Shown: positions 1 through 64,000 of the stretch, piece by piece | Numbering within the stretch: position 1 is the stretch's first letter | How the letters are laid out: each line of letters begins with the position of its first letter | NCBI RefSeq assembly: GCF_003991155.1 | Contig: NZ_CP031293.1 | Length of the DNA stretch: 64,000 bases | DNA from: Escherichia coli | Lineage (GTDB): Bacteria > Pseudomonadota > Gammaproteobacteria > Enterobacterales > Enterobacteriaceae | Strand: one strand, 5' to 3' | Position numbers and translations under genes: made by a program | The notes under the pieces: model-generated | Database searches by the model: none | The model's input: the letters and a program-made list of their open reading frames with translations, nothing else | Told to the model about the DNA's origin: nothing

Positions 1-206
1 AATTTGCCGCTCAGGCGGTAATGGGTTCCGCAAAAATGGTGCTGGAAACGGGAGAACATCCAGGGGCACTGAAAGATATGGTCTGCTCACCGGGAGGCAC
101 CACCATTGAGGCGGTACGCGTACTGGAAGAGAAAGGCTTCCGTGCCGCAGTGATCGAAGCGATGACGAAGTGTATGGAAAAATCAGAAAAACTCAGTAAA
201 TCCTGA
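1..206 (+). CDS. proC: pyrroline-5-carboxylate reductase, 3' end only (5' end upstream of window)
   Basis: Open frame runs to window start; C-terminus ...[39 protein letters not shown] matches ProC; stop TGA 204-206. Confidence 0.85.
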
Positions 207-214
207 TGACTTTT

Positions 215-262
215 GCCGGACGTCAGGCCGCCACTTCGGTGCGGTTACGTCCGGCTTTCTTT
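215..262. terminator. Convergent proC/dgcC hairpin followed by T-rich tract
   Basis: Inverted repeat gccggacgt (215-223) / acgtccggc (247-255), then tttctttgctttg on + strand; sits between convergent stop codons. Confidence 0.5.
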
Positions 263-1338
263 GCTTTGTAAAGCGCCAAATCTGCCGATTTCAACCACTC
301 ACGATAGTGACTCATTTGTGGGTTCAGCGGCGCAACCCCAACACTAATCCGTAAAGTTACCTGTGGCGTATTCGGCAGACGTAATGTATTTAGCCCTTCA
401 TGCACTCGTAACATGGCGGTAATGGCGCTCTCAGCTGGCGTACCGGACATGATTACCGCAAACTCATCGCCGCCAAACCGACCAATCACATCGCTACCGC
501 GCAGGGTTATTTGTAACTGTCGGGTAAGCGCCACAATCGCTTCATCGCCCACATCATGGCCCCAGGTATCGTTGATGCTCTTGAAATGGTCGATATCGAT
601 AATCAGTAATGTCGCATCGCGGTTATGCCGCCGACAGTTATCAAATTCATTGCGTAACATAGTTTCCCAATGACGTCGGTTATACACGCCCGTCATACCG
701 TCGCGGGTACTCATGACCTGCAACCTGCGTTTATGTTCCGCCAGTTTAGTCGCCGTCTGGTAGCTGACCCAGCCAAACAGCAGAGGATAAATGACGATAA
801 TGGGAAGGGAGAGCCACCATTCCAGCGGCGCACTATTGAACGACACGGTGATGCCCGTCAGTTCGAGGGTGACAAGGCAGGAAACCACCATCAACAATAG
901 ACCCGCGACAAACAGACGGGGGCCGCCTGCCCCCATCAAATTCAGACACATAATCATCAACATCGCGGTGGAAGGCAGCACGTTTACGCCCATTACGCCT
1001 ACCCACATTCCCGCTAATACTGCATCGGTTTTTAAGTTGTAAATTTCCCGGCTAAGCGGATCGACGGCCCTGCTCGCTATCTGCCAGGCTAAATGCGGCC
1101 AGACGAACGCCCAGCCGACCAACACCAGCCACCACCAGCCCGGCGGCGGGTGCGAAACCAGCGTTGAAGCAATCGGTAAGAACATGCCAGCCAGGCCAAC
1201 CGCGCGGGGTAGTCTGACGCGACGGGCGAAGCGCAGCCCGGATCGCTGATGTTCGTTTTGAGGAGTTAAAGGAGGTTCCTCCCCATGCGCCGCCGCTTTT
1301 TTGAAAAAGTTTTCATCATTCATTATTTTTGGGAACAT
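223..1338 (-). CDS. dgcC: Diguanylate cyclase (GGDEF domain), membrane-anchored
   Basis: 371 aa ORF; hydrophobic N-terminal half, C-terminal GGDEF motif (RFGGDEFAV); matches DgcC/AdrA (YaiC). Confidence 0.9.
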   Translation of the reverse strand: MFPKIMNDENFFKKAAAHGEEPPLTPQNEHQRSGLRFARRVRLPRAVGLAGMFLPIASTLVSHPPPGWWWLVLVGWAFVWPHLAWQIASRAVDPLSREIYNLKTDAVLAGMWVGVMGVNVLPSTAMLMIMCLNLMGAGGPRLFVAGLLLMVVSCLVTLELTGITVSFNSAPLEWWLSLPIIVIYPLLFGWVSYQTATKLAEHKRRLQVMSTRDGMTGVYNRRHWETMLRNEFDNCRRHNRDATLLIIDIDHFKSINDTWGHDVGDEAIVALTRQLQITLRGSDVIGRFGGDEFAVIMSGTPAESAITAMLRVHEGLNTLRLPNTPQVTLRISVGVAPLNPQMSHYREWLKSADLALYKAKKAGRNRTEVAA

Positions 1339-1439
1339 TCAGAAACAATTTTCCCAAATTATAGAGACGGGGCTAAAGGCAGAAGTATGAAATTTCGGGT
1401 GAGCCATTTTCGTAGCTCACCCGTTAGCACTATCAGGTA

Positions 1440-1760
1440 TCAGGCGGCTTTCTTGAGGCAGGCGCTCATAAACTTATTACGATCATCCCCTTTCAGAGAT
1501 TGTTGCGTTGCTTGATTATTACATTCGCGCATCTTTTGCTGCTGTGGCGTCAAACTTTTTTCACCAGGCGCAGACTTGCTGTTCTTCAGGCAATCACTCA
1601 TGTAGGTCTTACGAGCATCCCCTTTCAACGCCTGCGCCGTCGCCTGCTGATTACAGGAGGTCATACGCTGTTGTTGCGGGGTTAAGGTTCTCTCGGCAGC
1701 GCCGACGGTGGTTAAAAAAACCAGTCCGAAAAGCAAGGTAACCAGTAATGTTATTTTCAT
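1440..1760 (-). CDS. psiF: Phosphate-starvation-inducible protein PsiF (signal peptide, two internal repeats)
   Basis: ORF-track frame 1440..1778; internal start MKITLLVTLLFGLVFL at 1760 is preceded by AAGAGGGA Shine-Dalgarno; 106 aa; downstream of phoA on same strand. Confidence 0.85.
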   Translation of the reverse strand: MKITLLVTLLFGLVFLTTVGAAERTLTPQQQRMTSCNQQATAQALKGDARKTYMSDCLKNSKSAPGEKSLTPQQQKMRECNNQATQQSLKGDDRNKFMSACLKKAA

Positions 1761-1878
1761 AGCACCATCCCTCTTCATGTTTTAACCATGAGCGTTTGCG
1801 CCCGTGATCTGCCATTAAGTCTGGTTGCTAACAGCAAAAAAACCACCCGACAGCGAAAATTCACCGCCGGGCGCGGTT

Positions 1879-3294
1879 TTATTTCAGCCCCAGGGCGGCT
1901 TTCATGGTGTAGAAGAGATCGGTCTGGTCGGTCAGTCCAACGACATTGGCGGCATGTGGGCCATACGCTGCAATACGCAACTGACTGCCGGTATGTTCTT
2001 GTGAATCCTCTTCGGAGTTCCCGTAACTCATCACCATCACTGCGCCATCTTTGGTATTTAGCGCCTGGGTGAGGCCCGGCGCTTTGGTGTCCGGCGCGAC
2101 AATCTGGCTGGCGTGGGCGTGATCAGCGGTGACTATGACCAGCGTGTTGCCATCCTTTTTAGCGAATTCCAGCGCACGTTGTACGGCTTCATCGAGATCG
2201 ACCGTCTCGCCAATTTGCCCACAAGGATTCGCAGCGTGATCCTGTTTATCGATTGATGCACCTTCAACTTGCAGGAAAAAGCCTTTCTCATTTTTACTCA
2301 ACAATTCAATGGCTTTGTCGGTCATCTGCGCCAGGGTCGGTACGCTGTCATTACGTTGCGGATTAGGTGTACAGGTGACTGCGGACTTATCTATATTACC
2401 GTGGTACGTTGCTTTCGGTCCTTGCCAGCGCACTGGCATATTGCCGTCAGCAAACAGTCCTAATAGGGGTTTTTGCTGATTCGCTTCCGTCACCGCATTT
2501 AGCGAGGCAGCATCGCTCACCAACTGATAACCACGCGCCAGTGCCTGTTCACGCAGCGTTTTTCCCTGCCATTCACCGGCGGTTGCCGTTTCAGCAAAGG
2601 TTTTTGCACCGCCGCCAAGCGTAACATCGGCACGGGCGTTAAGCAGCTGTTCGGTAATCGATCCTTTTCCGCCTTTTTCCAGAGCGTTACCCGGACATTT
2701 TTCACTGGTCGCACTCGGACCGTAGCATTTGCGCGAGGTCACATGCGCCACCAGCGCAGCGGGCGTGGCATCCTGCAACTCTGCGGTAGAAACGTTACCG
2801 GTCGCCAGACCTGCGGCTTTTGCCATTTCCAGAATCGTTGGGTGATCTTTTTCGTGAATATCGACGCCCAGCGCGCCGTTATAGGTTTTGACACCAGTTG
2901 ACCAGGCGGTTGCTGATGCAGCCGAGTCGGTGACGTAGTCCGGTTTGCCGGTTTTTTTATTCAGCGCATAGTGTGTGTATTGTCCGGTAAGCGGTAAGGC
3001 ATCGATACCTTTAAAAAAGCCGCCCGCACCTTCGGCATAATTGCGTGCGGCAGTAATTTCCGAGTCCCCCATCCCATCGCCAATCAGCAAAATAATATTT
3101 TTTGCAGGTTTATCGCTAAGAGAATCACGCAGAGCGGCGGTCTGATCACCCGTTAAGCGGCGAGCACCGCCGGGCGCAGTAATATCGCCCTGAGCAGCCC
3201 GGTTTTCCAGAACAGGCATTTCTGGTGTCCGGGCTTTTGTCACAGGGGAAAACAGTAACGGTAAGAGTGCCAGTGCAATAGTGCTTTGTTTCAC
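1879..3294 (-). CDS. phoA: Alkaline phosphatase
   Basis: 471 aa; GTG start (cac at 3292-3294 on + strand); signal peptide [20 protein letters not shown]; full-length match to PhoA. Confidence 0.97.
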
Positions 3295-3355
3295 TTTATT
3301 TTCTCCATGTACAAATACATTAAAAATAAAAACAAAGCGACTATAAGTCTCGGCC

Positions 3356-3373
3356 GTGACAGCTTTATGACAG
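3356..3373 (-). promoter_or_regulatory. Pho box (PhoB binding site) of the phoA promoter
   Basis: Minus strand reads CTGTCATAAAGCTGTCAC, two direct CTGTCA-type half sites, about 60-80 bp upstream of the phoA GTG. Confidence 0.7.
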
Positions 3374-3393
3374 CTGTTGAAAAGATTAACTTT

Positions 3394-3654
3394 TTACTGA
3401 CGAGGATGCTTCAATAACTTCTTTACATAATTGCGCAGCAGCTCCGTATCGTCGTCAGGAATGCTGGCATCGGGCTTTACCTCGTACAGCGCCCCCTCTA
3501 CCTGATCAATCAACCTCTGTTGGTCATTTTGCGCCATATTGCGAAGCATTGCCGTGACGATAATCTCCAAAGCTTCTACCTGCGCACACAGTTCTTTCGA
3601 CTCTTCTTCTTTTTGGGCAAGCTTAAATAACAACTCAGCAATGAGATTTTTCAT
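3394..3654 (-). CDS. iraP: Anti-adaptor protein IraP (RpoS stabiliser under phosphate starvation)
   Basis: 86 aa [35 protein letters not shown]..., coiled-coil-like; position upstream of phoA. Confidence 0.85.
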
Positions 3655-4116
3655 GTCTGTATTTCCTTATCCAAAGTATGGAGAAGTTAACATTATGTTT
3701 CACAACTTCATAGTGTCTGGAAGTATTATTTTTATGACAAAGGAAATACTTTGCGCAAATATTTTTTGTTTGATTACCAGCGAAACGTTTCTCTTATTTT
3801 AATAATTACCCACACAAAATATAGGCTTTTAATTATCAACCTTTATTATAAATAAAAGTTATGAAATATATTCTCTTCGTTAACTTATAATTAAGAGAAA
3901 AAAACTCACTGCATGGCCATACAAGCCAGGAATAAATTAGCTTCCCGTTCATCATTTTTGTGATCTTGCGCACATCATTGAGATAACGCACTTTCTTCAC
4001 CAGTACGTTGCACGCTTTGTCAGCAGAAGATTGCAACATTCTGTCAGAAGGCCGCGAATCCCCCGTTTTGTCGTGGTAATGTATGCACTTTGTGTTAGAC
4101 GGGATAGGTTTTTAAG

Positions 4117-5211
4117 ATGGAAAAACTGCGGGTAGGAATCGTTTTTGGTGGTAAATCAGCGGAACATGAAGTGTCTCTGCAATCGGCAAAAAACATTGTC
4201 GATGCCATTGATAAAAGTCGCTTCGACGTTGTGCTGCTGGGCATTGATAAACAAGGGCAATGGCACGTCAGCGATGCCAGCAATTATCTGCTAAATGCAG
4301 ACGATCCTGCCCATATTGCGTTGCGCCCTTCGGCGACCAGCCTTGCGCAGGTGCCTGGTAAACATGAACATCAGCTTATCGACGCGCAAAACGGTCAGCC
4401 GTTGCCGACGGTGGATGTCATTTTCCCGATTGTCCACGGTACGCTGGGCGAAGATGGTTCCTTGCAGGGAATGCTGCGGGTCGCCAATTTACCGTTTGTA
4501 GGTTCTGATGTTCTGGCTTCAGCGGCCTGTATGGATAAAGATGTCACCAAACGTCTGCTGCGCGATGCCGGGCTGAACATTGCGCCATTTATTACCCTGA
4601 CGCGCGCTAATCGTCACAACATCAGTTTTGCCGAAGTGGAGTCTAAACTGGGGTTACCGCTGTTTGTAAAACCGGCTAATCAGGGCTCTTCTGTTGGTGT
4701 CAGCAAAGTAACCAGTGAAGAACAGTACGCAATTGCCGTCGATCTGGCGTTCGAGTTCGACCATAAAGTGATCGTTGAGCAAGGGATCAAAGGTCGTGAG
4801 ATCGAATGCGCAGTTCTGGGCAACGACAATCCGCAAGCCAGCACCTGTGGCGAGATCGTACTAACCAGCGATTTTTATGCCTACGACACCAAGTACATTG
4901 ACGAAGATGGCGCGAAAGTGGTTGTTCCGGCAGCCATTGCGCCAGAAATCAACGATAAGATCCGGGCGATTGCCGTTCAGGCCTATCAAACGTTGGGATG
5001 CGCAGGCATGGCGCGTGTAGACGTGTTTTTAACCCCAGAGAACGAAGTGGTGATCAACGAGATCAACACCCTGCCTGGCTTCACCAACATCAGTATGTAT
5101 CCGAAGTTGTGGCAAGCCAGCGGTCTGGGTTACACCGACCTGATCACGCGTTTGATTGAGCTGGCGCTGGAGCGTCACGCTGCAGATAACGCACTGAAAA
5201 CCACAATGTAA
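4117..5211 (+). CDS. ddlA: D-alanine--D-alanine ligase A
   Basis: 364 aa; N-terminus [30 protein letters not shown]-grasp family. Confidence 0.95.
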
Positions 5212-5216
5212 TATTC

Positions 5217-5247
5217 AAACGCCCGGTAATATTCTTATTGGGCGTTT
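5217..5247. terminator. Hairpin at convergent ddlA/yaiZ 3' ends
   Basis: aaacgccc (5217-5224) / gggcgttt (5240-5247), 15-nt loop, followed by T-rich sequence on + strand. Confidence 0.45.
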
Positions 5248-5447
5248 TCAGTTTCTTCATCGCGACGACGAATAATCAACCCCGCCAGCCAGAAACTAAT
5301 CACCCACGTCACCAGACCGACGGCATAGGTCTGCCAACCTTTTGCTTCAAATCCCAGTAACCCCACCACGCCATTAAGAATGAATATAAGGCCAATGGCG
5401 AACGCATAGTAGTGCCAGTCACGGCGGATTTTTACAGGCAAGTTCAT
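5235..5447 (-). CDS. yaiZ: Small inner-membrane protein YaiZ (two predicted TM helices)
   Basis: ORF-track frame 5235..5579; internal ATG at 5447 gives 70 aa MNLPVKIRRDWHYYAFAIGLIFILNGVV... Confidence 0.6.
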   Translation of the reverse strand: MNLPVKIRRDWHYYAFAIGLIFILNGVVGLLGFEAKGWQTYAVGLVTWVISFWLAGLIIRRRDEETENAQ

Positions 5448-5706
5448 GGCAGCTCCGTTAACGAAAAACAACATCCTTGCATATTCTGTAACAACTGTCT
5501 GTGGGGTAGACAACACTTTCGCATTTGTTAATAAATTTAACTTAAGGTTGCCATTTTGTGACTCACAACGAAGATTCACGCTTCGGGAATATTCCCAACA
5601 TCAATTTACCATGATTCTGATATTGACAATCTTAATGACCTGTCAGACTTGCCATAAGCCGCTGGTATCACACCAGAAGAGAAGCAGATGACTTCCGGAG
5701 GTTTTT

Positions 5707-6015
5707 ATGGCTGATTTCACCCTGTCAAAATCGCTGTTTAGCGGAAAATATCGCAATGCCTCTTCAACGCCTGGCAATATTGCCTATGCGTTGTTTGTGC
5801 TGTTTTGCTTTTGGGCTGGGGCGCAATTGCTGAACCTGCTAGTGCATGCGCCCGGCGTCTATGAGCGTTTAATGCAGGTCCAGGAAACAGGTCGCCCACG
5901 GGTGGAAATTGGTTTAGGTGTCGGCACCATTTTCGGGCTGATCCCGTTTTTAGTTGGCTGCCTCATTTTTGCAGTAGTGGCGCTATGGCTGCACTGGCGA
6001 CATCGCCGCCAGTAA
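5707..6015 (+). CDS. yaiY: Inner-membrane protein YaiY
   Basis: 102 aa ORF with hydrophobic segments ([13 protein letters not shown]..., [21 protein letters not shown]). Confidence 0.7.
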
Positions 6016-6072
6016 GATTTACTTGCCAGATAGGACCTAAAACGCTTTATCTGGCATGACATTCCTGTTTGA

Positions 6073-7167
6073 TCACTGTTTCATACAACGCGCCCGCCGT
6101 TCGTCTACGCGCTTCGCAAACCAGGCCGTAGTCAGGTTGCGGGTGATTTTCGGGCTTTCCAGTTGAATGCCAGGCAACATTTCGCGGGGTAGTGATTTAC
6201 CCGTTTTCGCTTCGGCAAGTTGATAAACTTTCTTGTACAGCGCCGTCTCCTCAAAAGAGAAGCTGTCCCCTTTCTCTAACTGGCGGCGAATTTCACTGTC
6301 GCTCATCCCCAGTTTTCCCGCCAGTTTGCGCGTTGCCAGTTCGGTTTTCCCGGGCTCTTTACTGTCGTAACGAATTAAATCACCGTCCAGTGCCAGCTTC
6401 ACGCCGCTGACCTTACTGACCGCGTTCTGAAACGCGGCATTACGGCTGGCGTACCAGCCAGCGTTAAAATCAGCAAAACGGTATATCGGCGCGCTATAGC
6501 TGGCGGGATAATTCAGTAAATGGTAAGTACCAAACCACAACCCGCCGCGACGACTGAAGACTTCCTGACGGACTGTACCGTCCATTTTCCACGGATACCC
6601 TTTGGTATGCTGTTCGGCAAAGGCAATGCTGACCTGCATCGGCCCACCGGTGCGCACCGGATTAAGCGAACCAAACAACGTCTGCCCCATTGGCACCATG
6701 CTGATCAGATCGTCAAAAATCGCGCTCAATTGCTTTTCAGTACGCACCGAATCTAACCGTTCGCTATAGCTTTTGCCGTTTGGCGATTTGATTTTTAGCG
6801 CGGTATGCACCAGAAAAGCAGGAATGTGCATCCGTTCAGCACGACGGTCAATCTCTTGCCAGGCGATCTTGCTTAAGCCCGGAACAGCCGGATCTGCCTG
6901 ATAATTTGACTCCTGCTGCGCCACCGCCAGCACCGAGCAGACGTTTTCCAGCGTCGGTGCCAGCCCCTGACTTTCAAACGTGGTGGCGAGATCTTTCGCC
7001 CAGGCATCGCGGTCTTTCACGCTCGCAGGCATCTTCTGCCGCACGACGCTCGCCACATCTATCGCTTTTTCGCCCTTTTTCAACGGTTGCGGAGCCTGAC
7101 TACTACACCCCGCTAAAACCAGAACCGCCAACAATGACAGCGAAGATAGATGATTGACGCGCGACAT
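6073..7167 (-). CDS. yaiW: Lipoprotein YaiW (co-transcribed with sbmA)
   Basis: 364 aa; lipobox LAGC in signal peptide MSRVNHLSSLSLLAVLVLAGCSS; 12 bp downstream of sbmA on same strand. Confidence 0.85.
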   Translation of the reverse strand: MSRVNHLSSLSLLAVLVLAGCSSQAPQPLKKGEKAIDVASVVRQKMPASVKDRDAWAKDLATTFESQGLAPTLENVCSVLAVAQQESNYQADPAVPGLSKIAWQEIDRRAERMHIPAFLVHTALKIKSPNGKSYSERLDSVRTEKQLSAIFDDLISMVPMGQTLFGSLNPVRTGGPMQVSIAFAEQHTKGYPWKMDGTVRQEVFSRRGGLWFGTYHLLNYPASYSAPIYRFADFNAGWYASRNAAFQNAVSKVSGVKLALDGDLIRYDSKEPGKTELATRKLAGKLGMSDSEIRRQLEKGDSFSFEETALYKKVYQLAEAKTGKSLPREMLPGIQLESPKITRNLTTAWFAKRVDERRARCMKQ

Positions 7168-7179
7168 TACTTCTCCTTT

Positions 7180-8400
7180 TTAGCTCAAGGTATGGGTTAC
7201 TTCCTGAATTTTGTCACCATCCAGCTCATGTTCAAAGCTGCGCAGACGTTTGTAGATAGACATCAACTCAACCAGTGTGGTCCATGAGTTAATCAGGTAC
7301 TGGAAAGCTCCGCGAACCTGACCAAAAACGTTGGTAATCTGCGTCATCAGGCCGAGCGTAATCGTACCGGCAACAATTGACGGAAACAGCAAGAACAAAC
7401 CGAAAACGTTATCGACCTGCAAATAGAGAATGCGGGCGATATTGAAATACATATAGTGAAAATAGAGGCGGAAATAGTTTTTCCGTACGGCGCTAAAAAG
7501 CTCGCGTACCGTAGGCGGCGTCGCGCGCGTGGCATCGTCTTCACCATAAACCAGCTCTTTACGGTAGGCAGCCTCTACACGCTGGTTTTTAAACTCCAGC
7601 CCCGGCAGTTTGATCCCTACCACTGCCAGTAATCCGGTCCCCATCAGCGACCAGACGATAGCGGCAATCACCAGACCATACGGAATGTGCCCGACAATCG
7701 GCAGCTCCGGCACATGCGCGGAGAGCGTGACCAGCACCGGCAGGAAGGCGATCAACGTCATGATGGCGTTGATAAAACTGACGCCCATATTCTCCAGCGT
7801 TGAAGCAAAACGCATGGTGTCTTCCTGCACACGCTGTGCGGCACCTTCGATATGACGCAGTTGTTGCCAGTTCGCCATGTAATATTCGTTCATCGCTGTA
7901 CGCCAGCGGAACACGTAGTGACTGACAAAGAAGTTGTTCAGCACACTGATCACTACCGCGATCAGCGCAATCCCCAGAAAGACGCCCACTTCGCGGTAAA
8001 ATTGTTCGATGGTGACTTTATGCGGCGAACTTAGCGCGGTTTGAATCAGATCATAGAACGGCGCATACCAGGCGTTGACGGCGACCCCGACTTCCACCAA
8101 AAACCAGGTGACGAAGATGATCAGTGCAGTACCGAGTATTGACCAATATTGCCAACGATGCGGGCTATAGATAAACCAGAACAATGCAAAAAGTCCTACG
8201 CAAACAATGTAGTAAGCGTAAAAAATCAGGAAATCCAACGACCAGAAACGCGCGGCGCTAATCGGGATCTGCCCGGAAGCTCCGGTGATACGCGCCACCC
8301 AGTCACCCCCACCGGCTTGCCAGAAGATAACGGCAATCAATGCCCAAACAAAGGCCGAGAGAAAAAACGTTCCCGGCTTTGGGAAAAAAGACTTAAACAT
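7180..8400 (-). CDS. sbmA: Peptide antibiotic/antimicrobial-peptide inner-membrane transporter SbmA
   Basis: ORF-track frame 7180..8406; ATG at 8400 gives 406 aa [24 protein letters not shown]..., multi-TM. Confidence 0.9.
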
Positions 8401-8751
8401 ATGCACTCCTGCTAACTTCTTATCGTTTTAACAACTGCTGTGTATTAACCGCATGACCGCTACAAAGCGTCAGCCAAATGAAACCGCCCATTGTGACCCA
8501 TAGCAAGGCGCTTAGTTCGCCAGCCTGAGCATAAGAATTGTTTCGACGGATTTCACAAACCAAAGATTGTTTACATAAGCGGATTAACACGCGCAGGATC
8601 ACAAATGCAGGCATTGGTGAGCAGGAAAAAGATCGTGTTTACGCGCCGTTACGTTTTTAACACTATTATTGCACTAATTCGCCCTTTGCAATCCATCAAT
8701 GAGTAGTATAAATACGCTCAGTTACCTTCATTCAATTTATGGACACCACCG

Positions 8752-9909
8752 TTGAAACGTAGTCTGCTTTTTTCTGCCGTGCTGTGTGCGGCGTCATTGA
8801 CCTCCGTCCATGCGGCGCAGCCGATCACTGAACCGGAGTTTGCCTCTGATATTGTCGATCGTTATGCCGATCATATTTTTTACGGCAGCGGTGCCACGGG
8901 GATGGCGCTGGTTGTTATCGACGGTAACCAGCGCGTCTTTCGCAGTTATGGCGAAACGCGACCTGGTAATAACGTTCGCCCGCAGCTGGATTCGGTCGTG
9001 CGTATTGCTTCCCTCACCAAGCTAATGACCAGTGAAATGCTGGTGAAATTGCTCGACCAGGGGACCGTGAAGTTAAACGATCCGCTAAGTAAATATGCTC
9101 CGCCAGGCGCACGCGTGCCAACCTACAATGGGACGCCCATTACGCTGGTGAATCTAGCAACCCATACCAGCGCCCTGCCCCGTGAACAGCCCGGTGGCGC
9201 GGCACATCGTCCGGTATTTGTCTGGCCAACGCGCGAGCAACGCTGGAAATACCTTTCCACTGCCAAACTAAAAGCCGCGCCAGGCAGTCAGGCGGCGTAC
9301 TCTAACCTTGCGTTCGACCTGCTGGCAGATGCACTGGCGAATGCGTCCGGCAAGCCTTATACCCAGTTGTTTGAAGAGCAGATTACCCGTCCATTGGGGA
9401 TGAAAGACACCACCTACACCCCCTCACCGGATCAGTGCCGCCGTTTAATGGTTGCTGAGCGCGGTGCCAGTCCGTGCAATAACACGCTGGCGGCAATTGG
9501 CAGCGGCGGCGTCTATTCCACGCCTGGCGATATGATGCGCTGGATGCAGCAGTATTTGTCATCTGATTTTTATCAGCGCAGTAATCAGGCAGATCGCATG
9601 CAGACGTTGATTTATCAGCGCGCGCAGTTTACGAAAGTGATTGGCATGGATGTCCCCGGCAAAGCGGATGCGCTTGGTTTAGGCTGGGTATATATGGCCC
9701 CGAAAGAGGGTCGTCCGGGGATTATTCAGAAGACAGGCGGTGGTGGCGGTTTCATTACCTATATGGCGATGATCCCGCAGAAGAATATTGGCGCATTTGT
9801 GGTGGTCACTCGTTCGCCATTGACGCGCTTTAAAAATATGAGCGATGGCATCAATGACCTGGTGACCGAACTGAGCGGGAATAAGCCGTTGGTCATCCCC
9901 GCGTCCTGA
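8752..9909 (+). CDS. ampH: Penicillin-binding protein AmpH (class C beta-lactamase fold)
   Basis: 385 aa; signal peptide; SxxK-type motif context (RIASLTKLMTSE); apparent TTG start at 8752. Confidence 0.9.
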   Translation: MKRSLLFSAVLCAASLTSVHAAQPITEPEFASDIVDRYADHIFYGSGATGMALVVIDGNQRVFRSYGETRPGNNVRPQLDSVVRIASLTKLMTSEMLVKLLDQGTVKLNDPLSKYAPPGARVPTYNGTPITLVNLATHTSALPREQPGGAAHRPVFVWPTREQRWKYLSTAKLKAAPGSQAAYSNLAFDLLADALANASGKPYTQLFEEQITRPLGMKDTTYTPSPDQCRRLMVAERGASPCNNTLAAIGSGGVYSTPGDMMRWMQQYLSSDFYQRSNQADRMQTLIYQRAQFTKVIGMDVPGKADALGLGWVYMAPKEGRPGIIQKTGGGGGFITYMAMIPQKNIGAFVVVTRSPLTRFKNMSDGINDLVTELSGNKPLVIPAS

Positions 9910-10592
<683 letters not shown>

Positions 10593-10606
10593 AACCTATT
10601 TCTTCA

Positions 10607-13570
<2,964 letters not shown>

Positions 13571-14095
13571 TTGTCATCCCTCCTCAGGGACGTAATAAGT
13601 TGATCCATCAATTATCAATGCATAGAAAACATATTATGTTTCGCGTTTACGATTATGCGGCGTTATAGAGGAATGGTTCAATTATTCTTTCCTCTAAGTC
13701 CGATTGCGGACATATATAAAGCACGTGAACACACACAAAGAAAGAAATAACAAAAACACAATATTTCAATACGTTAATGAAAGCGTTAATTTTAAAATAT
13801 AGACCATGAAAATACAAAACACACAAAACAGACAAATAATGTATCAATAAGCAATGAACTTTAAGTCATTCACTTTTTGAAAACGTCACCAAATCTCCAA
13901 AAACAATAATCTATAGCTATAAATAAAAATTAAAAATATTTTCAATGAATATAAATTTATTGCTATTTCTATTACAAAGATGTCCTGACCTCTCATTCAT
14001 TCTCTTCTTGTCAACATCGCGACAACTTTCGTAAAACATCCCCACCCTGCTTCAGGTATACTATGCCCCTCGATTCCACAAACATCAGGCAGACC

Positions 14096-15070
14096 ATGAC
14101 CGACTTAATCCAACGCCCTCGTCGCCTGCGCAAATCTCCTGCGCTGCGCGCTATGTTTGAAGAGACAACACTTAGCCTTAACGACCTGGTGTTGCCGATC
14201 TTTGTTGAAGAAGAAATTGACGACTACAAAGCCGTTGAAGCCATGCCAGGCGTGATGCGCATTCCAGAGAAACATCTGGCACGCGAAATTGAACGCATCG
14301 CCAACGCCGGTATTCGTTCCGTGATGACTTTCGGCATTTCCCACCATACCGATGAAACCGGCAGCGATGCCTGGCGGGAAGATGGACTGGTGGCGCGGAT
14401 GTCGCGCATCTGCAAGCAGACTGTGCCAGAAATGATCGTTATGTCAGACACCTGCTTCTGTGAATACACATCTCACGGTCACTGCGGTGTTCTGTGCGAG
14501 CATGGCGTCGACAACGACGCGACTCTGGAAAATTTAGGCAAGCAAGCTGTGGTTGCAGCTGCTGCAGGCGCAGATTTCATCGCCCCTTCCGCTGCGATGG
14601 ATGGTCAGGTACAGGCGATTCGCCAGGCGCTGGACGCTGCGGGCTTTAAAGATACGGCGATTATGTCGTATTCGACCAAGTTCGCCTCCTCCTTTTATGG
14701 CCCGTTCCGTGAAGCTGCTGGAAGCGCATTAAAAGGCGACCGCAAAAGCTATCAGATGAACCCAATGAACCGTCGTGAGGCGATTCGTGAGTCACTGCTG
14801 GATGAAGCCCAGGGCGCAGACTGCCTGATGGTTAAACCTGCTGGAGCGTACCTCGACATCGTGCGTGAGCTGCGTGAACGTACTGAATTGCCGATTGGCG
14901 CGTATCAGGTGAGCGGTGAGTACGCGATGATTAAGTTCGCCGCGCTGGCGGGTGCTATAGATGAAGAGAAAGTTGTGCTCGAAAGCTTAGGTTCGATTAA
15001 GCGTGCGGGTGCGGATCTGATTTTCAGCTACTTTGCGCTGGATTTGGCTGAGAAGAAGATTCTGCGTTAA
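14096..15070 (+). CDS. hemB: Porphobilinogen synthase (delta-aminolevulinic acid dehydratase)
   Basis: ORF-track frame from 14063; ATG at 14096 gives 324 aa [23 protein letters not shown]... Confidence 0.95.
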
Positions 15071-15080
15071 TGATCATTAT

Positions 15081-15108
15081 GCCGGGTTATCCAACCCGGC
15101 ATTTCTCC
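15081..15108 (+). terminator. Intrinsic terminator after hemB
   Basis: gccgggtt-atcc-aacccggc hairpin (15081-15100) followed by atttctcc. Confidence 0.55.
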
Positions 15109-15109
15109 C

Positions 15110-15961
15110 TTACCCCGCCCGATAAAACGGTTTATCCCCAAGAATCGTCGCCCGATGCATAATCCGCCGCTGTGGCAGGTAATCCGCATTGGCATAGTGC
15201 TGGGTCACGCGGTTATCCCAAATCGCGATATCATTTGGCTGCCAGCGCCAGCGCACCTGAAACTCCGGTTTGGTGATATGGGCAAACAAAAAACCTAACA
15301 AGGCTTCGCTCTCTTTCTCGCTGACATCAACAATTCGCGTGGTAAAGCCTTCATTCACAAACAGCGCCTGTTTACCGCTCACCGGATGCGTTCGCACCAC
15401 CGGATGTAGCAACGGCGGATTTTTCGCGACCGCCTCGCGCCAGCGTTGATGCTCCTCCTCGGTTTTGCGGTATTTGTATTCCGGGAACGATTTACGGAAA
15501 TCATGCTCCGCACGCAACCCGCTCAGCAGCTGGCGGAAGGGAACAGAGAGCGCCTCATAGGCCGCAATACCGCTGGTCCAGAGCGTATCGCCGCCGGTCG
15601 AGGGTAACTCTTTTGCCGCCAGAATCGCCCCTGCGGGTGGCGTTTCAATAAATGTCACATCGGTATGCCAGTTGTCGTTATCCGGCGGATTATCGTTATG
15701 AGTATCCAGGACGATGATCTCGTCAACCCCTTCGGCATGAGGGTAAACAGGATGAATATGCAGTTCGCCAAAACGTTGGGCCAGCGCGCGTTGCTGCTGC
15801 GGCGTAATAGCTTGATCGCGCAGAAACACCACCTGATGGCGCAGCACCGCATGGTAAAGCTGTTCAAACTGATTATCGCTTAACGGGCGCGTCAGGTCGG
15901 CACCCGAAATTTGTGCGCCAATATACGGCCCCAGCGGGGTAATGCTCAGACGTTCACTCAT
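15110..15961 (-). CDS. tauD: Taurine dioxygenase (Fe/2-oxoglutarate-dependent)
   Basis: 283 aa [50 protein letters not shown]... Confidence 0.95.
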
Positions 15962-16785
15962 TGTACTTCTCCATGCCAGGGCGTCAGGCGGCGCTGTAAC
16001 GCGCGCAAACCCAGTTCTAAAAGAAAAGCGATAATCGCAATCACCGCGATCCCCGCCAGCACCACGTCAGTCGCGAGAAATTCACCCGCTGACTGAACCA
16101 TAAATCCTAAACCGCGCGTCGCGGCAATCAGCTCCGCCGCTACCAGCGTAGACCAGCCCACACCCAGACCAATGCGTAATCCGGTGAGGATTTCCGGCAG
16201 CGCACCGGGCAAAATAACAAACCACAGCACCTGCGCACGACTGGCACCCAGCGACTGGGCGGCACGAATGCGAACCTGCTGCGCGCTTTTCACCCCCGCC
16301 AGCGCCGACATCGCCACAGGTGCAAAAATCGCTAAATAGATCAGTAAGATCTTCGAGGTTTCGCCAATACCAAACCAGATCACCATCAGCGGCAAATAAG
16401 CCAGCGGCGGCACCGGACGATAAAGCTCGATTATCGGATCCAGAATGCCGCGCACCGTCGGGCTTAGCCCCATGGCGATCCCGACCGGAATACCGATCAA
16501 CACCGCCGCGAGTAGCGCCAGCAAAATGCGCGTCAGGCTGGCTGCCAGATGCTGCCACAGCGTGGCGTCCATAAATCCCTGCGGTCCGGCAATGGTGAGC
16601 AGTTTTGCCAGGACCTGTTGCGGTGGCGGCAAAAACAGCGGGCTAATCAGTTGCAGCGCCGCCACCGCCCACCATACAGTGAGTAAAACCGCTAACGTGC
16701 CAATGCTTAAGGTCACCTGACGCGAGAGCGGCCAGCGCCATTTCAGCCGATGCGAATGCAGTTTTTCATTAATGAGCACACTCAT
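15958..16785 (-). CDS. tauC: Taurine ABC transporter permease
   Basis: 275 aa multi-TM ABC permease; 4-bp overlaps with tauB and tauD. Confidence 0.93.
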
Positions 16786-17549
16786 GAGAATGCCTCCCGT
16801 TGCTCAAATACGCGGCTTAAAACATATTCGCGCATGGCGATGAATTGTGGATCGGACTTGATGCTGCGGCTCGGTTCCCCGGCAACAAAGCGGCGAGCAA
16901 AGTTGAGCGGCAGCCGCTCCAGCACGCGGCCAGGGCCGGATGAAAGCAGAACCAGTTCAGTCGCCATAAACACCGCTTCTTCTATATCGTGGGTAATCAA
17001 CAGCACCTGCTTGCCCGTCTCCTGCCAGAGTTTCAGCAGCAGGGTTTGCATCTGATCGCGGGTGAAGGCGTCCAGCGCGCCAAACGGTTCGTCGAGTAAT
17101 AACAGCTGGGGATTCGCCGCCAGCGCGCGGGCAATCCCTACCCGCTGACGTTGACCGCCGGAAAGCTGCCAGATATAGCGTTTTTCTGCGCCTTCCAGCC
17201 CCACTTTTTTCAGCATCTGGTGCGCGATTTCCAGTCGCTGTACTTTCTCTACACCTGCCAGTTGCAGGCCGAATGCCACGTTGTCCTGTACATTGCGCCA
17301 CGGTAGTAGCCCTTCATTCTGAAAAACTACGCCACGCTCTGCTCCCGGTCCCTCAATACGCTTACCCGCCAGTTGAATGCTGCCATGCTGATAAGGCACA
17401 AAACCGGCAATCAGATTCAGCAAGGTGGTTTTGCCGCAGCCAGACGGCCCCAGCACCACCAGTAGCTCGCCGCTTTCCAGCGTCAGGTTGATATCTTCCA
17501 GTGCCGGTTTGCCGCCATAATCGGCGTAAAGATGAGAGATTTGCAGCAT
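16782..17549 (-). CDS. tauB: Taurine ABC transporter ATP-binding protein
   Basis: 255 aa; Walker [10 protein letters not shown], signature LSGGQRQRV. Confidence 0.93.
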
Positions 17550-17561
17550 CTGCGCCTCCTT

Positions 17562-18524
17562 TTATTGCACGAAGCGCGAGGTCACGTACTGGCTGTAATC
17601 ATTCGCCACGGCAGGGACTTTGCCCTGATCTTTCAAAAACTGCGCGGTGTCGATGATCGCTTTGTTCACCGATCCGGTCAGTTCTGCCGTTTGCTGCTGC
17701 GGCGTCAGATAGGTATTCCCCTTCACCAGCCCCGGAACGTCACCTTCAGGCACGCCGCTTAACCGCGCCAGTTTGCTGATGTTTTCCGGCTGTTTCAGCC
17801 ACGCGTCTGGGTTAGCAATGTACGGTTGCTGAGCATCGATGGCGCTTTTAGCGAACGCTTTCACGACCTCAGGATGTTTCTCGGCAAAATCTTTGCGCAC
17901 TACCCAGACATCCAGCGTCGGCGCACCCCACTGCCCGACCTGTTCAGAATCGGTCAGCACCTTGCCGTCTTTTTCCAGGGCGTTAACCGCCGGTGCCCAG
18001 ACATAAGCACCATCAATGTCTCCCCGCTGCCATGCAGCGATAATCGCGGGCGGCTGCAGGTTCACAATCTCCACTTGCCCGGGTTTAATACCCCAGTGTT
18101 TCAGCGCCGCCAGCAGGCTGTAGTGGGTGGTGGAGATAAACGGTACGGCGATGCGCTTGCCAATCAGATCTTCCGGTTTGCTGATAGTTTTCTTCACCAC
18201 CAGCGCTTCGGAGTTACCCAGTTTTGACGCCAGCAAGAAGACTTCAATCGGCACCTGTTGGCTGGCTGCAACCGCTAACGGGCTGGAACCGAGGTTACCG
18301 ATTTGGACATCGCCTGAAGCCAGCGCCCGCACGATGCTGGCTCCGCTGTCAAACTTACGCCAGTCCACGGTTGCTCCGCTTTCTTTAGCAAAGGTGTTGT
18401 CGGCCTGAGCCACTTTCGCCGGTTCGGCTGAGGTTTGATAGGCCACGGTGACGTTCACCGCCTGTGCCTGAAAAGCGATGAATGCCAGTGCGGCAAGAAG
18501 TGTGTTACGCGATGAAATTGCCAT
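17562..18524 (-). CDS. tauA: Taurine ABC transporter periplasmic binding protein
   Basis: ORF-track frame to 18581; ATG at 18524 gives 320 aa with signal peptide MAISSRNTLLAALAFIAFQAQA. Confidence 0.9.
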   Translation of the reverse strand: MAISSRNTLLAALAFIAFQAQAVNVTVAYQTSAEPAKVAQADNTFAKESGATVDWRKFDSGASIVRALASGDVQIGNLGSSPLAVAASQQVPIEVFLLASKLGNSEALVVKKTISKPEDLIGKRIAVPFISTTHYSLLAALKHWGIKPGQVEIVNLQPPAIIAAWQRGDIDGAYVWAPAVNALEKDGKVLTDSEQVGQWGAPTLDVWVVRKDFAEKHPEVVKAFAKSAIDAQQPYIANPDAWLKQPENISKLARLSGVPEGDVPGLVKGNTYLTPQQQTAELTGSVNKAIIDTAQFLKDQGKVPAVANDYSQYVTSRFVQ

Positions 18525-18890
18525 GATTGTCTGCTCCCCTGTCTTGTTATGGGAGCAGTATTCAGGAATAAAAACATTCATTAAAAGAATTAGTCGTTAT
18601 CGCACAGATGATTTTATTCTTAGCAAAAAAACGGCAAAGGAAAGATTAAATATGCAATGACTCCGTTCTAACAATTGGGAAAATTACTACACTTCATTTT
18701 AGTGATGCATAAACAACCACATTACGAGATTTATTACTTCATTATTTCTATCAATATCAATACATATAATAAAACTATTATATTCGCATTATATATATCA
18801 CTGTATCATTCTCAATCACTCGCATATTACATTCACATAATGTATATAAACAATACTTGTTCACAGAACATATTTTTTAAATGCAATTAA

Positions 18891-18920
18891 TTGACAAACT
18901 AAATCACATCTAAATACAAT
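18891..18920 (+). promoter_or_regulatory. Candidate sigma70 promoter (TTGACA-N18-TACAAT) in the AT-rich tauA/yaiS intergenic region
   Basis: ttgaca 18891-18896, 18-bp spacer, tacaat 18915-18920; about 210 bp upstream of the yaiS start; sequence-only prediction. Confidence 0.3.
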
Positions 18921-19139
18921 GTATAAAACAAAATAACTATACATACCAAACACACAAACACTTAACATATGAATTGCATAAAAACATTAACCAGTCGCCC
19001 CCCCGGATCTGAAAGCCCTGGCTTTTCAATTATTAGCAACATTTAACACTTATAAATTAGCATCTGGCTGCGCCAGAGATTACGTCTCTGAGTGCATCGT
19101 TGTGCTTGTAGTATAATAAATAAAATGGAGTGTCATTAA

Positions 19140-19811
19140 GTGGATAAGGTTTTAGATTCAGCCCTCCTTTCTTCGGCAAATAAAAGAAAGGGTATCCTTG
19201 CTATTGGCGCACATCCTGACGATATAGAATTAGGCTGTGGCGCATCGCTTGCTCGTCTTGCGCAAAAAGGAATTTATATCGCAGCCGTGGTGATGACTAC
19301 CGGCAACTCTGGCACAGATGGAATAATCGATCGCCATGAAGAATCGCGCAACGCCCTAAAGATATTAGGGTGCCACCAAACTATTCATCTTAATTTTGCT
19401 GACACCCGCGCTCATTTACAGCTCAATGATATGATTTCCGCCCTGGAAGACATCATTAAAAATCAAATTCCGTCTGATGTAGAAATCATTCGTGTATACA
19501 CCATGCATGATGCTGACCGCCATCAGGATCATCTTGCAGTCTATCAAGCCTCAATGGTTGCCTGCCGAACTATTCCACAAATTCTCGGCTACGAAACCCC
19601 AAGTACCTGGCTTTCATTTATGCCTCAGGTTTTTGAATCCGTTAAAGAAGAATATTTCACAGTCAAACTTGCTGCATTAAAAAAACATAAAAGCCAGGAA
19701 CGACGCGATTATATGCGTCATGATCGCCTGCGTGCAGTTGCACAATTTCGCGGGCAACAGGTCAATAGCGATCTGGGTGAAGGCTTTGTAATTCATAAAA
19801 TGATTCTTTGA
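19140..19811 (+). CDS. yaiS: PIG-L/LmbE-family N-acetylglucosaminyl deacetylase-like protein
   Basis: 223 aa from GTG 19140; N-terminal ILAIGAHPDDIELGCG (PIG-L signature region); TATAAT at 19112-19117 and GGAG at 19127-19130 upstream; no signal peptide. Confidence 0.8.
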   Translation: MDKVLDSALLSSANKRKGILAIGAHPDDIELGCGASLARLAQKGIYIAAVVMTTGNSGTDGIIDRHEESRNALKILGCHQTIHLNFADTRAHLQLNDMISALEDIIKNQIPSDVEIIRVYTMHDADRHQDHLAVYQASMVACRTIPQILGYETPSTWLSFMPQVFESVKEEYFTVKLAALKKHKSQERRDYMRHDRLRAVAQFRGQQVNSDLGEGFVIHKMIL

Positions 19812-19820
19812 GCAAATTGC

Positions 19821-21017
19821 ATGAAAACCTGGATATTTATCTGTATGGCCGTAGCAATATTGCTATGGTTCCTGAGTACGTTAAGGCGTAAGCCCAGCCA
19901 AAAAAAAGGCTGTATTGACGCCATTATACCTGCGTATAACGAAGGCCCGTGTCTGGCGCAGTCACTGGATAATCTGCTGCGTAACCCTTATTTTTGCCGG
20001 GTAATTTGCGTTAACGACGGCTCCACGGACAATACCGAAGCGGTCATGGCGGAAGTCAAACGCAAATGGGGCGACCGCTTTATTGCCGTCACGCAAAAAA
20101 ATACCGGTAAAGGTGGTGCGCTGATGAATGGCCTCAATTACGCCACCTGCGACCAGGTTTTTTTAAGTGATGCCGACACCTATGTTCCGCCCGATCAAGA
20201 CGGAATGGGCTATATGCTGGCAGAAATAGAGCGCGGTGCTGATGCCGTAGGCGGCATTCCCTCTACTGCGTTGAAAGGCGCGGGTCTGTTACCGCACATC
20301 CGCGCGACCGTAAAGTTGCCGATGATTGTTATGAAGCGCACGCTACAGCAGCTCCTGGGCGGCGCACCGTTTATTATCAGCGGTGCCTGCGGGATGTTCC
20401 GTACTGATGTATTGCGTAAGTTCGGTTTCTCTGATCGTACTAAAGTCGAAGACCTTGATCTCACCTGGACATTGGTGGCAAACGGCTATCGTATTCGGCA
20501 GGCGAATCGCTGCATCGTATACCCACAGGAATGCAACAGCCCGCGTGAGGAATGGCGTCGCTGGCGGCGTTGGATTGTGGGCTACGCGGTCTGTATGCGC
20601 CTGCATAAAAGACTTTTATTTAGCCGCTTCGGTATCTTCAGTATATTTCCTATGCTGTTGGTTGTGCTTTATGGCGTTGGGATTTATCTCACTACCTGGT
20701 TTAATGAATTCATCACCACCGGGCCGCATAGTGTGGTGTTGGCAATGTTTCCGCTTATCTGGGTCGGCGTAGTTTGTGTTATTGGTGCTTTTAGCGCCTG
20801 GTTTCATCGTTGCTGGTTGTTGGTGCCTTTAGCGCCGCTTTCCGTTGTGTATGTATTATTAGCTTATGCCATCTGGATTATTTATGGACTTATTGCCTTT
20901 TTTACTGGACGCGAACCTCAGCGCGACAAACCCACCCGCTATTCCGCACTGGTGGAAGCGTCAACCGCTTATTCCCAACCTTCTGTCACAGGAACTGAAA
21001 AACTTTCTGAAGCTTAA
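19821..21017 (+). CDS. yaiP: Family-2 glycosyltransferase with N-terminal TM helix and C-terminal multi-TM region (synthase-like)
   Basis: 398 aa; N-terminal TM WIFICMAVAILLWFL, GT-A core with SDAD, EEWRRWRRW (QxxRW-like), hydrophobic C-terminal helices. Confidence 0.85.
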   Translation: MKTWIFICMAVAILLWFLSTLRRKPSQKKGCIDAIIPAYNEGPCLAQSLDNLLRNPYFCRVICVNDGSTDNTEAVMAEVKRKWGDRFIAVTQKNTGKGGALMNGLNYATCDQVFLSDADTYVPPDQDGMGYMLAEIERGADAVGGIPSTALKGAGLLPHIRATVKLPMIVMKRTLQQLLGGAPFIISGACGMFRTDVLRKFGFSDRTKVEDLDLTWTLVANGYRIRQANRCIVYPQECNSPREEWRRWRRWIVGYAVCMRLHKRLLFSRFGIFSIFPMLLVVLYGVGIYLTTWFNEFITTGPHSVVLAMFPLIWVGVVCVIGAFSAWFHRCWLLVPLAPLSVVYVLLAYAIWIIYGLIAFFTGREPQRDKPTRYSALVEASTAYSQPSVTGTEKLSEA

Positions 21018-21576
21018 TGTTAAAGAGAAAAATATTCAGATTGCAGACCAGGTAATTATTGATGAAACTGCAGGTGAAGTTGTTATCGGCGCGAATACCC
21101 GTATTTGTCACGGTGCCGTTATTCAGGGTCCGGTAGTGATTGGCGCAAACTGCCTGATAGGTAATTATGCGTTTATTCGTCCTGGCACAATAATCAGCAA
21201 TGGCGTAAAAATTGGTTTCGCCACCGAAATTAAAAATGCGGTTATTGAAGCGGAAGCAACGATTGGTCCGCAATGTTTTATTGCCGACTCGGTAGTCGCA
21301 AACCAGGCATATTTGGGCGCACAAGTACGTACCAGTAATCATCGTCTGGATGAACAGCCCGTGTCTGTTCGAACTCCAGAGGGAATTATCGCTACCGGAT
21401 GCGATAAATTAGGTTGTTATATCGGACAGCGTTCACGCCTTGGCGTACAAGTTATTATTTTGCCTGGGCGAATTATTTCCCCGAACACGCAACTTGGCCC
21501 GCGCGTGATTGTAGAACGTAATTTACCTACCGGAACTTATTCACTCCGACAAGAACTTATCCGTACAGGAGATTAA
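20866..21576 (+). CDS. yaiX: Hexapeptide-repeat (left-handed beta-helix) acyltransferase; intact; true start uncertain
   Basis: Repeats VIGANTRICHGAVIQGPVVIGANCLIGNYAFIRPGTIISNGVKIG; ATG-defined frame overlaps yaiP 3' end by about 150 nt; split by IS2 in MG1655 (from memory). Confidence 0.7.
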   Translation: MPSGLFMDLLPFLLDANLSATNPPAIPHWWKRQPLIPNLLSQELKNFLKLNVKEKNIQIADQVIIDETAGEVVIGANTRICHGAVIQGPVVIGANCLIGNYAFIRPGTIISNGVKIGFATEIKNAVIEAEATIGPQCFIADSVVANQAYLGAQVRTSNHRLDEQPVSVRTPEGIIATGCDKLGCYIGQRSRLGVQVIILPGRIISPNTQLGPRVIVERNLPTGTYSLRQELIRTGD

Positions 21577-21577
21577 A

Positions 21578-22351
21578 ATGATAAAACGGACGTTATTAGC
21601 GGCGGCCATTTTTAGCACATTGCCCGCTTATGCCGGGTTAACTTCCATTACCGCGGGCTACGATTTTACCGATTATTCTGGCGATCATGGCAATCGTAAT
21701 TTAGCGTATGCTGAACTGGTGGCGAAAGTTGAAAACGCAACGCTGCTTTTTAATCTTTCCCAGGGGCGTCGTGATTATGAAACTGAACATTTCAATGCCA
21801 CTCGCGGTCAGGGTGCGGTCTGGTATAAATGGAATAACTGGCTGACAACCCGAACGGGTATTGCCTTTGCGGATAATACGCCGGTCTTTGCCCGCCAGGA
21901 TTTTCGTCAGGATATTAACCTGGCACTGTTGCCAAAAACGCTTTTCACGACCGGTTATCGCTACACTAAATATTACGATGATGTCGAAGTCGATGCCTGG
22001 CAAGGCGGCGTATCCCTCTATACTGGCCCGGTGATCTCCAGCTACCGCTATACCCATTATGACTCCAGCGATGCAGGTGGTAGTTACAGCAATATGATTT
22101 CCGTGCGTCTGAATGACCCGCGCGGCACTGGTTATACGCAACTATGGCTAAGCCGCGGAACAGGCGCTTACACCTATGACTGGACGCCAGAAACACGCTA
22201 CGGCAGCATGAAGAGCGTCAGTTTGCAACGTATTCAACCGCTGACTGAGCAACTTAATCTCGGGCTGACGGCAGGTAAAGTGTGGTACGACACCCCAACC
22301 GATGATTATAACGGTCTGCAACTTGCAGCCCATCTGACCTGGAAATTCTAA
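21578..22351 (+). CDS. yaiO: Outer-membrane beta-barrel protein YaiO
   Basis: 257 aa; signal peptide MIKRTLLAAAIFSTLPAYA; alternating aromatic/hydrophilic pattern; C-terminal ...AAHLTWKF; starts 1 bp after yaiX stop. Confidence 0.8.
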   Translation: MIKRTLLAAAIFSTLPAYAGLTSITAGYDFTDYSGDHGNRNLAYAELVAKVENATLLFNLSQGRRDYETEHFNATRGQGAVWYKWNNWLTTRTGIAFADNTPVFARQDFRQDINLALLPKTLFTTGYRYTKYYDDVEVDAWQGGVSLYTGPVISSYRYTHYDSSDAGGSYSNMISVRLNDPRGTGYTQLWLSRGTGAYTYDWTPETRYGSMKSVSLQRIQPLTEQLNLGLTAGKVWYDTPTDDYNGLQLAAHLTWKF

Positions 22352-22460
22352 TTCCTTCTGCCGCCCGCTATCCGGGGCGGCCTTCCCTGCCGATTAGCCC
22401 CCCCTTTCCTCTTTGTTTTCCGACCACATTCACCGGATAAATTTTATTCTCCAGTGTTAT

Positions 22461-22510
22461 ATACTATAGGGGGGTATGCATTGACATATAGCATACCCCC
22501 CTATAGTATA
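22461..22510 (+). promoter_or_regulatory. frmRAB promoter embedded in FrmR operator palindrome
   Basis: Perfect 19-bp inverted repeat atactataggggggtatgc (22461-22479) / gcatacccccctatagtat (22491-22509) with G6/C6 tracts, flanking TTGACA at 22481-22486. Confidence 0.7.
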
Positions 22511-22535
22511 TTGCGTGCAGATGATGAGGTGCGAA

Positions 22536-22811
22536 ATGCCCAGTACTCCGGAAGAGAAGAAAAAGGTCCTTACTCGAGTTCGTCGTATTCGGGGGCAAAT
22601 TGATGCTCTGGAACGGTCGCTGGAGGGTGATGCCGAATGCCGTGCCATACTCCAACAGATCGCTGCCGTTCGGGGCGCGGCTAACGGGCTGATGGCAGAA
22701 GTGCTTGAAAGCCATATCCGGGAAACGTTTGACCGAAATGACTGCTACAGCCGCGAAGTCAGCCAATCCGTTGACGACACTATTGAACTGGTTCGTGCCT
22801 ATCTTAAATAG
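22536..22811 (+). CDS. frmR: Formaldehyde-responsive repressor FrmR (CsoR/RcnR family)
   Basis: ATG at 22536 gives 91 aa [41 protein letters not shown]... Confidence 0.9.
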
Positions 22812-22815
22812 CTGA

Positions 22816-23955
<1,140 letters not shown>

Positions 23956-24046
23956 TTTCCCGCAGGTTTACCCGTCCAGTTCAGACGGGGTTCTTAATAC
24001 TCTCCCCGGGCAGCCGCCCGGGGGATTAACCGTGAGATAATGACTG

Positions 24047-24880
24047 ATGGAACTCATTGAAAAACATGCTAGCTTTGGCGGCTGGCAAAATGTGTATCGG
24101 CATTATTCCCAATCACTGAAATGTGAAATGAATGTCGGCGTCTATCTCCCACCAAAAGCCGGGAATGAAAAATTACCGGTGCTGTACTGGCTTTCGGGCC
24201 TGACCTGCAACGAGCAGAATTTCATTACTAAATCGGGGATGCAACGTTACGCGGCGGAGCACAACATTATTGTTGTTGCGCCAGACACCAGTCCGCGAGG
24301 CAGTCATGTCGCAGATGCCGACCGTTACGATCTCGGGCAAGGTGCCGGGTTTTACCTGAACGCAACGCAAGCGCCGTGGAATGAACATTACAAAATGTAT
24401 GATTATATCCACAACGAGCTGCCGGATTTAGTGATGCAACATTTTCCGGCAACGACCAGAAAGTCTATCTCAGGTCATTCTATGGGCGGGCTGGGCGCGC
24501 TGGTGCTGGCGTTACGTAATCCAGATGAATATGTCAGCGTCTCGGCATTTTCGCCCATTGTCTCCCCATCGCAAGTACCGTGGGGACAGCAAGCCTTTGC
24601 CGCATATCTTGGTGAAAATAAAGAGGCCTGGTTGGATTACGATCCGGTGAGCCTTATTTCACAAGGTCAACGCGTTGCGGAAATCATGGTTGATCAGGGG
24701 TTGAGTGATGATTTTTACGCAGAACAGCTGCGGACTCCAAATCTTGAAAAGATCTGCCAGGAGATGAATATCAAGACGTTAATCCGTTATCACGAGGGTT
24801 ACGACCACAGCTATTATTTTGTCTCCAGTTTTATTGGCGAGCATATTGCGTACCACGCCAATAAACTGAATATGCGTTGA
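24047..24880 (+). CDS. frmB: S-formylglutathione hydrolase
   Basis: 277 aa; esterase D family, GHSMGG nucleophile elbow. Confidence 0.95.
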   Translation: MELIEKHASFGGWQNVYRHYSQSLKCEMNVGVYLPPKAGNEKLPVLYWLSGLTCNEQNFITKSGMQRYAAEHNIIVVAPDTSPRGSHVADADRYDLGQGAGFYLNATQAPWNEHYKMYDYIHNELPDLVMQHFPATTRKSISGHSMGGLGALVLALRNPDEYVSVSAFSPIVSPSQVPWGQQAFAAYLGENKEAWLDYDPVSLISQGQRVAEIMVDQGLSDDFYAEQLRTPNLEKICQEMNIKTLIRYHEGYDHSYYFVSSFIGEHIAYHANKLNMR

Positions 24881-24884
24881 TAAT

Positions 24885-24972
24885 GCCGGATGCGGCGTGA
24901 ACGCCTTATCCGCCTACATTTCGCCTGGAAACCGTAGGCATGATAAGACTCGCAAAGCGTCGCATCAGGCAT
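24885..24972. repeat. REP/BIME element between frmB and yaiL
   Basis: gccggatgcggcgtgaacgccttatccgcctac ... gtaggcatgataagactcgcaaagcgtcgcatcaggcat, two inverted REP-like units. Confidence 0.7.
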
Positions 24973-24993
24973 CTGCACATGATTTATCAATGT

Positions 24994-25533
24994 TTACCAC
25001 ATCAAATCATCAGGCACTTTGAAGTCAGCATACGGATCGTCTTCATCCTGCTCTTCGGCGCTGAGCGCGCTGTGCAACACAATACTGCTGGCATCACGCT
25101 GAGCAATTTTATCGGCAACGCTGGCGGGAATAATGGCGTATTCACCCTCACTATTGTTATCGACCAACAAGCGGGCAATAGCCAGACGACCATTAATCAA
25201 CTGCGTTTGCGTGAGCTTATCGACAAAAATCTTCTTAATCAGATTGCCGTCAGTGAAGTTAAAACCAATATCGCCATTGGCAATGGTAATTCGGTTCATT
25301 TCAATGAGCTGCTTCACCTGGGCTTTATATTCTTTCGCCAACGCCGCTTGTTTTTGTTGCTCGCTAAGCTGTTTATCACGCTCAAGCTGTGCCTTTTTAT
25401 TTTCTTCTACCGCCGCCCGAGCTTCACGCGCCTGAACACGCGATTTTTTCGCCGTTCTCTCGACCTTCGCCGCTTTTTTGCTGGTGACTAATCCTGCTTT
25501 GAGCAACTGCTCTTGTAAGGTAAGTTTTGCCAT
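24994..25533 (-). CDS. yaiL: DUF2058-family protein YaiL
   Basis: ORF-track frame to 25650; ATG at 25533 gives 179 aa MAKLTLQEQLLKAGLVTSKKAAKVERTAKKSRVQAREARAA..., lysine-rich N-terminus. Confidence 0.75.
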   Translation of the reverse strand: MAKLTLQEQLLKAGLVTSKKAAKVERTAKKSRVQAREARAAVEENKKAQLERDKQLSEQQKQAALAKEYKAQVKQLIEMNRITIANGDIGFNFTDGNLIKKIFVDKLTQTQLINGRLAIARLLVDNNSEGEYAIIPASVADKIAQRDASSIVLHSALSAEEQDEDDPYADFKVPDDLMW

Positions 25534-25634
25534 CTTTGTTTCCAAACCCGCTGAATAATTTTTAGCGAGTATACCTGTAAACGCCGTAGGTGTATTGGGG
25601 GGAAGTCCCTTTCGCCCCTGCTTAATAAGGCGCG

Positions 25635-26846
25635 TCAGGCATCTGCACACGGCTGCATTCGTGATCTCCGGCTCATCAAAATAAACACTGCCAGGCCGGC
25701 AACAAGAATACCCGGCGCAGAAGCGGCCATTACGCCAACCGTGCCAGTGCCTAATGCCAGCATTTTCCCGGCCAGTAACGGACCGCTCATAGCCCCCAGA
25801 CGCCCTACCGCCACGGCTGTTCCCACACCTGTTGCGCGGATCTGCGAGCTGTAAAACAACGGTGCCAATGCATACAAAACGCTTTGCCCACCTGTCGCAA
25901 ACAACCCCGCGACGAATCCCGCCAGCAACATACCGTTAAATGACGACACCGTTCCCAGCGCCAGCAGCGAAGCTAACATGTCGCTATAAATCAGTAGCGA
26001 CATGGTTACTGGACGCAGCTTATCCATCAATGCGCCCAACATTAACGTCCCGCTTGCCGCCCCCATTTGCAGTGCAAACATCACCCCTGCCGCCTGCGAT
26101 GGCTGGAATCCTTGCTCCACCAAAAGCAGCGGTAGCCAGTTGATCAACATGTAGACCACCAGCAGAGTGAAGAAATAACACAACCACAGCAGCAGCGTCG
26201 CGGTGGCCGTTTCTGGCGCAAATAACGCACGCAGTGGTGGCGCAGCCTGTTTTTCGCCAGCGAACACCGCCGACTCCGGCAGCCAGCGCATTAATAGCGG
26301 CACCAGAATCAACGGCACCACACCACCTACCCAAAACACCGTTTGCCATGCTAAGTTTGCCCCCGCGAAACCCAGTGTCGCCGCCAGCGCCGCGCCAATG
26401 GGAACACCGCAATACATCAGGCTCACTGCCGTCCCACGAAAACGTGGACCCGCGGCTTCAGACGTCAGGGCGATCAGATTCGGCAACGCCGCCCCCAGCC
26501 CGACACCGGTCATCAGCCGCGCAAAGACCAGTGAGGGGAAATCCCAGGCAATCGCCGTTGCCAGTGAGAACAAACCAAACAGCGCAACTGAGCCAATCAA
26601 AATGCGCTTGCGACCATAACGGTCCGCCAGCATTCCGCCAACCAACGCGCCGGGTAGCAAACCGAGTATTCCGGCGCTGAATATCCAGCCCATTTGCATT
26701 TTATCGAGTGCAAAAGCCTGGGCGATGCCACCCGCCGCAATGCCAGCCGCCTGAAGATCCAGCCCTTCCATCAGAGCGACCAAAAAACAAAGCCCGATGG
26801 TCAGCATCAGGCGGGATGAAGATGATGAAGGGGTACGAGTCGACAT
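25635..26846 (-). CDS. mhpT: 3-hydroxyphenylpropionate/3-hydroxycinnamate MFS transporter
   Basis: ORF-track frame to 26915; ATG at 26846 gives 403 aa MSTRTPSSSSSRLMLTIGLCFLVALMEGLDLQAAG..., 12-TM MFS. Confidence 0.85.
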   Translation of the reverse strand: MSTRTPSSSSSRLMLTIGLCFLVALMEGLDLQAAGIAAGGIAQAFALDKMQMGWIFSAGILGLLPGALVGGMLADRYGRKRILIGSVALFGLFSLATAIAWDFPSLVFARLMTGVGLGAALPNLIALTSEAAGPRFRGTAVSLMYCGVPIGAALAATLGFAGANLAWQTVFWVGGVVPLILVPLLMRWLPESAVFAGEKQAAPPLRALFAPETATATLLLWLCYFFTLLVVYMLINWLPLLLVEQGFQPSQAAGVMFALQMGAASGTLMLGALMDKLRPVTMSLLIYSDMLASLLALGTVSSFNGMLLAGFVAGLFATGGQSVLYALAPLFYSSQIRATGVGTAVAVGRLGAMSGPLLAGKMLALGTGTVGVMAASAPGILVAGLAVFILMSRRSRMQPCADA

Positions 26847-26924
26847 AAGATGAACCTCGTTGCGAGTACAGGTGAGTCGCGGCTGATACATTGCCAGCCG
26901 CGTAATCAGAACCATTTAATGACT

Positions 26925-26975
<51 letters not shown>

Positions 26976-27021
26976 TCGTGCTGGGATGGGCATACAAAAT
27001 GCACGTTCTCGGCAGTCATCA

Positions 27022-28031
27022 TTATTTGTTGTTGCGCAGATCCAGCGCCACGTCGACGATCATATCCTCCTGGCCGCCAACCATCCGGCGTTTGCCCAGC
27101 TCAACGAGAATATCCACCGCGCTTAAGCCATAACGCGCCGCCGCCGTTTCACAGTGACGCAGGAAGCTGGAGTAAACACCAGCGTATCCCAGCGCCAGCG
27201 TTTCGCGATCGACTCGTACCGGTCGATCCTGCAACGGACGCACCAGGTCGTCAGCGGCATCCATTAACGCATAGAGATCGGTCCCATGCTGCCAACCCAG
27301 TTTATCCGCGGCAGCAATAAACACTTCCAGCGGCGCGTTACCTGCGCCCGCCCCCATTCCCGCGAGACTGGCATCGATGCGGTCACAGCCCTCTTCCACC
27401 GCCGCGATAGAGTTCGCCACACCAAGACTCAGGTTATGGTGAGCATGCATGCCAGTTTGCGTTTCCGGTTTCAGCACCGCTTTCAGGGCGCGGAAACGGT
27501 CACGGATATCGCTCATGTTCATCGCTCCGCCAGAATCCACCACATAAATACAGGTCGCACCGTAGCCTTCCATCAGCTTTGCCTGCTTTGCGAGATTCTC
27601 CGGCGTGGTCATATGGCTCATCATCAGAAAACCAACGGTGTCCATTCCGAGCTCGCGGGCATACTGAATATGCTGGGCGGAAACATCAGCTTCGGTACAG
27701 TGCGTTGCCACACGAACCACCCGCGCGCCAGCCTGCCAGGCATTTTTCAAATCGTGAATAGTGCCGATTCCTGGCAGCAACAACGTCGCGATTTTGGCGT
27801 GCTTCACCACATCCGCCGCCGCTTCAATCCATTCAAGGTCGCTATGTGCGCCGAAACCATAGTTAAAGCTGGAACCCTGCAAACCGTCGCCGTGGGCCAC
27901 TTCAATCGAATCCACGCGGGCATCGTCCAGTGCTTTGGCAACCTGGCGAACGTTTTCCAATGAATACTGATGACGAATGGCGTGCATACCATCACGCAAC
28001 GTGACGTCCGAGATATAAAGTTTTTTATCGT

Positions 28032-28035
<4 letters not shown>
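27022..28035 (-). CDS. mhpE: 4-hydroxy-2-oxovalerate aldolase
   Basis: 337 aa [25 protein letters not shown]... Confidence 0.95.
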
Positions 28036-29797
<1,762 letters not shown>

Positions 29798-30664
29798 TTA
29801 AGGGCGTGCGAGGAAATTCAGCACCAGTTGATTGAAAGCGTCGGCATGTTCCCACTGCGCCCAGTGACCACAGTCGCGGAAGATATGCAGTTCAGAACCG
29901 GCAATGCCGGACAGCAGACGCAGACCCGCATCCATCGGCACAAAGCGGTCGTTGCGCCCCCAGACAATCAGGGTTTGCGCTTTGATTTCCGCCAGACGTG
30001 GGCCAAAATCCGGGAACTGTTTCGGATTGGCTTCCAGGCTCTTAACGAAGTTTTCCAGGTGATCGCGGCGCGACAGCATATTATTCAGGCGCGCTTCAAA
30101 CAGGGCGTCGGTCAAATCGCTGGTATCAAAAACGAAGATATCCATCATCAGCTTCAGGTTTTCGATAGTCGGCTGACGATAAAGCTGATTCAGTCGCTTA
30201 ATACCTTCGGTTGGCATCGGCGTAAACAAACTCATGCCGCCCGTACCGCCGCCCATCAGCACCAGTTTGCCGACGCGCTCCGGCCAGTTAAGGGTGAACG
30301 CCACAGAACTGTGGCCGCCCATCGAGTTGCCCAGCAGGTGGATTTTGGCGATATCCAGTTGATCCACCACGCTTTTCAGGATTTGCGCATTAAGATCCGA
30401 TCGCGAACCACTATTAACGATCGAATCGCTCTTACCCCAACCCGGACAATCCAGCAGGATCACCCGATAGCCCGCCTCTACCAGCGGATCGATATTGCGG
30501 CTGAAGTTCGCCCAGCCAGTAGCACCCGGGCCGGAACCATGCAGCAGGACAACAGTTTCGTCGCCTTGTCCGCAGTCATTAAAATGGATGCGCAGCGTTT
30601 TACCCGCTTCTTCTACATTCAGAAAACGGCTGGTGGCGGCTTCGGTTTGTGGCTGATAACTCAT
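29798..30664 (-). CDS. mhpC: 2-hydroxy-6-oxonona-dienedioate hydrolase (alpha/beta hydrolase)
   Basis: ORF-track frame to 30727 would overlap mhpB; ATG at 30664 gives 288 aa [21 protein letters not shown]...; GNSMGG motif. Confidence 0.9.
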
Positions 30665-30681
30665 CATCTTCTCCTGCATAT

Positions 30682-31626
30682 TCAGTTCTCTGTTCTGGCG
30701 CTTAACGAGCCAAATCCGGCAATCCACTCCGGGATTGGGCGGTAATAACGCCCTTCGCTACGCCAGTTGCCAAACGCAGAAATAGCGGCAAAAGCGGCGA
30801 CCCAGGTTTTGATTTCATGTGTCGACTTTCCGGCAATGGCGGAAAGCTCTTCGTTACTGACGGCATCCAGTTCCTGTATGCGTCCCTGCTCCAGCAAAGT
30901 CATGAACTGGTTATCCCAAATCGGGTTGAGCGGATGCAGCGTTCTCTGATCCTCAACAAACTTCTCAGCGGCGCTAATCACCCGTTGCTGACGCAATTCG
31001 CGCTCACTGGCGGGTAAATCTTTCCCGCTCCCCAATAGACGGTCGCGCATATGGGCATCGGCTTTCGCCAGTTCTGGCACCGGCGGCTGATGGGAAAGCC
31101 CACCGGACCCAAGGAACAGCACGCGTTTATTGAGAGTGCTGGTGAAACGTCCAATGGCTTCCCCCAACATGCGGGTACGCTGGAAACCGGGCAGCGGCGT
31201 GGCGACACCGTTGATGAACACCGGCAGTACTGGCACCTTATCCAGCCCGCCGAGCAGGAACTCCAGCGGCTGGGCGAACCCGTGGTCCACCTGCATACAG
31301 TAAGAAACGGCAAGATCGATCCCGCTCTTCATGACGGCATGCGCACAGGCCTCCGCCAGCTCCACAGGCACGGGCAGCTCACCTGCCGCACTGCCGAAAT
31401 CACCAATTGCCGTCGCTCCAACGCCTAAACAGAACGGTGGCATCACGTCATAGAAAAAGCCGTTGTAGTGATCTGGCGCAAACAGCACCACCAGTTCAGG
31501 GGAGAAAGCCGCAATACGCTCGCGGGCGCTGGCAATCACACCATTGACCTCATCGAGTACCTCTTGCGCCGGGTCGACATATCCCACCAGCGGCGAGTGG
31601 GAAAGACAGTGAAGATAAGCGTGCAT
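30682..31626 (-). CDS. mhpB: 3-(2,3-dihydroxyphenyl)propionate extradiol dioxygenase
   Basis: 314 aa [27 protein letters not shown]... Confidence 0.93.
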
Positions 31627-31627
31627 A

Positions 31628-33292
31628 TCAGGCTACCTTTTCGACAGAAACGTCGGCATCAGGGCGGGTCAGCGTCATCACCGACGCCAGTTTATTCAGG
31701 GTCTTGCCCAGGGTTTGCGGAATGGCGGTGGCGGCAACAAAGCGATCCGGGCGCATCACCACCAGCGAAGCATTGTGTTGCGCGAACCAGCTACGCAGGC
31801 GACCTTGCGTATCCCCCACGCGTAGTACGCCGTCGTGGTTATCCTGTGCGGTATGAATTTGCACTTCCGGCACCACCTGAATGAAGCGTGTGCCCAACGC
31901 GCGCCACTGCTGGATTTGCTCGTCGCTCATCCCCCACAGTGGATTGCATCCCCAGCCAATTACCGCGAAGTTCGCGCCGATCGCGTTATCGAGCAGCGTC
32001 ACGTCGCCGTTTTCCAGCGTGACTTTCGGCTGAATAAACATCTTGCCGACCGGAGAGTGCTTCGCTTCGCCCTCACGCACCAGCGCACCGCCGTAATATT
32101 GCGGCATCGGCTTGAAGCGCATTTCAAGGAAGTAGCGTTTTACTGGCGGCAGATAATTCAACAGCCAGGAAACGCCGTCACGTAATGTACCCTGCCAGCG
32201 TTTCGGCGGAGCCAGCACGTTGCCCGCCGTCACGGACAGGTCAATCATCGCTTTGGCGTGATCGCGACGTTCTTGTTGATAGGTATCGAGCAGCGCATCG
32301 CGGGCTTTCCCCTGGATAACCAACGCCAGTTTCCATGCGAGGTTAAAGGCGTCGCGCATACCACTGTTATAGCCCTGCCCCTGCCACACCGGCATGATGT
32401 GTGCGGCATCGCCCGCCAGCAGTACGCGATCAATACGAAAACGTTGCGCCAGTCGCGCGTTGTGGGTGTAGACACGCTGGCGAATCAATTCAACATTGTC
32501 CGGATTAGGCAGCACTTTGCTTAACAGCTTGCGCATATTTTGCGGCTCACGCAGCTGTTCTTCGGTTTCTCCCGGCATCACCATAAATTCAAAGCGACGT
32601 ACCGCATGAGGCAGCGCGGCAGAAACATACGGGCGCACCGGATCACAACACAAATAGATATGCGGCGTACTTAACGGATCGTTGGCGATATCTACCACAA
32701 TCCACTGATTTGGCGCAGTTTTACCTTCAAACGGCACATTCAGGGTGCGACGGACAAAACTTGCCCCACCATCACAGGCCACCAGCCACTGGGCTTTGAC
32801 CGTTTCCCGCTGCCCTTCTTCCGTTTTTAGGTGCAAGGTCACTTCGTCATCTTGCTGGCTGAAGGCCTCCAGCTCGCGGGAAAACAGGCAGCGCACATTC
32901 GGAAAACGCGACAATCCTTCCAGCATCACCGCATCGACCTGAGGCTGAATAAAGGCGTTACGGCGCGGCCAGCCAAATTCATCGGTCATTGGCTGAATAT
33001 CAGCAAAACAGCGACCTTTTGGGGTGAGAAAACGCATCGCGTGCCACGGCGTAGTGTGCGGCAGAACATTATCGACCAGGCCAACCGACTGCATGGTGCG
33101 CAGCGCCTCGTCATCAATACCAATCGCACGCGGGTAGTCGATCAACTTATCGAGTTTCTCCACCACCAGCACGTCAATGCCCATCTGGCCGAGATAGTTC
33201 GCCATCATCAGCCCGACCGGACCGGCACCAGCGATCGCCACCTGAACGCTATGGTTAACAGCAGGCTGGATGTCAGGGTGTTGTATTGCCAT
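31628..33292 (-). CDS. mhpA: 3-(3-hydroxyphenyl)propionate hydroxylase (FAD monooxygenase)
   Basis: 554 aa; FAD-binding [29 protein letters not shown]. Confidence 0.95.
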
Positions 33293-33433
33293 TTCAGTAC
33301 CTCACGACTCGGACAAAATGCCGTTGCGCGCACAGTACAGCGCAACTTGTTTTGTTAAAAACATGTAAATGATTTTTTATTGTGCGCTCAGTATAGGAAG
33401 GGTGTTTTCGGCTACAATCAAAACATGCCCGAA

Positions 33434-33450
33434 TGTGCACCAGGTGCACA
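33434..33450. promoter_or_regulatory. MhpR operator palindrome in mhpR/mhpA divergent region
   Basis: tgtgcaccaggtgcaca, perfect 8-bp inverted repeat around a central a, between divergent mhpA and mhpR. Confidence 0.6.
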
Positions 33451-33470
33451 ACGTTGTTTTAACTATATAA

Positions 33471-34316
33471 ATGTCAATTAATATGCAGAACAATGAGCAG
33501 ACGGAATACAAAACCGTGCGCGGCTTAACCCGCGGTCTAATGTTATTAAATATGTTAAATAAACTTGACGGCGGTGCCAGCGTCGGGCTGCTGGCGGAAC
33601 TCAGCGGCCTGCATCGCACCACTGTGCGGCGACTGCTGGAGACGCTGCAGGAAGAGGGATATGTCCGGCGTAGTCCCTCCGATGATAGTTTCCGTTTGAC
33701 CATCAAAGTGCGGCAATTAAGCGAAGGATTTCGTGACGAACAGTGGATTTCTGCACTGGCTGCCCCACTGCTGGGCGATCTGTTGCGCGAAGTGGTATGG
33801 CCGACAGATGTGTCCACGCTGGATGTTGATGCAATGGTGGTACGCGAAACCACCCATCGTTTCAGCCGATTATCCTTTCACCGGGCAATGGTCGGGCGAC
33901 GGTTACCGCTTCTGAAAACCGCCTCGGGCCTGACCTGGCTGGCCTTTTGCCCGGAACAAGAACGCAAGGAATTAATCGAGATGTTAGCCTCCCGCCCCGG
34001 TGATGACTATCAACTGGCACGAGAACCGTTAAAGCTGGAAGCCATTCTGGCGCGCGCGCGCAAAGAGGGGTACGGACAGAACTACCGCGGCTGGGATCAG
34101 GAGGAGAAGATCGCCTCTATCGCCGTACCGCTGCGCAGTGAACAACGGGTGATTGGCTGTCTGAATCTGGTGTATATGGCGAGCGCAATGACCATCGAAC
34201 AGGCAGCGGAAAAGCATCTTCCGGCGCTGCAACGGGTGGCAAAACAGATCGAAGAAGGGGTTGAATCGCAGGCTATTCTGGTAGCGGGAAGGCGAAGCGG
34301 CGTGCATTTACGCTGA
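33471..34316 (+). CDS. mhpR: IclR-family activator of mhp operon
   Basis: 281 aa from ATG 33471 (alternative ATG 33483, MQNNEQTEYKTV...). Confidence 0.9.
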   Translation: MSINMQNNEQTEYKTVRGLTRGLMLLNMLNKLDGGASVGLLAELSGLHRTTVRRLLETLQEEGYVRRSPSDDSFRLTIKVRQLSEGFRDEQWISALAAPLLGDLLREVVWPTDVSTLDVDAMVVRETTHRFSRLSFHRAMVGRRLPLLKTASGLTWLAFCPEQERKELIEMLASRPGDDYQLAREPLKLEAILARARKEGYGQNYRGWDQEEKIASIAVPLRSEQRVIGCLNLVYMASAMTIEQAAEKHLPALQRVAKQIEEGVESQAILVAGRRSGVHLR

Positions 34317-34392
34317 CACCATCGAATGGCGCAAAACCTTTCGTGGTATGGCATGATAGCGCCCGGAAGAGAGTCAATTCAGGGTGGTGAAT

Positions 34393-35475
34393 GTGAAACC
34401 AGTAACGCTATACGATGTCGCAGAGTATGCCGGTGTCTCTTATCAGACCGTTTCCCGCGTGGTGAACCAGGCCAGCCACGTTTCTGCGAAAACGCGGGAA
34501 AAAGTGGAAGCGGCGATGGCGGAGCTGAATTACATTCCCAACCGCGTGGCACAACAACTGGCAGGCAAACAGTCGTTGCTGATTGGCGTTGCCACCTCCA
34601 GTCTGGCCCTGCACGCGCCGTCGCAAATTGTCGCGGCGATTAAATCTCGCGCCGATCAACTGGGTGCCAGCGTGGTGGTGTCGATGGTAGAACGAAGCGG
34701 CGTCGAAGCCTGTAAAGCGGCGGTGCACAATCTTCTCGCGCAACGCGTCAGTGGGCTGATCATTAACTATCCGCTGGATGACCAGGATGCCATTGCTGTG
34801 GAAGCTGCCTGCGCTAATGTTCCGGCGTTATTTCTTGATGTCTCTGACCAGACACCCATCAACAGTATTATTTTCTCCCATGAAGACGGTACGCGACTGG
34901 GCGTGGAGCATCTGGTCGCATTGGGTCACCAGCAAATCGCGCTGTTAGCAGGTCCATTAAGTTCTGTCTCGGCGCGTCTGCGTCTGGCGGGCTGGCATAA
35001 ATATCTCACACGCAATCAAATTCAGCCGATAGCGGAACGGGAAGGCGACTGGAGTGCCATGTCCGGTTTTCAACAAACCATGCAAATGCTGAATGAGGGC
35101 ATCGTCCCCACTGCGATGCTGGTTGCCAACGATCAGATGGCGCTGGGCGCAATGCGCGCCATTACCGAGTCCGGGCTGCGCGTTGGTGCGGATATCTCGG
35201 TAGTGGGATACGACGATACCGAAGACAGCTCGTGTTATATCCCGCCGTTAACCACCATCAAACAGGATTTTCGCCTGCTGGGGCAAACCAGCGTGGACCG
35301 CTTGCTGCAACTCTCTCAGGGCCAGGCGGTGAAGAGCAATCAGCTGTTGCCCGTCTCACTGGTGAAAAGAAAAACCACCCTTCCGCCCAATACGCAAACC
35401 GCTTCTCCCCAGGCGTTGGCAGATTCTTTAATGCAGCTGGCGCGACAAATTTCCCGACTGGAAAGCGGGCAGTGA
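34393..35475 (+). CDS. lacI: Lactose operon repressor
   Basis: GTG start at 34393 (VKPVTLYDVAEYAGVSYQTVSRVVNQ); 360 aa; stop TGA 35473-35475. Confidence 0.97.
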   Translation: MKPVTLYDVAEYAGVSYQTVSRVVNQASHVSAKTREKVEAAMAELNYIPNRVAQQLAGKQSLLIGVATSSLALHAPSQIVAAIKSRADQLGASVVVSMVERSGVEACKAAVHNLLAQRVSGLIINYPLDDQDAIAVEAACANVPALFLDVSDQTPINSIIFSHEDGTRLGVEHLVALGHQQIALLAGPLSSVSARLRLAGWHKYLTRNQIQPIAEREGDWSAMSGFQQTMQMLNEGIVPTAMLVANDQMALGAMRAITESGLRVGADISVVGYDDTEDSSCYIPPLTTIKQDFRLLGQTSVDRLLQLSQGQAVKSNQLLPVSLVKRKTTLPPNTQTASPQALADSLMQLARQISRLESGQ

Positions 35476-35488
35476 GCGCAACGCAATT
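35468..35488. promoter_or_regulatory. lac operator O3
   Basis: ggcagtgagcgcaacgcaatt overlapping the lacI stop. Confidence 0.8.
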
Positions 35489-35510
35489 AATGTGAGTCAG
35501 CTCACTCATT
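35488..35510. promoter_or_regulatory. CRP (CAP) binding site of lac promoter
   Basis: taatgtgagtcagctcactcatt (TGTGA...TCACT). Confidence 0.85.
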
Positions 35511-35523
35511 AGGCACCCCAGGC

Positions 35524-35553
35524 TTTACACTTTATGCGTCCGGCTCGTATGTT
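35524..35553 (+). promoter_or_regulatory. lac promoter -35/-10
   Basis: tttaca (35524-35529), 18-bp spacer, tatgtt (35548-35553). Confidence 0.9.
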
Positions 35554-35559
35554 GTGTGG

Positions 35560-38672
<3,113 letters not shown>

Positions 38673-38678
38673 TAATAA

Positions 38679-39977
<1,299 letters not shown>

Positions 39978-39987
39978 GCAATCAATG

Positions 39988-40018
39988 TCGGATGCGGCGC
40001 GAGCGCCTTATCCGACCA
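39988..40018. repeat. REP element between lacY and lacA
   Basis: gtcggatgcggcgcgagcgccttatccgacc. Confidence 0.7.
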
Positions 40019-40042
40019 ACATATCAGGGCGGAATGATCGCA

Positions 40043-40654
40043 ATGAACATGTCGATGACAGAAAGAATAAAAGCAGGCAAGCTATTTACCGATATGTGCG
40101 AAGGCTTACCTGAAAAAAGACTTCGTGGGAAAACGTTAATGTATGAGTTTAATCACTCGCATCCATCAGAAGTTGATAAAAGAGAAAGCCTGATTAAAGA
40201 AATGTTTGCCACGGTAGGGGAAAACGCCTGGGTAGAACCCCCCGTCTATTTCTCTTACGGTTCCAACATCCATATAGGCCGCAATTTTTATGCAAATTTC
40301 AATTTAACCATTGTCGACGACTACACGGTAACGATCGGTGATAACGTATTGATTGCACCCAACGTTACTCTTTCCGTTACGGGACACCCGGTACACCATG
40401 AATTGAGAAAAAACGGAGAGATGTACTCTTTTCCGATAACGATTGGCAATAACGTCTGGATCGGAAGTCATGTGGTCATTAATCCAGGCGTCACCATCGG
40501 GGATAATTCTGTTATTGGCGCGGGTAGTGTCGTCATAAAAGACATTCCACCAAACGTCGTGGCTGCTGGCGTTCCTTGCCGGGTTATTCGCGAAATAAAC
40601 GACCGGGATAAGCAATATTATTTCAGAGATTACAAAGTTGAATCGTCAGTTTAA
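40043..40654 (+). CDS. lacA: Galactoside O-acetyltransferase (hexapeptide repeat)
   Basis: ORF-track frame from 39992 overlaps REP; ATG at 40043 gives 203 aa MNMSMTERIKAGKLFTDMCEGLPEKRLRGK... Confidence 0.95.
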   Translation: MNMSMTERIKAGKLFTDMCEGLPEKRLRGKTLMYEFNHSHPSEVDKRESLIKEMFATVGENAWVEPPVYFSYGSNIHIGRNFYANFNLTIVDDYTVTIGDNVLIAPNVTLSVTGHPVHHELRKNGEMYSFPITIGNNVWIGSHVVINPGVTIGDNSVIGAGSVVIKDIPPNVVAAGVPCRVIREINDRDKQYYFRDYKVESSV

Positions 40655-40662
40655 ATTATAAA

Positions 40663-40735
40663 AATTGCCTGATGCGCTTCGCTTATCAGGCCTACAAGTT
40701 CAGTGATCTACGTAGGCCGCATCCGGCGTGAACAA
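40663..40735. repeat. BIME (two inverted REP units) between lacA and cynX
   Basis: aattgcctgatgcgcttcgcttatcaggcctac ... gtaggccgcatccggcgtgaac. Confidence 0.75.
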
Positions 40736-40756
40736 AGCGCAGGAACAAGCGTCGCA

Positions 40757-41911
40757 TCATGCCTCTTTGACCCACAGCTGCGGAAAACGTGCTGGTGCAA
40801 AACGCAGGGTTATGATCATCAGCCCAACGACGCACAGCACATGAAACGCCCAGTCCATCAAGTAATTGCCACTGATACTACGCAGCACACCAGAAAACCA
40901 GGGAGCAAGCCCGGCGATGATAAAACCGCTCCCCTGCATAAACGCCACCAGTTTGCCAGCAATAGCCGGTTGCGCAGAGTGATCGAGCGCCAGCAGCAAA
41001 CAGAGCGGAAATGCGCCGCCCAGACCTAAACCACACACCATCGCCCAGAAGACCGGCAATTGCAGCGGCAGCCAGATAAAGCCGCAGAAACCCACCAGTT
41101 GTAACGCCAGCGCCAGCATCAAAAGTTTGCGCCGATCCTGATGGCGAGCCATAGCAGGCATCAGCAATGCCCCTGCAGCTTGCCCAAGCGTCATCAACGC
41201 CAGCAAGGAACCGCTGTACTGCGCGCTGGCACCAATCTCAATATAGAAAGCGGGTAACCAGGCAATCAGGCTGGCGTAACCACCGTTAATCAGACCGAAG
41301 TAAACACCCAGCGTCCACGCGCGGGGAGTGAATACCACGCGAACCGGAGTGGTTGTTGTCTTGTGAGAAGAGGCGACCTCGCGGGCGCTTTGCCACCACC
41401 AGGCAAAGAGCGCAACAACGGCAGGCAGCGCCCACCAGGCGAGTGTTTGATACCAGGTTTCGCTATGTTGAACTAACCAGGGCGTAATGGCGGCACCAAG
41501 TCCACCGCCGCCCATCAGAGCCGCGGACCACAGCCCCATCACCAGTGGCGTACGGTGCTGAAACCGCCGCTTAATTACCGAAGGCATCACTGCCTGAATG
41601 ATGCCGATCCCCACTCCACCAAGCAGTGCGCTGCTAAGCAACAGCGCACTTTGGGGGTAAAGCTCACGCATCAATGCACCGACGGCAATCAGTAACAAAC
41701 TGATGGCGACGCTGCGACGTTCGCTGACATGCTGATGAAGCCAGCTTCCGGCCAGCGCCAGCCCGCCCATGGTAACCACCGGCAGAGCGGTCAACAGGGC
41801 AGCCACGCTAAAGCTCATTCCGCTTGCCTGGCGCAATTGCGGTAGCAGTGGCCCGACGGAGGTGAGCAGTGGTCGCATATTAAGACCAATCAGCACCAGA
41901 ACCAGCAGCAT
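40757..41911 (-). CDS. cynX: Cyanate transporter (MFS)
   Basis: ORF-track frame to 41938; ATG at 41911 gives 384 aa MLLVLVLIGLNMRPLLTSVGPLLPQL... Confidence 0.9.
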   Translation of the reverse strand: MLLVLVLIGLNMRPLLTSVGPLLPQLRQASGMSFSVAALLTALPVVTMGGLALAGSWLHQHVSERRSVAISLLLIAVGALMRELYPQSALLLSSALLGGVGIGIIQAVMPSVIKRRFQHRTPLVMGLWSAALMGGGGLGAAITPWLVQHSETWYQTLAWWALPAVVALFAWWWQSAREVASSHKTTTTPVRVVFTPRAWTLGVYFGLINGGYASLIAWLPAFYIEIGASAQYSGSLLALMTLGQAAGALLMPAMARHQDRRKLLMLALALQLVGFCGFIWLPLQLPVFWAMVCGLGLGGAFPLCLLLALDHSAQPAIAGKLVAFMQGSGFIIAGLAPWFSGVLRSISGNYLMDWAFHVLCVVGLMIITLRFAPARFPQLWVKEA

Positions 41912-41943
41912 CGTGAACGTCTTTTGATGGTTACGCATGGCTG

Positions 41944-42432
<489 letters not shown>

Positions 42433-42444
42433 TTAAAAATAAGG

Positions 42445-43104
42445 TTACGCTGCGGTCGGTTGGCGTAGCGGTATGGCACAAACGCGAGGATTAGCGGCCA
42501 GTGGCACAAACTGGCGGGTTGCGCCGTCAAAAGCTGCGATGCTGCCGCTTGCAATGTCGTAGACCCAGCCGTGCAGGGCGATCCGCCCCTCTTCGAGCGC
42601 CAGGCGCACCGATGGATGAGTTTGCAAATTAGCCAACTGAGCAATGACGTTTTCACGTACCATCGCCGCAGCTTTTGACGGTAAATCGGGATGCGGGCGC
42701 GCCTCATTAACGACGCGGGCTGAATCGGCATAACGCAGCCAGTGGGAGACGGCAGGCATATGGTCCATGCACTGACAGCTGGCAATGGCGGTCATCGCGC
42801 CACAGTTGGAATGACCGCAAATCACAATGTCAGATACCCGAAGCGCAGCGACGGCGTACTCCACCGAAGCAGAAACGCCACCGGGTTCCGGCCCGTAGGA
42901 AGGGACGATATTGCCCGCGTTGCGAATAACGAACAGATCGCCAGGCTCACGTTGCGTCACCAGCTCAGGGACCAGACGGCTGTCGGAGCAGGAGATAAAA
43001 AGTGTGCGCGGGCTTTGCTGTGTCGCCAGCTGTTTAAACAAGGCTTCCCGCTTCGGAAATGCCTCGCGCTGGAATTTAAGGAATCCATCAATAATCTCTT
43101 TCAC
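42445..43104 (-). CDS. cynT: Carbonic anhydrase (beta class)
   Basis: 219 aa; beta-CA motifs CSDSR, HSNCGA. Confidence 0.95.
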
Positions 43105-43213
43105 CGTTAACCTCTGTCTGTCTCTGGAATGAGAGGCAGACTACTCGCCGATTGTCATAAGGTAAAAGTCTCATTTATGATGAGTTCTATTGGATTTACT
43201 TATAGGTTGGCGA

Positions 43214-44113
43214 ATGCTCTCTCGACATATCAATTATTTTCTTGCCGTGGCTGAACATGGCAGCTTTACCCGTGCCGCCAGTGCGTTGCACGTCTCCCAG
43301 CCTGCGCTTTCCCAGCAGATTCGCCAGTTAGAGGAGAGTTTAGGCGTGCCGCTGTTTGACCGTAGCGGGCGAACGATTCGTCTCACTGATGCGGGAGAAG
43401 TCTGGCGACAGTACGCCAGCCGGGCGTTACAGGAACTGGGGGCGGGTAAACGGGCGATTCATGATGTTGCCGATCTGACGCGAGGATCGCTGCGTATCGC
43501 CGTCACTCCCACCTTTACAAGCTACTTTATCGGCCCTTTAATGGCGGATTTCTATGCGCGCTACCCCGGCATCACGCTCCAGCTACAGGAAATGTCGCAG
43601 GAGAAAATCGAAGATCTGCTTTGTCGCGACGAGCTGGACGTTGGGATTGCCTTCGCGCCTGCGCATTCGCCGGAGCTGGAGGCAATTCCTTTACTGACAG
43701 AAAGTTTAGCGTTAGTCGTGGCGCAACATCATCCGCTGGCTGCCTGTGAACAGGTGGCGTTGAGTCGCTTGCATGATGAAAAACTGGTCCTGCTCAGCGC
43801 GGAATTTGCCACCAGAGAGCAAATTGACCACTACTGCGAGAAAGCGGGGCTACATCCACAGGTGGTCATTGAGGCGAACTCAATTAGCGCGGTTCTGGAG
43901 CTGATTCGCCGCACTTCCCTTTCCACATTGTTGCCAGCAGCGATTGCCACACAACATGACGGGCTTAAAGCGATTTCTCTTGCCCCACCGTTACTGGAGA
44001 GAACGGCGGTTTTGTTGCGGCGGAAAAATAGCTGGCAGACAGCCGCCGCGAAGGCATTTTTACACATGGCGTTGGATAAATGCGCGGTTGTTGGCGGAAA
44101 TGAATCGCGGTAA
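43214..44113 (+). CDS. cynR: LysR-family activator of cyn operon
   Basis: ATG at 43214 gives 299 aa [40 protein letters not shown]...; divergent from cynT. Confidence 0.93.
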
Positions 44114-44123
44114 CCACTGACAC

Positions 44124-44207
44124 AATTGCCTGATGCGCTACGCTTATCAGGCCTACGAGTTCAGTGCTCTACGTAGGCCGGATAAGGCGTTCACGCCGCA
44201 TCCGGCA
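44124..44207. repeat. BIME between cynR and codA
   Basis: aattgcctgatgcgctacgcttatcaggcctac ... gtaggccggataaggcgttcacgccgcatccggca. Confidence 0.75.
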
Positions 44208-44245
44208 TAAACTACGCTCGCTTTGTCAACACACAGCCCAGCCGA

Positions 44246-45529
44246 TCACCGTTTGTAATCGATGGCTTCTGGCTGCTCCAGATATACGGTGGTTTGTGCC
44301 GGTTGTGTGCTGGCAATCACCTTGCCGCCACGTACCGAATAACGTACCGGAACCTGACGGCGCAGCGCATCAAACCCATTTTCAGCCGGCAGGATAATCA
44401 GGTTGGCGCTGTTTCCGGCGGCAATGCCGTAATCCTGCAAATTCAACGTCCTGGCACTGTGGTGGGTGATTAAATTCAGGCCATCGTTAATCTGCCCGTA
44501 GCCCATCAGCTGGCAAACATGCAGCCCCATATGCAGCACTTGCAGCATATTCGCCGTTCCCAGCGGATACCACGGATCGAAGACATCATCGTGACCAAAG
44601 CAGACGTTAATGCCGGACTCCAGCATCTCTTTAACGCGCGTGATGCCGCGACGTTTTGGATAGGTATCGAAACGTCCTTGCAGATGGATATTGACCAGCG
44701 GGTTGGCGACAAAGTTAATACCGGACATTTTCAGCAAGCGGAACAGGCGCGAGGTATACGCCCCGTTATAGGAGTGCATTGCCGTAGTGTGGCTGGCGCT
44801 GACTCGCGCGCCCATGCCTTCACGGTGCGCCAGGGCGGCAACGGTTTCAACAAAGCGCGACTGTTCGTCATCAATCTCATCACAGTGAACATCGATGAGA
44901 CGGTCGTATTTTTGCGCCAGGGCGAAGGTTTTATGCAGCGACTCCACGCCATATTCACGGGTAAATTCAAAATGCGGAATCGCCCCCACTACGTCTGCCC
45001 CTAAGCGTAACGCCTCTTCCAGCAACGCTTCACCGTTGGGATACGACAAAATCCCTTCCTGCGGGAAGGCGACGATTTGCAGATCAATCCACGGCGCAAC
45101 TTCCTGTTTCACTTCCAGCATCGCTTTCAACGCAGTCAGCGTTGCGTCGGAGACATCGACATGGGTACGCACATGCTGAATGCCGTTGGCAATCTGCCAT
45201 TTCAGCGTTTGCCAGGCGCGTTGTTTCACATCGTCATGGGTTAATAACGCTTTGCGCTCGGCCCAGCGTTCAATGCCTTCAAACAGCGTGCCGGACTGAT
45301 TCCAGTTCGGTTGTCCTGCGGTTTGCGTGGTGTCCAGGTGAATATGCGGCTCCACAAACGGCGGTATAACTAAACCTTGTTCGGCATCCAGGCTGTTTTC
45401 AGTTATGGGCATCACGCCGGATTGCGCATCAATGGCGCTGATTTTTCCGTCCTGCAGATAAATCTGCCACAGCCCCTCTTTGCCAGGTAACCGGGCGTTA
45501 ATAATTGTTTGTAAAGCGTTATTCGACAC
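44246..45529 (-). CDS. codA: Cytosine deaminase
   Basis: GTG start (cac at 45527-45529 on + strand) gives 427 aa [16 protein letters not shown]...; overlaps codB stop by 11 nt. Confidence 0.95.
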
Positions 45530-46778
45530 TGTTAGCCTCCACATGCGTCATTGCTGCTGTCGTTTTACGATTCAAAATCGGGTTAAGGATCAGATAGCTC
45601 AGCGCGCCACCTAATACCGCGTTGACCGGAACAATTCCCGGTAACCAGTGGCCTGCGGCAATCCCCAAGGCGACCGCCAGAATCGCCACCCAATTGACAC
45701 TCATCATACGCGTGGTCGCAAAGTGCTCATAGCGGCGACGGTTCATCAGATAGTCAGCGATGATCACGCCCCCTACCGGAGGAATAGCTGCCGAAAGGAA
45801 GGTCAGCCAGCCGACAAAATTGTTATACAGCCATAATGCGCAGACCGTACCGATAATACCGTTGATTACCGAAAGGGTTTTGCTCGACATCCCGGTAATG
45901 TTGGCGAAACCTAAGCCCGACGCATAGAGCGCGTTATCGTTGGTGGTCCAGATATTCAGCCCCAGCACCACAATCGCAGGCAGCAGCAGACCCTGAGCAA
46001 TCATCACATCAGAGATATCCGCCATCCCCAGTGCCGCCGCGCCCGCTGCACCGAAAATAAACATCAACGAGTTGCCGAGGAAAAAGGCCACCATCGCCAC
46101 CAGCACCGCCAGTTTGGCATTACGACCAAACCGGACAAAGTCAGCGGTGAGCGTGCCCGCACTGATAAATGACCCCACAACCAGCGCCAGCGCGACATTG
46201 AAATCTAACGGTTGTGCGGGAACGACCGCTTTTAATGCGTCCAGGCCGCCCATGCCGTTAACGGCCAACCACACGGAATAACCGCCAAGACAGGCGATAG
46301 CCGGAACTGCAATCACCGAAAGAACCGTCAGCGCCGAAATGCCAAAGAAGACGGTTACGGTCATCAGTAAACCGGAAACGGCAATCAGCAAATTAATATC
46401 CAGCCCGGTTGCCTTGCCCACCGGAATAGCAAACATCGCCACGCCAACGCCAAACCAGCCAACCTGAGTTCCGCCCAGTAGCAGTGAAGGCAGCCATGAG
46501 CCTTTAACACCAAAAGAGAAGCGAGCAAGAAGATGAGTGGTCAGGCCGGTTTTTGCGCCAATGTAACCAAGAAATGAAGTGTAAATACCGAGGAGAAGAT
46601 TACCGATGAGGACTGCGAGGAAGAAATCATGATAGCTAAGACCGGTTCCGAGAGTGCCGCCGGTCCACATACTGGCGGAAAAGAAGGTTAATCCCAGCAT
46701 GACGAACGTCAATGCCAACACCCCTTTCCGCGCCGACTGCGGGACTGGCCCCTGGCTAAAGTTGTTATCTTGCGACAC
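45519..46778 (-). CDS. codB: Cytosine permease
   Basis: 419 aa multi-[35 protein letters not shown]... Confidence 0.93.
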
Positions 46779-46845
46779 GAAATTCCCCCTTTTTGCTGTT
46801 TGAAACCCAAAAAATCCGCCGCATTCTATTCATCTGAAGATAAAA

Positions 46846-46860
46846 AGCAATCGTTTTCGT
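46846..46860 (-). promoter_or_regulatory. Candidate PurR box upstream of codBA
   Basis: Minus strand reads ACGAAAACGATTGCT, resembling the PurR consensus; about 70-80 bp upstream of codB start; from memory of consensus. Confidence 0.4.
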
Positions 46861-46930
46861 GGGGAAATATATTTTTTATATGAATGAGTGCAAAAAGGTG
46901 GGGGAAAAATTATCGGTGTAAAAACAGTGG

Positions 46931-47018
46931 GTAGGCATAATAAGACGCGGTAAACGTCGCATCAGGCATCGGCGCATGGTGTCGGATGCGCCAGGCGACG
47001 CATCCGACAATAACCTAC
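46931..47018. repeat. BIME between codB and prpE
   Basis: gtaggcataataagacgcggtaaacgtcgcatcaggcat ... gtcggatgcgccaggcgacgcatccgac. Confidence 0.7.
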
Positions 47019-48901
47019 TCTTCCATCGCCTGGCGGATCTGATCCAACGACGCTGGATCATCAATGGTCGTCAGATCTCCAGGATCGCGTCCTTCGCAAA
47101 TCGCCTGGATCGTGCGGCGCAGCATTTTTCCGGATCGCGTTTTTGGCAATTGCGAGACAAACCAGACGTGCGCCGGGCGGCCAAAGTTGCCAATCTGGCT
47201 GTCCACCAGCGCCATAATCGCCTTCTCTTGCGAATGCGCCACCTCACGATCTTCCAGACTGTCGCTCTCTTTCGGAATGACAAACGCCACCGCCACCTGC
47301 CCTTTCAGCGCATCTTTCACCCCAACCACCGCCACTTCGGCAACGCCCGGATGACTGGAGATACTCTCTTCAATCTCGCGCGTCCCCAGCCGATGCCCGG
47401 CAACGTTAATTACATCGTCAGTGCGCCCGAGAATAAAGTGATAACCGTCAACGTCACGGATGCCCCAGTCAAAGGTGGCGTACACCGGGCGGGAAAACAG
47501 CGACCAGTACGTCTTCACAAAGCGGTCGTCGTCGCCCCAGATGGTCTGAATACACCCCGGCGGCAGCGGCCCTTCCACCACCAGCATCCCTTTCTCGTTG
47601 ACGCCACACGGTTCGCCGGTGACTTCATTAAGCAACTGCACGTTATAGCCATACATCGGCACGCCGGGGCTTCCCAGACGCGTCTGCCTGTCGTCCAGAC
47701 CGCGAGCAATCGCCATAATCGGCCAGCCGGATTCGGTCTGCCAGTAGTTGTCGATGACCGGCACATCCAGCGTATTGCTCACCCAACTGGCGGTCGGCTC
47801 GTCCAGCGGTTCTCCAGCCAGATAGAGCACTTCCAGCGACGAGAGATCGTGTTTGCGAATTTCAGCGGTAGGGAATTTTTTCAGCACGCGAATGGCGGTC
47901 GGCGCTGAGAACATCCGGCTAACCTGATATTTCTCGACGATTTTCCACCACACACCGCAGTCCGGCCAGATCGGTAATCCTTCGTAAACGATAGTCGCCA
48001 TCCCCGCCAGCAGCGGCGCGTAGACGATATACGAATGCCCCACCACCCAGCCGATATCCGAAGCACAAAAGAACACACCGCCCGCTTTGCCGCCAAAAAT
48101 GGTGTCCATCGAGGTCGCCAGCGCCACCGCATATCCGCCGACGTCACGCTGCACGCCTTTAGGTTTGCCGGTCGTGCCGGAGGTGTAGAGAATGCAGGAG
48201 GTTTCGTTGGATTCCAGCCACGCTACCGGCACCCGCGCGCCGATGTGTTGATGGCGCAATGACGCGAAATCGACATCCCGCCCGCTGACGCGCGCCATTT
48301 TCGCCAGCCCGCGATCCACCAGCAAAACGTGGCGCGGCTGATGCTGCGCCTGACTTATCGCATCGTCGAGCAATTTTTTATAAGGAATGATTTTGCCACC
48401 GCGCGCTCCGGCATCTGCCGAGACAATCAGCACCGGTTTAGCGTCATCAATCCGCGCCGCCACGCTGTGCGAGGCAAATCCACCAAACACCACCGAGTGA
48501 ATAGCGCCAATGCGCGCGCAGGCCAGCAGAGTAATATGCGCTTCGGCAATCATCGGCATATACACCAGCACCCGATCGCCACGCTGCACGCCCAGTGAGC
48601 GCAGCATTGACGCCACTGCGTTCACTTCGTCATGCAGCTGACGAAAGGTAAAGGTGCGCTCTTCTTCTGTTTCCGAAGAGACGGCAATCAGCGCCAGCGC
48701 CTCTGGCTGTTTCTCCAGCCAGCGGTCGATAGCGTTGTGACACAAGTTGGTTCGGCCTTCACAAAACCAACGGGCAAACGGCGGATTGCTGTGATCAAGC
48801 GTTTGCGTAAAGGGCGTCTGCCAGTCAATACGCCGGGCCTGCTCGGCCCAGAACTTCTCCGGTTCGTTAATCGAACGCTGATAAAATTCGCTAAAAGACA
48901 T
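47015..48901 (-). CDS. prpE: Propionyl-CoA synthetase
   Basis: 628 aa MSFSEFYQRSINEPEKFWAEQARRIDWQTPF...; AMP-forming acyl-CoA synthetase. Confidence 0.95.
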   Translation of the reverse strand: MSFSEFYQRSINEPEKFWAEQARRIDWQTPFTQTLDHSNPPFARWFCEGRTNLCHNAIDRWLEKQPEALALIAVSSETEEERTFTFRQLHDEVNAVASMLRSLGVQRGDRVLVYMPMIAEAHITLLACARIGAIHSVVFGGFASHSVAARIDDAKPVLIVSADAGARGGKIIPYKKLLDDAISQAQHQPRHVLLVDRGLAKMARVSGRDVDFASLRHQHIGARVPVAWLESNETSCILYTSGTTGKPKGVQRDVGGYAVALATSMDTIFGGKAGGVFFCASDIGWVVGHSYIVYAPLLAGMATIVYEGLPIWPDCGVWWKIVEKYQVSRMFSAPTAIRVLKKFPTAEIRKHDLSSLEVLYLAGEPLDEPTASWVSNTLDVPVIDNYWQTESGWPIMAIARGLDDRQTRLGSPGVPMYGYNVQLLNEVTGEPCGVNEKGMLVVEGPLPPGCIQTIWGDDDRFVKTYWSLFSRPVYATFDWGIRDVDGYHFILGRTDDVINVAGHRLGTREIEESISSHPGVAEVAVVGVKDALKGQVAVAFVIPKESDSLEDREVAHSQEKAIMALVDSQIGNFGRPAHVWFVSQLPKTRSGKMLRRTIQAICEGRDPGDLTTIDDPASLDQIRQAMEE

Positions 48902-48940
48902 AATGCTCTCCTGTTGAACTTACGCCTTACCGCTGTTTGC

Positions 48941-50392
48941 TTAAATGACGTACAGGTCGAGATACTCATTGACCGGCATCTGTTCCAGGCGAGTTCTGTC
49001 GAGAGAAACCTCCAGAATGCGCTGCTGTTGGCGAGTCGGGAACTGGCGCGCGAGATTGATTTTGAATTTATCGACCAGCTTCGGAATTCCATCCTGACGG
49101 CGGCGAGCATGACCAATGGGGTACTCCACCACCACTTCTTCAAAGCGCGTGCCGTCGGTGAACTCAAGGGTTATGGCATTGGCGATGGCGCGTTTTTCCG
49201 GGTCGTGGTAGTCAGCGGTAAACGCCGGATCTTCAAAGCAATTGATCTTCTCGCGCAGGGCGTCGATGCGTTTATCTTGCGCAACGTTGTCCTCGTAATC
49301 TGCCGCCGTTAAGCGCCCGAACAGCAGCGGGATCGCCACCATGTACTGAATGCAGTGGTCGCGGTCAGCCGGGTTATTGAGCGGCCCTTTTTTGTCGATG
49401 ATGCGAATACAGGCTTCGTGGGTGCGAATGGTCACTTTTTCGATATCCGCCGCCGTTTTGCCTGCTGCCTGCATCTGTTCATAGAGCGTCATCGCCGCTT
49501 CAACTGCCGCCTGGGAGTGGAACTCCGCCGGGAAGGAGATTTTGAACAGCACATTTTCCATGACGTAGGAACCGTACGGACGCTGGAAGCGGAATGACTC
49601 ACCTTTAAAGGAGACGTCGTAGAAACCCCACACCGGCGCGGTCAGGGCTGACGGGTAACCCATTTCGCCCGTTTTCGCCATCAGCGCCAGACGTACCGCG
49701 CGGGATGTAGCATCGCCCGCCGCCCAGGATTTACGCGTGCCGGTGTTCGGCGCATGGCGGTAGGTGCGCAGCGACTGTCCGTCTACCCATGCCAGCGAAA
49801 CGGCGTTGAGGATTTCATCACGGGTCAGGCCAAGCATTTCGGCGACCACGGCGGTGGAAGCCACTTTCACTAACAGAACGTGGTCAAGGCCGACGCGATT
49901 AAAGGAGTTTTCCAGCGCGATGCAGCCCTGAATTTCATGGGCTTTAATCATTGCGGTCAGCACCTGTTTCATGGTCAACGGGGCTTTGCCGCTGGCGACC
50001 GCGTTGCGTGAAAGCCAGTCTGCCGTTGCCAAAATACCGCCGAGGTTGTCGGAAGGATGCCCCCACTCCGCCGCCAGCCAGGTATCGTTGAAATCGAGCC
50101 AACGGATCATCGCGCCGATGTTAAATGCCGCCTGGACGGGGTCGAGCTGGAACTGAGTTCCGGGGACGCGCACGCCGTTAGGTACGACGGTGCCGGGGAC
50201 AATTGGCCCCAGCAGTTTTTTACAGGCTGGGTATTCGAGAGCTTCAAGACCGCAGCCGAGCGTGTCGAGCAGGCAGTAATGTGCGGTGTCGTAGGCTACT
50301 CTGGAGCTGATTTCGTAGTTCATCACGTAATCGACGATATCAACGATTTCACGATCAAATTCCGGGCGGATGTTGTTGATTTGAGCTGACAT
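48941..50392 (-). CDS. prpD: 2-methylcitrate dehydratase
   Basis: 483 aa [30 protein letters not shown]... Confidence 0.95.
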
Positions 50393-50425
50393 TGGGTACG
50401 TTTCCTTATTGTTATTCGTAGAGGT

Positions 50426-51595
50426 TTACTGGCGCTTATCCAGCGCGACAAACGGGCGGTCTTCCGGTCCAACATAATTGGCGGAAGGACGGATAATTTT
50501 GTTGTCCTGACGTTGTTCGATAATGTGCGCCGCCCAGCCGGTGACGCGGGCGATAACAAACAGTGGTGTGAACATCTCGGTGGGAACGCCCATCATGTTG
50601 TAGGAAACAGCGGAGAACCAGTCGAGATTGGGGAACATCTTTTTGCTCTCCCACATCACCGTTTCCAGGCGATCGGCGATGTTGTACATCTTCAGCGAAC
50701 CGCCTTCCTGCGAGAGCTGCTTCGCCACGCGTTTGATCACCTGATGACGCGGGTCAGCGATGGTATAAACCGGATGTCCAAAACCAATCACCACTTCTTT
50801 GTTTTCCACGCGCTTGCGGATATCGGCTTCGGCTTCGTCCGGCGTTTCGTAGCGTTGCTGGATCTCCAGCGACACTTCATTCGCCCCGCCGTGCTTCGGC
50901 CCGCGCAGTGCACCAATCGCGCCAATAATGGCGGAATACATATCAGAGCCGGTGCCCGCAATCACCCGGCTGGTAAAGGTGGAGGCGTTAAACTCGTGTT
51001 CGGCGTACAGCACCAGCGAAATATGCATCGCCTTTTCCCAGCTTTGCGACGGCTTTTCGCCATGCAGCAGATGCAGGAAGTGACCGCCGATGGAGTCGTC
51101 ATCGGTTTCCGGCTGAATGCGTTCGCCGTTGTGGCTGTAGTGATACCAGTAGAGAAGAATCGAGCTAAGTGACGCCAGCAGTTTGTCGGCAATATCCCGC
51201 GCACCAGATACAGTGTGCCCCTCTTTTTCCGGCAGTGTGCAGCCGAGCGCGGAAACGCCGGTGCGCATAACATCCATCGGGTGTGACGCCGCCGGTAAGG
51301 CTTCCAGCACGGTACGCACGTTAGCCGGTAAACCACGCAGGGCTTTCAGTTTCGTTTTGTAAGCGGCGAGTTCGTCACGGGTTGGCAGTTTGCCGTGGAT
51401 CAGCAGGTGCGCCACTTCTTCAAATTCACAATGTTCCGCCAGATCAAGAATATCGTAGCCACGGTAATGCAGGTCGTTGCCGCTTTTACCCACGGTGCAG
51501 AGCGCCGTATTGCCCGCCGGAACGCCGGAAAGTGCCACCGATTTTTTCGGTTTAATGACATGGGTACTGTTTTGCAGGATCGTTGTGTCGCTCAT
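50426..51595 (-). CDS. prpC: 2-methylcitrate synthase
   Basis: 389 aa; citrate synthase family. Confidence 0.95.
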
Positions 51596-51635
51596 ATTGT
51601 CCTCGTCATTGTTATCATTTGTAGGGTCGAGATTG

Positions 51636-51726
51636 TTGTCGGATGCGACGCTATGCGTCTTATCCGACCTACAGTTCAGTTCACCTCGTAGGCCTGATAA
51701 GTCGCGTCAGCGGCGCATCAGGCATC
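51636..51726. repeat. BIME in prpB-prpC intergenic region
   Basis: ttgtcggatgcgacgctatgcgtcttatccgacctac ... gtaggcctgataagtcgcgtcagcggcgcatcaggcat. Confidence 0.75.
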
Positions 51727-51754
51727 GGTTGTCGAATACAACCAACGGGCGTTT

Positions 51755-52645
51755 TTATTTCACCTGACCACGGGCAAACAGGTCGTCGAGCTTCTCTTCG
51801 TACTGGTAGTAGTTGATGCTTTCGTACAGCTCGTTGCGGGTCTGCATGGTGTCGATGACGCTTTTCTGCGTGCCTTCCTGACGCAGGACGTTGTAGACAT
51901 GTTCAGCGGCGCGGTTCATGGCACGGAACGCTGAAAGCGGGTACAGCGCCATTGCGACATGGGCGCTGCGTAATTCGTCGGTGGTAAACAGCGGTGTTGC
52001 GCCAAATTCGGTGATGTTGGCGAGGATCGGCACCTGCACCGCATCGGCAAACTGGCGGTACATGGCGAGTTCGGTAATCGCCTCCGGGAACAACATCTCG
52101 GCACCCGCTTCAACATAGGCCTGCGCGCGCTCGATCGCGGCGTCCAGCCCCTCTACCGCCAGCGCATCGGTGCGCGCCATGATCACAAAATCAGGATCGG
52201 TTTTCGCATCCACCGCCGCGCGGATCCGATCCACCATCTCCTCTTTCGAGACAATCGCTTTGTTCGGACGATGACCGCAGCGTTTCGCACCAACCTGATC
52301 TTCAATATGCAATCCTGCCGCACCGGCTTTAATCATCGATTTCACGGTGCGCGCCACGTTAAAGGCCGAAGAACCAAAACCGATATCCGCATCCACCAGC
52401 AGCGGCAGCGAACAAACGTCGGTAATACGGCGAATATCTGTCAGCACGTCATCAAGAGTAGAAATACCGAGATCCGGCAGCCCCAGCGACCCTGCCGCCA
52501 CGCCACCGCCGGAAAGATAAATCGCCTGATATCCGGCACGCCGCGCCAGCAGCGCATGGTTAGCGTTGATGGTGCCAACAATCTGCAATGGATTTTCTTT
52601 AGTCAGTGCAGCGCGAAACGCTTTACCTGGAGAGTGTAGAGACAT
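51755..52645 (-). CDS. prpB: 2-methylisocitrate lyase
   Basis: 296 aa [34 protein letters not shown]... Confidence 0.95.
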
Positions 52646-52690
52646 AGCCCATCCTTTGTTATCAACTTGTTATTTGCGTTAATAAACACA

Positions 52691-52708
52691 AAGCAAGGGG
52701 TGTGCCAC
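52691..52708 (-). promoter_or_regulatory. Sigma54 (-24/-12) promoter of prpBCDE
   Basis: Minus strand reads TGGCAC-ACCCC-TTGCT (TGGCAC-N5-TTGCW); about 45-60 bp upstream of prpB ATG; divergent from prpR. Confidence 0.7.
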
Positions 52709-52883
52709 AATTGACTGAATAAAATTAAATGTTTAATTTCAATTTGTTAGAGATAAAGTCATGAAGTAATCCGCAAATATGTGTTTCAGTTAACGTTTCA
52801 GGCAATGTTTCACCGCGTTTCATTGCAACAATTATGAAACAAGGCTAAACCCAATATTCGGTTTCTTAACTTTGCGGTGCGCT

Positions 52884-54470
52884 ATGGCACATCCACCACG
52901 GCTGAATGACGACAAACCGGTTATCTGGACGGTATCGGTGACGCGCCTGTTCGAGCTGTTTCGCGATATCAGCCTCGAGTTTGATCACCTGGCGAACATT
53001 ACCCCTATTCAGCTTGGCTTTGAAAAAGCAGTGACCTATATCCGCAAGAAACTGGCAAACGAACGCTGCGACGCCATCATCGCCGCTGGCTCTAACGGCG
53101 CATATCTTAAAAGCCGCCTGTCAGTGCCAGTTATTTTGATTAAACCGAGCGGCTACGATGTGTTACAGGCACTGGCAAAAGCCGGAAAACTCACCTCTTC
53201 TATCGGCGTTGTCACTTATCAGGAAACTATTCCGGCACTGGTGGCGTTTCAAAAAACCTTTAATTTGCGCCTCGACCAACGTAGCTACATTACCGAAGAA
53301 GACGCGCGCGGGCAGATTAACGAGCTGAAAGCTAACGGCACCGAAGCGGTGGTCGGCGCGGGGCTGATTACCGATCTGGCAGAAGAAGCCGGAATGACCG
53401 GAATTTTTATCTATTCCGCCGCCACCGTGCGCCAGGCATTCAGCGATGCGCTGGATATGACGCGCATGTCGTTACGCCATAACACTCACGATGCCACCCG
53501 CAACGCTCTGCGTACTCGTTACGTGCTGGGCGATATGCTCGGTCAATCACCACAGATGGAACAGGTACGGCAGACTATTTTGCTGTATGCCCGCTCCAGT
53601 GCGGCGGTGTTGATTGAGGGGGAAACGGGGACGGGCAAAGAGCTGGCGGCCCAGGCGATTCATCGGGAATATTTTGCCCGCCACGATGCGCGACAGGGCA
53701 AAAAGTCGCATCCGTTTGTTGCCGTCAACTGCGGGGCGATTGCCGAATCGCTGCTGGAAGCGGAGCTGTTTGGCTATGAGGAAGGAGCGTTTACCGGCTC
53801 GCGACGTGGAGGTCGCGCCGGGCTGTTCGAAATTGCCCACGGCGGTACGCTGTTTCTGGATGAGATTGGCGAAATGCCGCTACCTTTGCAGACTCGCCTG
53901 TTACGGGTGCTGGAAGAAAAAGAGGTCACCCGCGTCGGCGGGCATCAGCCTGTTCCGGTGGATGTGCGAGTCATTAGCGCCACTCACTGCAATCTGGAAG
54001 AAGATATGCGGCAAGGGGAGTTTCGCCGTGATCTGTTTTATCGGCTGAGTATTTTGCGTCTGCAATTGCCACCACTGCGCGAGCGGGTGACGGATATTCT
54101 GCCGCTGGCGGAAAGCTTTTTGAAAGTGTCTCTGGCGGCGCTCTCCGCCCCGTTTTCTGCCGCATTACGCCAGGGGTTACAGGCAAGCGAAACCGTGCTG
54201 GTGCACTACGACTGGCCGGGAAATATTCGTGAACTGCGCAATATGATGGAGCGACTGGCGCTGTTTTTAAGTGTGGAACCGACGCCGGATTTAACGCCGC
54301 AATTTTTGCAGCTGCTACTGCCGGAACTGGCGCGCGAGTCGGCGAAAACTCCCGCTCCACGCTTACTGACACCACAACAGGCACTGGAGAAATTTAAAGG
54401 CGATAAAACAGCAGCGGCGAATTATTTAGGTATCAGCCGGACGACGTTCTGGCGGCGGCTGAAAAGCTGA
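52884..54470 (+). CDS. prpR: Sigma54-dependent activator of prp operon
   Basis: ATG at 52884 gives 528 aa [15 protein letters not shown]...; AAA+ motifs [13 protein letters not shown]; C-terminal HTH. Confidence 0.93.
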
Positions 54471-54472
54471 AC

Positions 54473-54505
54473 TGCCGAATGCAGCGCGAACGCTTTATCC
54501 GGCAT
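54473..54505. repeat. REP-like element after prpR
   Basis: tgccgaatgcagcgcgaacgctttatccggcat. Confidence 0.5.
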
Positions 54506-54567
54506 AAATTTCAATAGATGATCGCCGATAAACTTACGCATCGGGGATGTTTATATAGGGTTCAGAA

Positions 54568-54843
54568 TTACTTCTTCTTATAAATATCCGCCGTGCCGTG
54601 GATCTTATTGTCAGTCTGACCAGAGGTCAGCACCAACACATCAGCCCCTTTTTCATCCGCTTTTTTGATCAGATCTTCTTTCGCATCTGCGGTCGACATT
54701 TCATTACTGGTTGAAATATCACCTATTTTTTCATATTGCGATGCAACCTTTTCAAATTCCGCTTTGGTCATTAATTCTGCGGCATAGACATTGGTAACGG
54801 CAAACGCTAACGCACCGACTAACATTTTAGAGATTATTTTCAT
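54568..54843 (-). CDS. yahO: Periplasmic DUF1471-family stress protein YahO
   Basis: 91 aa; signal peptide [21 protein letters not shown]. Confidence 0.8.
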
Positions 54844-54989
54844 ATTACGGCTCCAGAGTTGTTATCACACTATCACCCACCCACATTATTGGGTTGATTA
54901 ATAATTAGTTCAGTCAGGGCATAAACGCCAGTAACCGGAAATAAGACACTTTGTGATCTCTCTCGCACCCGATTATTTTTGGTAGAAAT

Positions 54990-55661
54990 ATGATGAAGTT
55001 ACTTCACTTATTTATGGATGAAATCACTATGGATCCTTTGCACGCCGTTTATCTGACCGTAGGACTGTTCGTGATTACTTTTTTTAATCCGGGAGCCAAT
55101 CTCTTTGTGGTAGTACAAACCAGCCTGGCTTCCGGTCGACGCGCAGGAGTGCTGACCGGACTGGGCGTGGCGCTGGGCGATGCATTTTATTCCGGGTTGG
55201 GTTTGTTTGGTCTTGCAACGCTAATTACGCAGTGTGAGGAGATTTTTTCGCTTATCAGAATCGTCGGCGGCGCTTATCTCTTATGGTTTGCGTGGTGCAG
55301 CATGCGCCGCCAGTCAACACCGCAAATGAGCACACTACAACAACCGATTAACGCCCCCTGGTATGTCTTTTTTCGCCGCGGATTAATTACCGATCTCTCT
55401 AACCCGCAAACCGTGTTATTTTTTATCAGTATTTTCTCAGTAACATTAAATGCCGAAACACCAACATGGGCACGTTTAATGGCCTGGGCGGGGATTGTGC
55501 TCGCATCAGTTATCTGGCGAGTCTTTCTTAGTCAGGCGTTTTCTTTGCCTGCTGTGCGTCGTGCTTATGGGCGTATGCAACGCGTTGCCAGTCGGGTTAT
55601 TGGTGCAATTATTGGTGTATTCGCGCTACGCCTGATTTACGAAGGGGTGACGCAGCGGTGA
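54990..55661 (+). CDS. yahN: LysE/RhtB-family amino-acid exporter
   Basis: 223 aa; multi-TM. Confidence 0.8.
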   Translation: MMKLLHLFMDEITMDPLHAVYLTVGLFVITFFNPGANLFVVVQTSLASGRRAGVLTGLGVALGDAFYSGLGLFGLATLITQCEEIFSLIRIVGGAYLLWFAWCSMRRQSTPQMSTLQQPINAPWYVFFRRGLITDLSNPQTVLFFISIFSVTLNAETPTWARLMAWAGIVLASVIWRVFLSQAFSLPAVRRAYGRMQRVASRVIGAIIGVFALRLIYEGVTQR

Positions 55662-55677
55662 GCAGATAATTTACTCT

Positions 55678-55923
55678 CTACGTAATCAACCTGATTTGCC
55701 GGATCCCGACCATCGGCGATGATAGCCCCCGTAATGCGTGGTCCTTATTTCCGATAAGTTTACTTGAGTCTTTAGCTTCCCATTTCAGCCCACTCTCCCC
55801 TGTGTGGGCTTTTTTCATTGCTTTGACCCGTCCTGAATAGCCAAACAATGGCAATGTTTCACTTTGCAGGGATGATAATAAGGGGATCTGATTCAGAAGA
55901 GTTATGAAAAGTTGGACCGCCAT
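55678..55923 (-). CDS. yahM: Small uncharacterised protein YahM
   Basis: ORF-track frame to 55953; ATG at 55923 gives 81 aa MAVQLFITLLNQIPLL...; convergent with yahN (16-bp gap). Confidence 0.5.
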   Translation of the reverse strand: MAVQLFITLLNQIPLLSSLQSETLPLFGYSGRVKAMKKAHTGESGLKWEAKDSSKLIGNKDHALRGLSSPMVGIRQIRLIT

Positions 55924-56336
55924 CGAGGCCTCGAACCCCGTACCATACAACAATCCTGGTTGTCGTCTGCTCTTCCTGATGAGCTAATGGCGGTTTTTGA
56001 TATGAGCCTTACAGCATATTTTCTGTCAGGCTTGAGTGCGATACGTAAGATACAGAAAAGACCCCACACAAACATGATGGAATTATGATTTTTTTCATAT
56101 GAATGTCAACCCACACATTCACAAAACATCTGCATGAGATCATTTTTTTATACACCGTATAGCTGCGAAACCACTGCTGATGCTTTTTTAAGCGAAGCGT
56201 CGCCGATCACAACAAAATATCGGCGAAAAAGGCGGTGGAATGCCATTTGGCATACGGATATACAGATGAAATGATCACCTGCTTTGCGATTCACTCTCTG
56301 GTGGAATAACAACTCGCAGGTGGAACCCTTTCTGAA

Positions 56337-57152
56337 CTAAAGAGTGTAGCGGATTTTAACGTGCTTATTTACAGGATAATATCTGTCACCTAATTCCTGC
56401 ACTCTATTAGATATCCATTCATTTAATCGCGCATCATCTCTGTATGTTTTTACGTCCAGAACAGAGAGCAATAACCTCACCAGTGATTCAGGAAAAACAG
56501 GGTAGATATTTTTTAAGTGTAATAATAATCCATGCGCAAGCGCCTGCTTAATGGGCGCGTCGGTCTCCGGGATAGACGACATTTCGCGAAGCCATTTTTC
56601 CACATGCATACACTCTTTCCCTTTAGGGAAAAGTCTCAGCAAAGGCATATGGTGTTCAAGAAGAATACATTTGCAATCTGTTCGCACTGAATCGATAAAC
56701 TGCACTAATTTCTTAAGCCCGGTAAAGCGTCCAGCCTGCACATTTGCTTTAATATCAAGAAACGCATCATCCTGGTCATATACCCAAACTGTCCCTTTTT
56801 GATTTTCAAGTATGCGAAAAACAAACTTAACCGGGTGATCAGGGTAATCCATCCAGTCATAAAATCCAGGGAAATCATTAAACTGCACATTTATGGTGAG
56901 TGCGTTATCGTCTGACCACTCACAGTCTCGCACGGCTGCCATAAGATGAATGAGTTTGTCATCATCGACTAAATCATCACGACAATCATAAGGATAATCA
57001 TAATATTGTTTAATCAAAACCTTGAATATATCGACACAGGAAACCAGAGAGCTTTTGATATCCTCCGGTAACTGGTTGTTTTTAACCGTATTAAGTATGC
57101 TTTGTTGCGTATATGGCATCAAATTATTGTGTGGAGCTTTTAATGATATCAT
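56337..57152 (-). CDS. yahL: Uncharacterised acidic protein YahL (low-GC gene)
   Basis: 271 aa ORF with no recognisable motif; visibly AT-rich coding sequence. Confidence 0.7.
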   Translation of the reverse strand: MISLKAPHNNLMPYTQQSILNTVKNNQLPEDIKSSLVSCVDIFKVLIKQYYDYPYDCRDDLVDDDKLIHLMAAVRDCEWSDDNALTINVQFNDFPGFYDWMDYPDHPVKFVFRILENQKGTVWVYDQDDAFLDIKANVQAGRFTGLKKLVQFIDSVRTDCKCILLEHHMPLLRLFPKGKECMHVEKWLREMSSIPETDAPIKQALAHGLLLHLKNIYPVFPESLVRLLLSVLDVKTYRDDARLNEWISNRVQELGDRYYPVNKHVKIRYTL

Positions 57153-57394
57153 CGCGATCTCTCTTAAATAAAAATAAACGTCGCAGATAATAAAGCTCTG
57201 ATTAAACCAGGCACTATCAGAAATCGCTCATAACTAACGTGTGAAGTATTGTGTCCTGGAGGGAGTTAATTTAACAATTTGAATTTACGTTATAGGTTTT
57301 ACTGCTACTTTGATATTATTTCGCTCTCCTTAACTAAAAAGTTAAGTGGAGAGCGAAGTTAATATGTTAAACCACAGGATATTTATTAATTGTT

Positions 57395-58444
57395 TCAGTC
57401 TGTTAGTGTGCGATTATCGATAACAAAACGATATTTCACATCTCCTCGCAGCATTCGCTCATAGGCTTCATTAATTTGATCGGCCCGAATCATCTCTATA
57501 TCAGCCACGATGCCATGTTCGGCGCAAAAATCGAGCATCTCCTGAGTTTCTGGAATGCCGCCAATCATAGAACCGGCTATCGCACGGCGTTTCATGATCA
57601 GGTTGAAAACTTCCGGCGATTTATGCGGTGTCGCAGGCGCACCAACCAGCGTCATGGTGCCATCGCGCTTCAGCAAGGTGGTAAAATCGTCGAGATTATG
57701 TGGCGCAGCTACTGTATTCAAAATGAAATCGAAACTCTTCAGATGAGTCGCCATCTCATCGGCATTGCGTGAGTTAACAACTTCATCGGCCCCCAGGGCT
57801 TTTGCCGCTTCGCGTTTTGACTCAGACGTGGTAAACGCCACCACATGCGCCCCCATCGCGTGGGCCAGCTTGATCCCCATATGTCCCAGACCGCCGATGC
57901 CAACCACGCCCACTTTTTTACCCGGCCCGGCCTGCCAGTGACGTAGCGGCGAATACGTGGTGATCCCTGCACACAACAAAGGAGCCACCGCCGCCAGCTG
58001 CTCTTGCGGGTGACGAATACGCAAAACATATCGCTCATGAACGACGATCTGTTGTGAGTAGCCGCCCAGAGTATGGCCCGGTTCGTCCGGCGTCGGCGAG
58101 TTATAGGTGCCGGTCATGTGATCACAGTAGTTTTCCAGCCCGTCTTCACACTCTTCACAATGTTTACAACTGTCGACAATACAGCCGACACCGACCAGAT
58201 CGCCCGGCGCATGTTTTTCTACCTGATCACCAACGGCTACCACACGCCCCACAATTTCATGACCCGGCACGCAGGGGTAAACCGTCCCCGCCCACTCGGA
58301 ACGGACCTGGTGGATATCGGAATGGCAGACGCCACAGTAAGCGATTTCAATTTTGACATCATGCGGTCCCGGTTCACGCCGGGTAATATCCATCGGTTCC
58401 AGCGGTTGTTTAGCGGAATATGCACCAACAGCTCTGATCTTCAT
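57395..58444 (-). CDS. yahK: NADPH-dependent aldehyde reductase (Zn-dependent ADH family)
   Basis: 349 aa; CGVCHSDIH, GHEIVGRVVAVG; Rossmann GVVGIGGLGH. Confidence 0.9.
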   Translation of the reverse strand: MKIRAVGAYSAKQPLEPMDITRREPGPHDVKIEIAYCGVCHSDIHQVRSEWAGTVYPCVPGHEIVGRVVAVGDQVEKHAPGDLVGVGCIVDSCKHCEECEDGLENYCDHMTGTYNSPTPDEPGHTLGGYSQQIVVHERYVLRIRHPQEQLAAVAPLLCAGITTYSPLRHWQAGPGKKVGVVGIGGLGHMGIKLAHAMGAHVVAFTTSESKREAAKALGADEVVNSRNADEMATHLKSFDFILNTVAAPHNLDDFTTLLKRDGTMTLVGAPATPHKSPEVFNLIMKRRAIAGSMIGGIPETQEMLDFCAEHGIVADIEMIRADQINEAYERMLRGDVKYRFVIDNRTLTD

Positions 58445-58820
58445 TGTGTTTACTCCTGATTAGCTATGTGTATTTGGCGATGCCTGATATGTCATCGCGG
58501 CAAAACGCGTCCATTGAATATAGCCAATATTTAAACCACCCGATCCAGCCCCAACATGCCGCGAGCCTGAATGAAACAGAGCAGCAACGTTCCCCATAAG
58601 GCGAGCGCCTATAAGTGTGATATTTGCTATCCGTAAAAGACAAAAATCGGCAAAACTGATGATATTTTCACGTAGACAAATAGTTATCTACACAACGTCA
58701 ATAAGGGCATATTCTTCAAAGATAATGTCCATTTCTGCCGACACACTCATACTCAGGCCGCCCCACTCCCTGGGGCTTAAATCTCTTACTGTTCACCGTT
58801 GCAGATATATCAAGTTCGTA

Positions 58821-60203
58821 TCAACCTGCCACACTCCCCCACACCAGTTGCCCTTTATGGAACGTTGCGGTTCTCGGCGAGATACGCGCCACCGCCTCGG
58901 CGGAACAGGAGGCGTCCACCAGCACAAAGCTGGCGTCATCCTGCGCTTTGGGCCACACGCGCTCGCCTTTTTCGTTGAGCGGCAATACATCGCCAGTGGC
59001 TAAAAACAGCGAACGGGACAAATTCTGTTCGTTAGGACGAATATAGAGCTGCGCGTAGAGATTGGCTTTTTCCAGCATGTCGCCCAGGCCGTAGGGAGAC
59101 CAGTGGTCGATAACGCTGTCGGTGCCGGTCATGACTTGTACGCCTTTGTCGTGCAACTGTTTGAGCGGCATATGCAGCGTGCCAATCGGCACCGTCGAGG
59201 CGATAGAAATTTGCTGCGCCGCCATCCGGTGCGCCAGTTCATCTACCTGTTGCTCATTGAGCGTTGCCAACGCAAAGGCGTGACTGATGGTCAGCTTGCC
59301 CTTCAGCTGTGGCGTTTTCTCTACCGTTTCAACCATATAATTGATGGCTGCCACGCCCGACGGAGTGGTTTCGTGCAGGTGAATATCGACGCCTTTGTCG
59401 TAGTCCAGCGCAATCTGGAACATGGTGTCGAGGGATTTTTCCATCGCGCCATCGACACTGGTCGGGTCCAGTCCGCCGACGTAATGCGCACCCGCCTGCA
59501 TCGCTTCGCGCATTAAGGGTTCTGATTTCGACAGCAGCAAACCGTGCTGCGGGAAGGCGACAATTTCACACTCGAAGCCCGCCTGACGTCGCGCCAGAAC
59601 CGCCTGCAAATTTTGCAGATTTTTCAGGCCGGAAACCGGTTCGATATTGCAGTGGCTGCGGGCAATGGTGGTGCCTTTCGACTGCAATAAATCGATCAGT
59701 TTTTCCGCCCGCTCCTGCGTGTACGGTTGTAACTCCGGCAGCATTTTCTGCTCGAGTTTGATCATGTCCTGGATGGTGGTGCCTGCCGGGCGATTGAGCG
59801 AGCGCCACGGCCCGCCGTAGAAAGTTTTGTCGAGATGAATATGCATGTCGCGGGTGGTGGGCAGCATCAACTTACCGCCTGCGTCATAGTGCGGCAGCGT
59901 GGCCTCCGGATGCTGCTTGTTCTCGCGCAGGGCAACAATTTTGCCGTTCTGAATCTCTACGGTCTGGTGCGCCGTGCGGGTCTGCACCGCCACACCGTTT
60001 TCGTAGTCAAAACCGGTTTCCAGCAGCACGTTGTCGAGATAGTAGTGCGGGTCAGTGATTTTCATGGTGTTATTTGCCTCGCAGTGGGTTGTGCCAGAGA
60101 CTGCCGCATGGGCGAGCGGCACTGAGGTACCAAACAGCGCGGCGGCGGTAACCATCTTACCGCTCTGGCTCAGAAATTCACGGCGGCTATTGTTTTCTTT
60201 CAT
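58821..60203 (-). CDS. yahJ: Amidohydrolase/deaminase-family protein with twin-arginine (Tat) signal peptide
   Basis: 460 aa; N-terminus MKENNSRREFLSQSGKMVTAAALFGTSVPLAHAAVSG (SRREFL Tat motif); metal-dependent hydrolase motifs (HIHLD). Confidence 0.85.
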   Translation of the reverse strand: MKENNSRREFLSQSGKMVTAAALFGTSVPLAHAAVSGTTHCEANNTMKITDPHYYLDNVLLETGFDYENGVAVQTRTAHQTVEIQNGKIVALRENKQHPEATLPHYDAGGKLMLPTTRDMHIHLDKTFYGGPWRSLNRPAGTTIQDMIKLEQKMLPELQPYTQERAEKLIDLLQSKGTTIARSHCNIEPVSGLKNLQNLQAVLARRQAGFECEIVAFPQHGLLLSKSEPLMREAMQAGAHYVGGLDPTSVDGAMEKSLDTMFQIALDYDKGVDIHLHETTPSGVAAINYMVETVEKTPQLKGKLTISHAFALATLNEQQVDELAHRMAAQQISIASTVPIGTLHMPLKQLHDKGVQVMTGTDSVIDHWSPYGLGDMLEKANLYAQLYIRPNEQNLSRSLFLATGDVLPLNEKGERVWPKAQDDASFVLVDASCSAEAVARISPRTATFHKGQLVWGSVAG

Positions 60204-60212
60204 CTTACGTCC

Positions 60213-61163
60213 TTAGGTTTTAATAATATGGGTGCCCGTTTCGCCGCGTAGCGCCGCAGGCAGGCATTCCGGCGTGGTGATAATCACTTTTTTACCGCCC
60301 TGCTCCAGGAACGTCAGGCTGGCGATGATTTTTGGCAACATGCTGCCGGGTGGGAAATGCCCTTCCTGCATATAGCGGGTCATGGTGGCAATATCCACCC
60401 GATCCAGCACCTGCTGCTGCGGTTTGCCAAAGTGAATACACACTTTTTCGACGCCAGTGGTGATCACCAGAATGTCGGCGTGAATTTCACGGGCCAATAG
60501 CGCGGTAGAGAGATCTTTGTCGATAACCGCGTCCACGCTTTGATAATCTCCCGCTTCGGTGCGCACCACAGGAATTCCACCGCCGCCCGCGCCAATCACC
60601 ACAAAGCCTTGTTGGATCAGCGCCTTAATGGCAGGTGCTTCGACAATACGTTTCGGTTCCGGCGAGGCGACCACGCGGCGATAGCCCCGTCCGGCATCTT
60701 CAACAAAACGCCAGTCAGGGTTTGCCTTTTGTAGTTCGTCACGCTGGCTTTCACTAAAGAATGCGCCGATGGGCTTGGTGGGATGGGCAAACCCCGGATC
60801 GTTTTTATCCACTTCCACCTGAGTCACCACGGTGACGGCTTTTTTCTCGCCGTGACGCGCCAGCCGGTTATTCAGCGCCTGCTGGATCAGATAGCCAATG
60901 CCGCCTTGCGTATCCGCCACACAGTTCGCCAGCGGCGTTAAGGGCAGCCCTTCGCGCTCGTGGGCAATCTCCGCGCGGCGTAAATCCAAACCGACCTGCG
61001 GTCCGTTGCCGTGGGTCAGCACAATGTCGTAATCGGAAGCCAGCATTTCCAGCACCGTATCGGCGACGGCCTTCACCGCCTCCGCCTGATGCTCAATCGA
61101 CTGGCTGGCGTTATCTTTGATAATGCTGTTGCCACCAATGGCAACGACCACAAGTTCTTTCAT
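60213..61163 (-). CDS. yahI: Carbamate kinase-like protein
   Basis: ORF-track frame to 61280 would overlap yahG; ATG at 61163 gives 316 aa MKELVVVAIGGNSIIKDNASQ... Confidence 0.85.
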   Translation of the reverse strand: MKELVVVAIGGNSIIKDNASQSIEHQAEAVKAVADTVLEMLASDYDIVLTHGNGPQVGLDLRRAEIAHEREGLPLTPLANCVADTQGGIGYLIQQALNNRLARHGEKKAVTVVTQVEVDKNDPGFAHPTKPIGAFFSESQRDELQKANPDWRFVEDAGRGYRRVVASPEPKRIVEAPAIKALIQQGFVVIGAGGGGIPVVRTEAGDYQSVDAVIDKDLSTALLAREIHADILVITTGVEKVCIHFGKPQQQVLDRVDIATMTRYMQEGHFPPGSMLPKIIASLTFLEQGGKKVIITTPECLPAALRGETGTHIIKT

Positions 61164-61258
61164 GTTGTTATGTCCGCTACAGAGGGTGATGGGGTTATGA
61201 GAGTGAGGTTGCCCTTCTCCCCAAAAGGGAGAAGGTATCGTAAGGTGCGGTTGGAGGG

Positions 61259-62677
61259 TCAGACGCCGTAACGTTCGCACCAGCCAAGAATGGCTTTCTC
61301 GAAGCAGGCGAAGGGTGGATGCACAATGCCCGCGCCAATCATGCCGACGCCCGCATCTTTATGGGCAATGGCGGTGTTGATCACCGGCAGAATGCCGCTG
61401 CTACCCACGCGGGTGATGTCGATTGCCGACGGCACGCCCATAAAACCGAGCAGCGGAATGGTCACGTTGGGGTTTTCGCCGAGAGTGATTTCGCGCATCT
61501 GACGGGAGAAATCGATAGCCTCTTCCACCGTACCGCCCACCAGCGCGACGATTGCAGGCGCGGTCGCCATAGCAAATCCGCCAATGCCGTAGGTTTCGGT
61601 GATGGCGCTGTCGCCGATATCCAGCCCCGAATCTTCCGGCTTATAACCGGCAAACATCGGGCCGATCACCTGCTGCGCCGGACCGGTAAACCATTGCCCC
61701 GGTAATCCGCTGACCCGCAGACCGAACTCGACGCCGTTACGCGCCATGGTGGTCACCACAGTGCTGTATTCGATGCCGTGCGCCGCATCCATCGCCGCTT
61801 TACACATCGCCATCCACGTCGGGCCGGAGAAGTAGTCACTGCTGGCGACAAACTCAAACACTTCGCGCTGTTGCTCGACGGAGTAGCCCGCCTGAATAAT
61901 CCCCGGCGTCAGCGCCTGAATCAGCAGCGTCGTCCCGGCGTTATTGCGGTTATGGCACTCATCGCCCATATGCAGCGCCTGCGCCAGCATTAAGCGCAGA
62001 TCGATTTCGCCGATAATTTTCATCGCGTCGCGCAGCATGGGTCCCTGCACATCGCGCATCCAGTTGAGGCGGTCGATCACGCTCTGGTCATTAGCGCCCA
62101 TACGCAAAATCTTCGCCATCTGCTCGCTCATGTTGGTATAAGCGATGTTGCCGTAGGTTTTGTTTTTCACGATGTGCATAAACATCGAGGCCGAGGTGAC
62201 GCCCGCCATCGATCCCACACAGTCGTGCTCGTGGCACGGCGAGAAAGTGATCTCACCGGAAGCCGCCAGTTCAGCCGCCTCGTCGAGATCTTTCGCCAGC
62301 CCTTCGAACACCAGCGCCCCGGTGACCGCGCCTTTCATCGCGCCGCACATTTTTTCCCAGGTGACCGGCGGCCCGGCGTGAAGAATGGTTTTCGGCGTCA
62401 TGCCCGGCACCACGTTAATCGCCTGATCAAAACCAATCAGCACCGGATGTGACTGAATAATGCGTTCCAGCGCCTGCTGGTTAGCGGCGGCGATTTTGTC
62501 TGCCAGCGGCGAATCGGCAATGTTGTCCAGCGCCTGCACCACCTGCATATTGCCCTGCCCCGGCGGCGTCCAGTCGAGTTGAGTCACTTCTACATGCTGC
62601 TTTTTCAAATCATCGCTAAACATGGCGATGCCGACGTTAATAACGTTCAACGGTTGGCTAAACAGTGACGGGCTCAT
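61259..62677 (-). CDS. yahG: DUF1116-family protein YahG
   Basis: 472 aa; start ATG overlaps yahF stop (ATGA), implying translational coupling. Confidence 0.8.
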   Translation of the reverse strand: MSPSLFSQPLNVINVGIAMFSDDLKKQHVEVTQLDWTPPGQGNMQVVQALDNIADSPLADKIAAANQQALERIIQSHPVLIGFDQAINVVPGMTPKTILHAGPPVTWEKMCGAMKGAVTGALVFEGLAKDLDEAAELAASGEITFSPCHEHDCVGSMAGVTSASMFMHIVKNKTYGNIAYTNMSEQMAKILRMGANDQSVIDRLNWMRDVQGPMLRDAMKIIGEIDLRLMLAQALHMGDECHNRNNAGTTLLIQALTPGIIQAGYSVEQQREVFEFVASSDYFSGPTWMAMCKAAMDAAHGIEYSTVVTTMARNGVEFGLRVSGLPGQWFTGPAQQVIGPMFAGYKPEDSGLDIGDSAITETYGIGGFAMATAPAIVALVGGTVEEAIDFSRQMREITLGENPNVTIPLLGFMGVPSAIDITRVGSSGILPVINTAIAHKDAGVGMIGAGIVHPPFACFEKAILGWCERYGV

Positions 62678-64000
62678 CAGGCTTCCTCCCCTTTGCAGAT
62701 AAATTCACGCGCCAGCAATCCGGTATTGGTGCTGCTGCTCGCCAGAATCACTCCGGCATCAAGCAGCATCTGGCTTTGTTGTTCTAATGATGGCGTATCA
62801 AGATCGGTACCCAGCACATAGGCGAGAATGATCAACTCGCGTCCTTCGGCAGCGGCGATCGCTTTCGCCTCTTTGATCGCCTCGATGGTGGAACCGACCG
62901 GATCTTCATGCGATCCAAACCCGAGCACAAAATCCATCACGATCACCGCCACTTCTGGATCGCGCGCTTCTTCGATCAACCGGCTGATGCGGTTGGTCGG
63001 GTCAATCATTGGATGCGGCTTGCCGTTGGTAAAATCGTCATCGCCAAAGTCGAGGAAGGTATGTTTGACGCAGCGGTTGATATCTTTCAGGCGGAATTCA
63101 GGATCGGGCTGGATGTTGCTGTAGACATCGCCGTGTTTTTCCATCACCGCGAACATGGTTTCGTCACACAGCGTACCGCCGCAGAACAGGCCACGAATGT
63201 ATTTCTGTTGTGGCTTCAGGCGAGCGCGCACGTCAGCAATCAATGGCTGGTTCAGGGTATGCAGATCGAGATGTTCCTGTTTCACGCCGGAGAGCATTAC
63301 CGCTTTCAGCGCCGCTTCTTTGCTGCCGCGAGCAAACTGTAGCCCCTGCTCATCCACTGGCGTTTCGCCACGACCGAGGAAGCAGACCACCACCGGCTTG
63401 CGGCAGGCACGTGCGCGTTCCAGCACTTTGCGGGCCACCGCAGGCGCAGGCGGTTTGGAGATAAGCACAATGATTTCAGTTTGCGGATCGTTTTCCAGCA
63501 TCCCGATGGCATCGAGCATCATCAGACCGCCGATTTTCTCGCTCAGGTCGCGCCCGCCGGTGCCAATCAGTTGCGAAACGCCGCCGCAAAATTCATGGAT
63601 ACGGACGCTCAGTTCCTGGCTGCCGGTGCCAGATGCGCCAACAATGCCGATGTTGCCGCGACGCACGGCGTTACCAAAGCAGAGCGCCGCGCCGTTGATA
63701 ATCGCCGTACCGCAGTCTGGCCCCATCATCAGCAGCCCTTTTTCGTGGGCCAACTGTTTGAGCGCCAGTTCATCTTCAACTGAGACGTTATCGGAAAACA
63801 GCATCACGTTAAGATCGTTTTGCAGCGCCTGACGCGCTTCGCGAGCGGCAAACAGACCGTTGACCGAAATCACCGCCAGGTTACTTTCCGGGATATGCTT
63901 TTTGGCGCTGGCAATAGTGGCATAGCGTGCTTCATGTGAACCAGTTTGAGCTTTGGTGTTGAACAGTTCTTCAATCTCCACCAGCAACTGCTCGTTGTCT
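62677..64000 (-). CDS. yahF: FdrA-like (CoA-binding, succinyl-CoA-synthetase-like) protein, 3' part only (5' end beyond window end)
   Basis: Frame open to window end; track 'start' at 63987 is an in-frame TTG, not the true start. Confidence 0.8.
   Translation of the reverse strand, partial: DNEQLLVEIEELFNTKAQTGSHEARYATIASAKKHIPESNLAVISVNGLFAAREARQALQNDLNVMLFSDNVSVEDELALKQLAHEKGLLMMGPDCGTAIINGAALCFGNAVRRGNIGIVGASGTGSQELSVRIHEFCGGVSQLIGTGGRDLSEKIGGLMMLDAIGMLENDPQTEIIVLISKPPAPAVARKVLERARACRKPVVVCFLGRGETPVDEQGLQFARGSKEAALKAVMLSGVKQEHLDLHTLNQPLIADVRARLKPQQKYIRGLFCGGTLCDETMFAVMEKHGDVYSNIQPDPEFRLKDINRCVKHTFLDFGDDDFTNGKPHPMIDPTNRISRLIEEARDPEVAVIVMDFVLGFGSHEDPVGSTIEAIKEAKAIAAAEGRELIILAYVLGTDLDTPSLEQQSQMLLDAGVILASSSTNTGLLAREFICKGEEA

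Follow-up and report, generated by a model that had tools for sequence, protein, structure and literature searches.

Does the spacer between the divergent genes prpR and prpB of this Escherichia coli chromosome carry an intact σ54-dependent switch for the propionate operon, and of which elements would that switch be made? The question concerns 238 bp at positions 52646-52883 of the window, by which we mean the whole stretch of 64,000 nucleotides analysed here; they separate the start codons of prpB (ATG at 52645..52643, minus strand) and prpR (ATG at 52884). The identities of the two flanking genes were established with NCBIfam equivalog models and with RefSeq annotation from a genome that is 100% identical. 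The region is the E. coli chromosomal segment cynR-codBA-prpEDCB / prpR-yahO, annotated in one 100%-identical chromosome in the order cynR, codA, codB, prpE, prpD, prpC, prpB / prpR, yahO, yahN. Among 5,426 complete E. coli genomes, 5,219 matched a 701-bp query spanning the spacer, several chromosomes with 100% identity; the region is absent altogether from about 200 of the 5,426. The genes of the locus are listed below.

52884..54470, plus strand: prpR, 528 aa (NCBIfam NF011953, 1009.7 bits, cut-off 703)
51755..52645, minus strand: prpB, methylisocitrate lyase, 296 aa (NF008455, 560 bits, cut-off 353)
51596..51754, minus strand: prpB-prpC spacer with a single REP/BIME-type unit, defined by alignment with K-12
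50426..51595, minus strand: prpC, 2-methylcitrate synthase, 389 aa (NF009006, 720.7 bits, cut-off 550)
48941..50392, minus strand: prpD, 2-methylcitrate dehydratase, 483 aa (TIGR02330, 923.1 bits, cut-off 458)
47015..48901, minus strand: prpE, propionate--CoA ligase, 628 aa (TIGR02316, 1299.6 bits, cut-off 827.4)

The genes prpB, prpC, prpD and prpE follow one another in this order on a single strand; each is full length and scores above its equivalog cut-off, and all five prp proteins (528, 296, 389, 483 and 628 aa) have the K-12 lengths and match their equivalog models from end to end. An earlier reading of the sequence alone had taken the promoter as confirmation that the operon is intact. 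The operon is indeed intact, but a promoter motif cannot show this: we consider the prp regulon intact because its five open reading frames are full length and score above the cut-offs. The spacer of strain EC32 (NZ_CP085619.1) is intact though its prpR gene is annotated as frameshifted. In another chromosome, NZ_CP144930.1, the spacer match runs only from query position 43 onward and occurs in two places, which suggests a putative disruption near the prpR end of the spacer.

That the gene facing away from the operon encodes a σ54 activator, as had been claimed, is borne out by its position on the opposite strand, its equivalog score and its translation. The match to the PrpR equivalog (NF011953 / TIGR02329) covers residues 2-528, and the protein shows the PrpR_N + AAA+ + HTH_8 architecture of this family, with a PrpR_N sensor domain (residues 36-196), an AAA+ σ54-interaction domain (219-393), an AAA lid and a C-terminal Fis-type helix-turn-helix (498-527); the Pfam matches are PF06506, PF00158 (220 bits), PF25601 and PF02954. 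The Walker A (GETGTGKE) and Walker B (FLDEIGEM) motifs are readily recognised in the translation, as is the σ54-contacting loop EGAFTGS, a variant of GAFTGA.

The spacer, which on the minus strand contains ...CAATTGTGGCACACCCCTTGCTTTGTG..., was then compared with the σ54 consensus, and one element matched without mismatch.

52707..52692, minus strand: σ54 core promoter TGGCAC-ACCCC-TTGCT (TGGCACACCCCTTGCT), zero-mismatch consensus match, identical to K-12

Its doublets, GG at 52706/52705 (-24) and GC at 52694/52693 (-12), are exactly 10 bp apart and face prpB, and 46 nt separate the end of the motif from the prpB ATG. The sequence-only reading was thus right that the motif lies on the minus strand and is correctly spaced upstream of prpB, in a perfect -24/-12 arrangement and in the orientation of the gene; its coordinates, 52691-52708, were one base too wide on each side, the true limits being 52692-52707. 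The promoter scan that it had proposed gave an exact consensus match, single in the window: the pattern TGGCACNNNNNTTGCW (TGGCAC-N5-TTGCW) occurs exactly in the 64 kb only at 52707..52692, for an expectation of 0.14 matches per 64 kb on both strands. An exact match could in principle arise by chance in intergenic DNA and have no function, and at least one did occur somewhere in 13 of 100 whole-window shuffles. Scaled from the window scan, the chance of a match on the correct strand of a 238-nt spacer is, by contrast, approximately 2.6e-4. Allowing one mismatch yielded a single further site, at 19238, giving a total of 2 against 3.9 expected; the loosened pattern is uninformative because it matches less often than expected. 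This second sequence, TGGCGCATCGCTTGCT (19238-19253, plus strand), was rejected as a σ54 motif, since it carries one mismatch and its occurrence is within chance (2 against 3.9 expected); it would lie inside a partial PIG-L deacetylase pseudogene near yaiP and tauA if the window is colinear with NZ_CP029747.1. A TGGCAC sequence at the prpR start codon (52885-52890, plus strand; repeat I5) is likewise not a σ54 promoter, as no TTGC follows 5 nt on.

The core is also documented in the literature, as had been stated when the region was called known biology. The K-12 17-mer GTGGCACACCCCTTGCT, identical in the window, is published as the σ54 ChIP-seq site OS01 upstream of prpB, with an occupancy 17-fold above threshold (FAT 17) (PMC4591121, Bonocora et al. 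2015), and the K-12 prpR/prpB spacer gave an RpoN-holoenzyme peak in genomic SELEX (gSELEX) (PMC8743547). A table of known σ54-dependent promoters includes prpB, for which the motif spans -62..-45 relative to the start codon and expression ratios of 2.2 and -2.8 are given (PMC2831329); position -62 from the prpB ATG is 52707 in the window. In Salmonella, expression of prpBCDE was 45-fold higher in the wild type than in an rpoN deletion strain when a promiscuous activator was expressed, and the σ54 ChIP-chip site at prpBCDE is TGGCATAGCCTTTGCTTT (PMC3844500). According to two reviews (PMC5566544, PMC4987338), PrpR, σ54 and IHF are all required and 2-methylcitrate is the co-activator; PMC5566544 cites the ihf requirement as established genetically in Salmonella. 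The σ54 occupancy of the identical K-12 sequence, the dependence on rpoN, prpR, ihf and CRP, and the co-activator role of 2-methylcitrate are therefore taken here from published work.

To what extent is this arrangement conserved? When a genome collection was scanned with PrpR, full-length PrpR-like matches were obtained at 14 loci. In nine of these prpB is divergent, namely in E. albertii, two Citrobacter, two Photorhabdus, two Oxalobacteraceae, one Burkholderiaceae and Xanthomonas massiliensis. The loci L007-L010 and L013, PrpR-like with no prp genes in the DNA examined, were left out of the conservation count, and most of the other 80 loci of the scan were discarded as unrelated σ54 activators matched via a shared AAA+ peptide. 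All nine divergent loci carry a zero-mismatch TGGCAY-N5-TTGCW motif in the orientation of prpB, 39-49 nt before its start codon, and eight of the nine carry upstream GTTTCA/TGAAAC clusters, the Xanthomonas locus having degenerate copies only. Four Salmonella-like loci were added from metagenome records picked by the published LT2 18-mer, their organism being deduced; since the motif was the basis of their selection, they do not count as independent support for it, but they do inform on the remainder of the spacer.

An alignment of seven Escherichia, Citrobacter and Salmonella-like sequences retained the upstream inverted repeat UAS1, the TGAAACG...CTGA part of the neighbouring UAS2 (both described below), the σ54 core and the leader with its Shine-Dalgarno sequence as conserved blocks. 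The stretch between UAS2 and -24 could not be aligned and varied in length. Such conserved blocks flanking a variable stretch are the pattern that would be expected if enhancer and promoter were joined by a flexible looping region. The motif is found at the same prpB distance in every orthologous locus examined, even where the remaining spacer is unalignable, and the identical sequence is bound by σ54 both in vivo and in vitro (PMC4591121, PMC8743547). Because of this conservation and of the published occupancy we consider a functionless chance match to be refuted; the probability that we would still grant it is vanishingly small.

A second possibility is that σ54 binds the motif unproductively and that prpBCDE is transcribed mainly from a σ70-type promoter, for instance a CRP-dependent one. 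In its favour, many E. coli σ54 sites are described as transcriptionally inactive (PMC4591121), and the review PMC5566544 reports CRP dependence of PprpB. In addition, the start of E. coli prpB is a predicted one: EcoCyc gave the promoter as 'predicted' in 2015 (PMC4591121), and our literature search for a mapped prpB start, primer-extension or 5'-end data in E. coli found none. Against it, a consensus scan of 52500-53000 detected neither a σ70-type promoter nor a terminator, and the best prpB-strand matches of a lenient σ70 scan were weak (4+4 of 12). Moreover, the position of the σ54 motif relative to prpB is kept in nine of nine gamma- and betaproteobacterial loci, each of which has a PrpR gene next to it, the Salmonella operon is expressed in an rpoN-dependent manner (PMC3844500) and E. 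coli prpB figures in the table of known σ54 promoters (PMC2831329). Taken together, these data make a σ70-driven operon highly improbable, and the spacer at 52646-52883 is almost certainly the E. coli prpR/prpBCDE control region with a σ54 promoter activated by PrpR.

CRP itself was considered separately, since the prpB and prpR promoters are both given as CRP-dependent in the two reviews (PMC5566544, PMC4987338). No convincing CRP box was found in the spacer, the best matches having 3 mismatches in 10 positions, which is about chance level; one of these candidates relies on a base specific to the window allele. A CRP site was not assigned in the spacer on account of these chance-level matches, consistent with CRP genomic SELEX, in which neither prpB nor prpR was recovered. 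No Rfam family was detected at E <= 1 in 52300-53200. On the prpR strand, a substitution relative to K-12 creates TTGACT (52711-52716), a -35-like hexamer with only a weak -10 partner. Also on the prpR side, the DNA that separates the prpR start codon from UAS1 holds a near-perfect palindrome, AAACCCAATATTCGGTTT (52847-52864). The palindrome lies in a block that Escherichia and Citrobacter have both conserved, and may be part of the prpR promoter or an operator.

We turn to the sequences through which PrpR would act. Five GTTTCA/TGAAAC hexamers are clustered within 60 bp (at 52783, 52795, 52807, 52817 and 52835), approximately -100 to -160 from the predicted start. No denser cluster exists in the window, which contains 48 such hexamers in total, and the maximum in 500 block shuffles was at most 3. 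Two groups were distinguished.

52817..52840: UAS1, inverted repeat GTTTCAT-N10-ATGAAAC, centred at about -148 and 44-67 bp upstream of the prpR ATG
52783..52812, plus strand: UAS2, three direct GTTTCA half-sites (52783, 52795, 52807) at 12-bp spacing, reading TGAAAC in the prpB direction

UAS1 is invariant in the seven Escherichia, Citrobacter and Salmonella-like sequences and in eight Escherichia alleles, and its half-sites are those of the PrpR enhancer consensus derived from Salmonella footprinting, CGTTTCATGAAACG, as listed in Table 1 of the review PMC4987338. It is a probable PrpR enhancer site. The UAS2 hexamers are contained in the same consensus, and UAS2 aligns with the contiguous palindrome CGTTTCATGAAACG of the Salmonella-like and Citrobacter loci, the equivalent position being centred at about -120. 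The half-site cluster as a whole would represent activator sites placed at the 80-150 bp expected of an enhancer.

The organisation of UAS2 differs between genera: Salmonella-like (L143, L181) and Citrobacter (L004, L005) loci have the contiguous palindrome, whereas E. coli has three direct TGAAAC copies. In E. coli and E. albertii the copies share one orientation and are approximately one helical turn apart (10-12 bp); three to four such half-sites are present, E. coli having three and E. albertii two exact copies. UAS1 and the 28-bp distance between the centres of the two sites are unchanged. With this direct-repeat form, PrpR may assemble on its enhancer in a different way, which could underlie the report that the E. 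coli system is roughly 3-fold weaker. It should also be noted that CTGAAACGTTAAC (52794-52806, prpB direction) looks like a Cra (FruR) half-site; a Cra site had earlier been reported in the prpB regulatory region, and a gel shift detected no Cra binding (PMC5829826).

Between the enhancer and the promoter, where σ54 promoters commonly, though not universally, have an IHF site, one candidate for IHF binding was found in an AT-rich stretch.

52737..52749, plus strand: IHF-like site TTTCAATTTGTTA, differing from WATCAANNNNTTR by one mismatch and located in AT-rich DNA between UAS and promoter, centred at about -62

This placement of IHF is a prediction from the consensus. The stretch at 52737-52749 is poorly conserved and its length differs between genera, and the sole perfect IHF consensus of the spacer lies elsewhere, at 52660-52672, in the leader and downstream of the predicted start.

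The leader of prpB was delimited by taking as the predicted start the base 12 nt after the GC at -12, counted from its C, that is 19 bp after the motif centre; the start rule published for K-12 also places it 19 bp downstream of the motif centre and predicts a distance of 36 bp to prpB (PMC4591121). The distance from predicted start to prpB obtained here, 36, is exactly the K-12 value.

52646..52681, minus strand: predicted prpB 5' UTR, about 36 nt, with a predicted start at about 52681
52652-52655, minus strand: Shine-Dalgarno sequence AGGA, 6 nt before the prpB ATG
52667-52672 and 52656-52661, minus strand: twin TAACAA motifs, TAACAAGTTGATAACAA, just upstream of the Shine-Dalgarno sequence

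The twin TAACAA motifs are kept in Escherichia and Citrobacter, appear as TAACA in the Salmonella-like loci and recur in the Photorhabdus leaders; the perfect IHF core consensus that they enclose is lost in the Salmonella-like loci. They could be an undescribed site of post-transcriptional or DNA-level control. Their conservation may reflect no more than selection for an open, A-rich ribosome-binding region, a reading suggested by the lack of structure in the leader, whose RNA folding was not significant (z = 0.73). An inverted repeat, I1, that spans leader and promoter was rejected as an RNA structure, its upstream arm being untranscribed and the folding of the leader not significant. The direct-repeat UAS2 and the twin TAACAA motifs are both unexplained by the literature found on the prp region. 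That the former reflects a different PrpR assembly and the latter an undescribed control site, the two together, appears to us an unlikely, speculative proposal.

The allele in the window is an uncommon one: at 99% identity or above, its spacer is matched by 54 of 5220 E. coli records, most of the others falling at 95-99%. Relative to the K-12 spacer it has the same length and seven substitutions, none of which falls in the core, UAS1 or the half-site hexamers. Two lie just upstream of -24 (about -30 and -33), two between -12 and +1 (about -8 and -2) and one flanks the promoter-proximal TGAAAC. The switch might therefore be intact in its architecture and nevertheless weakened or altered by substitutions near -24, -12 and one UAS2 half-site, a view to which the number of changes and the rarity of the allele lend some weight. 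To address within-species variation, seven E. coli spacers with 94.5-100% identity were aligned with that of E. albertii. The specified core bases and all half-sites were invariant among the sampled E. coli alleles; the sole change inside the E. coli motif was in the N5 spacer (ACCCC to ACCCA), and E. albertii has TGGCAT. As the specified core bases, UAS1 and the half-site hexamers are untouched, as the substituted positions also vary in other E. coli alleles, which suggests that the changes are neutral, and as PrpR and the four enzymes are full length, an impaired allele is very unlikely.

The closest known system is the K-12 prpBCDE promoter (OS01), which serves as PprpB in the pPro expression vectors: it occupies the same locus, in a 238-bp spacer with an identical GTGGCACACCCCTTGCT, and UAS1, the five half-site hexamers, the IHF-like site, the TAACAA motifs, the Shine-Dalgarno sequence, the gene order and the protein lengths are all identical. 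The differences within the spacer are the seven point substitutions, all outside the motifs. Further downstream, the prpB-prpC spacer of K-12 is 439 bp long with four tandem REP/BIME units (L002, 4074-4512), against 159 bp with one unit of about 98 bp in the window, so that REP/BIME copy number varies inside the prpBCDE transcript.

The experimentally characterised system is that of Salmonella enterica LT2 (rpoN, prpR and ihf dependence, 2-methylcitrate, enhancer CGTTTCATGAAACG). The window shares with Salmonella the divergent prpR/prpB arrangement, a σ54 core at the same distance from prpB, the TAACA twin motif of the leader, a nearly identical UAS1 and a 28-bp centre-to-centre distance between UAS1 and UAS2. 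By contrast, the Salmonella core TGGCATAGCCTTTGCT differs from TGGCACACCCCTTGCT at three positions, and the stretch between UAS2 and -24 is about 30 bp longer in the Salmonella-like loci, assigned to that organism by deduction, than in E. coli. The same logic, a -24/-12 promoter with an AAA+ activator encoded next door and enhancer sites upstream, is known from other divergent pairs of activator gene and σ54 target operon in E. coli, norR/norVW and zraSR/zraP. These systems differ from prp in the sensor domain (PrpR_N, for 2-methylcitrate, in PrpR), in the enhancer sequence and in the regulated pathway. The zraP and zraS promoters are among the tabulated σ54 sites (PMC4591121, PMC2831329).

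The mechanism that best explains these data is as follows. RNA polymerase containing σ54 would form a closed complex at the -24/-12 element (52707..52692, minus strand) and be unable to open the DNA unaided. PrpR, encoded divergently, would occupy the GTTTCA/TGAAAC enhancer about 110-150 bp upstream, its N-terminal domain sensing 2-methylcitrate, which PrpE and PrpC would produce from propionate. IHF, bound to the AT-rich DNA that separates enhancer from promoter, would help the DNA to loop, and the AAA+ domain of PrpR would then touch σ54 through its GAFTG(S) loop and use ATP for promoter opening. The transcript would begin at about 52681 and run through prpB-prpC-prpD-prpE. The exact start, the position of IHF and the choice of half-sites by PrpR in E. 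coli are predicted elements of this scheme.

The σ54 switch of prpR/prpBCDE is already-known biology, and its recognition here is correct but ordinary, of little significance beyond annotation. For the strain, it means that a complete and apparently functional propionate (2-methylcitrate cycle) regulon is carried under a canonical σ54/PrpR switch, which bears on growth on short-chain fatty acids of the gut and on the use of PprpB/PrpR as a propionate-inducible expression tool and biosensor. For the region, the comparison across genera provides a clean phylogenetic footprint, in which enhancer, core and leader are kept and the looping stretch is free to vary.

Follow-up and report, generated by a model that had tools for sequence, protein, structure and literature searches.

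The yahM-yahL interval of Escherichia coli: a conserved tRNA-like element in the xtpA transcription unit and its probable descent from phage argN

Several known systems come close to the locus described here. The first is xtpA, which, as cited in PMC10767902, Muto et al. published in 2022; they describe a leaderless mRNA with a tRNA-like sequence in it. The title of that paper has the small XtpA peptide affecting or regulating GcvB, and the K-12 record NC_000913.3 annotates the gene, b4845, as 'putative transcriptional regulator XtpA'. The second is argN, a tRNA-Arg(UCG) gene of lambdoid and Stx phages, which is located in an ileZ-argN-argO cluster between Q and stx and has a canonical 7-nt anticodon loop, CUUCGAA. 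[quoted passage not shown] The xtpA gene itself is already known; what may be added here is its homology to argN, the expanded anticodon arm of the tRNA-like sequence, the identity of that sequence at 81 out of 81 positions across species and the occurrence of stop codons at codon 4 of xtpA in several lineages.

The window, i.e. the whole stretch of DNA that was analysed, comprises 64 000 nucleotides of E. coli contig NZ_CP031293.1. Positions 55662–57394 had been singled out in it as a low-GC islet with two uncharacterized genes, yahM and yahL. We consider it probable that three components with no relation to one another make up this interval: a module containing xtpA and the tRNA-like element, an insertion carrying yahL, and a spurious yahM. 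Its anatomy and homologies, its pattern of conservation and the condition of the individual reading frames are shown directly. The features referred to below are the following.

55678–55923, minus strand: yahM ORF, 81 amino acids (PGAP and K-12 annotation)
55788–55815, plus strand: intrinsic terminator of yahN, consisting of a GCCCAC stem, a 10-nt loop, GTGGGC and T6 (read from the sequence)
55902–56075, minus strand: xtpA ORF, 57 amino acids here and 60 in K-12 (b4845, NC_000913.3 345252–345434)
55913–55993, minus strand: tRNA-like element, 81 nt with an encoded CCA end (ARAGORN, cloverleaf fold, homology to argN)
56082–56109, minus strand: sigma-70 promoter TTGACA-16-CATAAT (promoter scan, 11 of 12 consensus matches)
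56132–57314, no strand assigned: low-GC segment carrying yahL, about 1.2 kb, GC about 0.39, right boundary approximate
56324–57158, no strand assigned: 835-bp segment that the E. coli allele without yahL lacks, junction without microhomology
56337–57152, minus strand: yahL, 271 amino acids, orphan (dN/dS of 0.16 against its L026 orthologue)
57320–57358, minus strand: imperfect hairpin without a U-tract, 37 nt downstream of the yahK stop codon

The anomaly in base composition is real: at 0.403, the GC content of the interval lies below the 0.521 mean of the window (sd 0.044, 1733-bp windows), and no more than 0.8% of windows of equal size have so low a value. The yahL gene (GC 0.393, GC3 0.39) is, as had been claimed, AT-rich compared with its neighbours yahK and yahJ (GC3 0.54–0.69). 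The proposed limits of the islet fared less well. According to the original prediction it was bounded by a 413-bp non-coding stretch on one side and by the long imperfect hairpin on the other. Because the annotated yahM occupies 55678–55923 (minus strand), the 413-bp stretch corresponds to 55924–56336 and is internal, between yahM and yahL; nor is it non-coding, since it holds the promoter and the xtpA ORF with its tRNA-like element. The hairpin does exist (−26.6 kcal/mol, z-score −5.65; 0 of 200 shuffled sequences fold as well), but it is ancestral to the locus and not a boundary of the islet: E1V33 and E. albertii, which both lack yahL, have diverged copies that share its stem core. No integrase or transposase was found in the annotated neighbourhood, and no flanking or terminal repeats marking insertion or deletion boundaries were detected. 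The most structured feature of the interval, the transcription unit formed by xtpA and the tRNA-like element, had been overlooked.

The xtpA ORF spans the 82-nt segment that precedes the tRNA-like element and the whole of the element. Positions 345252–345434 of NC_000913.3 translate to MFVWGLFC...SNFSKLF and the peptide encoded in the window is the same save for its last three residues, an earlier stop codon here leading to 57 instead of 60 amino acids; the tRNA-like sequence is identical to that of K-12. The xtpA start codon follows the end of the -10 box, CATAAT, by 7 nt, a promoter geometry that fits a leaderless transcript. The promoter (56109 to 56082) is conserved at 93–100% across species. 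An active 'yahMp' promoter has been described in a reporter study, which gives no coordinates. No IHF consensus was found near the sigma-70 promoter, even when one mismatch was allowed, and the reported repression by IHF could thus not be connected with it. Direct pairing between the transcript and GcvB found no support: the full-length duplex is no better than those obtained with shuffled sequences, and the best pairing of the GcvB R1 seed, which involves the 5′ strand of the anticodon arm (−19.2 kcal/mol), is equalled or bettered by 93% of random 300-nt segments of the window. The sequence of the element was not found in the literature searched, and no PGAP RNA or tRNA feature is present at this position in the E. 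coli records among the matches listed. A few E. coli records carry an extra 'hypothetical protein' under the element match.

ARAGORN calls the element (55913–55993) a tRNA-Ser(gga). It folds as a cloverleaf in which the 7-bp acceptor, 4-bp D and 5-bp T stems are made exclusively of standard pairs, and U8, A14, G18G19, A21, a UUCGAGG T-loop, the discriminator base and the CCA are all present. The acceptor, D and T arms follow the canonical layout. The anticodon arm is 4 nt larger than normal, A26 being separated from the T stem by 27 nt instead of the 21–22 found in a normal tRNA. This arm can be drawn either as 7 bp with a 6-nt loop or as 5 bp with a 7-nt loop following a 4-nt bulge; in the second case the loop is CAGGAUU, which has an A at position 33 and hence lacks U33. 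Neither option amounts to a canonical arm, i.e. a 5-bp stem starting directly after position 26 and a 7-nt loop with U33. The 131 nt searched gave no match to the Rfam tRNA model RF00005 (gathering threshold of 29 bits) even at E ≤ 10, whereas the positive controls ileZ, argN and argO scored 72.5, 53.6 and 70.1 bits, respectively. The element cannot be an ordinary decoder because the normal anticodon arm has been lost. It does keep the features that tRNA-handling enzymes recognize: acceptor stem, D/T elbow, discriminator base and CCA end.

Judging from sequence similarity, the fold descends from argN, the tRNA-Arg gene of lambdoid and Stx phages. The two have in common the acceptor stem (CCGCCAU/AUGGCGG), the D-stem, the T-arm, the discriminator U and the encoded CCA, and the BLAST identity between the element and genes annotated as argN is 74%. 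The element differs from argN by its longer arm, which lacks U33, by the missing Rfam match, and by being solitary, chromosomal and provided with its own promoter. It stands between yahL and yahN and not in an ileZ-argN-argO setting downstream of Q; no phage genes are annotated near it, and phage matches cover no more than about 89 bp of the islet. A closer relative occupies the argN slot of phage phiP27 (85% identity, E = 4e-18). This variant, hereafter P-type, is labelled tRNA-OTHER on plasmid pHX138.261ft_1; it shares with the element a derived D-loop, the sequence of the 5′ side of the anticodon stem (CAUCAGGAAGAGCAGACGAC) and the arm enlarged by 4 nt, and it likewise fails the Rfam tRNA model. 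P-type copies differ in their loop sequence (ACGAUAACAGG) and in their location, within phage tRNA clusters between ileZ and argO. The chromosomal form of the anticodon arm (W-type) is absent from all 2.9 million viral contigs. About half of the P-type copies have a mismatch in the T stem, and the T-loop is ruined in phage mEp460; since P-type shows such decay, expanded-arm derivatives of argN can be non-functional.

The conservation of the chromosomal element was analysed in four Escherichia lineages other than E. coli: E. albertii, the SCPM-O-B-8794 species, E1V33 and MOD1-EC5350. These are mutually non-independent, and the exact 32-mer scan may have missed copies in E. fergusonii, E. marmotae and other species if their sequence has diverged. 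The element is identical at 81 of 81 positions in all four, in spite of 10–20% divergence of its flanks in the same lineages. Upstream, the promoter and the 82-nt segment differ by 10–16%; downstream, the trailer is only 42–83% identical, with many gaps. The contrast is significant in comparison with the two flanks combined (Fisher P from 6e-4 to 6e-14) and with the upstream segment alone (2e-3 to 6e-5), and the invariant block coincides with the boundaries of the tRNA. Two variants of the element were located within E. coli and both keep the base pairing: a T-stem G.U becomes G-C in O157:H7, and A6-U becomes G.U in strain 6EVA.

These data bear on a model, which we regard as unlikely, in which XtpA is the sole functional product and the tRNA-like sequence is incidental coding. 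The wording of the title of Muto et al. and the curated name of the gene speak for it, the promoter geometry would suit a leaderless mRNA, and the xtpA ORF is open in all sampled E. coli and in E1V33. However, codon 4 of xtpA is a TAG in the three other lineages (E. albertii, the SCPM-O-B-8794 species and MOD1-EC5350), whose element nevertheless remains fully identical; the 57-amino-acid ORF at 55902–56075, which corresponds to the curated xtpA, is unconserved across species. The 27 N-terminal codons of XtpA have no coding signature, pN/pS in the 82-nt segment being 0.5–1.06 in the XtpA frame and no better than in the other two frames. The tRNA-like part contains 19.7 synonymous sites in the XtpA frame, for which 3.4–4.4 differences per species would be expected, and none was observed. 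The 6EVA substitution preserves pairing and yet is non-synonymous in XtpA, and no protein-family match was found for the peptide. The stop at codon 4 in three out of four lineages indicates that it is the RNA that is under constraint. The portion of the XtpA frame that falls within the element is open in every lineage, and for E. albertii and MOD1-EC5350 gene callers predict ORFs truncated at the N terminus; a peptide may therefore be translated from a different start codon.

The promoter, the 82-nt segment and the 81-nt tRNA-like fold make up an old, self-contained module of 227 bp (55905–56131, minus strand). From the conservation pattern we infer that its selected product is probably the folded RNA, which would work either as a tRNA mimic bound by a protein or as a module for processing or stability; the leaderless XtpA frame would then be a later addition in E. 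coli. A fuller account, which we consider somewhat less likely than not, is as follows. Selection would have acted on the folded RNA and not on the XtpA peptide. A phage argN would have been domesticated by the ancestor of Escherichia, decoding being lost with the expansion of the anticodon arm. Embedded in the transcript, the invariant tRNA mimic may serve as a processing or stability signal for RNase P and the CCA-adding machinery; alternatively, it may act as the binding partner of a tRNA-recognizing protein. Only later would the leaderless XtpA frame have opened, its codon 4 changing from TAG to AAG in E1V33 and from TAG to TGG in E. coli, and the yahM ORF would have come about as a by-product.

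The yahM ORF is most likely spurious and belongs to the 3′ trailer of the xtpA transcript. Its ATG (position 55923) belongs to the 3′ strand of the acceptor stem in the tRNA-like element, and its apparent Shine-Dalgarno sequence, GAGG, is part of the T-loop. Read from this ATG in the four sister lineages, the frame is only 31, 11, 17 and 14 codons long, and in O157:H7 it has a stop at codon 12. Among E. coli alleles dN/dS is at least 1.25, the differences falling mostly in codon positions 1 and 2, a value that rests on 3–9 differences per pair. Neither retention of the ORF in sister lineages nor a deficit of non-synonymous changes, as a real gene would display, was therefore found, and the doubt expressed in the original prediction about the reality of yahM was justified. 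The ORF also contains, in antisense orientation, the intrinsic terminator of yahN. The latter was missed by the terminator scan because the loop limit of the scan is 8 nt; a weak Rfam match to it reflects the aligned stem and U-run, and it is 91–97% conserved in E. albertii and the SCPM-O-B-8794 species. It is improbable, in our view, that yahM is instead a real, young de novo gene of E. coli translated from the xtpA transcript by means of the T-loop GAGG. The 81-amino-acid ORF is intact in most E. coli examined, the GAGG is 5 nt upstream of the ATG, and a 2.5–9-fold increase of 'yahM' RNA on epithelial adherence has been published; but this induction is equally explained by transcription of xtpA, the start codon and the SD-like motif are buried in stable tRNA-like helices, and the region is nearly absent in MOD1-EC5350, in addition to the truncations, the substitution pattern and the overlap with the yahN terminator given above.

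The yahL segment has a separate history. Both E. coli and the SCPM-O-B-8794 species carry it, whereas E. albertii, E1V33 and MOD1-EC5350 do not; homology to each of these last three lineages ends at position 56131, and the ancestral hairpin resumes at about 57315. The gene would have arrived on an AT-rich insertion of about 1.2 kb, just upstream of the xtpA promoter, after the split from E. albertii. Examination of its distribution, which had been proposed as a check, located yahL in 4014 of 5426 complete E. coli genomes, i.e. it is absent from 26%. About 1150 E. coli genomes lack yahL while keeping its flanks and the tRNA-like element, the yahM region included. The missing 835 bp begin 13 nt downstream of the yahL stop codon and extend to a point 6 nt upstream of its start codon, and about a fifth of E. 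coli genomes probably lost yahL later through this deletion. The arrangement resembles the genomic islands of tRNA genes in that AT-rich, variably present DNA lies beside a tRNA-type gene whose 3′ side is variable. Unlike in such islands, the segment lies 5′ of the element, 138 nt away on the side of its promoter, and neither an integrase nor a direct repeat of the tRNA 3′ end was found when both were looked for.

The gene itself is a real, fast-evolving and weakly expressed protein gene restricted to E. coli: dN/dS is 0.16 (dS 0.70, dN 0.11) against the 79%-identical L026 orthologue, which denotes purifying selection, and its expression is below 1 ppm. The YahL product had been described as acidic and devoid of recognizable motifs. 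The second part stands, no family match being found in Pfam, NCBIfam, PADLOC or PHROG; the acidity is only mild (pI 5.99, 38 D+E against 33 K+R). No match to known folds was obtained either. An exhaustive search of 1.84 billion representative proteins returned only one true distant homologue (P0020), and a search seeded with the latter yielded no new relatives. Two candidates were rejected. An apparent homologue of 50% identity (P0013) is just this locus in an E. coli assembly riddled with frameshifts, and BLASTP revealed no hidden paralogy with DUF2686 (YjiC/YjfZ-like) proteins of similar length. YahL is comparable to YdjO and YjfZ/DUF2686 in size and reported restriction; it differs in showing no detectable sequence relation to a DUF2686 protein and in being absent from 26% of complete E. 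coli genomes.

We think it very unlikely that YahL is a remnant substrate of type III secretion or an effector-like accessory protein. What brings this to mind is the setting of P0020, the only distant homologue, whose gene adjoins an intimin/invasin gene, a T3SS class-II chaperone (TPR_3) and an SseC-like translocator gene; moreover, YahL starts with a polar stretch of about 20 residues for which disorder is predicted, and yahL is AT-rich and fast evolving. Nevertheless, this argument is contextual and comes from a single genome, no fold or sequence similarity to known effectors was detected, and the yahL locus has no secretion genes.

The interpretation given in the original prediction, a horizontally acquired islet with a toxin/immunity or phage-defence function, taken here with yahL and yahM as a functional pair, appears hardly credible. 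A horizontal origin is upheld as far as the atypical composition and the acquisition of yahL in one lineage are concerned, whereas the proposed role is without support. Low GC, the variable presence of yahL among E. coli genomes and orphan proteins without a recognizable domain are what would be expected of such a pair. On the other hand, PADLOC returned no match for YahL or YahM at E ≤ 1; yahL is devoid of mobile context, with no integrase, transposase or flanking repeats; YahL is absent from phages, and its occurrences on plasmids are only F-prime-type or mislabelled chromosomes; and the gene is always at one fixed chromosomal site, where it is hardly expressed. It has no partner gene, because yahM, 413 bp away, is on a separate transcript with its own promoter and its ORF is not conserved. 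Two small, adjacent, co-transcribed and conserved genes, as in type II toxin-antitoxin systems, are thus not what yahL and yahM are. Overall, the evidence argues against yahL being a toxin/antitoxin or defence module.

Finally, the idea that the element is a decaying relic without present function (a pseudo-tRNA or the old attachment site of a vanished lambdoid prophage) retains almost negligible probability: failure of the Rfam model, the aberrant anticodon arm, the decay of P-type relatives in phages and a 3′ side as variable between species as expected beside an integration site would agree with it, but the neutral probability of 81/81 identity in each of the four lineages, given flanks diverged by 10–20%, is 1e-4 to 1e-6, the invariant block follows the tRNA boundaries, the promoter is conserved, the located polymorphisms keep pairing, and an attachment site gives the host no reason for conservation.

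Seen simply as two unknown genes in an islet, this would be an ordinary locus. Among the matches listed, PGAP propagates yahM and has no RNA or tRNA feature at xtpA, a case of annotation inertia. There is also a practical side: about one in four complete E. coli genomes lacks YahL, which has been put forward as a qPCR marker universal to the species. For xtpA, the combination of an invariant fold with a broken peptide frame challenges, or at least extends, the peptide-centred model. If the link with argN is true, the locus would be an example of domestication in which a tRNA gene of phage origin became a chromosomal RNA that does not decode.

The window covers the prpR-yahO-yahN ... yahK-yahJ region of E. 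coli in the orientation opposite to that of K-12, and strain 2016C-3878 matches it with 100% identity. The low-GC islet at 55662-57394 does lie outside the compositional norm, as had been proposed: its GC content is 0.403 against a window mean of 0.521 (sd 0.044 for islet-sized windows), only the lowest 0.8% of such windows fall to this level, and GC3 is 0.39 in yahL (overall GC 0.393), compared with 0.54 in yahK and 0.69 in yahJ. The sole other patch as AT-rich (~12200-14000, GC ~0.40) covers the first part of a gene for an autotransporter outer-membrane protein, adjoining hemB. A 75-nt pseudogene fragment is annotated by PGAP between yahK and yahJ (~58531-58605; 'hypothetical protein, missing N-terminus'). 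The anatomy differs from the original prediction, where a 413-bp stretch was described as non-coding and as an edge of the islet. Since yahM is annotated at 55678-55923, this stretch is the yahM-yahL spacer, internal to the islet, and it holds a tRNA-like element, a sigma-70 promoter and a published gene, xtpA. The features are:

55678-55923, minus strand: yahM, as annotated
55913-55993, minus strand: tRNA-like element, 81 nt (ARAGORN)
55924-56336: yahM-yahL spacer, 413 bp, inside the islet
56109 to 56082, minus strand (that of the tRNA-like element): sigma-70 promoter TTGACA-16-CATAAT, 11 of 12 consensus matches
56337-57152, minus strand: yahL
57320-57358: stable hairpin, 37 nt beyond the yahK stop codon, -26.6 kcal/mol, z = -5.65, no U-tract

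No part of the islet is more structured than the spacer, which has already been published as xtpA. The ORF at 55902-56075 (minus strand), which covers the whole tRNA-like element and the 82 nt preceding it, is the exact counterpart of K-12 xtpA (b4845, "putative transcriptional regulator XtpA"; 345252-345434 in the curated record NC_000913.3), credited to Muto et al. 2022 in RegulonDB v12 (PMC10767902) and described as a leaderless mRNA with a tRNA-like sequence and a small peptide product acting on GcvB. Mapped on the sequence, the -10 box ends 7 nt upstream of the xtpA ATG, matching expectation for a leaderless mRNA. A "yahMp" promoter was found active and IHF-repressed in a massively parallel reporter study, which supplies no coordinates. 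Among the E. coli records listed, none carries a PGAP RNA or tRNA feature at the tRNA-like element, and a few have an additional "hypothetical protein" beneath the match.

The element is predicted to fold as a cloverleaf with a 7-bp acceptor stem, a 4-bp D stem and a 5-bp T stem, and it has U8, A14, G18G19, A21, the T-loop UUCGAGG, discriminator U and an encoded CCA. It departs from the norm in the anticodon arm: the distance from A26 to the T stem is 27 nt versus 21-22 nt in a normal tRNA, accommodating either 7 bp with a 6-nt loop, or a 4-nt bulge followed by 5 bp and a 7-nt loop lacking U33. The Rfam tRNA model gave no match to it even at E <= 10. The XtpA variant S54Y (protein cluster P0029, 126 contigs) amounts to a C->A change at 55914, where the encoded CCA has its first C, a non-pairing position that the CCA-adding enzyme could repair. 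In strain DETEC-S792 (L033, ~2569-3355) an IS1 within the element constitutes a rare natural knockout of both xtpA and the fold.

Phage matches to the islet are limited to the ~89 bp of the tRNA-like element. Identity is 74% to the annotated argN (tRNA-Arg) genes of Stx phages. Phage phiP27 has in its argN slot, with ileZ and argO on either side, downstream of Q and upstream of stx2e, a stretch without annotation to which identity is 85% (E = 4e-18). In alignment, the window element shares the acceptor stem, D stem, T arm and CCA of canonical argN; canonical argN, however, carries CUUCGAA as its anticodon loop and reaches 53.6 bits with the Rfam model that leaves the window element unmatched. 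The phiP27-type variant (P-type) has in common with the window element (W-type) the derived D-loop, the 5' anticodon-stem sequence and the arm longer by 4 nt, but differs in the loop, and it likewise fails the Rfam tRNA model. This unannotated variant, with an 11-nt anticodon loop, occupies the phiP27 slot (L021, 4001-4082; also L007-L020 and L034). It was found in 15 IMG/VR contigs and in a single plasmid, whose record labels it tRNA-OTHER. About half of the P-type copies have a T-stem mismatch (CCTGG), and in the copy of phage mEp460 the T-loop is destroyed. The W-type arm was absent from all of 2.9 million viral contigs.

The exact 81-mer is also present in E. albertii, in strain SCPM-O-B-8794 (L026, representing a separate GTDB Escherichia species), in Escherichia sp. 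E1V33 and in Escherichia sp. MOD1-EC5350. Identity of these four genomes to the window is 93-100% in the promoter, 80-86% in the 82-nt segment and 42-83%, with many gaps, in the 3' trailer. The absence of differences over 81 nt is significant against both flanks combined (Fisher P = 6e-4 to 6e-14) and against the upstream segment alone (P = 2e-3 to 6e-5); at the neutral rate of the flanks, its probability is 1e-4 to 1e-6 per lineage. In the three lineages lacking yahL (E. albertii, E1V33 and MOD1-EC5350) homology has the same limits, 55905-56131, and in MOD1-EC5350 other DNA lies on both sides (an SNF2 helicase gene upstream, yahN ~40 nt downstream). Therefore, the unit of conservation is a 227-bp module of promoter, segment and tRNA-like element. 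Of 5170 E. coli records, 4821 carry the 81-mer unchanged, and the two variants located both keep pairing (T-stem G.U to G-C in O157:H7; A6-U to G.U in strain 6EVA).

Selection on the XtpA peptide was weighed as the source of this invariance. The frame is open in E1V33 and in all E. coli sampled (57-60 aa in E. coli), the ORF is confined to Escherichia, and XtpA has no protein family match. Codon 4 is TAG in E. albertii, the SCPM-O-B-8794 species and MOD1-EC5350, and the ORFs predicted by gene callers in E. albertii and MOD1-EC5350 are only N-terminally truncated XtpA. In the 82-nt segment differences are spread evenly across codon positions (pN/pS 0.5-1.06, the other two frames being no worse). 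The tRNA-like part contains 19.7 synonymous sites of the XtpA frame, at which no synonymous difference was observed versus 3.4-4.4 expected per species from the pS of the adjacent segment (joint P ~3e-6 over three species that are not independent of one another). The change in 6EVA is non-synonymous (I30V) but leaves base pairing intact. We conclude from these substitution patterns that the constraint falls on the RNA (or DNA), not on the peptide; XtpA, as a leaderless frame, probably arose secondarily. Direct pairing with GcvB, the RNA that the published peptide is said to affect, was looked for in two tests, both negative.

The reality of yahM had been doubted, with reason. Its ATG (55923) is an AUG inside the 3' acceptor strand of the tRNA-like element (CG-AUG-GCGGUCCA), and the T-loop supplies its apparent Shine-Dalgarno, GAGG. 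The frame runs for 81 aa in E. coli proper, whereas the four sister lineages have 31, 11, 17 and 14 aa; in O157:H7 codon 12 is a stop, and the ORF given there by PGAP is another one. Among E. coli alleles dN/dS is at least 1.25 on small counts, with most differences at the first two codon positions, and the ORF takes in the yahN terminator (55788-55815) in antisense. By these comparisons yahM is most likely a spurious ORF. Read-through of the xtpA transcript explains both the induction reported for "yahM" RNA and the reported overlap of convergent yahM and yahN transcripts. The yahN 3' UTR (55662-55784), overlapped by this convergent transcript (reported as the yahM-yahN excludon), is better conserved than the xtpA 5' segment (86-93% in E. 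albertii and the SCPM-O-B-8794 species) and could be a 3'-UTR regulatory element.

Judging by its dN/dS of 0.16 against the 79% identical L026 orthologue, yahL is a real gene, the protein evolving several times faster than those of prpR, yahO and yahK (dN/dS 0.02-0.07). Comparative mapping showed the ~1.2-kb AT-rich segment 56132-~57314 to be missing in E. albertii, E1V33 and MOD1-EC5350, which supports the suggested horizontal origin as far as yahL is concerned. A secondary allele in ~1150 E. coli genomes lacks exactly 56324-57158 (835 bp, no microhomology at the junction) and keeps the other inserted sequence. Among 5426 complete E. coli genomes yahL is found in 4014 (74%) and the tRNA-like element in 5167 (95%). 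YahL is absent from phages and appears on plasmids only in F-prime-type elements or in records that are really chromosomal. The protein, described earlier as acidic, is only mildly so (pI 5.99). It has no match in Pfam, NCBIfam, PADLOC or PHROG, and the proposed toxin/immunity or phage-defence role found no support. The structure model, of moderate confidence (pLDDT 68, pTM 0.67), places helices at the N-terminus, then a five-strand sheet, and a helical bundle at the C-terminus, with no significant structural neighbour; the PDB holds no sequence relative. Searched exhaustively with HMMER, 1.84 billion representatives yielded nothing beyond E. coli-type fragments and a single true distant homologue (P0020; full-length identity 24-26%). 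P0020 belongs to another locus in an atypical "E. coli" genome, and none of the 5426 complete E. coli genomes has it. Its gene (L005, 8001-8828) lies between yjiG and a 1350-aa intimin/invasin gene, beyond which are genes for a T3SS chaperone and an SseC-like translocator; an IS256 remnant is just downstream.

YahL abundance is reported as <1 ppm (~6 copies per cell), and transposon insertions in yahL lower fitness; a polar effect is plausible because yahL immediately precedes the xtpA promoter and shares its strand. A site inside yahL is reported from Genomic SELEX as strongly bound by RNA polymerase holoenzymes carrying sigma-28 (27.1), sigma-E (17.8) or sigma-H (5.6) (PMC5493296), which may be no more than an effect of AT-rich DNA. 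YahL was proposed as a qPCR marker present in all E. coli/Shigella (PMC11057252); since 26% of complete E. coli genomes lack yahL, an assay of this kind would fail to detect a sizeable minority of strains.

The hairpin, regarded earlier as the other boundary of the islet, is real, but diverged versions with an unchanged stem core occur in E1V33 and E. albertii; by this distribution it is ancestral and not an islet boundary. In E. albertii NBRC 107761 (L024, ~1350-1440) neither yahL nor yahK is present, but the hairpin persists, as does a 23-nt relic from the 3' end of yahK, so yahK was deleted in that lineage.

All named parts of the islet are already known or annotated, because the spacer has been published as xtpA. 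What may be new is the argN ancestry of the tRNA-like element, a peptide-independent constraint at the RNA level, the reading of yahM as a by-product of the tRNA-like fold, and the history of insertion and deletion at yahL.

Follow-up and report, generated by a model that had tools for sequence, protein, structure and literature searches.

The RNA 3' ends left by intrinsic terminators usually lie 7-9 nt past the stem, and a canonical terminator of this kind carries a U-rich tract of 7-8 nt after a G+C-rich stem. Cuts by RNase III fall within the stem, and rut sites typically contain more C than G. Another class of RNA 3' ends was described in Rho-dependent transcripts of E. coli, in which precise 3' ends were found directly after stable stem-loops that have no U-tract (Dar & Sorek 2018, PMC6061677). 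In this class, transcription terminates further downstream and the tail is trimmed by PNPase and RNase II. The sequence just past the stem is rut-like, with C in excess of G, and the stems have energies like those of terminator hairpins (PMC6061677). In the same study, 24% of the Rho-dependent termini were associated with REP elements (PMC6061677).

Here, we analyzed a hairpin in the spacer between yahK and yahL of E. coli, using a stretch of 64,000 nucleotides that we refer to as the window. The reading that we prefer, at a probability of roughly 0.6, is that the hairpin is a protective 3'-terminal stem-loop of the yahK mRNA, with Rho terminating transcription further downstream. The 3' end at the hairpin and the nearby Rho region are already present in published tables, and elements of this kind are well described. 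As far as the literature shows, the hairpin itself is unannotated and has never been discussed individually in searchable publications.

A stable stem-loop in the yahK-yahL spacer

An earlier note on this DNA had placed a long imperfect hairpin at 57320-57358, 3' of the yahK stop and 5' of yahL. The RefSeq annotation agrees with this placing. Read in the yahK sense, 37 nt separate the yahK stop from the hairpin, and a further 167 nt separate the hairpin from the yahL ATG. Gene positions were checked against the RefSeq annotation of strain 2016C-3878, which is 100% identical to the window over a 351-bp query. No annotated feature was found at the hairpin in MG1655 (NC_000913.3) or in the PGAP annotations. 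The features of the locus, in window coordinates and in the order in which the yahK transcript would meet them, are as follows.

57395..58444, minus strand: yahK coding sequence, NADPH-dependent aldehyde reductase (RefSeq annotation); its mRNA ends at the hairpin
57360..57365, minus strand: 5' half of a weak A-U extension of the stem (predicted fold; 6 bp with 57313-57318)
57320..57357, minus strand: yahK 3' UTR stem-loop (fold, rank in the window, conservation)
57348-57357 with 57320-57329: outer helix, 10 bp
57346-57347: bulge, 2 nt
57340-57345 with 57330-57335: inner helix, 6 bp
57336-57339: hairpin loop, 4 nt
57313..57318, minus strand: 3' half of the weak A-U extension (predicted fold); holds the mapped RNA 3' ends
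57317 (= MG1655 344011) and 57315 (= MG1655 344013), minus strand: yahK-sense Term-seq 3' ends, 3 and 5 nt past the last stem pair
57241..57300, minus strand: C-rich, G-poor stretch, candidate rut or Rho-termination zone (composition; the published Rho peak lies inside)
56337..57152, minus strand: yahL coding sequence, AT-rich, the downstream gene (RefSeq annotation)
about 55890-56075, minus strand in the window: xtpA (MG1655 annotation, MG1655 345252-345434)

The hairpin sequence, ttcgctctccttaactaaaaagttaagtggagagcgaa, was found at 57320-57357, and the g at 57358 is unpaired. All 16 pairs are Watson-Crick, and 7 of them are G-C. The earlier note had described helices of 8 and 6 bp separated by a small bulge. 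The inner helix of 6 bp and the bulge, which is 2 nt long, were recovered in our fold, while the outer helix has 10 bp and not 8.

The minimum free energy of the hairpin was -20.4 kcal/mol as minus-strand RNA (the yahK sense) and -20.7 kcal/mol as plus-strand RNA. Dinucleotide shuffles had mean energies of -5.5 to -5.9 kcal/mol (z about -6.8), and none of 200 was as stable. Since the two arms differ by an indel, the hairpin is missed by an inverted-repeat finder, and we used our own folding script instead, folding 40-nt windows in steps of 3 nt along both strands of the 64 kb. The hairpin ranked 44th of 42,642 folds (top 0.1%) and about 25th among the distinct hairpins, despite a local GC content of only 0.34-0.35. 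The observation that a stem-loop more stable than chance lies at this site is confirmed.

The most stable hairpin of the window lies elsewhere, at 22458-22511 (-26.8 kcal/mol). Its arms match perfectly as an inverted repeat with G6/C6 tracts, ATACTATAGGGGGGTATGC-N11-GCATACCCCCCTATAGTAT. The frmR start codon follows about 25 nt downstream, and the repeat looks like the operator of FrmR (CsoR/RcnR family) in the frmRAB promoter.

The GC content falls sharply across 57050-57500, from 0.55-0.60 in yahK to 0.34-0.42 over the spacer and yahL. Such a boundary fits a late arrival of yahL-yahM, specific to E. coli, and yahL serves as an E. coli-specific signature gene in PMC11057252. Between yahL and yahM, MG1655 has the small gene xtpA (b4845, 'putative transcriptional regulator'), which overlaps the start of yahM. 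It is called by PGAP in some genomes only, as a hypothetical protein. The tables of Adams et al. 2021 (PMC7815308) contain a strong 3' end at MG1655 345390 (+) and, within yahM, a Rho region at 345585. On the other side of yahK, the yahJ-yahK spacer contains a 75-bp pseudogene fragment (about 58530-58605, minus strand), which PGAP annotates in all genomes inspected as 'hypothetical protein, incomplete, missing N-terminus'.

Published RNA 3' ends map to the hairpin and a Rho region peaks downstream of it

MG1655 and the window do not differ in the hairpin or in the sequence flanking it, and the stem corresponds to MG1655 343971-344008 (+). The earlier note had proposed mapping of 3' ends as a check, and published Term-seq data were found to contain yahK-sense ends 3 and 5 nt past the stem. 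The end at 344013 (+) was detected in LB at OD 2.0 with 1132 reads (Adams et al. 2021, eLife, PMC7815308, Supplementary file 1), and the end at 344011 (+) in M63 glucose at OD 0.4 with 745 reads (PMC7815308). The flanking sequence printed for both ends is that of the hairpin. Both are classed as 'orphan / upstream of yahL', a class that they received only because they lie >50 nt from the yahK stop (PMC7815308). In LB at OD 0.4, no 3' end was called at the hairpin, and the list contains no antisense end and no other end on either strand in the yahK-yahL spacer (PMC7815308). The TERMITe supplements make no mention of yahK. The mapped ends support the hairpin as a transcript-end element.

Term-seq shows steady-state ends and not termination events (Adams et al. 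2021, PMC7815308; Dar & Sorek 2018, PMC6061677). This would suit an explanation in which the hairpin is an endonucleolytic processing site or a stable decay intermediate, independent of the point of termination, for example where a yahK-yahL co-transcript is cleaved and trimmed to the stem. The 'orphan / upstream of yahL' listing is compatible with a read-through transcript, and a long duplex, which reaches 23 near-continuous pairs in ST131-type strains, could in principle attract RNase III. However, the mapped ends lie outside the G-C stem, unlike RNase III cuts, and the Rho region called at the site argues that most transcription stops nearby. We consider processing of this kind quite unlikely. 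Its last step largely equals that of the protective stem-loop, and the two explanations differ only in where transcription stops.

The Rho termination region has its peak at MG1655 344049 (+), 41 nt past the stem and at 57279 in the window (PMC7815308, Supplementary file 2). It was called from DirectRNA-seq with and without bicyclomycin (BCM), and the upstream/downstream reads, which are low counts taken over coarse 800-nt windows, were 32/24 without BCM and 83/225 with BCM (score 3.61, p = 1.8e-5; PMC7815308). Because the downstream DNA is AT-rich, the rise with BCM may in part represent de-repressed initiation inside yahL. The growth conditions also differ between the datasets, the BCM data coming from LB at OD 0.5 and the Term-seq detections from LB at OD 2.0 and from M63. 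The 60 nt lying 20-80 nt past the stem contain 15 C and 4 G on the sense strand, and this is the stretch that holds the published peak.

The hairpin lacks the tail of an intrinsic terminator

We searched the hairpin site with a consensus terminator and promoter scan, which found no terminator and no informative promoter there. The T-tail score (d'Aubenton-Carafa-type) of the sense tail, AUAAUAUCAAAG, was 0.82, close to the median of the 15-mers of the yahK-yahL spacer, and that of the antisense tail was 1.36. An ideal tract scores 7.15, and scores of 2.7-3.8 were obtained for the terminators behind yahK homologues of two other genera. The tail after the stem, AUAAUAUC, has 3 U in 8 nt, and the hairpin has no upstream A-tract. 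The absence of a clear U-tract, which the earlier note had already remarked on, is borne out by the empty scan and by the tail score. The stem is thus not followed by the 7-8 nt U-rich tract of a canonical intrinsic terminator, and Rho independence is not what the published data point to, the site lying within a bicyclomycin-sensitive region.

The hairpin could still be a non-canonical, weak intrinsic terminator, possibly assisted by NusA or NusG, in which the hairpin frees the polymerase a few nucleotides past the stem despite the poor U-tract and Rho acts only as a back-up. In favour of this are the stability of the stem and the precise 3' ends near the base, and mixed or transitional terminators with reduced U content have been discussed by Dar & Sorek (PMC6061677). 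In addition, the yahK homologues of Enterobacter sp. BIGb0383 and Salmonella bongori are followed, at the equivalent place, by a conventional G+C hairpin with a T-tract. At the E. coli site, however, the tail scores no better than random positions of the spacer, the scan calls no terminator, the ends lie 3-5 nt past the stem where 7-9 nt is usual, and a Rho termination region has been published. Based on this evidence, an intrinsic terminator appears unlikely. The earlier note had suggested a Rho-independent-like terminator variant. The part of this suggestion that concerns the end of a transcript is upheld by the Term-seq ends, while the missing U-tract, the Rho region and the excess of C over G downstream speak against the part that concerns Rho independence.

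The hairpin is nearly universal in E. coli and occurs in three allelic forms

Of 5426 complete E. coli genomes, 5114 contain the 351-bp region. With a 55-nt query that has the hairpin at its centre (blastn, word size 11, E <= 10), about 5090 of the 5426 were matched, at a median of one place and a maximum of two places per genome. The second place in some genomes is probably the opposite-strand self-match of a perfect palindrome. Within the window, no second copy of the 16-nt arm was found at up to 3 mismatches. With one place per genome and none elsewhere in the window, the hairpin is a single-copy, locus-specific element and does not belong to a REP-like family; REP/BIME and other repeat families were rejected on this ground. 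These searches also answer two points of the earlier note. The palindrome, which it had proposed to look for elsewhere in the genome, is single-copy, and absence from close relatives, which it would have counted against the hairpin, is not seen within E. coli.

The hairpin was found to occur in three allelic forms, bulged, internal-loop and perfect palindrome, with a stable stem of -21 to -30 kcal/mol in all of them.

Bulged allele: the window, K-12 and O157; 60-nt context -22.9 kcal/mol; about 78% of matched genomes (the 100%-identical class)
2x2 internal-loop allele: Seattle 1946 and SF-088; -21.2 kcal/mol
Perfect 16-bp palindrome allele: JKHS006; -28.3 kcal/mol
Perfect palindrome with a C-to-T change: ST131-type strains (C31, Ec55); -30.2 kcal/mol; main stem joined to the A-U extension, up to 23 near-continuous pairs

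The 3' arm, AGTTAAGGAGAGCGAA, is the same in every allele, and the variation consists entirely of indels or mismatches in the 5' arm. No compensatory double changes or covariation were found among the E. coli alleles, all of which are sequences of close relatives. Conservation of the stem is weak evolutionary evidence because there are no such double changes. The hairpin and the spacer are kept in genomes that have no yahL.

We also observed that yahL is wholly absent in about one fifth of E. coli genomes (Seattle 1946, C31, JKHS006 and ST131 types). In B2-type strains, the endpoint of the deletion coincides with the yahL start codon, and yahM carries a frameshift according to the annotation.

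The perfect 16 + 16 bp palindrome of B2-type strains raises the question of a role at the DNA level, as the operator of a dimeric regulator for yahL or yahK or as a recombination or cruciform site at the AT-rich yahL-yahM edge. The site lies at the sharp drop in GC from 0.55-0.60 to 0.34, and yahL or its surroundings appear in genomic SELEX papers among the targets of CRP and several sigma factors. However, about 78% of genomes have a 2-bp insertion in one arm, which breaks the spacing of the dyad and leaves the RNA stem unharmed. The sigma-factor SELEX peak is elsewhere, at 343660 in the table of that paper, which by an estimated offset to current MG1655 coordinates is about 0.4-0.5 kb away and inside yahL. 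No CRP-like motif was seen in the hairpin by eye, and no binding data at the hairpin were found in the papers searched. The element is single-copy, the B2 deletion ends at the yahL start and not at the palindrome, and the RNA ends map exactly to the hairpin on one strand only. A DNA site is extremely improbable on these grounds, and the protein-binding palindrome that the earlier note had offered as an option finds no support in the asymmetric arms or in the literature searched.

Outside E. coli, the hairpin was not found in the contexts of the nearest YahK homologues (91%, 88% and 86% identity), and these nearest non-E. coli proteins sit in other gene contexts. The palindrome is absent both at the YahK of 91% identity and at the YahK of Salmonella bongori, and neither context is syntenic. 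When contigs were searched with YahK, the best of the matches listed was from Enterobacter sp. (88%), with no Escherichia species among them.

The absence of covariation among the alleles and of conservation at the YahK loci inspected outside E. coli would fit a chance palindrome without function, and AT-rich spacers are rich in short inverted repeats. We give this explanation hardly any credence. The shuffles and the rank in the top 0.1% of the window argue against it, the stem is kept in all three alleles, and the RNA 3' end is reproducible in two growth conditions.

A small structured RNA had also been considered by the earlier note. Rfam gave no match at E <= 10 over 56000-58600 and none in the whole window at the gathering score, which leaves this suggestion without support.

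A model for the yahK 3' end

The stem, the position of the ends, the missing U-tract, the Rho region and the excess of C over G together fit the class of Dar & Sorek, and we read the hairpin on this basis as a protective stem-loop. RNA polymerase would read through the hairpin, and Rho would load on the untranslated, C-rich RNA past it. Rho, in its presumed role at the yahK ends, would then terminate transcription diffusely in the yahK-yahL spacer or early in yahL. PNPase and RNase II would trim the resulting tail until the stem halts them, and the protected, defined 3' end may stabilise the yahK mRNA. The AT-rich, E. coli-specific genes yahL, xtpA and yahM would in this way be insulated from yahK transcription.

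The arms resemble translation signals. In the minus-strand RNA (window 57340-57357), the invariant 3' arm contains a perfect Shine-Dalgarno (SD) sequence, UAAGGAG, and the 5' arm the matching anti-SD-like CUCC(AC)UUA. This resemblance is probably a coincidence. We looked for an ORF driven by this SD sequence and rejected it. No AUG, GUG or UUG lies at a usable distance after UAAGGAG, and only AUA AUA UCA AAG UAG follows. A 19-codon ORF, MLNHRIFINCFSLLVCDYR, is present at 57365-57424 on the plus strand, antisense to the 3' end of yahK, and has a GGAG some 12 nt before its start. Several amino-acid differences among three near-identical strains, seen in an alignment read by eye, make it unlikely that this ORF is coding.

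The hairpin might also act as a conditional gate, at which read-through from yahK into yahL-xtpA-yahM is tuned by stem formation or by Rho loading. Ribosomes or 30S subunits on the exposed SD sequence would block Rho, and the degree of read-through would differ between phylogroups according to the allele (-23 kcal/mol for the bulged form, -21 for the internal-loop form and -28 to -30 for the perfect form). We regard such a gate as very unlikely.

Under the protective stem-loop reading, the yahK-yahL spacer gains a mechanistic annotation: it would mark where the yahK transcription unit ends, and would probably act as a Rho-dependent insulator that separates a core gene from an AT-rich cluster specific to E. 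coli. The site offers a clean case of a terminator-like hairpin without a U-tract, which can help in annotating operons and in training programs that predict terminators. Since yahK is widely deleted or overexpressed in metabolic engineering, an element in its 3' UTR is of some practical use. No concept is changed by the hairpin.

Comparison with known systems

Like REP/BIME elements, the yahK hairpin is an extragenic palindrome 3' of a gene, able to block 3' exonucleases. It differs from them in being single-copy and A-T-rich, and no REP consensus was seen in it by eye.

With canonical intrinsic terminators it shares a stable hairpin directly 3' of a gene and RNA ends near the base of the stem. 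In contrast to them, it has neither a U-tract (T-tail score 0.82) nor an upstream A-tract, it lies in a Rho region, and its ends fall 3-5 nt past the stem compared with about 7-9 nt. With its 16 bp, the stem also exceeds a typical terminator hairpin in length and in its share of A-U pairs, and an A-U helix extends it.

The closest likeness is to the class of Dar & Sorek. That class has trimming by PNPase and RNase II, whereas at yahK the trimming is presumed and the Rho call comes from low counts. A rise in read-through with bicyclomycin, one of the marks of the class, is present in the published yahK data, although in 800-nt windows with low counts, over AT-rich DNA and in another growth phase. 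The other marks are found at yahK as well. The hairpin has a terminator-like energy and no U-tract, the steady-state end is precise and lies a few nucleotides past the stem, and the bicyclomycin-sensitive region and the excess of C over G follow just downstream, in the 3' UTR of a weakly expressed gene.

Follow-up and report, generated by a model that had tools for sequence, protein, structure and literature searches.

We analyzed a 64,000-nt stretch of Escherichia coli DNA (GCF_003991155.1, NZ_CP031293.1; hereafter the window) and found that positions 58821-64000 encode, on the minus strand, complete yahJ, yahI and yahG together with the 3'-terminal 440 codons of yahF, in agreement with the four minus-strand genes of a first-pass annotation. 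These are already annotated, known but unstudied E. coli genes; several E. coli chromosomes match a 5.6-kb stretch at 100% identity and have its genes labelled yahJ, yahI, yahG and fdrA, and at least 80% of this stretch is found in 5018 of 5426 complete genomes. Since their Pfam and NCBIfam scores far exceed the cut-offs, the yah ORFs are real genes. The operon was previously described as having four genes, but it extends past the window through yahF to yahE and yahD and has six (yahDEFGIJ), so the window holds the downstream two-thirds of it. The regulator gene yahB, outside the window, is divergent from the operon, and the locus is flanked by betT/pdeL on one side and yahK/prpR on the other, away from the all locus. 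Ribosome profiling of EHEC handles yahDEFGIJ as a single operon (PMC4765031), and our search within the window detected no sites resembling promoters or terminators on the minus strand of the gene interiors. The window also contains codA (44249-45547).

Of the three junctions that the window covers, two are tight. At the yahF/yahG boundary, the sequence is GCC TGA TGA GCC; the first TGA terminates yahF, and the yahG ATG has one base in common with it, so the genes overlap by 1 nt (TGATG, within TGATGA, with a tandem stop) and not by the 4-nt ATGA given in the first-pass annotation. The yahI/yahJ gap (60204..60212, minus strand) is 9 nt, TAAGGACGTAAGATG, the length reported before, and a Shine-Dalgarno-like AAGGA overlaps the yahI stop codon. 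This short gap, along with the lack of internal signals, favors co-expression of yahI and yahJ. The same annotation had taken all the junctions as coupled, which does not hold for yahG/yahI, where translational coupling is rejected because 95 nt lie between the genes. This spacer (61164..61258, minus strand) contains a hairpin with a 9-bp stem at 61213-61235 (arms 61213-61221 and 61227-61235), and its 95 nt align to the 421-nt spacer that holds the 'yahH'/REP23 array in K-12; the short form occurs in 650 of 5426 genomes.

The partial gene yahF (62677..64000, minus strand; stop-free when translated from 63999) is cut by the window end and encodes in full a 515-aa FdrA/AllF-like subunit with CoA_binding and Ligase_CoA domains and a succinyl-CoA-synthetase-alpha-like fold. 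Full YahF scores 488.8 bits on NF004760 (cut-off 433) and matches the FdrA structure 3dmy with an E value of 4e-81. Downstream, yahG (61259..62677, minus strand) encodes a 472-aa protein of the AllG family, formerly DUF1116 (PF06545, 298 bits), which matches the uncharacterised protein 3clq at 1e-195, and YahE scores 99.8 bits on PF11392. The Pfam domain names for YahG and YahE are now AllG and AllH. Hence, subunits of the AllF (HMA_AllF_N, CoA_binding, Ligase_CoA), AllG and AllH families are encoded together by adjacent or overlapping genes, and the carbamate kinase gene of the same operon, yahI, follows yahG on the same strand after 95 nt.

The first-pass annotation had drawn a parallel with the fdrA-ylbE-ylbF-carbamate kinase group, and the identities bear it out: 38% for YahF/AllF, 45% for YahG/AllG and 38% for YahI/AllK, with 23% (E 2e-9) for YahE/AllH and 39% for YahB/AllS, whose yah genes lie outside the window. 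In addition, residues 2-53 of YahG match the C-terminal tail of AllF, which argues for a physical association of F and G. With YahF and YahG, the F and G proteins of Neobacillus share 61% and 76% identity and those of Trichococcus 55% and 65%; the Trichococcus proteins share only 36% and 45% with AllF and AllG. Judged by these identities and by the 3clq match of YahG, YahF and YahG form an orthologous group apart from AllF and AllG. We also considered YahEFG as orthologues of AllFGH and rejected this, given the identities of 38, 45 and 23%, the 55-76% identity of the Firmicute F and G proteins and a locus away from the allantoin genes.

The third gene, yahI (60213..61163, minus strand), encodes 316 aa of the carbamate kinase family (PF00696) from an ATG, which is the RefSeq start; upstream, its frame stays open as far as a GTG (61280), and solved carbamate kinases align from residue 3 onward. 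On NF009007, a model of a carbamate kinase subfamily, YahI reaches 648 bits (cut-off 266), and at 346.9 bits it lies slightly short of the cut-off of 358.25 of the arcC equivalog TIGR00746 and so outside that equivalog. It aligns end to end with the carbamate kinase of P. furiosus (1e19, E 4e-83), with the GGN, HGNGPQVG, DKD and GSMxPK stretches retained. We found no assay of YahI in the literature searched.

The last gene, yahJ (58821..60203, minus strand), encodes a 460-aa amidohydrolase with predicted Tat export (PF07969, 66 bits). YahJ scores 715 bits on NF005312, an unnamed 'amidohydrolase' subfamily (cut-off 447), and only 70-104 bits on the cytosine deaminase equivalog models (cut-offs 403-483); with NF005312 the only such model passed, its identification as a cytosine deaminase or another named enzyme fails at the equivalog level. 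The nearest solved structures are 6nbo, AtzC and CodA, and the metal and catalytic residues of CodA are retained as H121, H123, Q219, H275, E278, H308 and D362. By its residues (HxH, His, His and Asp, plus Gln and Glu/His), YahJ belongs to the cytosine deaminase/AtzC branch. Across 14 diverse relatives, H121, H123, Q219, H275, H277, H308 and D362 are invariant, whereas E278, the equivalent of Glu217 of CodA, is present in E. coli YahJ and variable across the family. Since this glutamate is not invariant, the chemistry may be an amine displacement of the AtzC type and not a simple deamination. YahJ forms a small family of its own: a set of 1.84 billion proteins yields 167 cluster representatives at E <= 1e-30.

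YahJ begins with a twin-arginine signal peptide (coding region 60105..60203, minus strand; MKENNSRREFLSQSGKMVTAAALFGTSVPLAHA), in which SRREFL at residues 6-11 is followed by a hydrophobic stretch and AHA, as in the Tat pattern S/T-R-R-x-F-L, hydrophobic core and AxA; cleavage is predicted at MKENNSRREFLSQSGKMVTAAALFGTSVPLAHA|AV. This signal, already recognized in the first pass, has its counterpart in 86 of 88 YahJ relatives (RR in 76, RK in 10), and the YahJ homologues of a Bacillus-like genome and of Paenibacillus lie next to tatA and tatC, which lends genetic support to Tat export. YahJ has also been named as a predicted Tat substrate (PMC7549933, PMC3027627). The YahJ-like enzymes of several Firmicutes are cytoplasmic. 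A YahD-like ankyrin protein co-occurs with YahJ relatives in four lineages. YahD has no signal of its own in Gammaproteobacteria, its homologues have their own export signals in Bacteroidota and probably also in Alphaproteobacteria, and the Firmicute ankyrin protein carries fused TPR repeats and lies beside YahF/G even where there is no YahJ gene.

Gammaproteobacteria and Firmicutes share a gene set of which the yah operon is the Escherichia version; the full set comprises YahJ, YahD, YahE/F/G, YahI, an AllS-like or PucR-type regulator and, mostly, an AzgA-like permease. Among loci found via YahJ, F, G and I are all present in 28 of 80 species, 42 of the 80 loci have no other yah homologue within 10 kb and seven have the ankyrin gene only; loci found via YahG include Trichococcus and Peribacillus, each with two YahJ-like genes. 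EFG genes without YahJ occur in E. faecalis and in an IncF plasmid copy, so that YahJ and EFG are linked only facultatively, each occurring without the other. The yahE gene is missing from the Enterobacter, Lelliottia and Aeromonas clusters. The regulators, for which the first pass had proposed comparative genomics, are the AllS-like YahB in proteobacteria and PucR in Firmicutes.

Between yahG and yahI, 24 of the 28 full clusters of other species encode an AzgA-like nucleobase permease, labelled 'xanthine permease', and a Xan_ur_permease gene adjoins the lone Bacillus-like YahJ homologue. E. coli has the spacer or the REP array at exactly this position and has no cluster permease; the permease is absent only from the Escherichia-type arrangement, and we detected no remnant of its gene at the yahG-yahI spacer. 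Without the permease, E. coli may have only an incomplete pathway. The membrane protein gene yahC is unique to Escherichia-type loci. The split between a periplasmic YahJ and cytoplasmic partners, called unusual in the first pass, is less odd than claimed because the clusters of most other species encode a nucleobase-type permease that could bridge it and the YahJ-like enzymes of several Firmicutes are cytoplasmic.

On balance, and with modest confidence, we favor a pathway in which yahDEFGIJ would degrade a nitrogen compound resembling a nucleobase, via exported YahJ, YahEFG and YahI, with carbamoyl phosphate and then ATP as products. YahJ would fold and take up its metal in the cytoplasm and then, as its signal suggests, be exported by Tat; in the periplasm, its catalytic residues and gene neighbours point to deamination or another hydrolysis of a nucleobase-like nitrogen heterocycle or amidine. 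The product would be imported, as the permease of other species suggests. By paralogy to AllFGH, YahEFG would then convert an acyl-ureido compound and phosphate to carbamoyl phosphate and an amide or amine, and YahI, by its similarity to proven carbamate kinases, would convert carbamoyl phosphate and ADP to ATP, ammonia and CO2. A pathway yielding carbamoyl phosphate had been suggested in the first pass, and this is now on firmer ground because oxamate carbamoyltransferase activity was demonstrated for AllFGH in 2024 (PMC11326118) and AllK has proved to be a catabolic carbamate kinase (PMC9843812). Several observations weigh against the favored pathway: yahE is missing from some clusters although full AllFGH function requires AllH (PMC11326118), YahJ and EFG are linked only facultatively, the E278 position varies in the YahJ family, E. 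coli has no cluster permease, and YahI falls slightly short of the arcC equivalog cut-off.

As a special case of this pathway, YahEFG could be a second oxamate carbamoyltransferase acting on oxalurate from a non-allantoin source, e.g. parabanic acid or other urate or guanine oxidation products converted by YahJ. We consider this possible but unlikely. Enterococcus faecalis and Carnobacteriaceae have F and G of the Yah type and not the All type, oxamate transcarbamylase was first found in streptococci and enterococci as a parabanic acid-induced activity according to the work cited in PMC11326118 (its refs 21-23), and the PucR-type regulators suggest purine catabolism. However, with YahF/G 38-45% identical to AllF/G vs 55-76% to their Firmicute counterparts, a different specificity fits equally, and YahJ belongs to the deaminase/amine-displacement branch and not to the cyclic-imide hydrolases. 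A far smaller probability falls to YahF as an acyl-CoA synthetase in a cluster that activates a carboxylic acid, with YahI using another acyl phosphate and no carbamoyl transfer; we think this highly improbable. Its RefSeq name ('acyl-CoA synthetase FdrA'), its two CoA domains and its likeness to succinyl-CoA synthetase alpha would suit such a role, but AllF bore the same label before it was proven to be an oxamate carbamoyltransferase subunit (PMC11326118), an AllG-type partner always accompanies YahF, a carbamate kinase does so too in proteobacterial clusters, and an AllH-type subunit is usually also present (missing in 5 of the 28 full clusters and in Aeromonas).

There is a small but appreciable chance that in E. 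coli the operon has become cryptic or is decaying as a remnant, with its enzymes still encoded but the pathway idle owing to the loss of the dedicated permease and an invasion of the operon by repeat elements. The permease pattern (24 of 28 full clusters, missing only in the Escherichia-type arrangement) and the gap in its place (95 nt here, a 421-nt REP array in K-12) are consistent with decay, as are E. coli yahJ alleles with in-frame deletions, one of which loses the DIHLHE metal site, and a y-ome survey that records no phenotype or function (PMC11551758). Against this, all four ORFs are unbroken here (yahF as far as the window end), 5018 of 5426 genomes retain at least 80% of the cluster, an ExPEC strain deleted for yahJ was slightly but significantly less competitive in mice (CI 0.70; PMC7549933), and E. 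coli has many other nucleobase transporters, while the YahC membrane protein might substitute. Less probable still is that YahJ, together with YahD, is an independent periplasmic deaminase for scavenging or detoxification, next to yahEFGI by shared regulation or chance. The YahJ loci without another yah homologue (42 of 80, with seven more holding the ankyrin gene only) and a homologue of 78% identity that stands alone beside an integrase fragment in a Shewanella sp. fit this idea; however, in phylogenetically distant genomes Yah-type EFG repeatedly has a YahJ-like neighbour, also at loci identified via YahG, and the 9-nt yahI/yahJ junction without internal signals favors co-expression.

An extension of the favored pathway is more speculative, and we regard it as unlikely in its entirety: the genes would encode an ATP-yielding, arginine-deiminase-like pathway for a so far unrecognised nucleobase-like substrate, YahD would be a natural Tat 'hitchhiker' that reaches the periplasm bound to YahJ, and the E. 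coli version would be truncated because the cluster's own permease has been lost. Candidate substrates would include parabanate or oxonate (urate or guanine oxidation products) and an amino-triazine or amino-pyrimidine analogue.

Among known systems, CodA and AtzC, which have a mononuclear metal centre, belong to the same fold family as YahJ and share every metal and catalytic residue with it, whereas YahJ has a Tat signal and its own small family. In Tat hitchhiking, a partner without a signal is carried across the membrane by one that has it, e.g. the small and large subunits of E. coli hydrogenase, or DmsAB. Engineered ankyrin-repeat proteins can also cross Tat as hitchhikers (PMC6478843). 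In sequence, YahJ, with its twin-arginine signal, and the signal-less YahD of Gammaproteobacteria resemble such a pair.

The arginine and agmatine deiminase pathways consist of a deiminase, a catabolic carbamoyltransferase, a carbamate kinase and a transporter; imino or amino nitrogen is removed hydrolytically, the ureido group is phosphorolysed and ATP is made from carbamoyl phosphate. The proposed yah pathway would resemble the arginine deiminase pathway in its logic, with a cluster transporter present in most species, but neither of its first two enzymes is a homologue of ArcA/AguA or of an ornithine/putrescine transcarbamylase, and the first is predicted to be exported in Gram-negatives; this is a likeness of working, not family membership. 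The AllS-activated allFGH-allK system (fdrA-ylbE-ylbF-ybcF) has the same families subunit by subunit, a carbamate kinase gene next to them and, as in yah, a LysR regulator of the AllS kind, and the same chemistry, phosphorolysis of an acyl-ureide to carbamoyl phosphate and then ATP, would be expected for yah. In contrast, the yah genes are paralogues (23-45% identity) at another locus, in the order E-F-G vs F-G-H, with the F/G boundary displaced by about 50 residues, an added amidohydrolase (predicted to be exported) and ankyrin protein, and no allantoin genes nearby. The yah gene set represents an uncharacterised instance of a pathway type that is already known.

On the minus strand of 58821-64000, we found three complete open reading frames and one that is cut by the window end: yahJ (58821-60203, 460 aa), yahI (60213-61163, 316 aa) and yahG (61259-62677, 472 aa), which are annotated on the chromosome as amidohydrolase family, carbamate kinase family and DUF1116 proteins, respectively, and the fdrA-like yahF, which occupies 62677-64000 and continues past the window end. 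The stretch has 100% identity to several complete E. coli chromosomes, and of 5426 complete genomes of the species, 5018 contain at least 80% of it. In a matching chromosome, the transcription unit extends upstream of the window, where yahE (DUF2877) overlaps yahF by 11 nt and yahD (ankyrin repeats) lies before yahE; the LysR gene yahB and yahC (DUF1097) are transcribed divergently from yahDEFGIJ, and the gene order in K-12 is the same. All four window genes, their family labels and the twin-arginine (Tat) signal of YahJ are already in public annotation. The G+C content of the yah genes is 0.54-0.61, compared to 0.34-0.43 for the A+T-rich yahL/yahM region, and the low-G+C yahL region beside the operon suggests a mosaic of separately acquired DNA. 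This low-G+C DNA is at 56000-57500, and yahL itself (56337-57152) has no Pfam match. The 376-nt gap between yahJ and yahK holds a 75-nt RefSeq pseudogene fragment (58531-58605, minus strand; 'hypothetical protein, missing N-terminus').

The junctions between these genes are tight, with one exception. The first-pass annotation had described a 4-nt ATGA overlap of yahF and yahG, but the sequence is GCC-TGA-TGA-GCC, so the overlap is 1 nt with a tandem stop: the first TGA ends yahF, and the yahG ATG has one base in common with that stop. The 9-nt gap between yahI and yahJ is as first noted, with a Shine-Dalgarno-like AAGGA that extends across the yahI stop. This gap is in frame, and in a few database sequences the loss of the yahI stop codon has fused YahI to YahJ. 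The exception is the 95-nt spacer between yahG and yahI (61164-61258), which folds like shuffled sequence (z = -1.09) apart from one short hairpin with a 9-bp stem; since an Rfam scan of 57000-64000 (E <= 1) gave zero matches, this hairpin is not a known RNA family. This spacer is polymorphic, with the complete 95-nt short form in 650 of 5426 E. coli genomes, and in K-12 it is a 421-nt REP element array (L003:9745-10165, our K-12 comparison locus) that was formerly annotated as yahH (PMC11551758; PMC4765031). A consensus scan, whose counts were not above those for shuffled sequence, found no minus-strand promoter- or terminator-like site inside the genes and no clear terminator 3' of yahJ, so the 3' end of the transcript cannot be judged from it. 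Ribosome profiling of EHEC handles yahDEFGIJ as a single operon (PMC4765031).

The likeness of these genes to the fdrA-ylbE-ylbF-carbamate kinase group proved to be a paralogy that can be measured subunit by subunit at 23-45% identity. YahF is 38% identical to AllF (FdrA) over its full length, YahG is 45% identical to AllG (YlbE), YahE is 23% identical to AllH (YlbF; E 2e-9), YahI is 38% identical to AllK (YbcF), and the regulator YahB is 39% identical to AllS, whose model is its top NCBIfam match. YahI can be aligned over its entire length with carbamate kinases of known structure (E 4e-83 to 1e19), and it scores above the carbamate kinase subfamily model cut-off and 11 bits below the arcC equivalog cut-off. 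Residues 1-52 of YahG correspond in alignment to the C-terminal 50 residues of AllF; hence, the F/G gene boundary is placed differently in the two paralogues, and this shift argues that F and G would act as one physical unit. The Aeromonas, Enterobacter and Lelliottia clusters are without the AllH-like yahE (comparison loci L004:3943-4224, and L023-L026 and L080 between the ankyrin gene and yahF), and full activity of the paralogous AllFGH requires AllH (PMC11326118); in these clusters, YahE is either dispensable or replaced by another protein.

YahJ belongs to a small family (167 cluster representatives at E <= 1e-30 among 1.84 billion proteins), and its closest solved relatives are N-isopropylammelide isopropylaminohydrolase entries (6nbo, AtzC) and cytosine deaminases. 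Its scores fall well short of the cytosine deaminase cut-offs, and the one model that it passes is that of an unnamed 'amidohydrolase' subfamily. Its sole other relative in the window is the cytosine deaminase gene codA (44249-45547, minus strand; E 1e-18), which lies ~13 kb from yahJ on the same strand. Aligned to CodA, YahJ retains the HxH residues H121/H123, the substrate-binding Q219, the third metal histidine H275, the catalytic E278, His308 and Asp362. Among 14 diverse YahJ relatives, H121, H123, Q219, H275, H277, His308 and Asp362 are invariant and E278 is not. Some E. coli yahJ alleles have in-frame internal deletions of 27-46 residues, one of which loses the DIHLHE metal-binding stretch (database relatives P0012, P0018, P0034 and P0001 are the sequences concerned in these deletions and in the YahI-YahJ fusions). 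We considered whether the signal peptide is missing from the shorter E. coli variants and rejected this, as they keep it and have these internal deletions instead.

The twin-arginine signal of YahJ (MKENNSRREFLSQSGKMVTAAALFGTSVPLAHA) holds up across the family: of 88 relatives (43-98% identical), the RR motif is present in 76, RK in 10 (all Bacteroidota) and neither in two. In a Bacillus-like genome, tatA and tatC come immediately after the gene of the YahJ homologue, and a divergent Xan_ur_permease gene lies before it; a Paenibacillus homologue likewise adjoins tatA/tatC. YahJ was previously listed as a predicted Tat substrate (PMC7549933; PMC3027627). Deleting yahJ in ExPEC gives a competitive index of 0.70 in mice, and this small fitness defect hints at a substrate that occurs in the host (PMC7549933).

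We then scanned one genome per species with a YahJ alignment, which gave 80 loci, and sought the other yah proteins by tblastn; because these loci were found via YahJ, they cannot show how frequently YahJ stands beside EFG. YahJ was alone in 42 of the 80 loci, and 28 also carried YahF, YahG and YahI, in every case with a YahD-like ankyrin gene. In 24 of these 28 full clusters, a 515-aa membrane protein is encoded between yahG and yahI. It has no Pfam, NCBIfam or PDB sequence match, so its identity as a permease rests on the names that NCBI and JGI give to its close homologues (xanthine permease or AGZA-family xanthine/uracil permease). The permease is absent from four full clusters, those of E. 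albertii, two Pseudocitrobacter and Kluyvera; these four have the Escherichia-type arrangement and are the only full clusters with yahC. The permease position is the site of the 95-nt spacer of the window and of the 421-nt REP array of K-12. We found no permease remnant in the E. coli spacer, which has only ~15 nt upstream of the yahI start in common with Citrobacter. Since the permease is found in Aeromonas, Providencia, Citrobacter, Enterobacter, Serratia and Neobacillus alike, its loss from the Escherichia lineage is the simplest reading.

Among 5426 E. coli genomes, 142 do carry the permease gene, and most of its places are on plasmids (106 of 152). IncF plasmids carry an IS-flanked second cluster (E. 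coli pMTY1886_IncF, NZ_CP128971.1; comparison locus L092:3107-11540) in the order LysR, ankyrin, E (DUF2877), F (FdrA-like), G (DUF1116), permease, carbamate kinase; this copy is without yahJ and has transposase fragments at the expected yahJ place. In Citrobacter, Yokenella and some others (comparison loci L015-L021 and L076, ~2790-2880), a frame upstream of yahD is open for ~30 codons with a conserved 'MKFKRMLFS.LCCYSQ', which may be only conserved regulatory DNA of the yahB-yahD intergenic region.

The ankyrin gene accompanies YahJ beyond the full clusters. In seven of the 80 loci (Cedecea, Erwinia, an Enterobacter, Microvirga and three Pontibacter), it is the only yah homologue near YahJ and directly adjoins it, the Cedecea, Erwinia and Enterobacter loci each also carrying a YahB-like regulator, and the same pairing occurs in two metagenome contigs. 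The ankyrin domain of Firmicutes is part of a fusion with TPR repeats and lies beside YahF/G, in Jeotgalibaca even where the locus is without a YahJ gene. Hence, YahD is a consistent member of the gene set, and it is probably a binding partner of YahJ, of YahFG or of both. Where it would act in E. coli can be read in two ways. Bacteroidota homologues start with lipoprotein-type or Sec-type signals (e.g. MKTLLLLSLMGLFPSC), two alphaproteobacterial-type homologues have a conserved hydrophobic N-terminal extension, and the gammaproteobacterial homologues, E. coli YahD included, are signal-less. E. coli YahD could possibly be co-exported with YahJ by Tat hitchhiking, which has been demonstrated for engineered ankyrin-repeat proteins (PMC6478843), and a role as a cytoplasmic chaperone or scaffold is likewise possible.

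Loci found via YahG show the link from the other side. In Trichococcus, genes for two cytoplasmic YahJ-like proteins (36-37% identity) and an ankyrin-TPR gene stand directly upstream of E-F-G. Peribacillus has E-F-G, ankyrin-TPR and kinase genes, and a pair of YahJ-like genes (41-44%) lies a few kb from them; the E-F-G loci of E. faecalis and Jeotgalibaca have no YahJ-like gene. Hence, YahJ and EFG are often linked in different phyla, but the link is facultative, and the amidohydrolase can also be a cytoplasmic enzyme. On an island of avian pathogenic E. coli, a further E-F-G-kinase cluster includes genes for a permease and for a hydrolase of the isochorismatase family (PMC3349570), which suggests that the module is combined with differing upstream hydrolases.

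From what the comparisons show (gene identities and paralogies, retained catalytic residues and signals, and neighbourhood statistics), we infer a pathway, with its enzymatic steps and the export, in which YahJ would hydrolyse or deaminate a nucleobase-like nitrogen compound, outside the cytoplasm in Gram-negatives, and the AzgA-like permease, where present, would take the compound up. It would reach YahEFG as an acyl-ureide, which phosphate would split to yield carbamoyl phosphate, and YahI would convert carbamoyl phosphate to ATP, ammonia and CO2. The AllS-like and PucR regulators and the permeases point to a purine- or pyrimidine-related substrate class. A cytoplasmic YahJ relative adjoins isochorismatase, amidase and gamma-glutamyltranspeptidase-family genes and a Bmp-type ABC transporter; biuret, allophanate and oxamate are substrates in families of these enzyme types, which makes triazine-like or ureide compounds candidates as well. 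Oxalurate-forming substrates are one candidate because parabanic acid induces oxamate transcarbamylase in a Streptococcus, according to a historical report as cited in PMC11326118. Species comparison provides three handles that were absent from the first reading, the missing permease, the AllS-like regulator and the ankyrin partner of a Tat substrate: adding the permease back could awaken the E. coli pathway, and the inducer of the regulator can be screened. A function for six adjacent K-12 genes (b0318-b0324) would close a visible y-ome gap.

As a whole, the region was real and correctly read at first pass, the kind of pathway being known and this member uncharacterised. The literature found with the terms used mentions neither the absence of a permease at the yahH position, the recurrence of YahJ next to a YahD-like ankyrin protein across phyla, a separate Yah-type F/G orthologous group nor the shifted F/G boundary. 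AllFGH was identified in 2024 as oxamate carbamoyltransferase, a three-gene enzyme that is not related to classical transcarbamylases (PMC11326118), and work from 2022 established AllK as a catabolic carbamate kinase (PMC9843812); the yah genes are not mentioned in either paper. Current Pfam names imply the parallel with the all genes, as the YahG domain is now named AllG and that of YahE is named AllH. By sequence, YahF and YahG are more than diverged copies of the all genes. YahG matches structure 3clq (an uncharacterised protein) at E 1e-195, and the matching protein lies in an Enterococcus-type contig with the order PucR regulator, AllH-like, AllF-like, AllG-like, membrane protein. The Neobacillus niacini proteins are 61% identical to YahF and 76% to YahG, and those of Trichococcus collinsii are 55% and 65% identical to YahF and YahG versus 36% and 45% to AllF and AllG. 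Hence, the Yah-type F and G form their own orthologous group, common to Firmicutes and Proteobacteria. YahE has diverged much further: its identity is 26% in Neobacillus and, for a match of only part of the protein, 31% in Trichococcus. If this pathway is correct, E. coli and many gut and soil bacteria would have a second route from ureides to carbamoyl phosphate and ATP, via the AllFGH type of enzyme.

What the first reader, a model, noticed from the sequence alone, without database searches (positions are those of the whole stretch)
60093..60203. Twin-arginine signal on YahJ amidohydrolase
The N-terminus MKENNSRREFLSQSGKMVTAAALFGTSVPLAHAAVSG has an S-R-R-x-F-L motif followed by a hydrophobic stretch and an AxA cleavage context, so a folded, probably metal-loaded hydrolase is exported to the periplasm while its operon partners are cytoplasmic.
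Basis: seen in the sequence. Interest (0 to 1): 0.25.

Follow-up and report, generated by a model that had tools for sequence, protein, structure and literature searches.

The report
Known Tat export signal on YahJ
The first 33 amino acids of the E. coli amidohydrolase YahJ are a genuine, strongly conserved twin-arginine export signal, but it has been listed as a Tat signal since the early 2000s and tested with reporter fusions, so the finding is correct and not new.

Summary
Window 60093-60203 (minus strand) encodes MKENNSRREFLSQSGKMVTAAALFGTSVPLAHAAVSG, the N-terminus of the 460-aa yahJ ORF (58821-60203), in an E. coli yahF-yahG-yahI-yahJ-yahK locus.

The peptide has an SRREFLS motif, a 17-residue uncharged and weakly hydrophobic core, and A-H-A. 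It scores 13.3 bits on a matrix built from 23 other E. coli Tat signals. The 104 other window ORFs reach at most 4.8.

In 90 of 91 species-level orthologues the RRxF[LIV] motif is kept. R7 and F10 are invariant and A33 is 95% conserved, while the linker after the cleavage site and the internal Met47 are not conserved. More distant homologues (46% identity or less) mostly lack the extension, so the signal is a clade-specific addition to a cytoplasmic AtzC/cytosine-deaminase-like enzyme whose metal ligands are invariant.

YahD, E, F, G and I have no signal or membrane segments.

This is already known. YahJ is in TATFIND and TatP substrate lists, and ssYahJ reporter fusions are reported to export by both Tat and Sec. 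Native YahJ localisation remains untested.

Side observations: two thirds of related operons carry an unclassified 12-TM protein that E. coli has lost, and the most faithful neighbours of YahJ are a LysR regulator and the ankyrin protein YahD.

The parts
58821..60203 (-). yahJ coding sequence (460 aa plus stop): Tat-signal amidohydrolase precursor
   Evidence: ORF and translation. It is 100% identical to annotated yahJ in E. coli NZ_CP029747. NCBIfam PRK06846 scores 715 bits and Pfam Amidohydro_3 also matches.
60210..60214 (-). Shine-Dalgarno AAGGA, 6 nt upstream of the yahJ ATG and directly after the yahI stop codon (60213-60215)
   Evidence: Read from the sequence. No minus-strand promoter or terminator was found between yahI and yahJ.
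60105..60203 (-). Predicted signal peptide, residues 1-33 (MKENNSRREFLSQSGKMVTAAALFGTSVPLAHA)
   Evidence: The same 33 residues (with S4 in place of N4) are listed as the Tat signal of YahJ by TatP in PMC7549933 Table 2.
60168..60188 (-). Twin-arginine motif S6-R-R-E-F-L-S12 (RR at 60180-60185)
   Evidence: R7 is 100% conserved, R8 99%, F10 100% and L11 93% in 87 orthologues. RRxF[LIV] is present in 90 of 91 species.
60114..60155 (-). h-region, residues 17-30 (MVTAAALFGTSVPL), weakly hydrophobic
   Evidence: The best 13-residue Kyte-Doolittle mean is 1.54, against 1.65 +/- 0.25 for 23 E. coli Tat signals and 2.0-2.75 for four Sec-type signals in the same window.
60105..60113 (-). c-region A31-H32-A33, predicted signal peptidase I site (cleavage after A33)
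   Evidence: A31 is 77% and A33 95% conserved. A small-x-small pattern lies at the corresponding distance in all 90 RR-bearing species.
60060..60104 (-). Variable linker, residues 34-48, between the cleavage site and the catalytic domain. It contains the non-conserved Met47 (60063-60065).
   Evidence: Mean top-residue frequency is 0.35, against 0.86 in the domain, and Met47 is present in 39%. The family profile PRK06846 starts at residue 49.
58824..60059 (-). Amidohydrolase (AtzC/cytosine-deaminase-like) catalytic domain, residues 49-460. The HxH motif H121/H123 lies at 59835-59843.
   Evidence: Closest solved structures are 6nbo and AtzC, then cytosine deaminase. H121, H123, H275, H277, E278, H308 and D362 are invariant in 87 sequences.
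60213..61166 (-). yahI, carbamate kinase family, no signal peptide
61167..61258 (-). 92-nt yahG-yahI gap. This is the slot occupied in many other genera by a gene for a 12-TM membrane protein.
   Evidence: In K-12 this slot is 'yahH, filled with REP23 sites' (PMC11551758).
61259..62677 (-). yahG, AllG-family (DUF1116) protein, no signal peptide
62677..64000 (-). yahF (FdrA/AllF-like), cut by the window end

Best explanation
Residues 1-33 of YahJ are a cleavable twin-arginine (Tat) signal peptide fused to an AtzC/cytosine-deaminase-like metal amidohydrolase.

Shown here:
- Translation starts at the ATG at 60203, which has a good Shine-Dalgarno sequence and is coupled to yahI.
- The motif S-R-R-E-F-L-S, a weakly hydrophobic 14-17-residue core and A-H-A are all present. 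They are conserved in the pattern expected of a working Tat signal across about 90 species.
- The catalytic domain has an intact metal site.
- The signal is an add-on that more distant homologues mostly lack.

Inferred from established Tat biology:
- The precursor folds and binds its metal in the cytoplasm.
- The RR motif is recognised by TatBC, the folded protein crosses via TatA, and signal peptidase I cuts after A33.
- This releases a 427-residue periplasmic enzyme.

Inferred from gene context:
- In the periplasm the enzyme hydrolyses or deaminates an unknown amino- or amido-heterocycle.
- In genera that keep the 12-TM protein, the product may be imported and broken down by the AllFGH-like carbamoyltransferase (YahEFG) and the carbamate kinase (YahI).
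For: - Sequence and start site.
- Score against 23 known E. coli Tat signals compared with the window background.
- h-region hydrophobicity is Tat-like and lower than four Sec signals in the same window.
- Column conservation: R7 100%, R8 99%, F10 100%, A33 95%, with a variable linker.
- RRxF[LIV] is present in 90 of 91 species from a scan of 100,044 genomes, with no K substitutions.
- Signal-less distant homologues start at the core, and the family profile starts at residue 49.
- Metal ligands are invariant.
- TIGR01409 gives a weak positive (E = 0.033) and TIGR02811 gives E = 0.004.
Against: - TIGR01409 is below its curated cutoff (14.6 against 16.7 bits) and Pfam TAT_signal gives no hit.
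- ssYahJ is described as recognised by both Tat and Sec. There is no basic 'Sec-avoidance' residue in the c-region, so the signal alone does not enforce Tat routing.
- No experiment on native YahJ localisation, processing or metal content was found in the searchable literature.
- The primary paper (Tullman-Ercek 2007) could not be read.
Confidence: 0.85

Rival explanations
1. The peptide is a working export signal, but native YahJ is carried mainly by Sec in an unfolded state. The RR motif would then be tolerated rather than required.
For: [quoted passage not shown] The c-region carries no positive charge.
Against: A Sec signal needs only positive charge in the n-region. Yet R-R-x-F-[LIV] is kept in 90 of 91 species with no lysine substitutions, and F10 is invariant. 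The h-region is much less hydrophobic than the Sec signals in the same window. The passenger is a cofactor-binding TIM-barrel enzyme from a family that is otherwise cytoplasmic.
Confidence: 0.1
2. The annotated start is wrong. Translation begins at Met47 (MKITDPHYY...), giving a cytoplasmic enzyme, and the upstream 'signal' is untranslated or produces only a minor isoform.
For: The family profile PRK06846 begins at residue 49, next to Met47. Many distant homologues start at this point. A GAGG lies 11 nt upstream of the Met47 codon.
Against: Met47 is present in only 39% of orthologues, whereas the upstream reading frame stays open and keeps its signal-like pattern in about 90 species. The Shine-Dalgarno sequence before Met1 is stronger and better spaced. 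RefSeq annotates the 460-aa form.
Confidence: 0.03
3. The N-terminus is not cleaved and acts as a membrane anchor, or the protein is a lipoprotein acylated at Cys41.
For: A Cys lies 8 residues after the predicted cleavage site, and it is present in 37 of 87 orthologues.
Against: There is no lipobox: the residues before Cys41 are T-T-H. Cys41 is not conserved. A-x-A is conserved at positions -3 and -1. No 19-residue window reaches the membrane-segment hydrophobicity threshold.
Confidence: 0.02

Closest known systems
Canonical E. coli Tat signal peptides (SufI, AmiA/AmiC, CueO, MdoD, EfeB and others; consensus S/T-R-R-x-F-L-K)
   Same: YahJ has an n-region with S-R-R-x-F-L, a weakly hydrophobic core of 13 or more uncharged residues, and an AxA c-region. 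Its length of 33 compares with a mean of 33.5. YahJ is itself on these published lists.
   Different: The consensus Lys after F-L is Ser here, and a conserved Lys sits four residues further on (K16, 93%). There is no basic residue in the c-region. The signal is reported to be Sec-compatible, unlike TorA. The passenger carries no complex redox cofactor.
AtzC (N-isopropylammelide isopropylaminohydrolase), PDB 6nbo, and cytosine deaminase CodA: the amidohydrolase-superfamily subgroup
   Same: Best PDB sequence matches are 6nbo at E = 4e-44, AtzC at 5e-30 and CodA at 1e-16 to 1e-19. The HxH, H, H and D metal ligands align and are invariant.
   Different: The PDB alignments begin only at YahJ residue 77 or later, so the N-terminal extension has no counterpart in them. 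The substrate of YahJ is unknown. YahJ falls in its own NCBIfam subfamily, PRK06846.
allF-allG-allH-allK (fdrA-ylbE-ylbF-ybcF): the oxamate carbamoyltransferase and carbamate kinase cluster of anaerobic allantoin degradation
   Same: The neighbours YahE, YahF, YahG and YahI hit the AllH, FdrA/AllF, AllG and carbamate kinase families.
   Different: The domain-level resemblance applies to the neighbours, not to YahJ. The all cluster has no Tat-exported amidohydrolase partner that I know of (from memory, not tested). YahJ also occurs without this cassette in Erwinia, Cedecea, Pragia, Xenorhabdus and Shewanella.

Membership tests
Twin-arginine (Tat) signal peptide | Twin-arginine consensus S/T-R-R-x-F-L-K near the N-terminus | tested here: met
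   S6-R-R-E-F-L-S12 matches 6 of the 7 consensus positions. It is the only ORF of 105 in the window with [ST]RR.F[LI] in its first 35 residues.
Twin-arginine (Tat) signal peptide | Uncharged, only moderately hydrophobic h-region of at least 13 residues after the motif | tested here: met
   The uncharged stretch is 17 residues. The best 13-residue Kyte-Doolittle mean is 1.54, within 1.65 +/- 0.25 for 23 known signals and below four Sec signals in the window at 2.0-2.75.
Twin-arginine (Tat) signal peptide | c-region with an A-x-A signal peptidase I site | tested here: met
   A31-H-A33 is present. A33 is 95% and A31 77% conserved, followed by a variable linker.
Twin-arginine (Tat) signal peptide | Match to the curated profile TIGR01409 / Pfam TAT_signal above threshold | tested here: inconclusive
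   TIGR01409 scores 14.6 bits (E = 0.033), below the cutoff of 16.7. Pfam gives no hit. A home-made matrix from 23 E. coli Tat signals gives 13.3 bits, above 6 of 23 leave-one-out positives and far above the background.
Twin-arginine (Tat) signal peptide | Evolutionary retention of RR (not KR, RK or KK) in orthologues | tested here: met
   90 of 91 species keep RRxF[LIV]. The one exception has RH.
Twin-arginine (Tat) signal peptide | Export abolished in tat mutants or by RR-to-KK substitution | not testable with these tools
   Only second-hand evidence is available. ssYahJ reporter fusions are reported as exported via Tat and also Sec (PMC6788121 citing Tullman-Ercek 2007 and Fisher 2008). The primary papers are not held.
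Amidohydrolase superfamily, AtzC/cytosine-deaminase-like subgroup | Family profile above the curated cutoff | tested here: met
   NCBIfam PRK06846 scores 715 bits (cutoff 447). Pfam Amidohydro_3 scores 66 bits (cutoff 29.7).
Amidohydrolase superfamily, AtzC/cytosine-deaminase-like subgroup | Metal-binding HxH (strand 1), His (strand 5), His (strand 6) and Asp (strand 8) | tested here: met
   H121/H123 align to H60/H62 of AtzC. H275/H277, H308 and D362 align to the corresponding His and Asp residues of 6nbo in the printed alignment. All are invariant in 87 orthologues.
Amidohydrolase superfamily, AtzC/cytosine-deaminase-like subgroup | Demonstrated substrate and metal content | not testable with these tools
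   No biochemical data were found.

The most novel reading that the evidence does not exclude
YahJ may be the periplasmic front end of a split pathway. Under this reading it would convert an external N-heterocycle in the periplasm. An unclassified 12-TM protein, present between yahG and yahI in about two thirds of related operons but deleted in Escherichia, Klebsiella, Raoultella and Kluyvera, would import the product. The AllFGH-like carbamoyltransferase and the carbamate kinase would then harvest ATP from it.

The signal-less ankyrin protein YahD is, together with the LysR regulator, the gene most consistently found next to yahJ. It could be a dedicated cytoplasmic chaperone or inhibitor that holds the folded enzyme until Tat export.
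Probability: 0.2. Interest if true: 0.45.

Novelty: already known. Interest (0 to 1): 0.1.

Why it matters
Recognition of the signal adds nothing new, because YahJ is a standard entry in E. coli Tat substrate lists and its signal peptide is already used as a secretion tag. The open questions are what the exported enzyme acts on, and why it is encoded next to cytoplasmic carbamoyl-group catabolic genes. The comparative data gathered here give concrete handles for those questions. The signal was added to a cytoplasmic enzyme family. A transporter-like gene has been lost from the E. coli operon. YahD plus a LysR regulator are the most consistent neighbours.

Tried and rejected
- I tried to read the primary experimental papers: Tullman-Ercek 2007 by PubMed id and PMC2730154, Fisher 2008 (PMC3057487) and the Lee 2006 review (PMC2654714). 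None is held, so the Tat/Sec routing of ssYahJ rests on a secondary citation.
- Pfam TAT_signal gave no hit on the 46-residue N-terminus.
- Literature searches for yahJ, b0324 and ssYahJ found no localisation or enzymology of the native protein.
- A lipoprotein reading was rejected because there is no lipobox before Cys41.
- An internal start at Met47 was rejected because that residue is not conserved.
- I looked for a promoter or terminator between yahI and yahJ on the coding strand and found none.
- The 12-TM protein could not be assigned to any Pfam, NCBIfam or PDB family.
- I considered modelling a YahD-YahJ complex. I did not run it, because the structure tool returns no interface information.
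- Signal-less homologues P0130 and P0133 sit in unrelated gene contexts and gave no functional clue.

Full report
**Observation.** The minus strand of window 58821-60203 is a 460-codon ORF. Its first 37 residues are exactly the peptide quoted, MKENNSRREFLSQSGKMVTAAALFGTSVPLAHAAVSG, and correspond to 60093-60203. The stretch is 100% identical to annotated yahJ ('amidohydrolase family protein') in E. coli chromosomes. A match is found in 5086 of 5426 complete E. coli genomes. The local gene order is yahD-yahE-fdrA(yahF)-yahG-yahI-yahJ-yahK. In the window, yahF is cut by the end at 64000. The ATG at 60203 is preceded by AAGGA with a 6-nt spacer and lies 9 nt after the yahI stop. No promoter-like or terminator-like site lies between the two genes on the coding strand.

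**Is it more than chance?** The strict motif [ST]RR.F[LI] in the first 35 residues occurs in one ORF of the 105 window ORFs of at least 100 aa, and that ORF is yahJ. Composition alone predicts about 0.5 such proteins per 4300, before a hydrophobic core or AxA site is required. I took the 23 other E. coli Tat signal sequences tabulated in PMC7549933 and built a position matrix anchored on RR. YahJ scores 13.3 bits, which is above 6 of the 23 leave-one-out positives. The other 104 window ORFs average -14.7 (sd 6.8), and the best of them, a Sec lipoprotein signal, reaches 4.8.

YahJ also sits inside the range of the known signals on simple measures:

| Measure | YahJ | 23 known E. coli Tat signals |
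|---|---|---|
| Signal length | 33 | mean 33.5 |
| Uncharged stretch | 17 | mean 18.7 |
| Best 13-residue hydropathy | 1.54 | 1.65 +/- 0.25 |

Four Sec-type signals in the same window are clearly more hydrophobic, at 2.0-2.75. The curated profile TIGR01409 detects the peptide only below threshold (14.6 bits, cutoff 16.7, E = 0.033). Pfam gives nothing. I treat this as an insensitive classifier rather than as counter-evidence, but it is recorded.

**Conservation.** The 120 closest database relatives run from Citrobacter, Klebsiella, Enterobacter, Serratia, Xenorhabdus, Erwinia, Cedecea and Pragia to Aeromonas and Shewanella, down to 70% identity. They keep [SNQ]-R-R-x-F-[LI] almost without exception. 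The column statistics over 87 non-redundant orthologues are as follows:

| Position or region | Top-residue frequency |
|---|---|
| R7 | 100% |
| R8 | 99% |
| F10 | 100% |
| L11 | 93% |
| K16 | 93% |
| A31 | 77% |
| A33 | 95% |
| Linker, residues 34-48 | 0.35 (mean) |
| Met47 | 39% |
| Catalytic domain | 0.86 (mean) |

A DNA-pattern scan of one genome per species (100,044 species) for the conserved HYYLDNVLLE core returned 96 stretches, of which 95 encode a YahJ orthologue. Of 91 readable N-termini, 90 have RRxF[LIV] followed at the right distance by small-x-small. One, Xenorhabdus szentirmaii, has R-H. No orthologue replaces an arginine by lysine. That is what selection for Tat recognition predicts, and selection for a Sec n-region does not predict it. 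This pattern also rules out Met47 as the general start codon.

**Where the signal came from.** NCBIfam PRK06846, the subfamily YahJ belongs to (715 bits), aligns from residue 49 onwards. In an exhaustive search of 50%-identity representatives, relatives at about 49-62% identity carry RR extensions (P0122, P0123, P0125, P0134). A few more distant ones do too (P0145, P0215). Most homologues at 46% identity or less begin directly at the catalytic core. The Tat signal is therefore a clade-specific N-terminal addition to an otherwise cytoplasmic enzyme family.

**The passenger.** The best matches among solved structures are 6nbo and AtzC (N-isopropylammelide isopropylaminohydrolase), followed by cytosine deaminases. 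The HxH motif (H121, H123) aligns with H60/H62 of AtzC. H275/H277, E278, H308 and D362 align with the other conserved positions, and all are invariant in 87 orthologues. 'Probably metal-loaded' is thus well founded. The identity of the metal and of the substrate is unknown.

**Mechanism.** Three things are shown here: a correctly placed start, a signal with all three Tat regions, and purifying selection on exactly the residues that matter for Tat recognition and for signal peptidase cleavage. The following steps are inferred from established knowledge of the Tat pathway (my knowledge, not tested). The precursor folds and acquires its metal in the cytoplasm. TatBC recognises the RR motif and TatA mediates passage. 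Signal peptidase I cleaves after A33 to give a 427-residue periplasmic enzyme.

The literature supports export competence. YahJ is scored positive in a TATFIND-based comparison (PMC3027627) and by TatP (PMC7549933). A yahJ deletion in an ExPEC strain had a mild competitive defect, with a competitive index of 0.70 and p = 0.02. [quoted passage not shown] The lack of any basic residue in the c-region fits that promiscuity. Routing of the native protein therefore depends on the folding of the passenger, and I could find no evidence that it has been measured.

**The 'cytoplasmic partners' point.** YahD, YahE, YahF, YahG and YahI have no N-terminal signal and no membrane-like segment. The only borderline window is internal in YahG. 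YahE, F and G hit the AllH, FdrA/AllF and AllG families, and YahI is a carbamate kinase. The cassette therefore resembles the oxamate carbamoyltransferase and carbamate kinase genes of the allantoin cluster (background in PMC3364942 and PMC12928451).

The comparative picture softens the paradox. Of 73 species loci with at least 1.3 kb of upstream sequence, yahJ is preceded by the following:

| Gene immediately upstream of yahJ | Species loci | Examples |
|---|---|---|
| Carbamate kinase | 60 | Escherichia, Citrobacter, Enterobacter, Klebsiella |
| Ankyrin gene yahD directly | 6 | Erwinia, Cedecea |
| None of these genes | 7 | Xenorhabdus, Shewanella |

Where the cassette is present and enough sequence is available, 29 of 43 loci carry an additional 515-516-residue protein between yahG and yahI. 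It has 12 membrane-like segments and no Pfam, NCBIfam or PDB match. Escherichia, Klebsiella, Raoultella and Kluyvera lack it. In this window the slot is a 92-nt gap at 61167-61258, and in K-12 it is described as REP-filled 'yahH'. A periplasmic enzyme, an importer and a cytoplasmic ATP-yielding breakdown would make a coherent layout, but that is conjecture.

**Novelty and verdict.** The finding is correct and already known. Its interest is low. The side observations are the only parts that might repay further work, and none of them was tested beyond gene-neighbourhood counts. They are the lost 12-TM gene, the YahD-YahJ-LysR core, and a plasmid-borne copy of the cassette without yahJ.

Noticed in passing
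window 61167-61258 (yahG-yahI gap); L004 7365-8915; L002 7300-8847: In 29 of 43 related operons a 515-516-aa protein with 12 membrane-like segments is encoded between yahG and yahI. It has no Pfam, NCBIfam or PDB match, and is about 91% identical between Chania and Citrobacter. E. coli, Klebsiella, Raoultella and Kluyvera lack it. In this window only a 92-nt gap remains, containing a perfect 10-bp hairpin (CCUUCUCCCC/GGGGAGAAGG).
   Followed up: partly
L003 9367-11389; L010 9347-11386; L011 9010-11401: In Erwinia, Cedecea and Pragia the Tat-signal YahJ gene directly follows the signal-less ankyrin-repeat gene yahD, with a LysR regulator nearby. The two genes overlap by 8 nt in Erwinia, and no yahEFGI genes are present. 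The LysR regulator, YahD and YahJ look like the core unit, and the carbamoyltransferase/kinase cassette looks like an insertion between yahD and yahJ.
   Followed up: partly
L109 (E. coli IncFII plasmid NZ_JBVWEU010000002.1, 3107-11540): 142 of 5426 E. coli genomes carry a homologue of the 12-TM gene (about 86% nucleotide identity to Citrobacter), mostly on plasmids. In the one plasmid examined it sits in a second copy of the cluster (LysR, ankyrin, AllH, FdrA, YlbE, 12-TM protein, carbamate kinase). That copy is bounded by IS remnants and lacks yahJ.
   Followed up: partly
window 58700-60400 compared with E. coli genomes; L015, L028, L029: The yahI-yahJ stretch of this window is only 90-95% identical to the corresponding DNA in 2814 E. 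coli genomes and at least 99% identical in just 49. Its YahJ protein is 97-98% identical to those of Escherichia albertii and Pseudocitrobacter. This suggests divergent allele classes or inter-genus exchange at this locus.
   Followed up: no
proteins P0012, P0015, P0018, P0027, P0034, P0009 (E. coli YahJ variants): Several rare E. coli YahJ alleles keep the signal peptide but carry different in-frame internal deletions of 26-46 residues in the catalytic domain. One of them removes residues 265-310, which include metal ligands H275, H277 and H308. These alleles may be decaying in some strains.
   Followed up: partly
L107 / P0089 (Xenorhabdus szentirmaii): This is the only orthologue in which the twin arginine is R-H (NRHEFL). 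It could be a natural loss or weakening of Tat targeting.
   Followed up: no
proteins P0001, P0003, P0004, P0008 (metagenome/assembly calls of 677-780 aa): A few single-member database entries fuse the carbamate kinase YahI and YahJ into one ORF, which would bury the Tat signal internally. These are probably sequencing or gene-calling errors at the 9-nt yahI-yahJ junction.
   Followed up: no

Follow-up and report, generated by a model that had tools for sequence, protein, structure and literature searches.

A probable BoxC relic in the strain-variable yahG-yahI junction of Escherichia coli

The described element closest to the hairpin studied here is BoxC, also known as the PIT element, TM_ECO or HPGQ, which is present in 23 copies in E. 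coli MG1655, always in intergenic positions (Holder et al. 2015, PMC4666352; Kaplan et al. 2016, PMC5100583). Its consensus, CCCTC[T/G]CCC-loop-GGGAGAGGG-[TTA/CCG]-GGGTGAGGG, consists of a palindromic core followed, after a 3-nt linker, by a third tract, and it has been proposed to fold either as an intrastrand triplex or as a G-quadruplex/hairpin switch (PMC4666352; PMC5100583). Holder et al. saw no signature of regulation at BoxC. They reported that BoxC loci are rearranged more often than control loci and that small intergenic deletions and mutations are concentrated there, that at inverted-pair (palindromic) sites a hairpin-like structure often outlasts the deletions, and that 13 of the 23 K-12 copies carry a mismatch in the stem (PMC4666352). 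In the main text of that study, yahG, yahH and yahI are unmentioned.

REP sequences and the BIMEs that they form are defined by a 30- to 40-nt imperfect palindrome with a y, z1 or z2 consensus and a 5' GTAG (CTAC on the iREP), usually arranged as inverted pairs (PMC3333891). BIME-2 elements occur in tandem, and their copy number varies between strains at a given locus (Ton-Hoang et al. 2012, PMC3333891). As cited in PMC12306157, REPs are the classic intercistronic stem-loops that guard upstream mRNA from 3' exonucleases (Higgins/Newbury work), and a REP located less than 16 nt from a stop codon was reported to depress translation of the upstream gene (Liang et al. 2015).

The hairpin lies between two genes of the minus strand in the window, that is, in the whole 64-kb stretch of E. 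coli DNA that was analysed. The upstream gene, yahG (61259..62677, minus strand; ORF list and RefSeq), encodes a 472-aa protein of the AllG/DUF1116 family (Pfam PF06545, E = 4.5e-89), a paralogue of an oxamate carbamoyltransferase subunit, while yahI (60213..61163, minus strand; ORF list and RefSeq) encodes a 316-aa protein of the carbamate kinase family (Pfam AA_kinase). The yahG stop codon (61259-61261) and the yahI ATG (61161-61163) are separated by a gap of 95 nt (61164-61258), which is rich in C and poor in G (37 C, 14 G). As a previous reading of this DNA from its letters (hereafter the sequence-only reading) had pointed out, the other junctions of the operon are overlapping or near-abutting: the stop codon of yahF runs into the start of yahG at 62677, and only 9 nt lie between the yahI stop and the yahJ start. 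The RefSeq annotation of a genome identical to the window holds no feature inside the yahG-yahI gap, and a scan of 60000-62500 with the Rfam covariance models, on both strands and with E up to 10, returned zero matches.

The sequence-only reading had described a perfect 9-bp stem with a 5-nt loop in this gap, and this description proved exact. On the plus strand, ccttctccc (61213-61221) and gggagaagg (61227-61235) are exact reverse complements and enclose the 5-nt loop caaaa (61222-61226). Since yahG and yahI both lie on the minus strand, the minus strand is the mRNA strand, and there the hairpin core (61213..61235, minus strand; 5' arm 61227-61235, loop 61222-61226, 3' arm 61213-61221), as delimited by the sequence, RNAfold and the BoxC profile described below, reads ACCUUCUCCC-UUUU-GGGGAGAAGGGC, in the transcript context ...GAUACCUUCUCCCUUUUGGGGAGAAGGGCAACC.... 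The hairpin begins 22-23 nt past the yahG stop and ends about 50 nt ahead of the yahI start. On the mRNA strand, RNAfold gave 10 pairs, namely, nine Watson-Crick pairs and a closing U·G (61226 with 61222), around a 3-nt loop. The calculation of the folding energy, suggested together with the original description, yielded a stable stem, with -17.6 kcal/mol for the isolated hairpin. The full 95-nt gap reached -20.8 kcal/mol on the mRNA strand (z = -1.96 relative to dinucleotide shuffles), and its z value on the opposite strand was an unremarkable -0.28. Perfect stems of at least 9 bp with loops of 3-8 nt were found at 7 loci (11 overlapping matches) of the 64-kb window, compared to a shuffle mean of 1.6 matches. 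The hairpin is non-random, yet it is one among several such stems in the window.

For the comparison with BoxC, we built an nhmmer profile from the 23 published K-12 copies, and hence independently of the yahG-yahI locus, using a hand-registered alignment because MAFFT misregistered the left arms. The hairpin was the only significant match of this profile in the window, with 128 kb searched (E = 0.0065, 13.2 bits, 61216-61232, model positions 4-20). The commoner E. coli haplotype of the hairpin, type 2 (see below), scored 16.9 bits (E ~1e-3), and canonical copies from Kluyvera and Klebsiella scored 32-37 bits. The core in the window, CCTTCTCCC-TTTTG-GGGAGAAGG, agrees with the BoxC core at 8 of the 9 positions of each arm; the differing positions of the two arms pair with each other and compensate, a C-G pair of the stem having become U-A. 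The hairpin thus possesses the palindromic core by which BoxC is recognised (CCCTC[T/G]CCC, a 3- to 6-nt loop and GGGAGAGGG), with polypyrimidine and polypurine arms (CCTTCTCCC/GGGAGAAGG here, CCCTCTCCC/GGGAGAGGG in BoxC) around a T-rich loop. In contrast, the third tract GGGTGAGGG and the 3-nt linker of BoxC were not detected at the hairpin, where the profile alignment ends at model position 20-23.

We then considered the genomic setting of the hairpin. Like BoxC, it is intergenic. A Klebsiella BoxC copy used as a query matched a median of 16 places per E. coli genome, in keeping with a dispersed, multi-copy family, whereas the diverged variant seen here is present in one copy per genome in nearly all carriers. 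In a global alignment, the whole E. coli gap was collinear with the gaps of Kluyvera gsp1, K. intermedia and Klebsiella spallanzanii, with the hairpin falling on the BoxC core. The marks shared in this alignment are GCGCAC... on the 5' side and ...AACC... and ATAAYC-CATCACCYTCTG on the 3' side, and the CCCTCACCCC-AA side of the Kluyvera element corresponds to CGCACCTTACGAT in E. coli. The distance from the element to the yahI ATG is about 50 nt both in E. coli and in Kluyvera and K. spallanzanii, so the hairpin occupies the orthologous position, the very site at which these species carry canonical copies, and, as described below, the locus displays the kind of small-scale instability reported for BoxC.

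Given the profile match and the collinearity, we interpret the hairpin as derived by descent from BoxC. As the third tract is absent, it is not filed as an intact BoxC, and neither the triplex nor the G-quadruplex fold is available to it. Overall, these comparisons make it likely that the hairpin is a decayed BoxC core with this identity and this origin, although a palindrome as short as this, made of polypyrimidine and polypurine arms, could match the BoxC core by convergence. An Escherichia allele with a CCCTCACCC tract 5' of the hairpin, if such an allele exists, would represent a less-decayed BoxC.

The junction between yahG and yahI differs widely in length among other genera. It was measurable in 72 of the 80 other genomes with YahI homologues, and at 54 loci it spanned 1.56-2.0 kb, which includes most Citrobacter, Enterobacter, Leclercia, Lelliottia, Buttiauxella, Serratia, Providencia, Atlantibacter and Pantoea. 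All six long gaps examined hold an ORF of 512-529 aa with about 12 hydrophobic segments by hydropathy. The 516-aa protein encoded between yahG and yahI belongs to no family in Pfam or NCBIfam; from its hydropathy only, we call it a polytopic membrane protein, and we assign it to no named permease family. This gene is missing, and the gaps measure 79-315 nt, in Escherichia, Kluyvera, Raoultella, K. spallanzanii, C. amalonaticus and a few others. Since the gene is present in most other Enterobacterales and absent in Escherichia, the long E. coli junction is most simply explained as the scar of a gene loss.

A strong hairpin or a repeat was found in the gap of all 18 short-gap loci. In the gaps of Kluyvera gsp1, K. 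intermedia, K. cryocrescens and K. spallanzanii, this is CCCTCACCCC-AA-CCCTCTCCC-loop-GGGAGAGGG, often together with an inverted copy. BoxC is also located between the membrane-protein gene and yahI at many loci of Enterobacter, Leclercia, Lelliottia, Buttiauxella, Yokenella and Serratia. Copies of BoxC were seen elsewhere within those loci as well. Other species are free of structure ahead of yahI: Citrobacter has a 26-nt hairpin-free spacer, and in Trabulsiella and many Enterobacter the start of yahI lies in a 4-nt overlap with the preceding gene. The existence of species with neither spacer nor structure before yahI indicates that no such element is required there.

We next turned to E. coli itself. 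A 1-kb query centred on the gap retrieved the locus from 5,048 of 5,426 complete E. coli genomes, with matched spans ranging from 1,001 to about 1,420 nt and with about 60 bases of the query unmatched in most genomes. Allele comparison and a table of the junctions delimited a hairpin-allele cassette (61201..61258, minus strand) composed of a 23-nt 5' spacer (61236-61258), the hairpin and a 12-nt 3' segment, GCAACCTCACTC (61201-61212). This cassette was searched as a 68-nt query by blastn against the 5,426 genomes (E <=10, 28 Gb) and was found in 654 of them, about 13% of those with the locus. Carrying genomes had it in a median of 1 and at most 2 places, and it adjoined the yahG 3' end in 40 of the 40 matches listed. 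As for a dispersed repeat, this search, which short diverged copies would escape, found only the yahG-yahI copy.

Representative E. coli loci yielded six gap sizes. The hairpin cassette allele has a gap of 94-95 nt (the window and L006), alleles with one BIME unit have gaps of 142 nt (L003) and 152 nt (L002), and gaps of 329, 421 and 514 nt correspond to three units (L004), four units (L001, the K-12 allele) and five units (L005), respectively. The longer alleles are made of tandem units, each GCCGGATGCGGCGTGAACGCCTTATCCGGCCTAC plus a linker plus GTAGGCCTGATAAGCGTAGCGCATCAGGC, that is, y and z2 REPs with CTAC/GTAG, which identifies them as BIME-2. REP/BIME features were present in L001-L005, L012, L015 and L016, while a 30- to 40-nt imperfect palindrome, a y, z1 or z2 consensus and GTAG/CTAC were all looked for in 61164-61258 and none was found. 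In the sampled alternative E. coli alleles, BIME-2 arrays thus replace the hairpin and its 3' segment. What all sampled alleles have in common are the stop-proximal bases and the 37-nt yahI leader (61164..61200, minus strand), TCATAACCCCATCACCCTCTGTAGCGGACATAACAAC, which contains the motif CATCACCYTCTGYASYGGA and a GGA Shine-Dalgarno-like element. As judged from allele and cross-genus alignments, this leader is identical or nearly identical in hairpin and BIME alleles and can be aligned with those of Kluyvera, Klebsiella, Raoultella and Citrobacter.

The hairpin and the REP/BIME-2 arrays are therefore alternative alleles at the same site, and both are intercistronic palindromes that are presumably transcribed. 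They differ in that the hairpin has neither GTAG/CTAC nor a y, z1 or z2 consensus and consists of a single 10-bp stem instead of tandem 30- to 40-nt imperfect palindromes. The yahG-yahI gap is a strain-variable repeat site, a point absent from the sequence-only reading. In the comparison with other E. coli strains that it had proposed, 654 genomes carry the hairpin, and BIME-2 stands in its place in the sampled alternative alleles.

The allele comparison also bears on the start of yahI, for which the ORF list offered a 355-aa ORF beginning with GTG and reaching 61280. The shorter, 316-aa start that had been preferred from the letters is backed by RefSeq and by the alleles: yahI measures 951 nt (316 aa) in the RefSeq annotation of the window-identical genome and in every allele sampled, and the alignment of YahI homologues from the 80 other genomes begins at residue 1. 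In addition, the 39 extra codons of the longer ORF traverse a segment that the alternative alleles we sampled lack, having unrelated BIME sequence in its stead, and hence these codons cannot be coding. By these comparisons, the 355-aa ORF is an ORF-caller artefact, and the true yahI start is the ATG at 61161-61163.

The same alleles allowed us to deal with two readings that the hairpin invites, a remnant of the yahH pseudogene and an intrinsic terminator. yahH is annotated in this gap in K-12, and the sequence-only reading had considered the hairpin as a possible vestige of it. The K-12 yahH CDS (positions 740-1036 of L001), however, lies wholly inside the four-unit BIME-2 array (gap 665-1085) and has no sequence in common with the cassette; between the cassette and the K-12 allele, only the terminal leader and the stop-proximal bases are shared. 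ORFs resembling yahH were also called in the three- and five-unit arrays, and yahH thus looks like a spurious ORF call inside repeats and not like a gene. As to intrinsic (Rho-independent) terminators, the hairpin shares with them a GC-rich stem, a short loop and a location downstream of a stop codon. It differs from them in its location within an operon, with the next start codon only about 50 nt away, and in the lack, on either strand, of the T- or U-tract that in a terminator begins 0-2 nt after the stem, since the mRNA strand continues GCAACCUCACUC and the other strand UAUCGUAAGG. Furthermore, a terminator/promoter consensus scan of 60000-62800 called no site at the hairpin, the regional site counts being those expected from shuffles. 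The previous judgement that this is not a canonical terminator was thus correct, and sequence comparison together with the missing U-tract rules out both readings, to which we give virtually no weight.

We then examined the junctions between the repeats and their flanks. In the BIME alleles of the ST131 type and of E. albertii, the homologous 23-nt spacer (CCTGCAAAG...) is retained and the BIME begins exactly at the place of the hairpin; in K-12-type BIME alleles, the spacer that follows the yahG stop measures 13 nt. E. whittamii retains, after its BIME, the 3' flank of the hairpin allele, AACCTTACTC, which the E. coli BIME alleles lack. Compared with E. whittamii, the latter look like products of a 14-nt deletion between TCATAACC direct repeats. 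This junction pattern fits BIMEs having displaced the hairpin. Both Escherichia outgroups sampled, E. albertii and E. whittamii, carry BIME alleles, so that simple parsimony within Escherichia makes the BIME ancestral; we infer the opposite polarity, from hairpin to BIME, because of the cross-genus collinearity and the E. whittamii intermediate. Flanking SNPs do not track allele class. The flanks of L009, a hairpin allele, are identical to those of K-12 over 250 nt, and the flanking-SNP distances, examined for the ancestral allele, did not separate the allele classes, indicating that the polymorphism is old and recombining.

Two haplotypes of the hairpin were distinguished in E. coli. Type 1, to which the window and IAI39 belong (about 160 genomes), has the perfect 9-bp stem, while in type 2 (about 490 genomes) pair 7 is a U·G and the stem is extended at its base by one further C-G pair. 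When the stem pairs were tabulated from the loop outward, since differing loop lengths shift the right arm in MAFFT, canonical Kluyvera and Klebsiella BoxC had C-G at pair 7, where type 2 has U·G and type 1 has U-A. The type 2 stem is more stable in the sense than in the antisense orientation (-19.5 versus -15.5 kcal/mol, a difference of 4 kcal/mol), and its arms are identical to those of the Kluyvera BoxC at 17 of 18 nt, while the adjacent third tract has decayed. The series C-G to U·G to U-A is suggestive of a compensatory path, in which the wobble would be legitimate only on the mRNA-sense strand, for one pair and in few haplotypes. Templated correction of quasi-palindromes can perfect stems without selection and yield the same pair pattern.

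Several other explanations have to be weighed against a passive relic. If the junction needed a stable stem-loop, whichever palindrome supplied it, to uncouple or differentially stabilise yahEFG and yahIJ, the hairpin would be a selected RNA stability or processing element. This would account for the strong hairpin or repeat in 18 of 18 short-gap loci, for arms that remain nearly identical to those of the Kluyvera BoxC despite the decay of the third tract, and for a path at pair 7 that is valid only on the mRNA-sense strand. However, where the intervening gene is retained, yahI often lacks any structure ahead of it, as seen from the -4-nt overlap and the 26-nt spacer, and the covariation comes down to a single pair in a handful of haplotypes, where templated correction could have perfected the stem in the absence of selection. 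The stem mismatches in 13 of the 23 K-12 copies show, moreover, that perfect pairing is not demanded of BoxC, and no regulatory signature was found for the family (PMC4666352). We thus consider a selected RNA element unlikely. In a broader version, the junction would be selected for a stable stem-loop of any origin, and the BoxC relic, BIME-2 and the other GC-rich hairpins of Raoultella, Citrobacter and Kluyvera would have been recruited interchangeably as a device that stabilises the mRNA between the cistrons or decouples them. If this were true, the path from C-G through U·G to U-A would be the footprint of such selection, and hairpin and BIME alleles would set different YahG:YahI ratios among E. 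coli lineages; it appears somewhat less likely still.

The hairpin could also be unrelated to BoxC and resemble it by chance, either as a terminator or stem-loop left over from the lost membrane-protein gene or as a palindrome that arose de novo. The absent third tract, the profile scores of 13-17 bits, compared with 32-37 bits for canonical copies, and the one copy per genome in nearly all carriers are in line with this idea. Against it stand the single significant profile match in the 128 kb searched, which falls on this hairpin, and the canonical BoxC copies with which it is collinear in three other species, at the orthologous site and equally spaced from yahI. Since BoxC follows the membrane-protein gene in many genera, a leftover 3' structure would in addition be nearly the same thing as a BoxC relic, and we regard a chance resemblance as improbable. 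A little less credible again is an element acting at the DNA level with no RNA role, be it a hot spot of instability or non-B-DNA structure or a target for RAYT-mediated REP/BIME insertion. The rearrangement of BoxC loci above control loci (PMC4666352), the BIME that begins exactly at the hairpin's place in alleles with the 23-nt spacer and the shuffling of allele classes relative to their flanks would all agree with it, but the published triplex or G4 fold is unavailable without the third G-tract, and the replacement is equally explained by a single old event spread through homologous recombination.

The best overall explanation is, in our view, that the hairpin is a BoxC relic, acting as a passive intercistronic stem-loop in a polymorphic repeat site, to which we assign a probability of roughly 0.65. 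According to this explanation, a BoxC repeat would have stood about 50 nt upstream of yahI since before the split of Escherichia from Kluyvera and Klebsiella. Loss of the gene for the 516-aa membrane protein most likely left the unusually long junction, which would then have become a permissive landing site for palindromic repeats. The BoxC relic would persist in about 13% of E. coli genomes, its stem kept and its third G-tract gone. In E. albertii, E. whittamii and the majority of E. coli, BIME-2 arrays of 1-5 units would have supplanted it, and the spurious yahH ORF would derive from such arrays. Both allele classes would since have recombined across strain backgrounds.

In the cell, the hairpin would be co-transcribed in the yahEFG-yahIJ mRNA and fold into the 10-bp stem-loop. 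Any effect would presumably be generic, the stem impeding 3'-to-5' exonucleases and modestly protecting the yahG segment relative to yahIJ. A measurable effect of this kind on mRNA stability is possible but rather doubtful, and that such an effect should be selected we hold to be unlikely. At 23 nt from the stop codon, the hairpin would be too distant to stall terminating ribosomes. The K-12-type BIME, located at 13 nt and thus inside the range of less than 16 nt that PMC12306157 cites for REPs, might depress yahG translation, whereas the hairpin at 23 nt should not.

There is thus no sign of a new mechanism in this hairpin, which we regard as ordinary: most likely, it is a known repeat that has decayed, in a polymorphic repeat site of a familiar type. 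Its analysis is chiefly of use for annotation, namely, of yahH and of the yahI start, but it also accounts for a long junction in a tightly packed operon, by gene loss followed by repeat occupation, and documents two repeat families, BoxC and BIME-2, as alternative alleles at one site. If these alleles differ in yahG and yahI expression, the junction would provide a natural test bed for the tuning of operon stoichiometry by intercistronic palindromes.

In three of the loci that carry tandem BIME-2 units in place of the hairpin between yahG and yahI, RefSeq annotates a CDS, either as "protein YahH" or as "hypothetical protein," that lies wholly inside the array, namely, at 740-1036 in L001 (K-12 W3110, four units), at 696-968 in L004 (three units), and at 833-1129 in L005 (five units). 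The length of these yahH-type ORFs follows the BIME copy number, and all three are almost certainly spurious.

In the E. albertii locus (L012), the gap measures 315 nt and includes a second copy of the final ~50 nt of yahG (…GAGAAAGCCATTCTTGGCTGGTGCGAGCGTTACGGCGTTTGA) followed by a further BIME; the unit of tandem duplication is therefore the coding 3' end together with a BIME. In E. whittamii (L016), TCATAACC-TTACTC-TCATAACC comes after the BIME, within the last ~60 nt of the gap. Fourteen nucleotides of the 3' flank of the hairpin allele are kept in E. whittamii and absent from the E. coli BIME alleles, a difference that has the appearance of a deletion between direct repeats of 8 nt.

The allele occupying the gap was not tracked by 250 nt of flanking sequence, either between L009 and K-12 (L001) or between the window and the single-unit locus L002. 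In particular, the hairpin allele of L009 has flanks identical to those of the K-12 allele with four BIME units. This mismatch indicates either recombination whose breakpoints lie very near the gap or repeated replacement of the allele. In Pseudocitrobacter (L013 and L014), the gap holds an E. coli-type BIME-2 and YahI is 98% identical in amino acids to that of E. coli, which suggests recent transfer from Escherichia or else contamination or mis-binning. Plasmid records among the E. coli genomes searched contain the yahG-yahI segment at 226 places, 4 of them with the hairpin allele, and some genomes have up to five copies of the segment, pointing to a locus that is occasionally plasmid-borne or duplicated.

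The yahI leader of the window (61164-61200) and its orthologues in L017-L064 share a motif, CATCACCYTCTGYASYGGA(A/C), conserved in Escherichia, Kluyvera, Raoultella, Klebsiella, and Citrobacter. Within this motif, an anti-SD-like CACCYUCU lies 5 to 7 nt upstream of the GGA Shine-Dalgarno sequence, and RNAfold often predicts a 4-bp mini-hairpin there. The motif could act in translational control, or it may be no more than conserved RBS context.

A perfect stem of 9 bp or more, closed by a loop of 3 to 8 nt, occurs at six other loci of the window (10553-10578, 15079-15102, 25978-26003, 35788-35813, 41625-41650, and 46982-47007). Some of these stems reach 11 to 12 bp, and the six probably represent terminators or REP-like elements. 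The yahG-yahI gap itself is occupied by a different, long palindrome of ~75 nt (CGTTGTAGCCCGGGCGAGGCG…GCCGGGCTACAACG) in Kluyvera sichuanensis, K. ascorbata, and a Klebsiella MAG (L022, L024, and L041); this palindrome appears to represent another REP-like family.

In the six long-gap Enterobacterales loci examined (among L025-L091), an ORF of 512 to 529 amino acids lies between yahG and yahI, as in L028 (gap 121-1671). Its product has ~12 hydrophobic segments, begins with MK/NxxKLEWKRGDWAAYFGLMTNNLTNLL, and had no match in Pfam or NCBIfam. In the Enterobacter cloacae-type loci (L045, L048, L057, L063, L065, and L067), where the gap is 1588 nt, this ORF continues across a BoxC copy, which is translated as the C-terminal tail of the protein, and its end overlaps the start of yahI by 4 nt. 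The ORF encodes a conserved uncharacterized membrane protein within an AllG/carbamate-kinase-type operon, and its gene has been lost in Escherichia.
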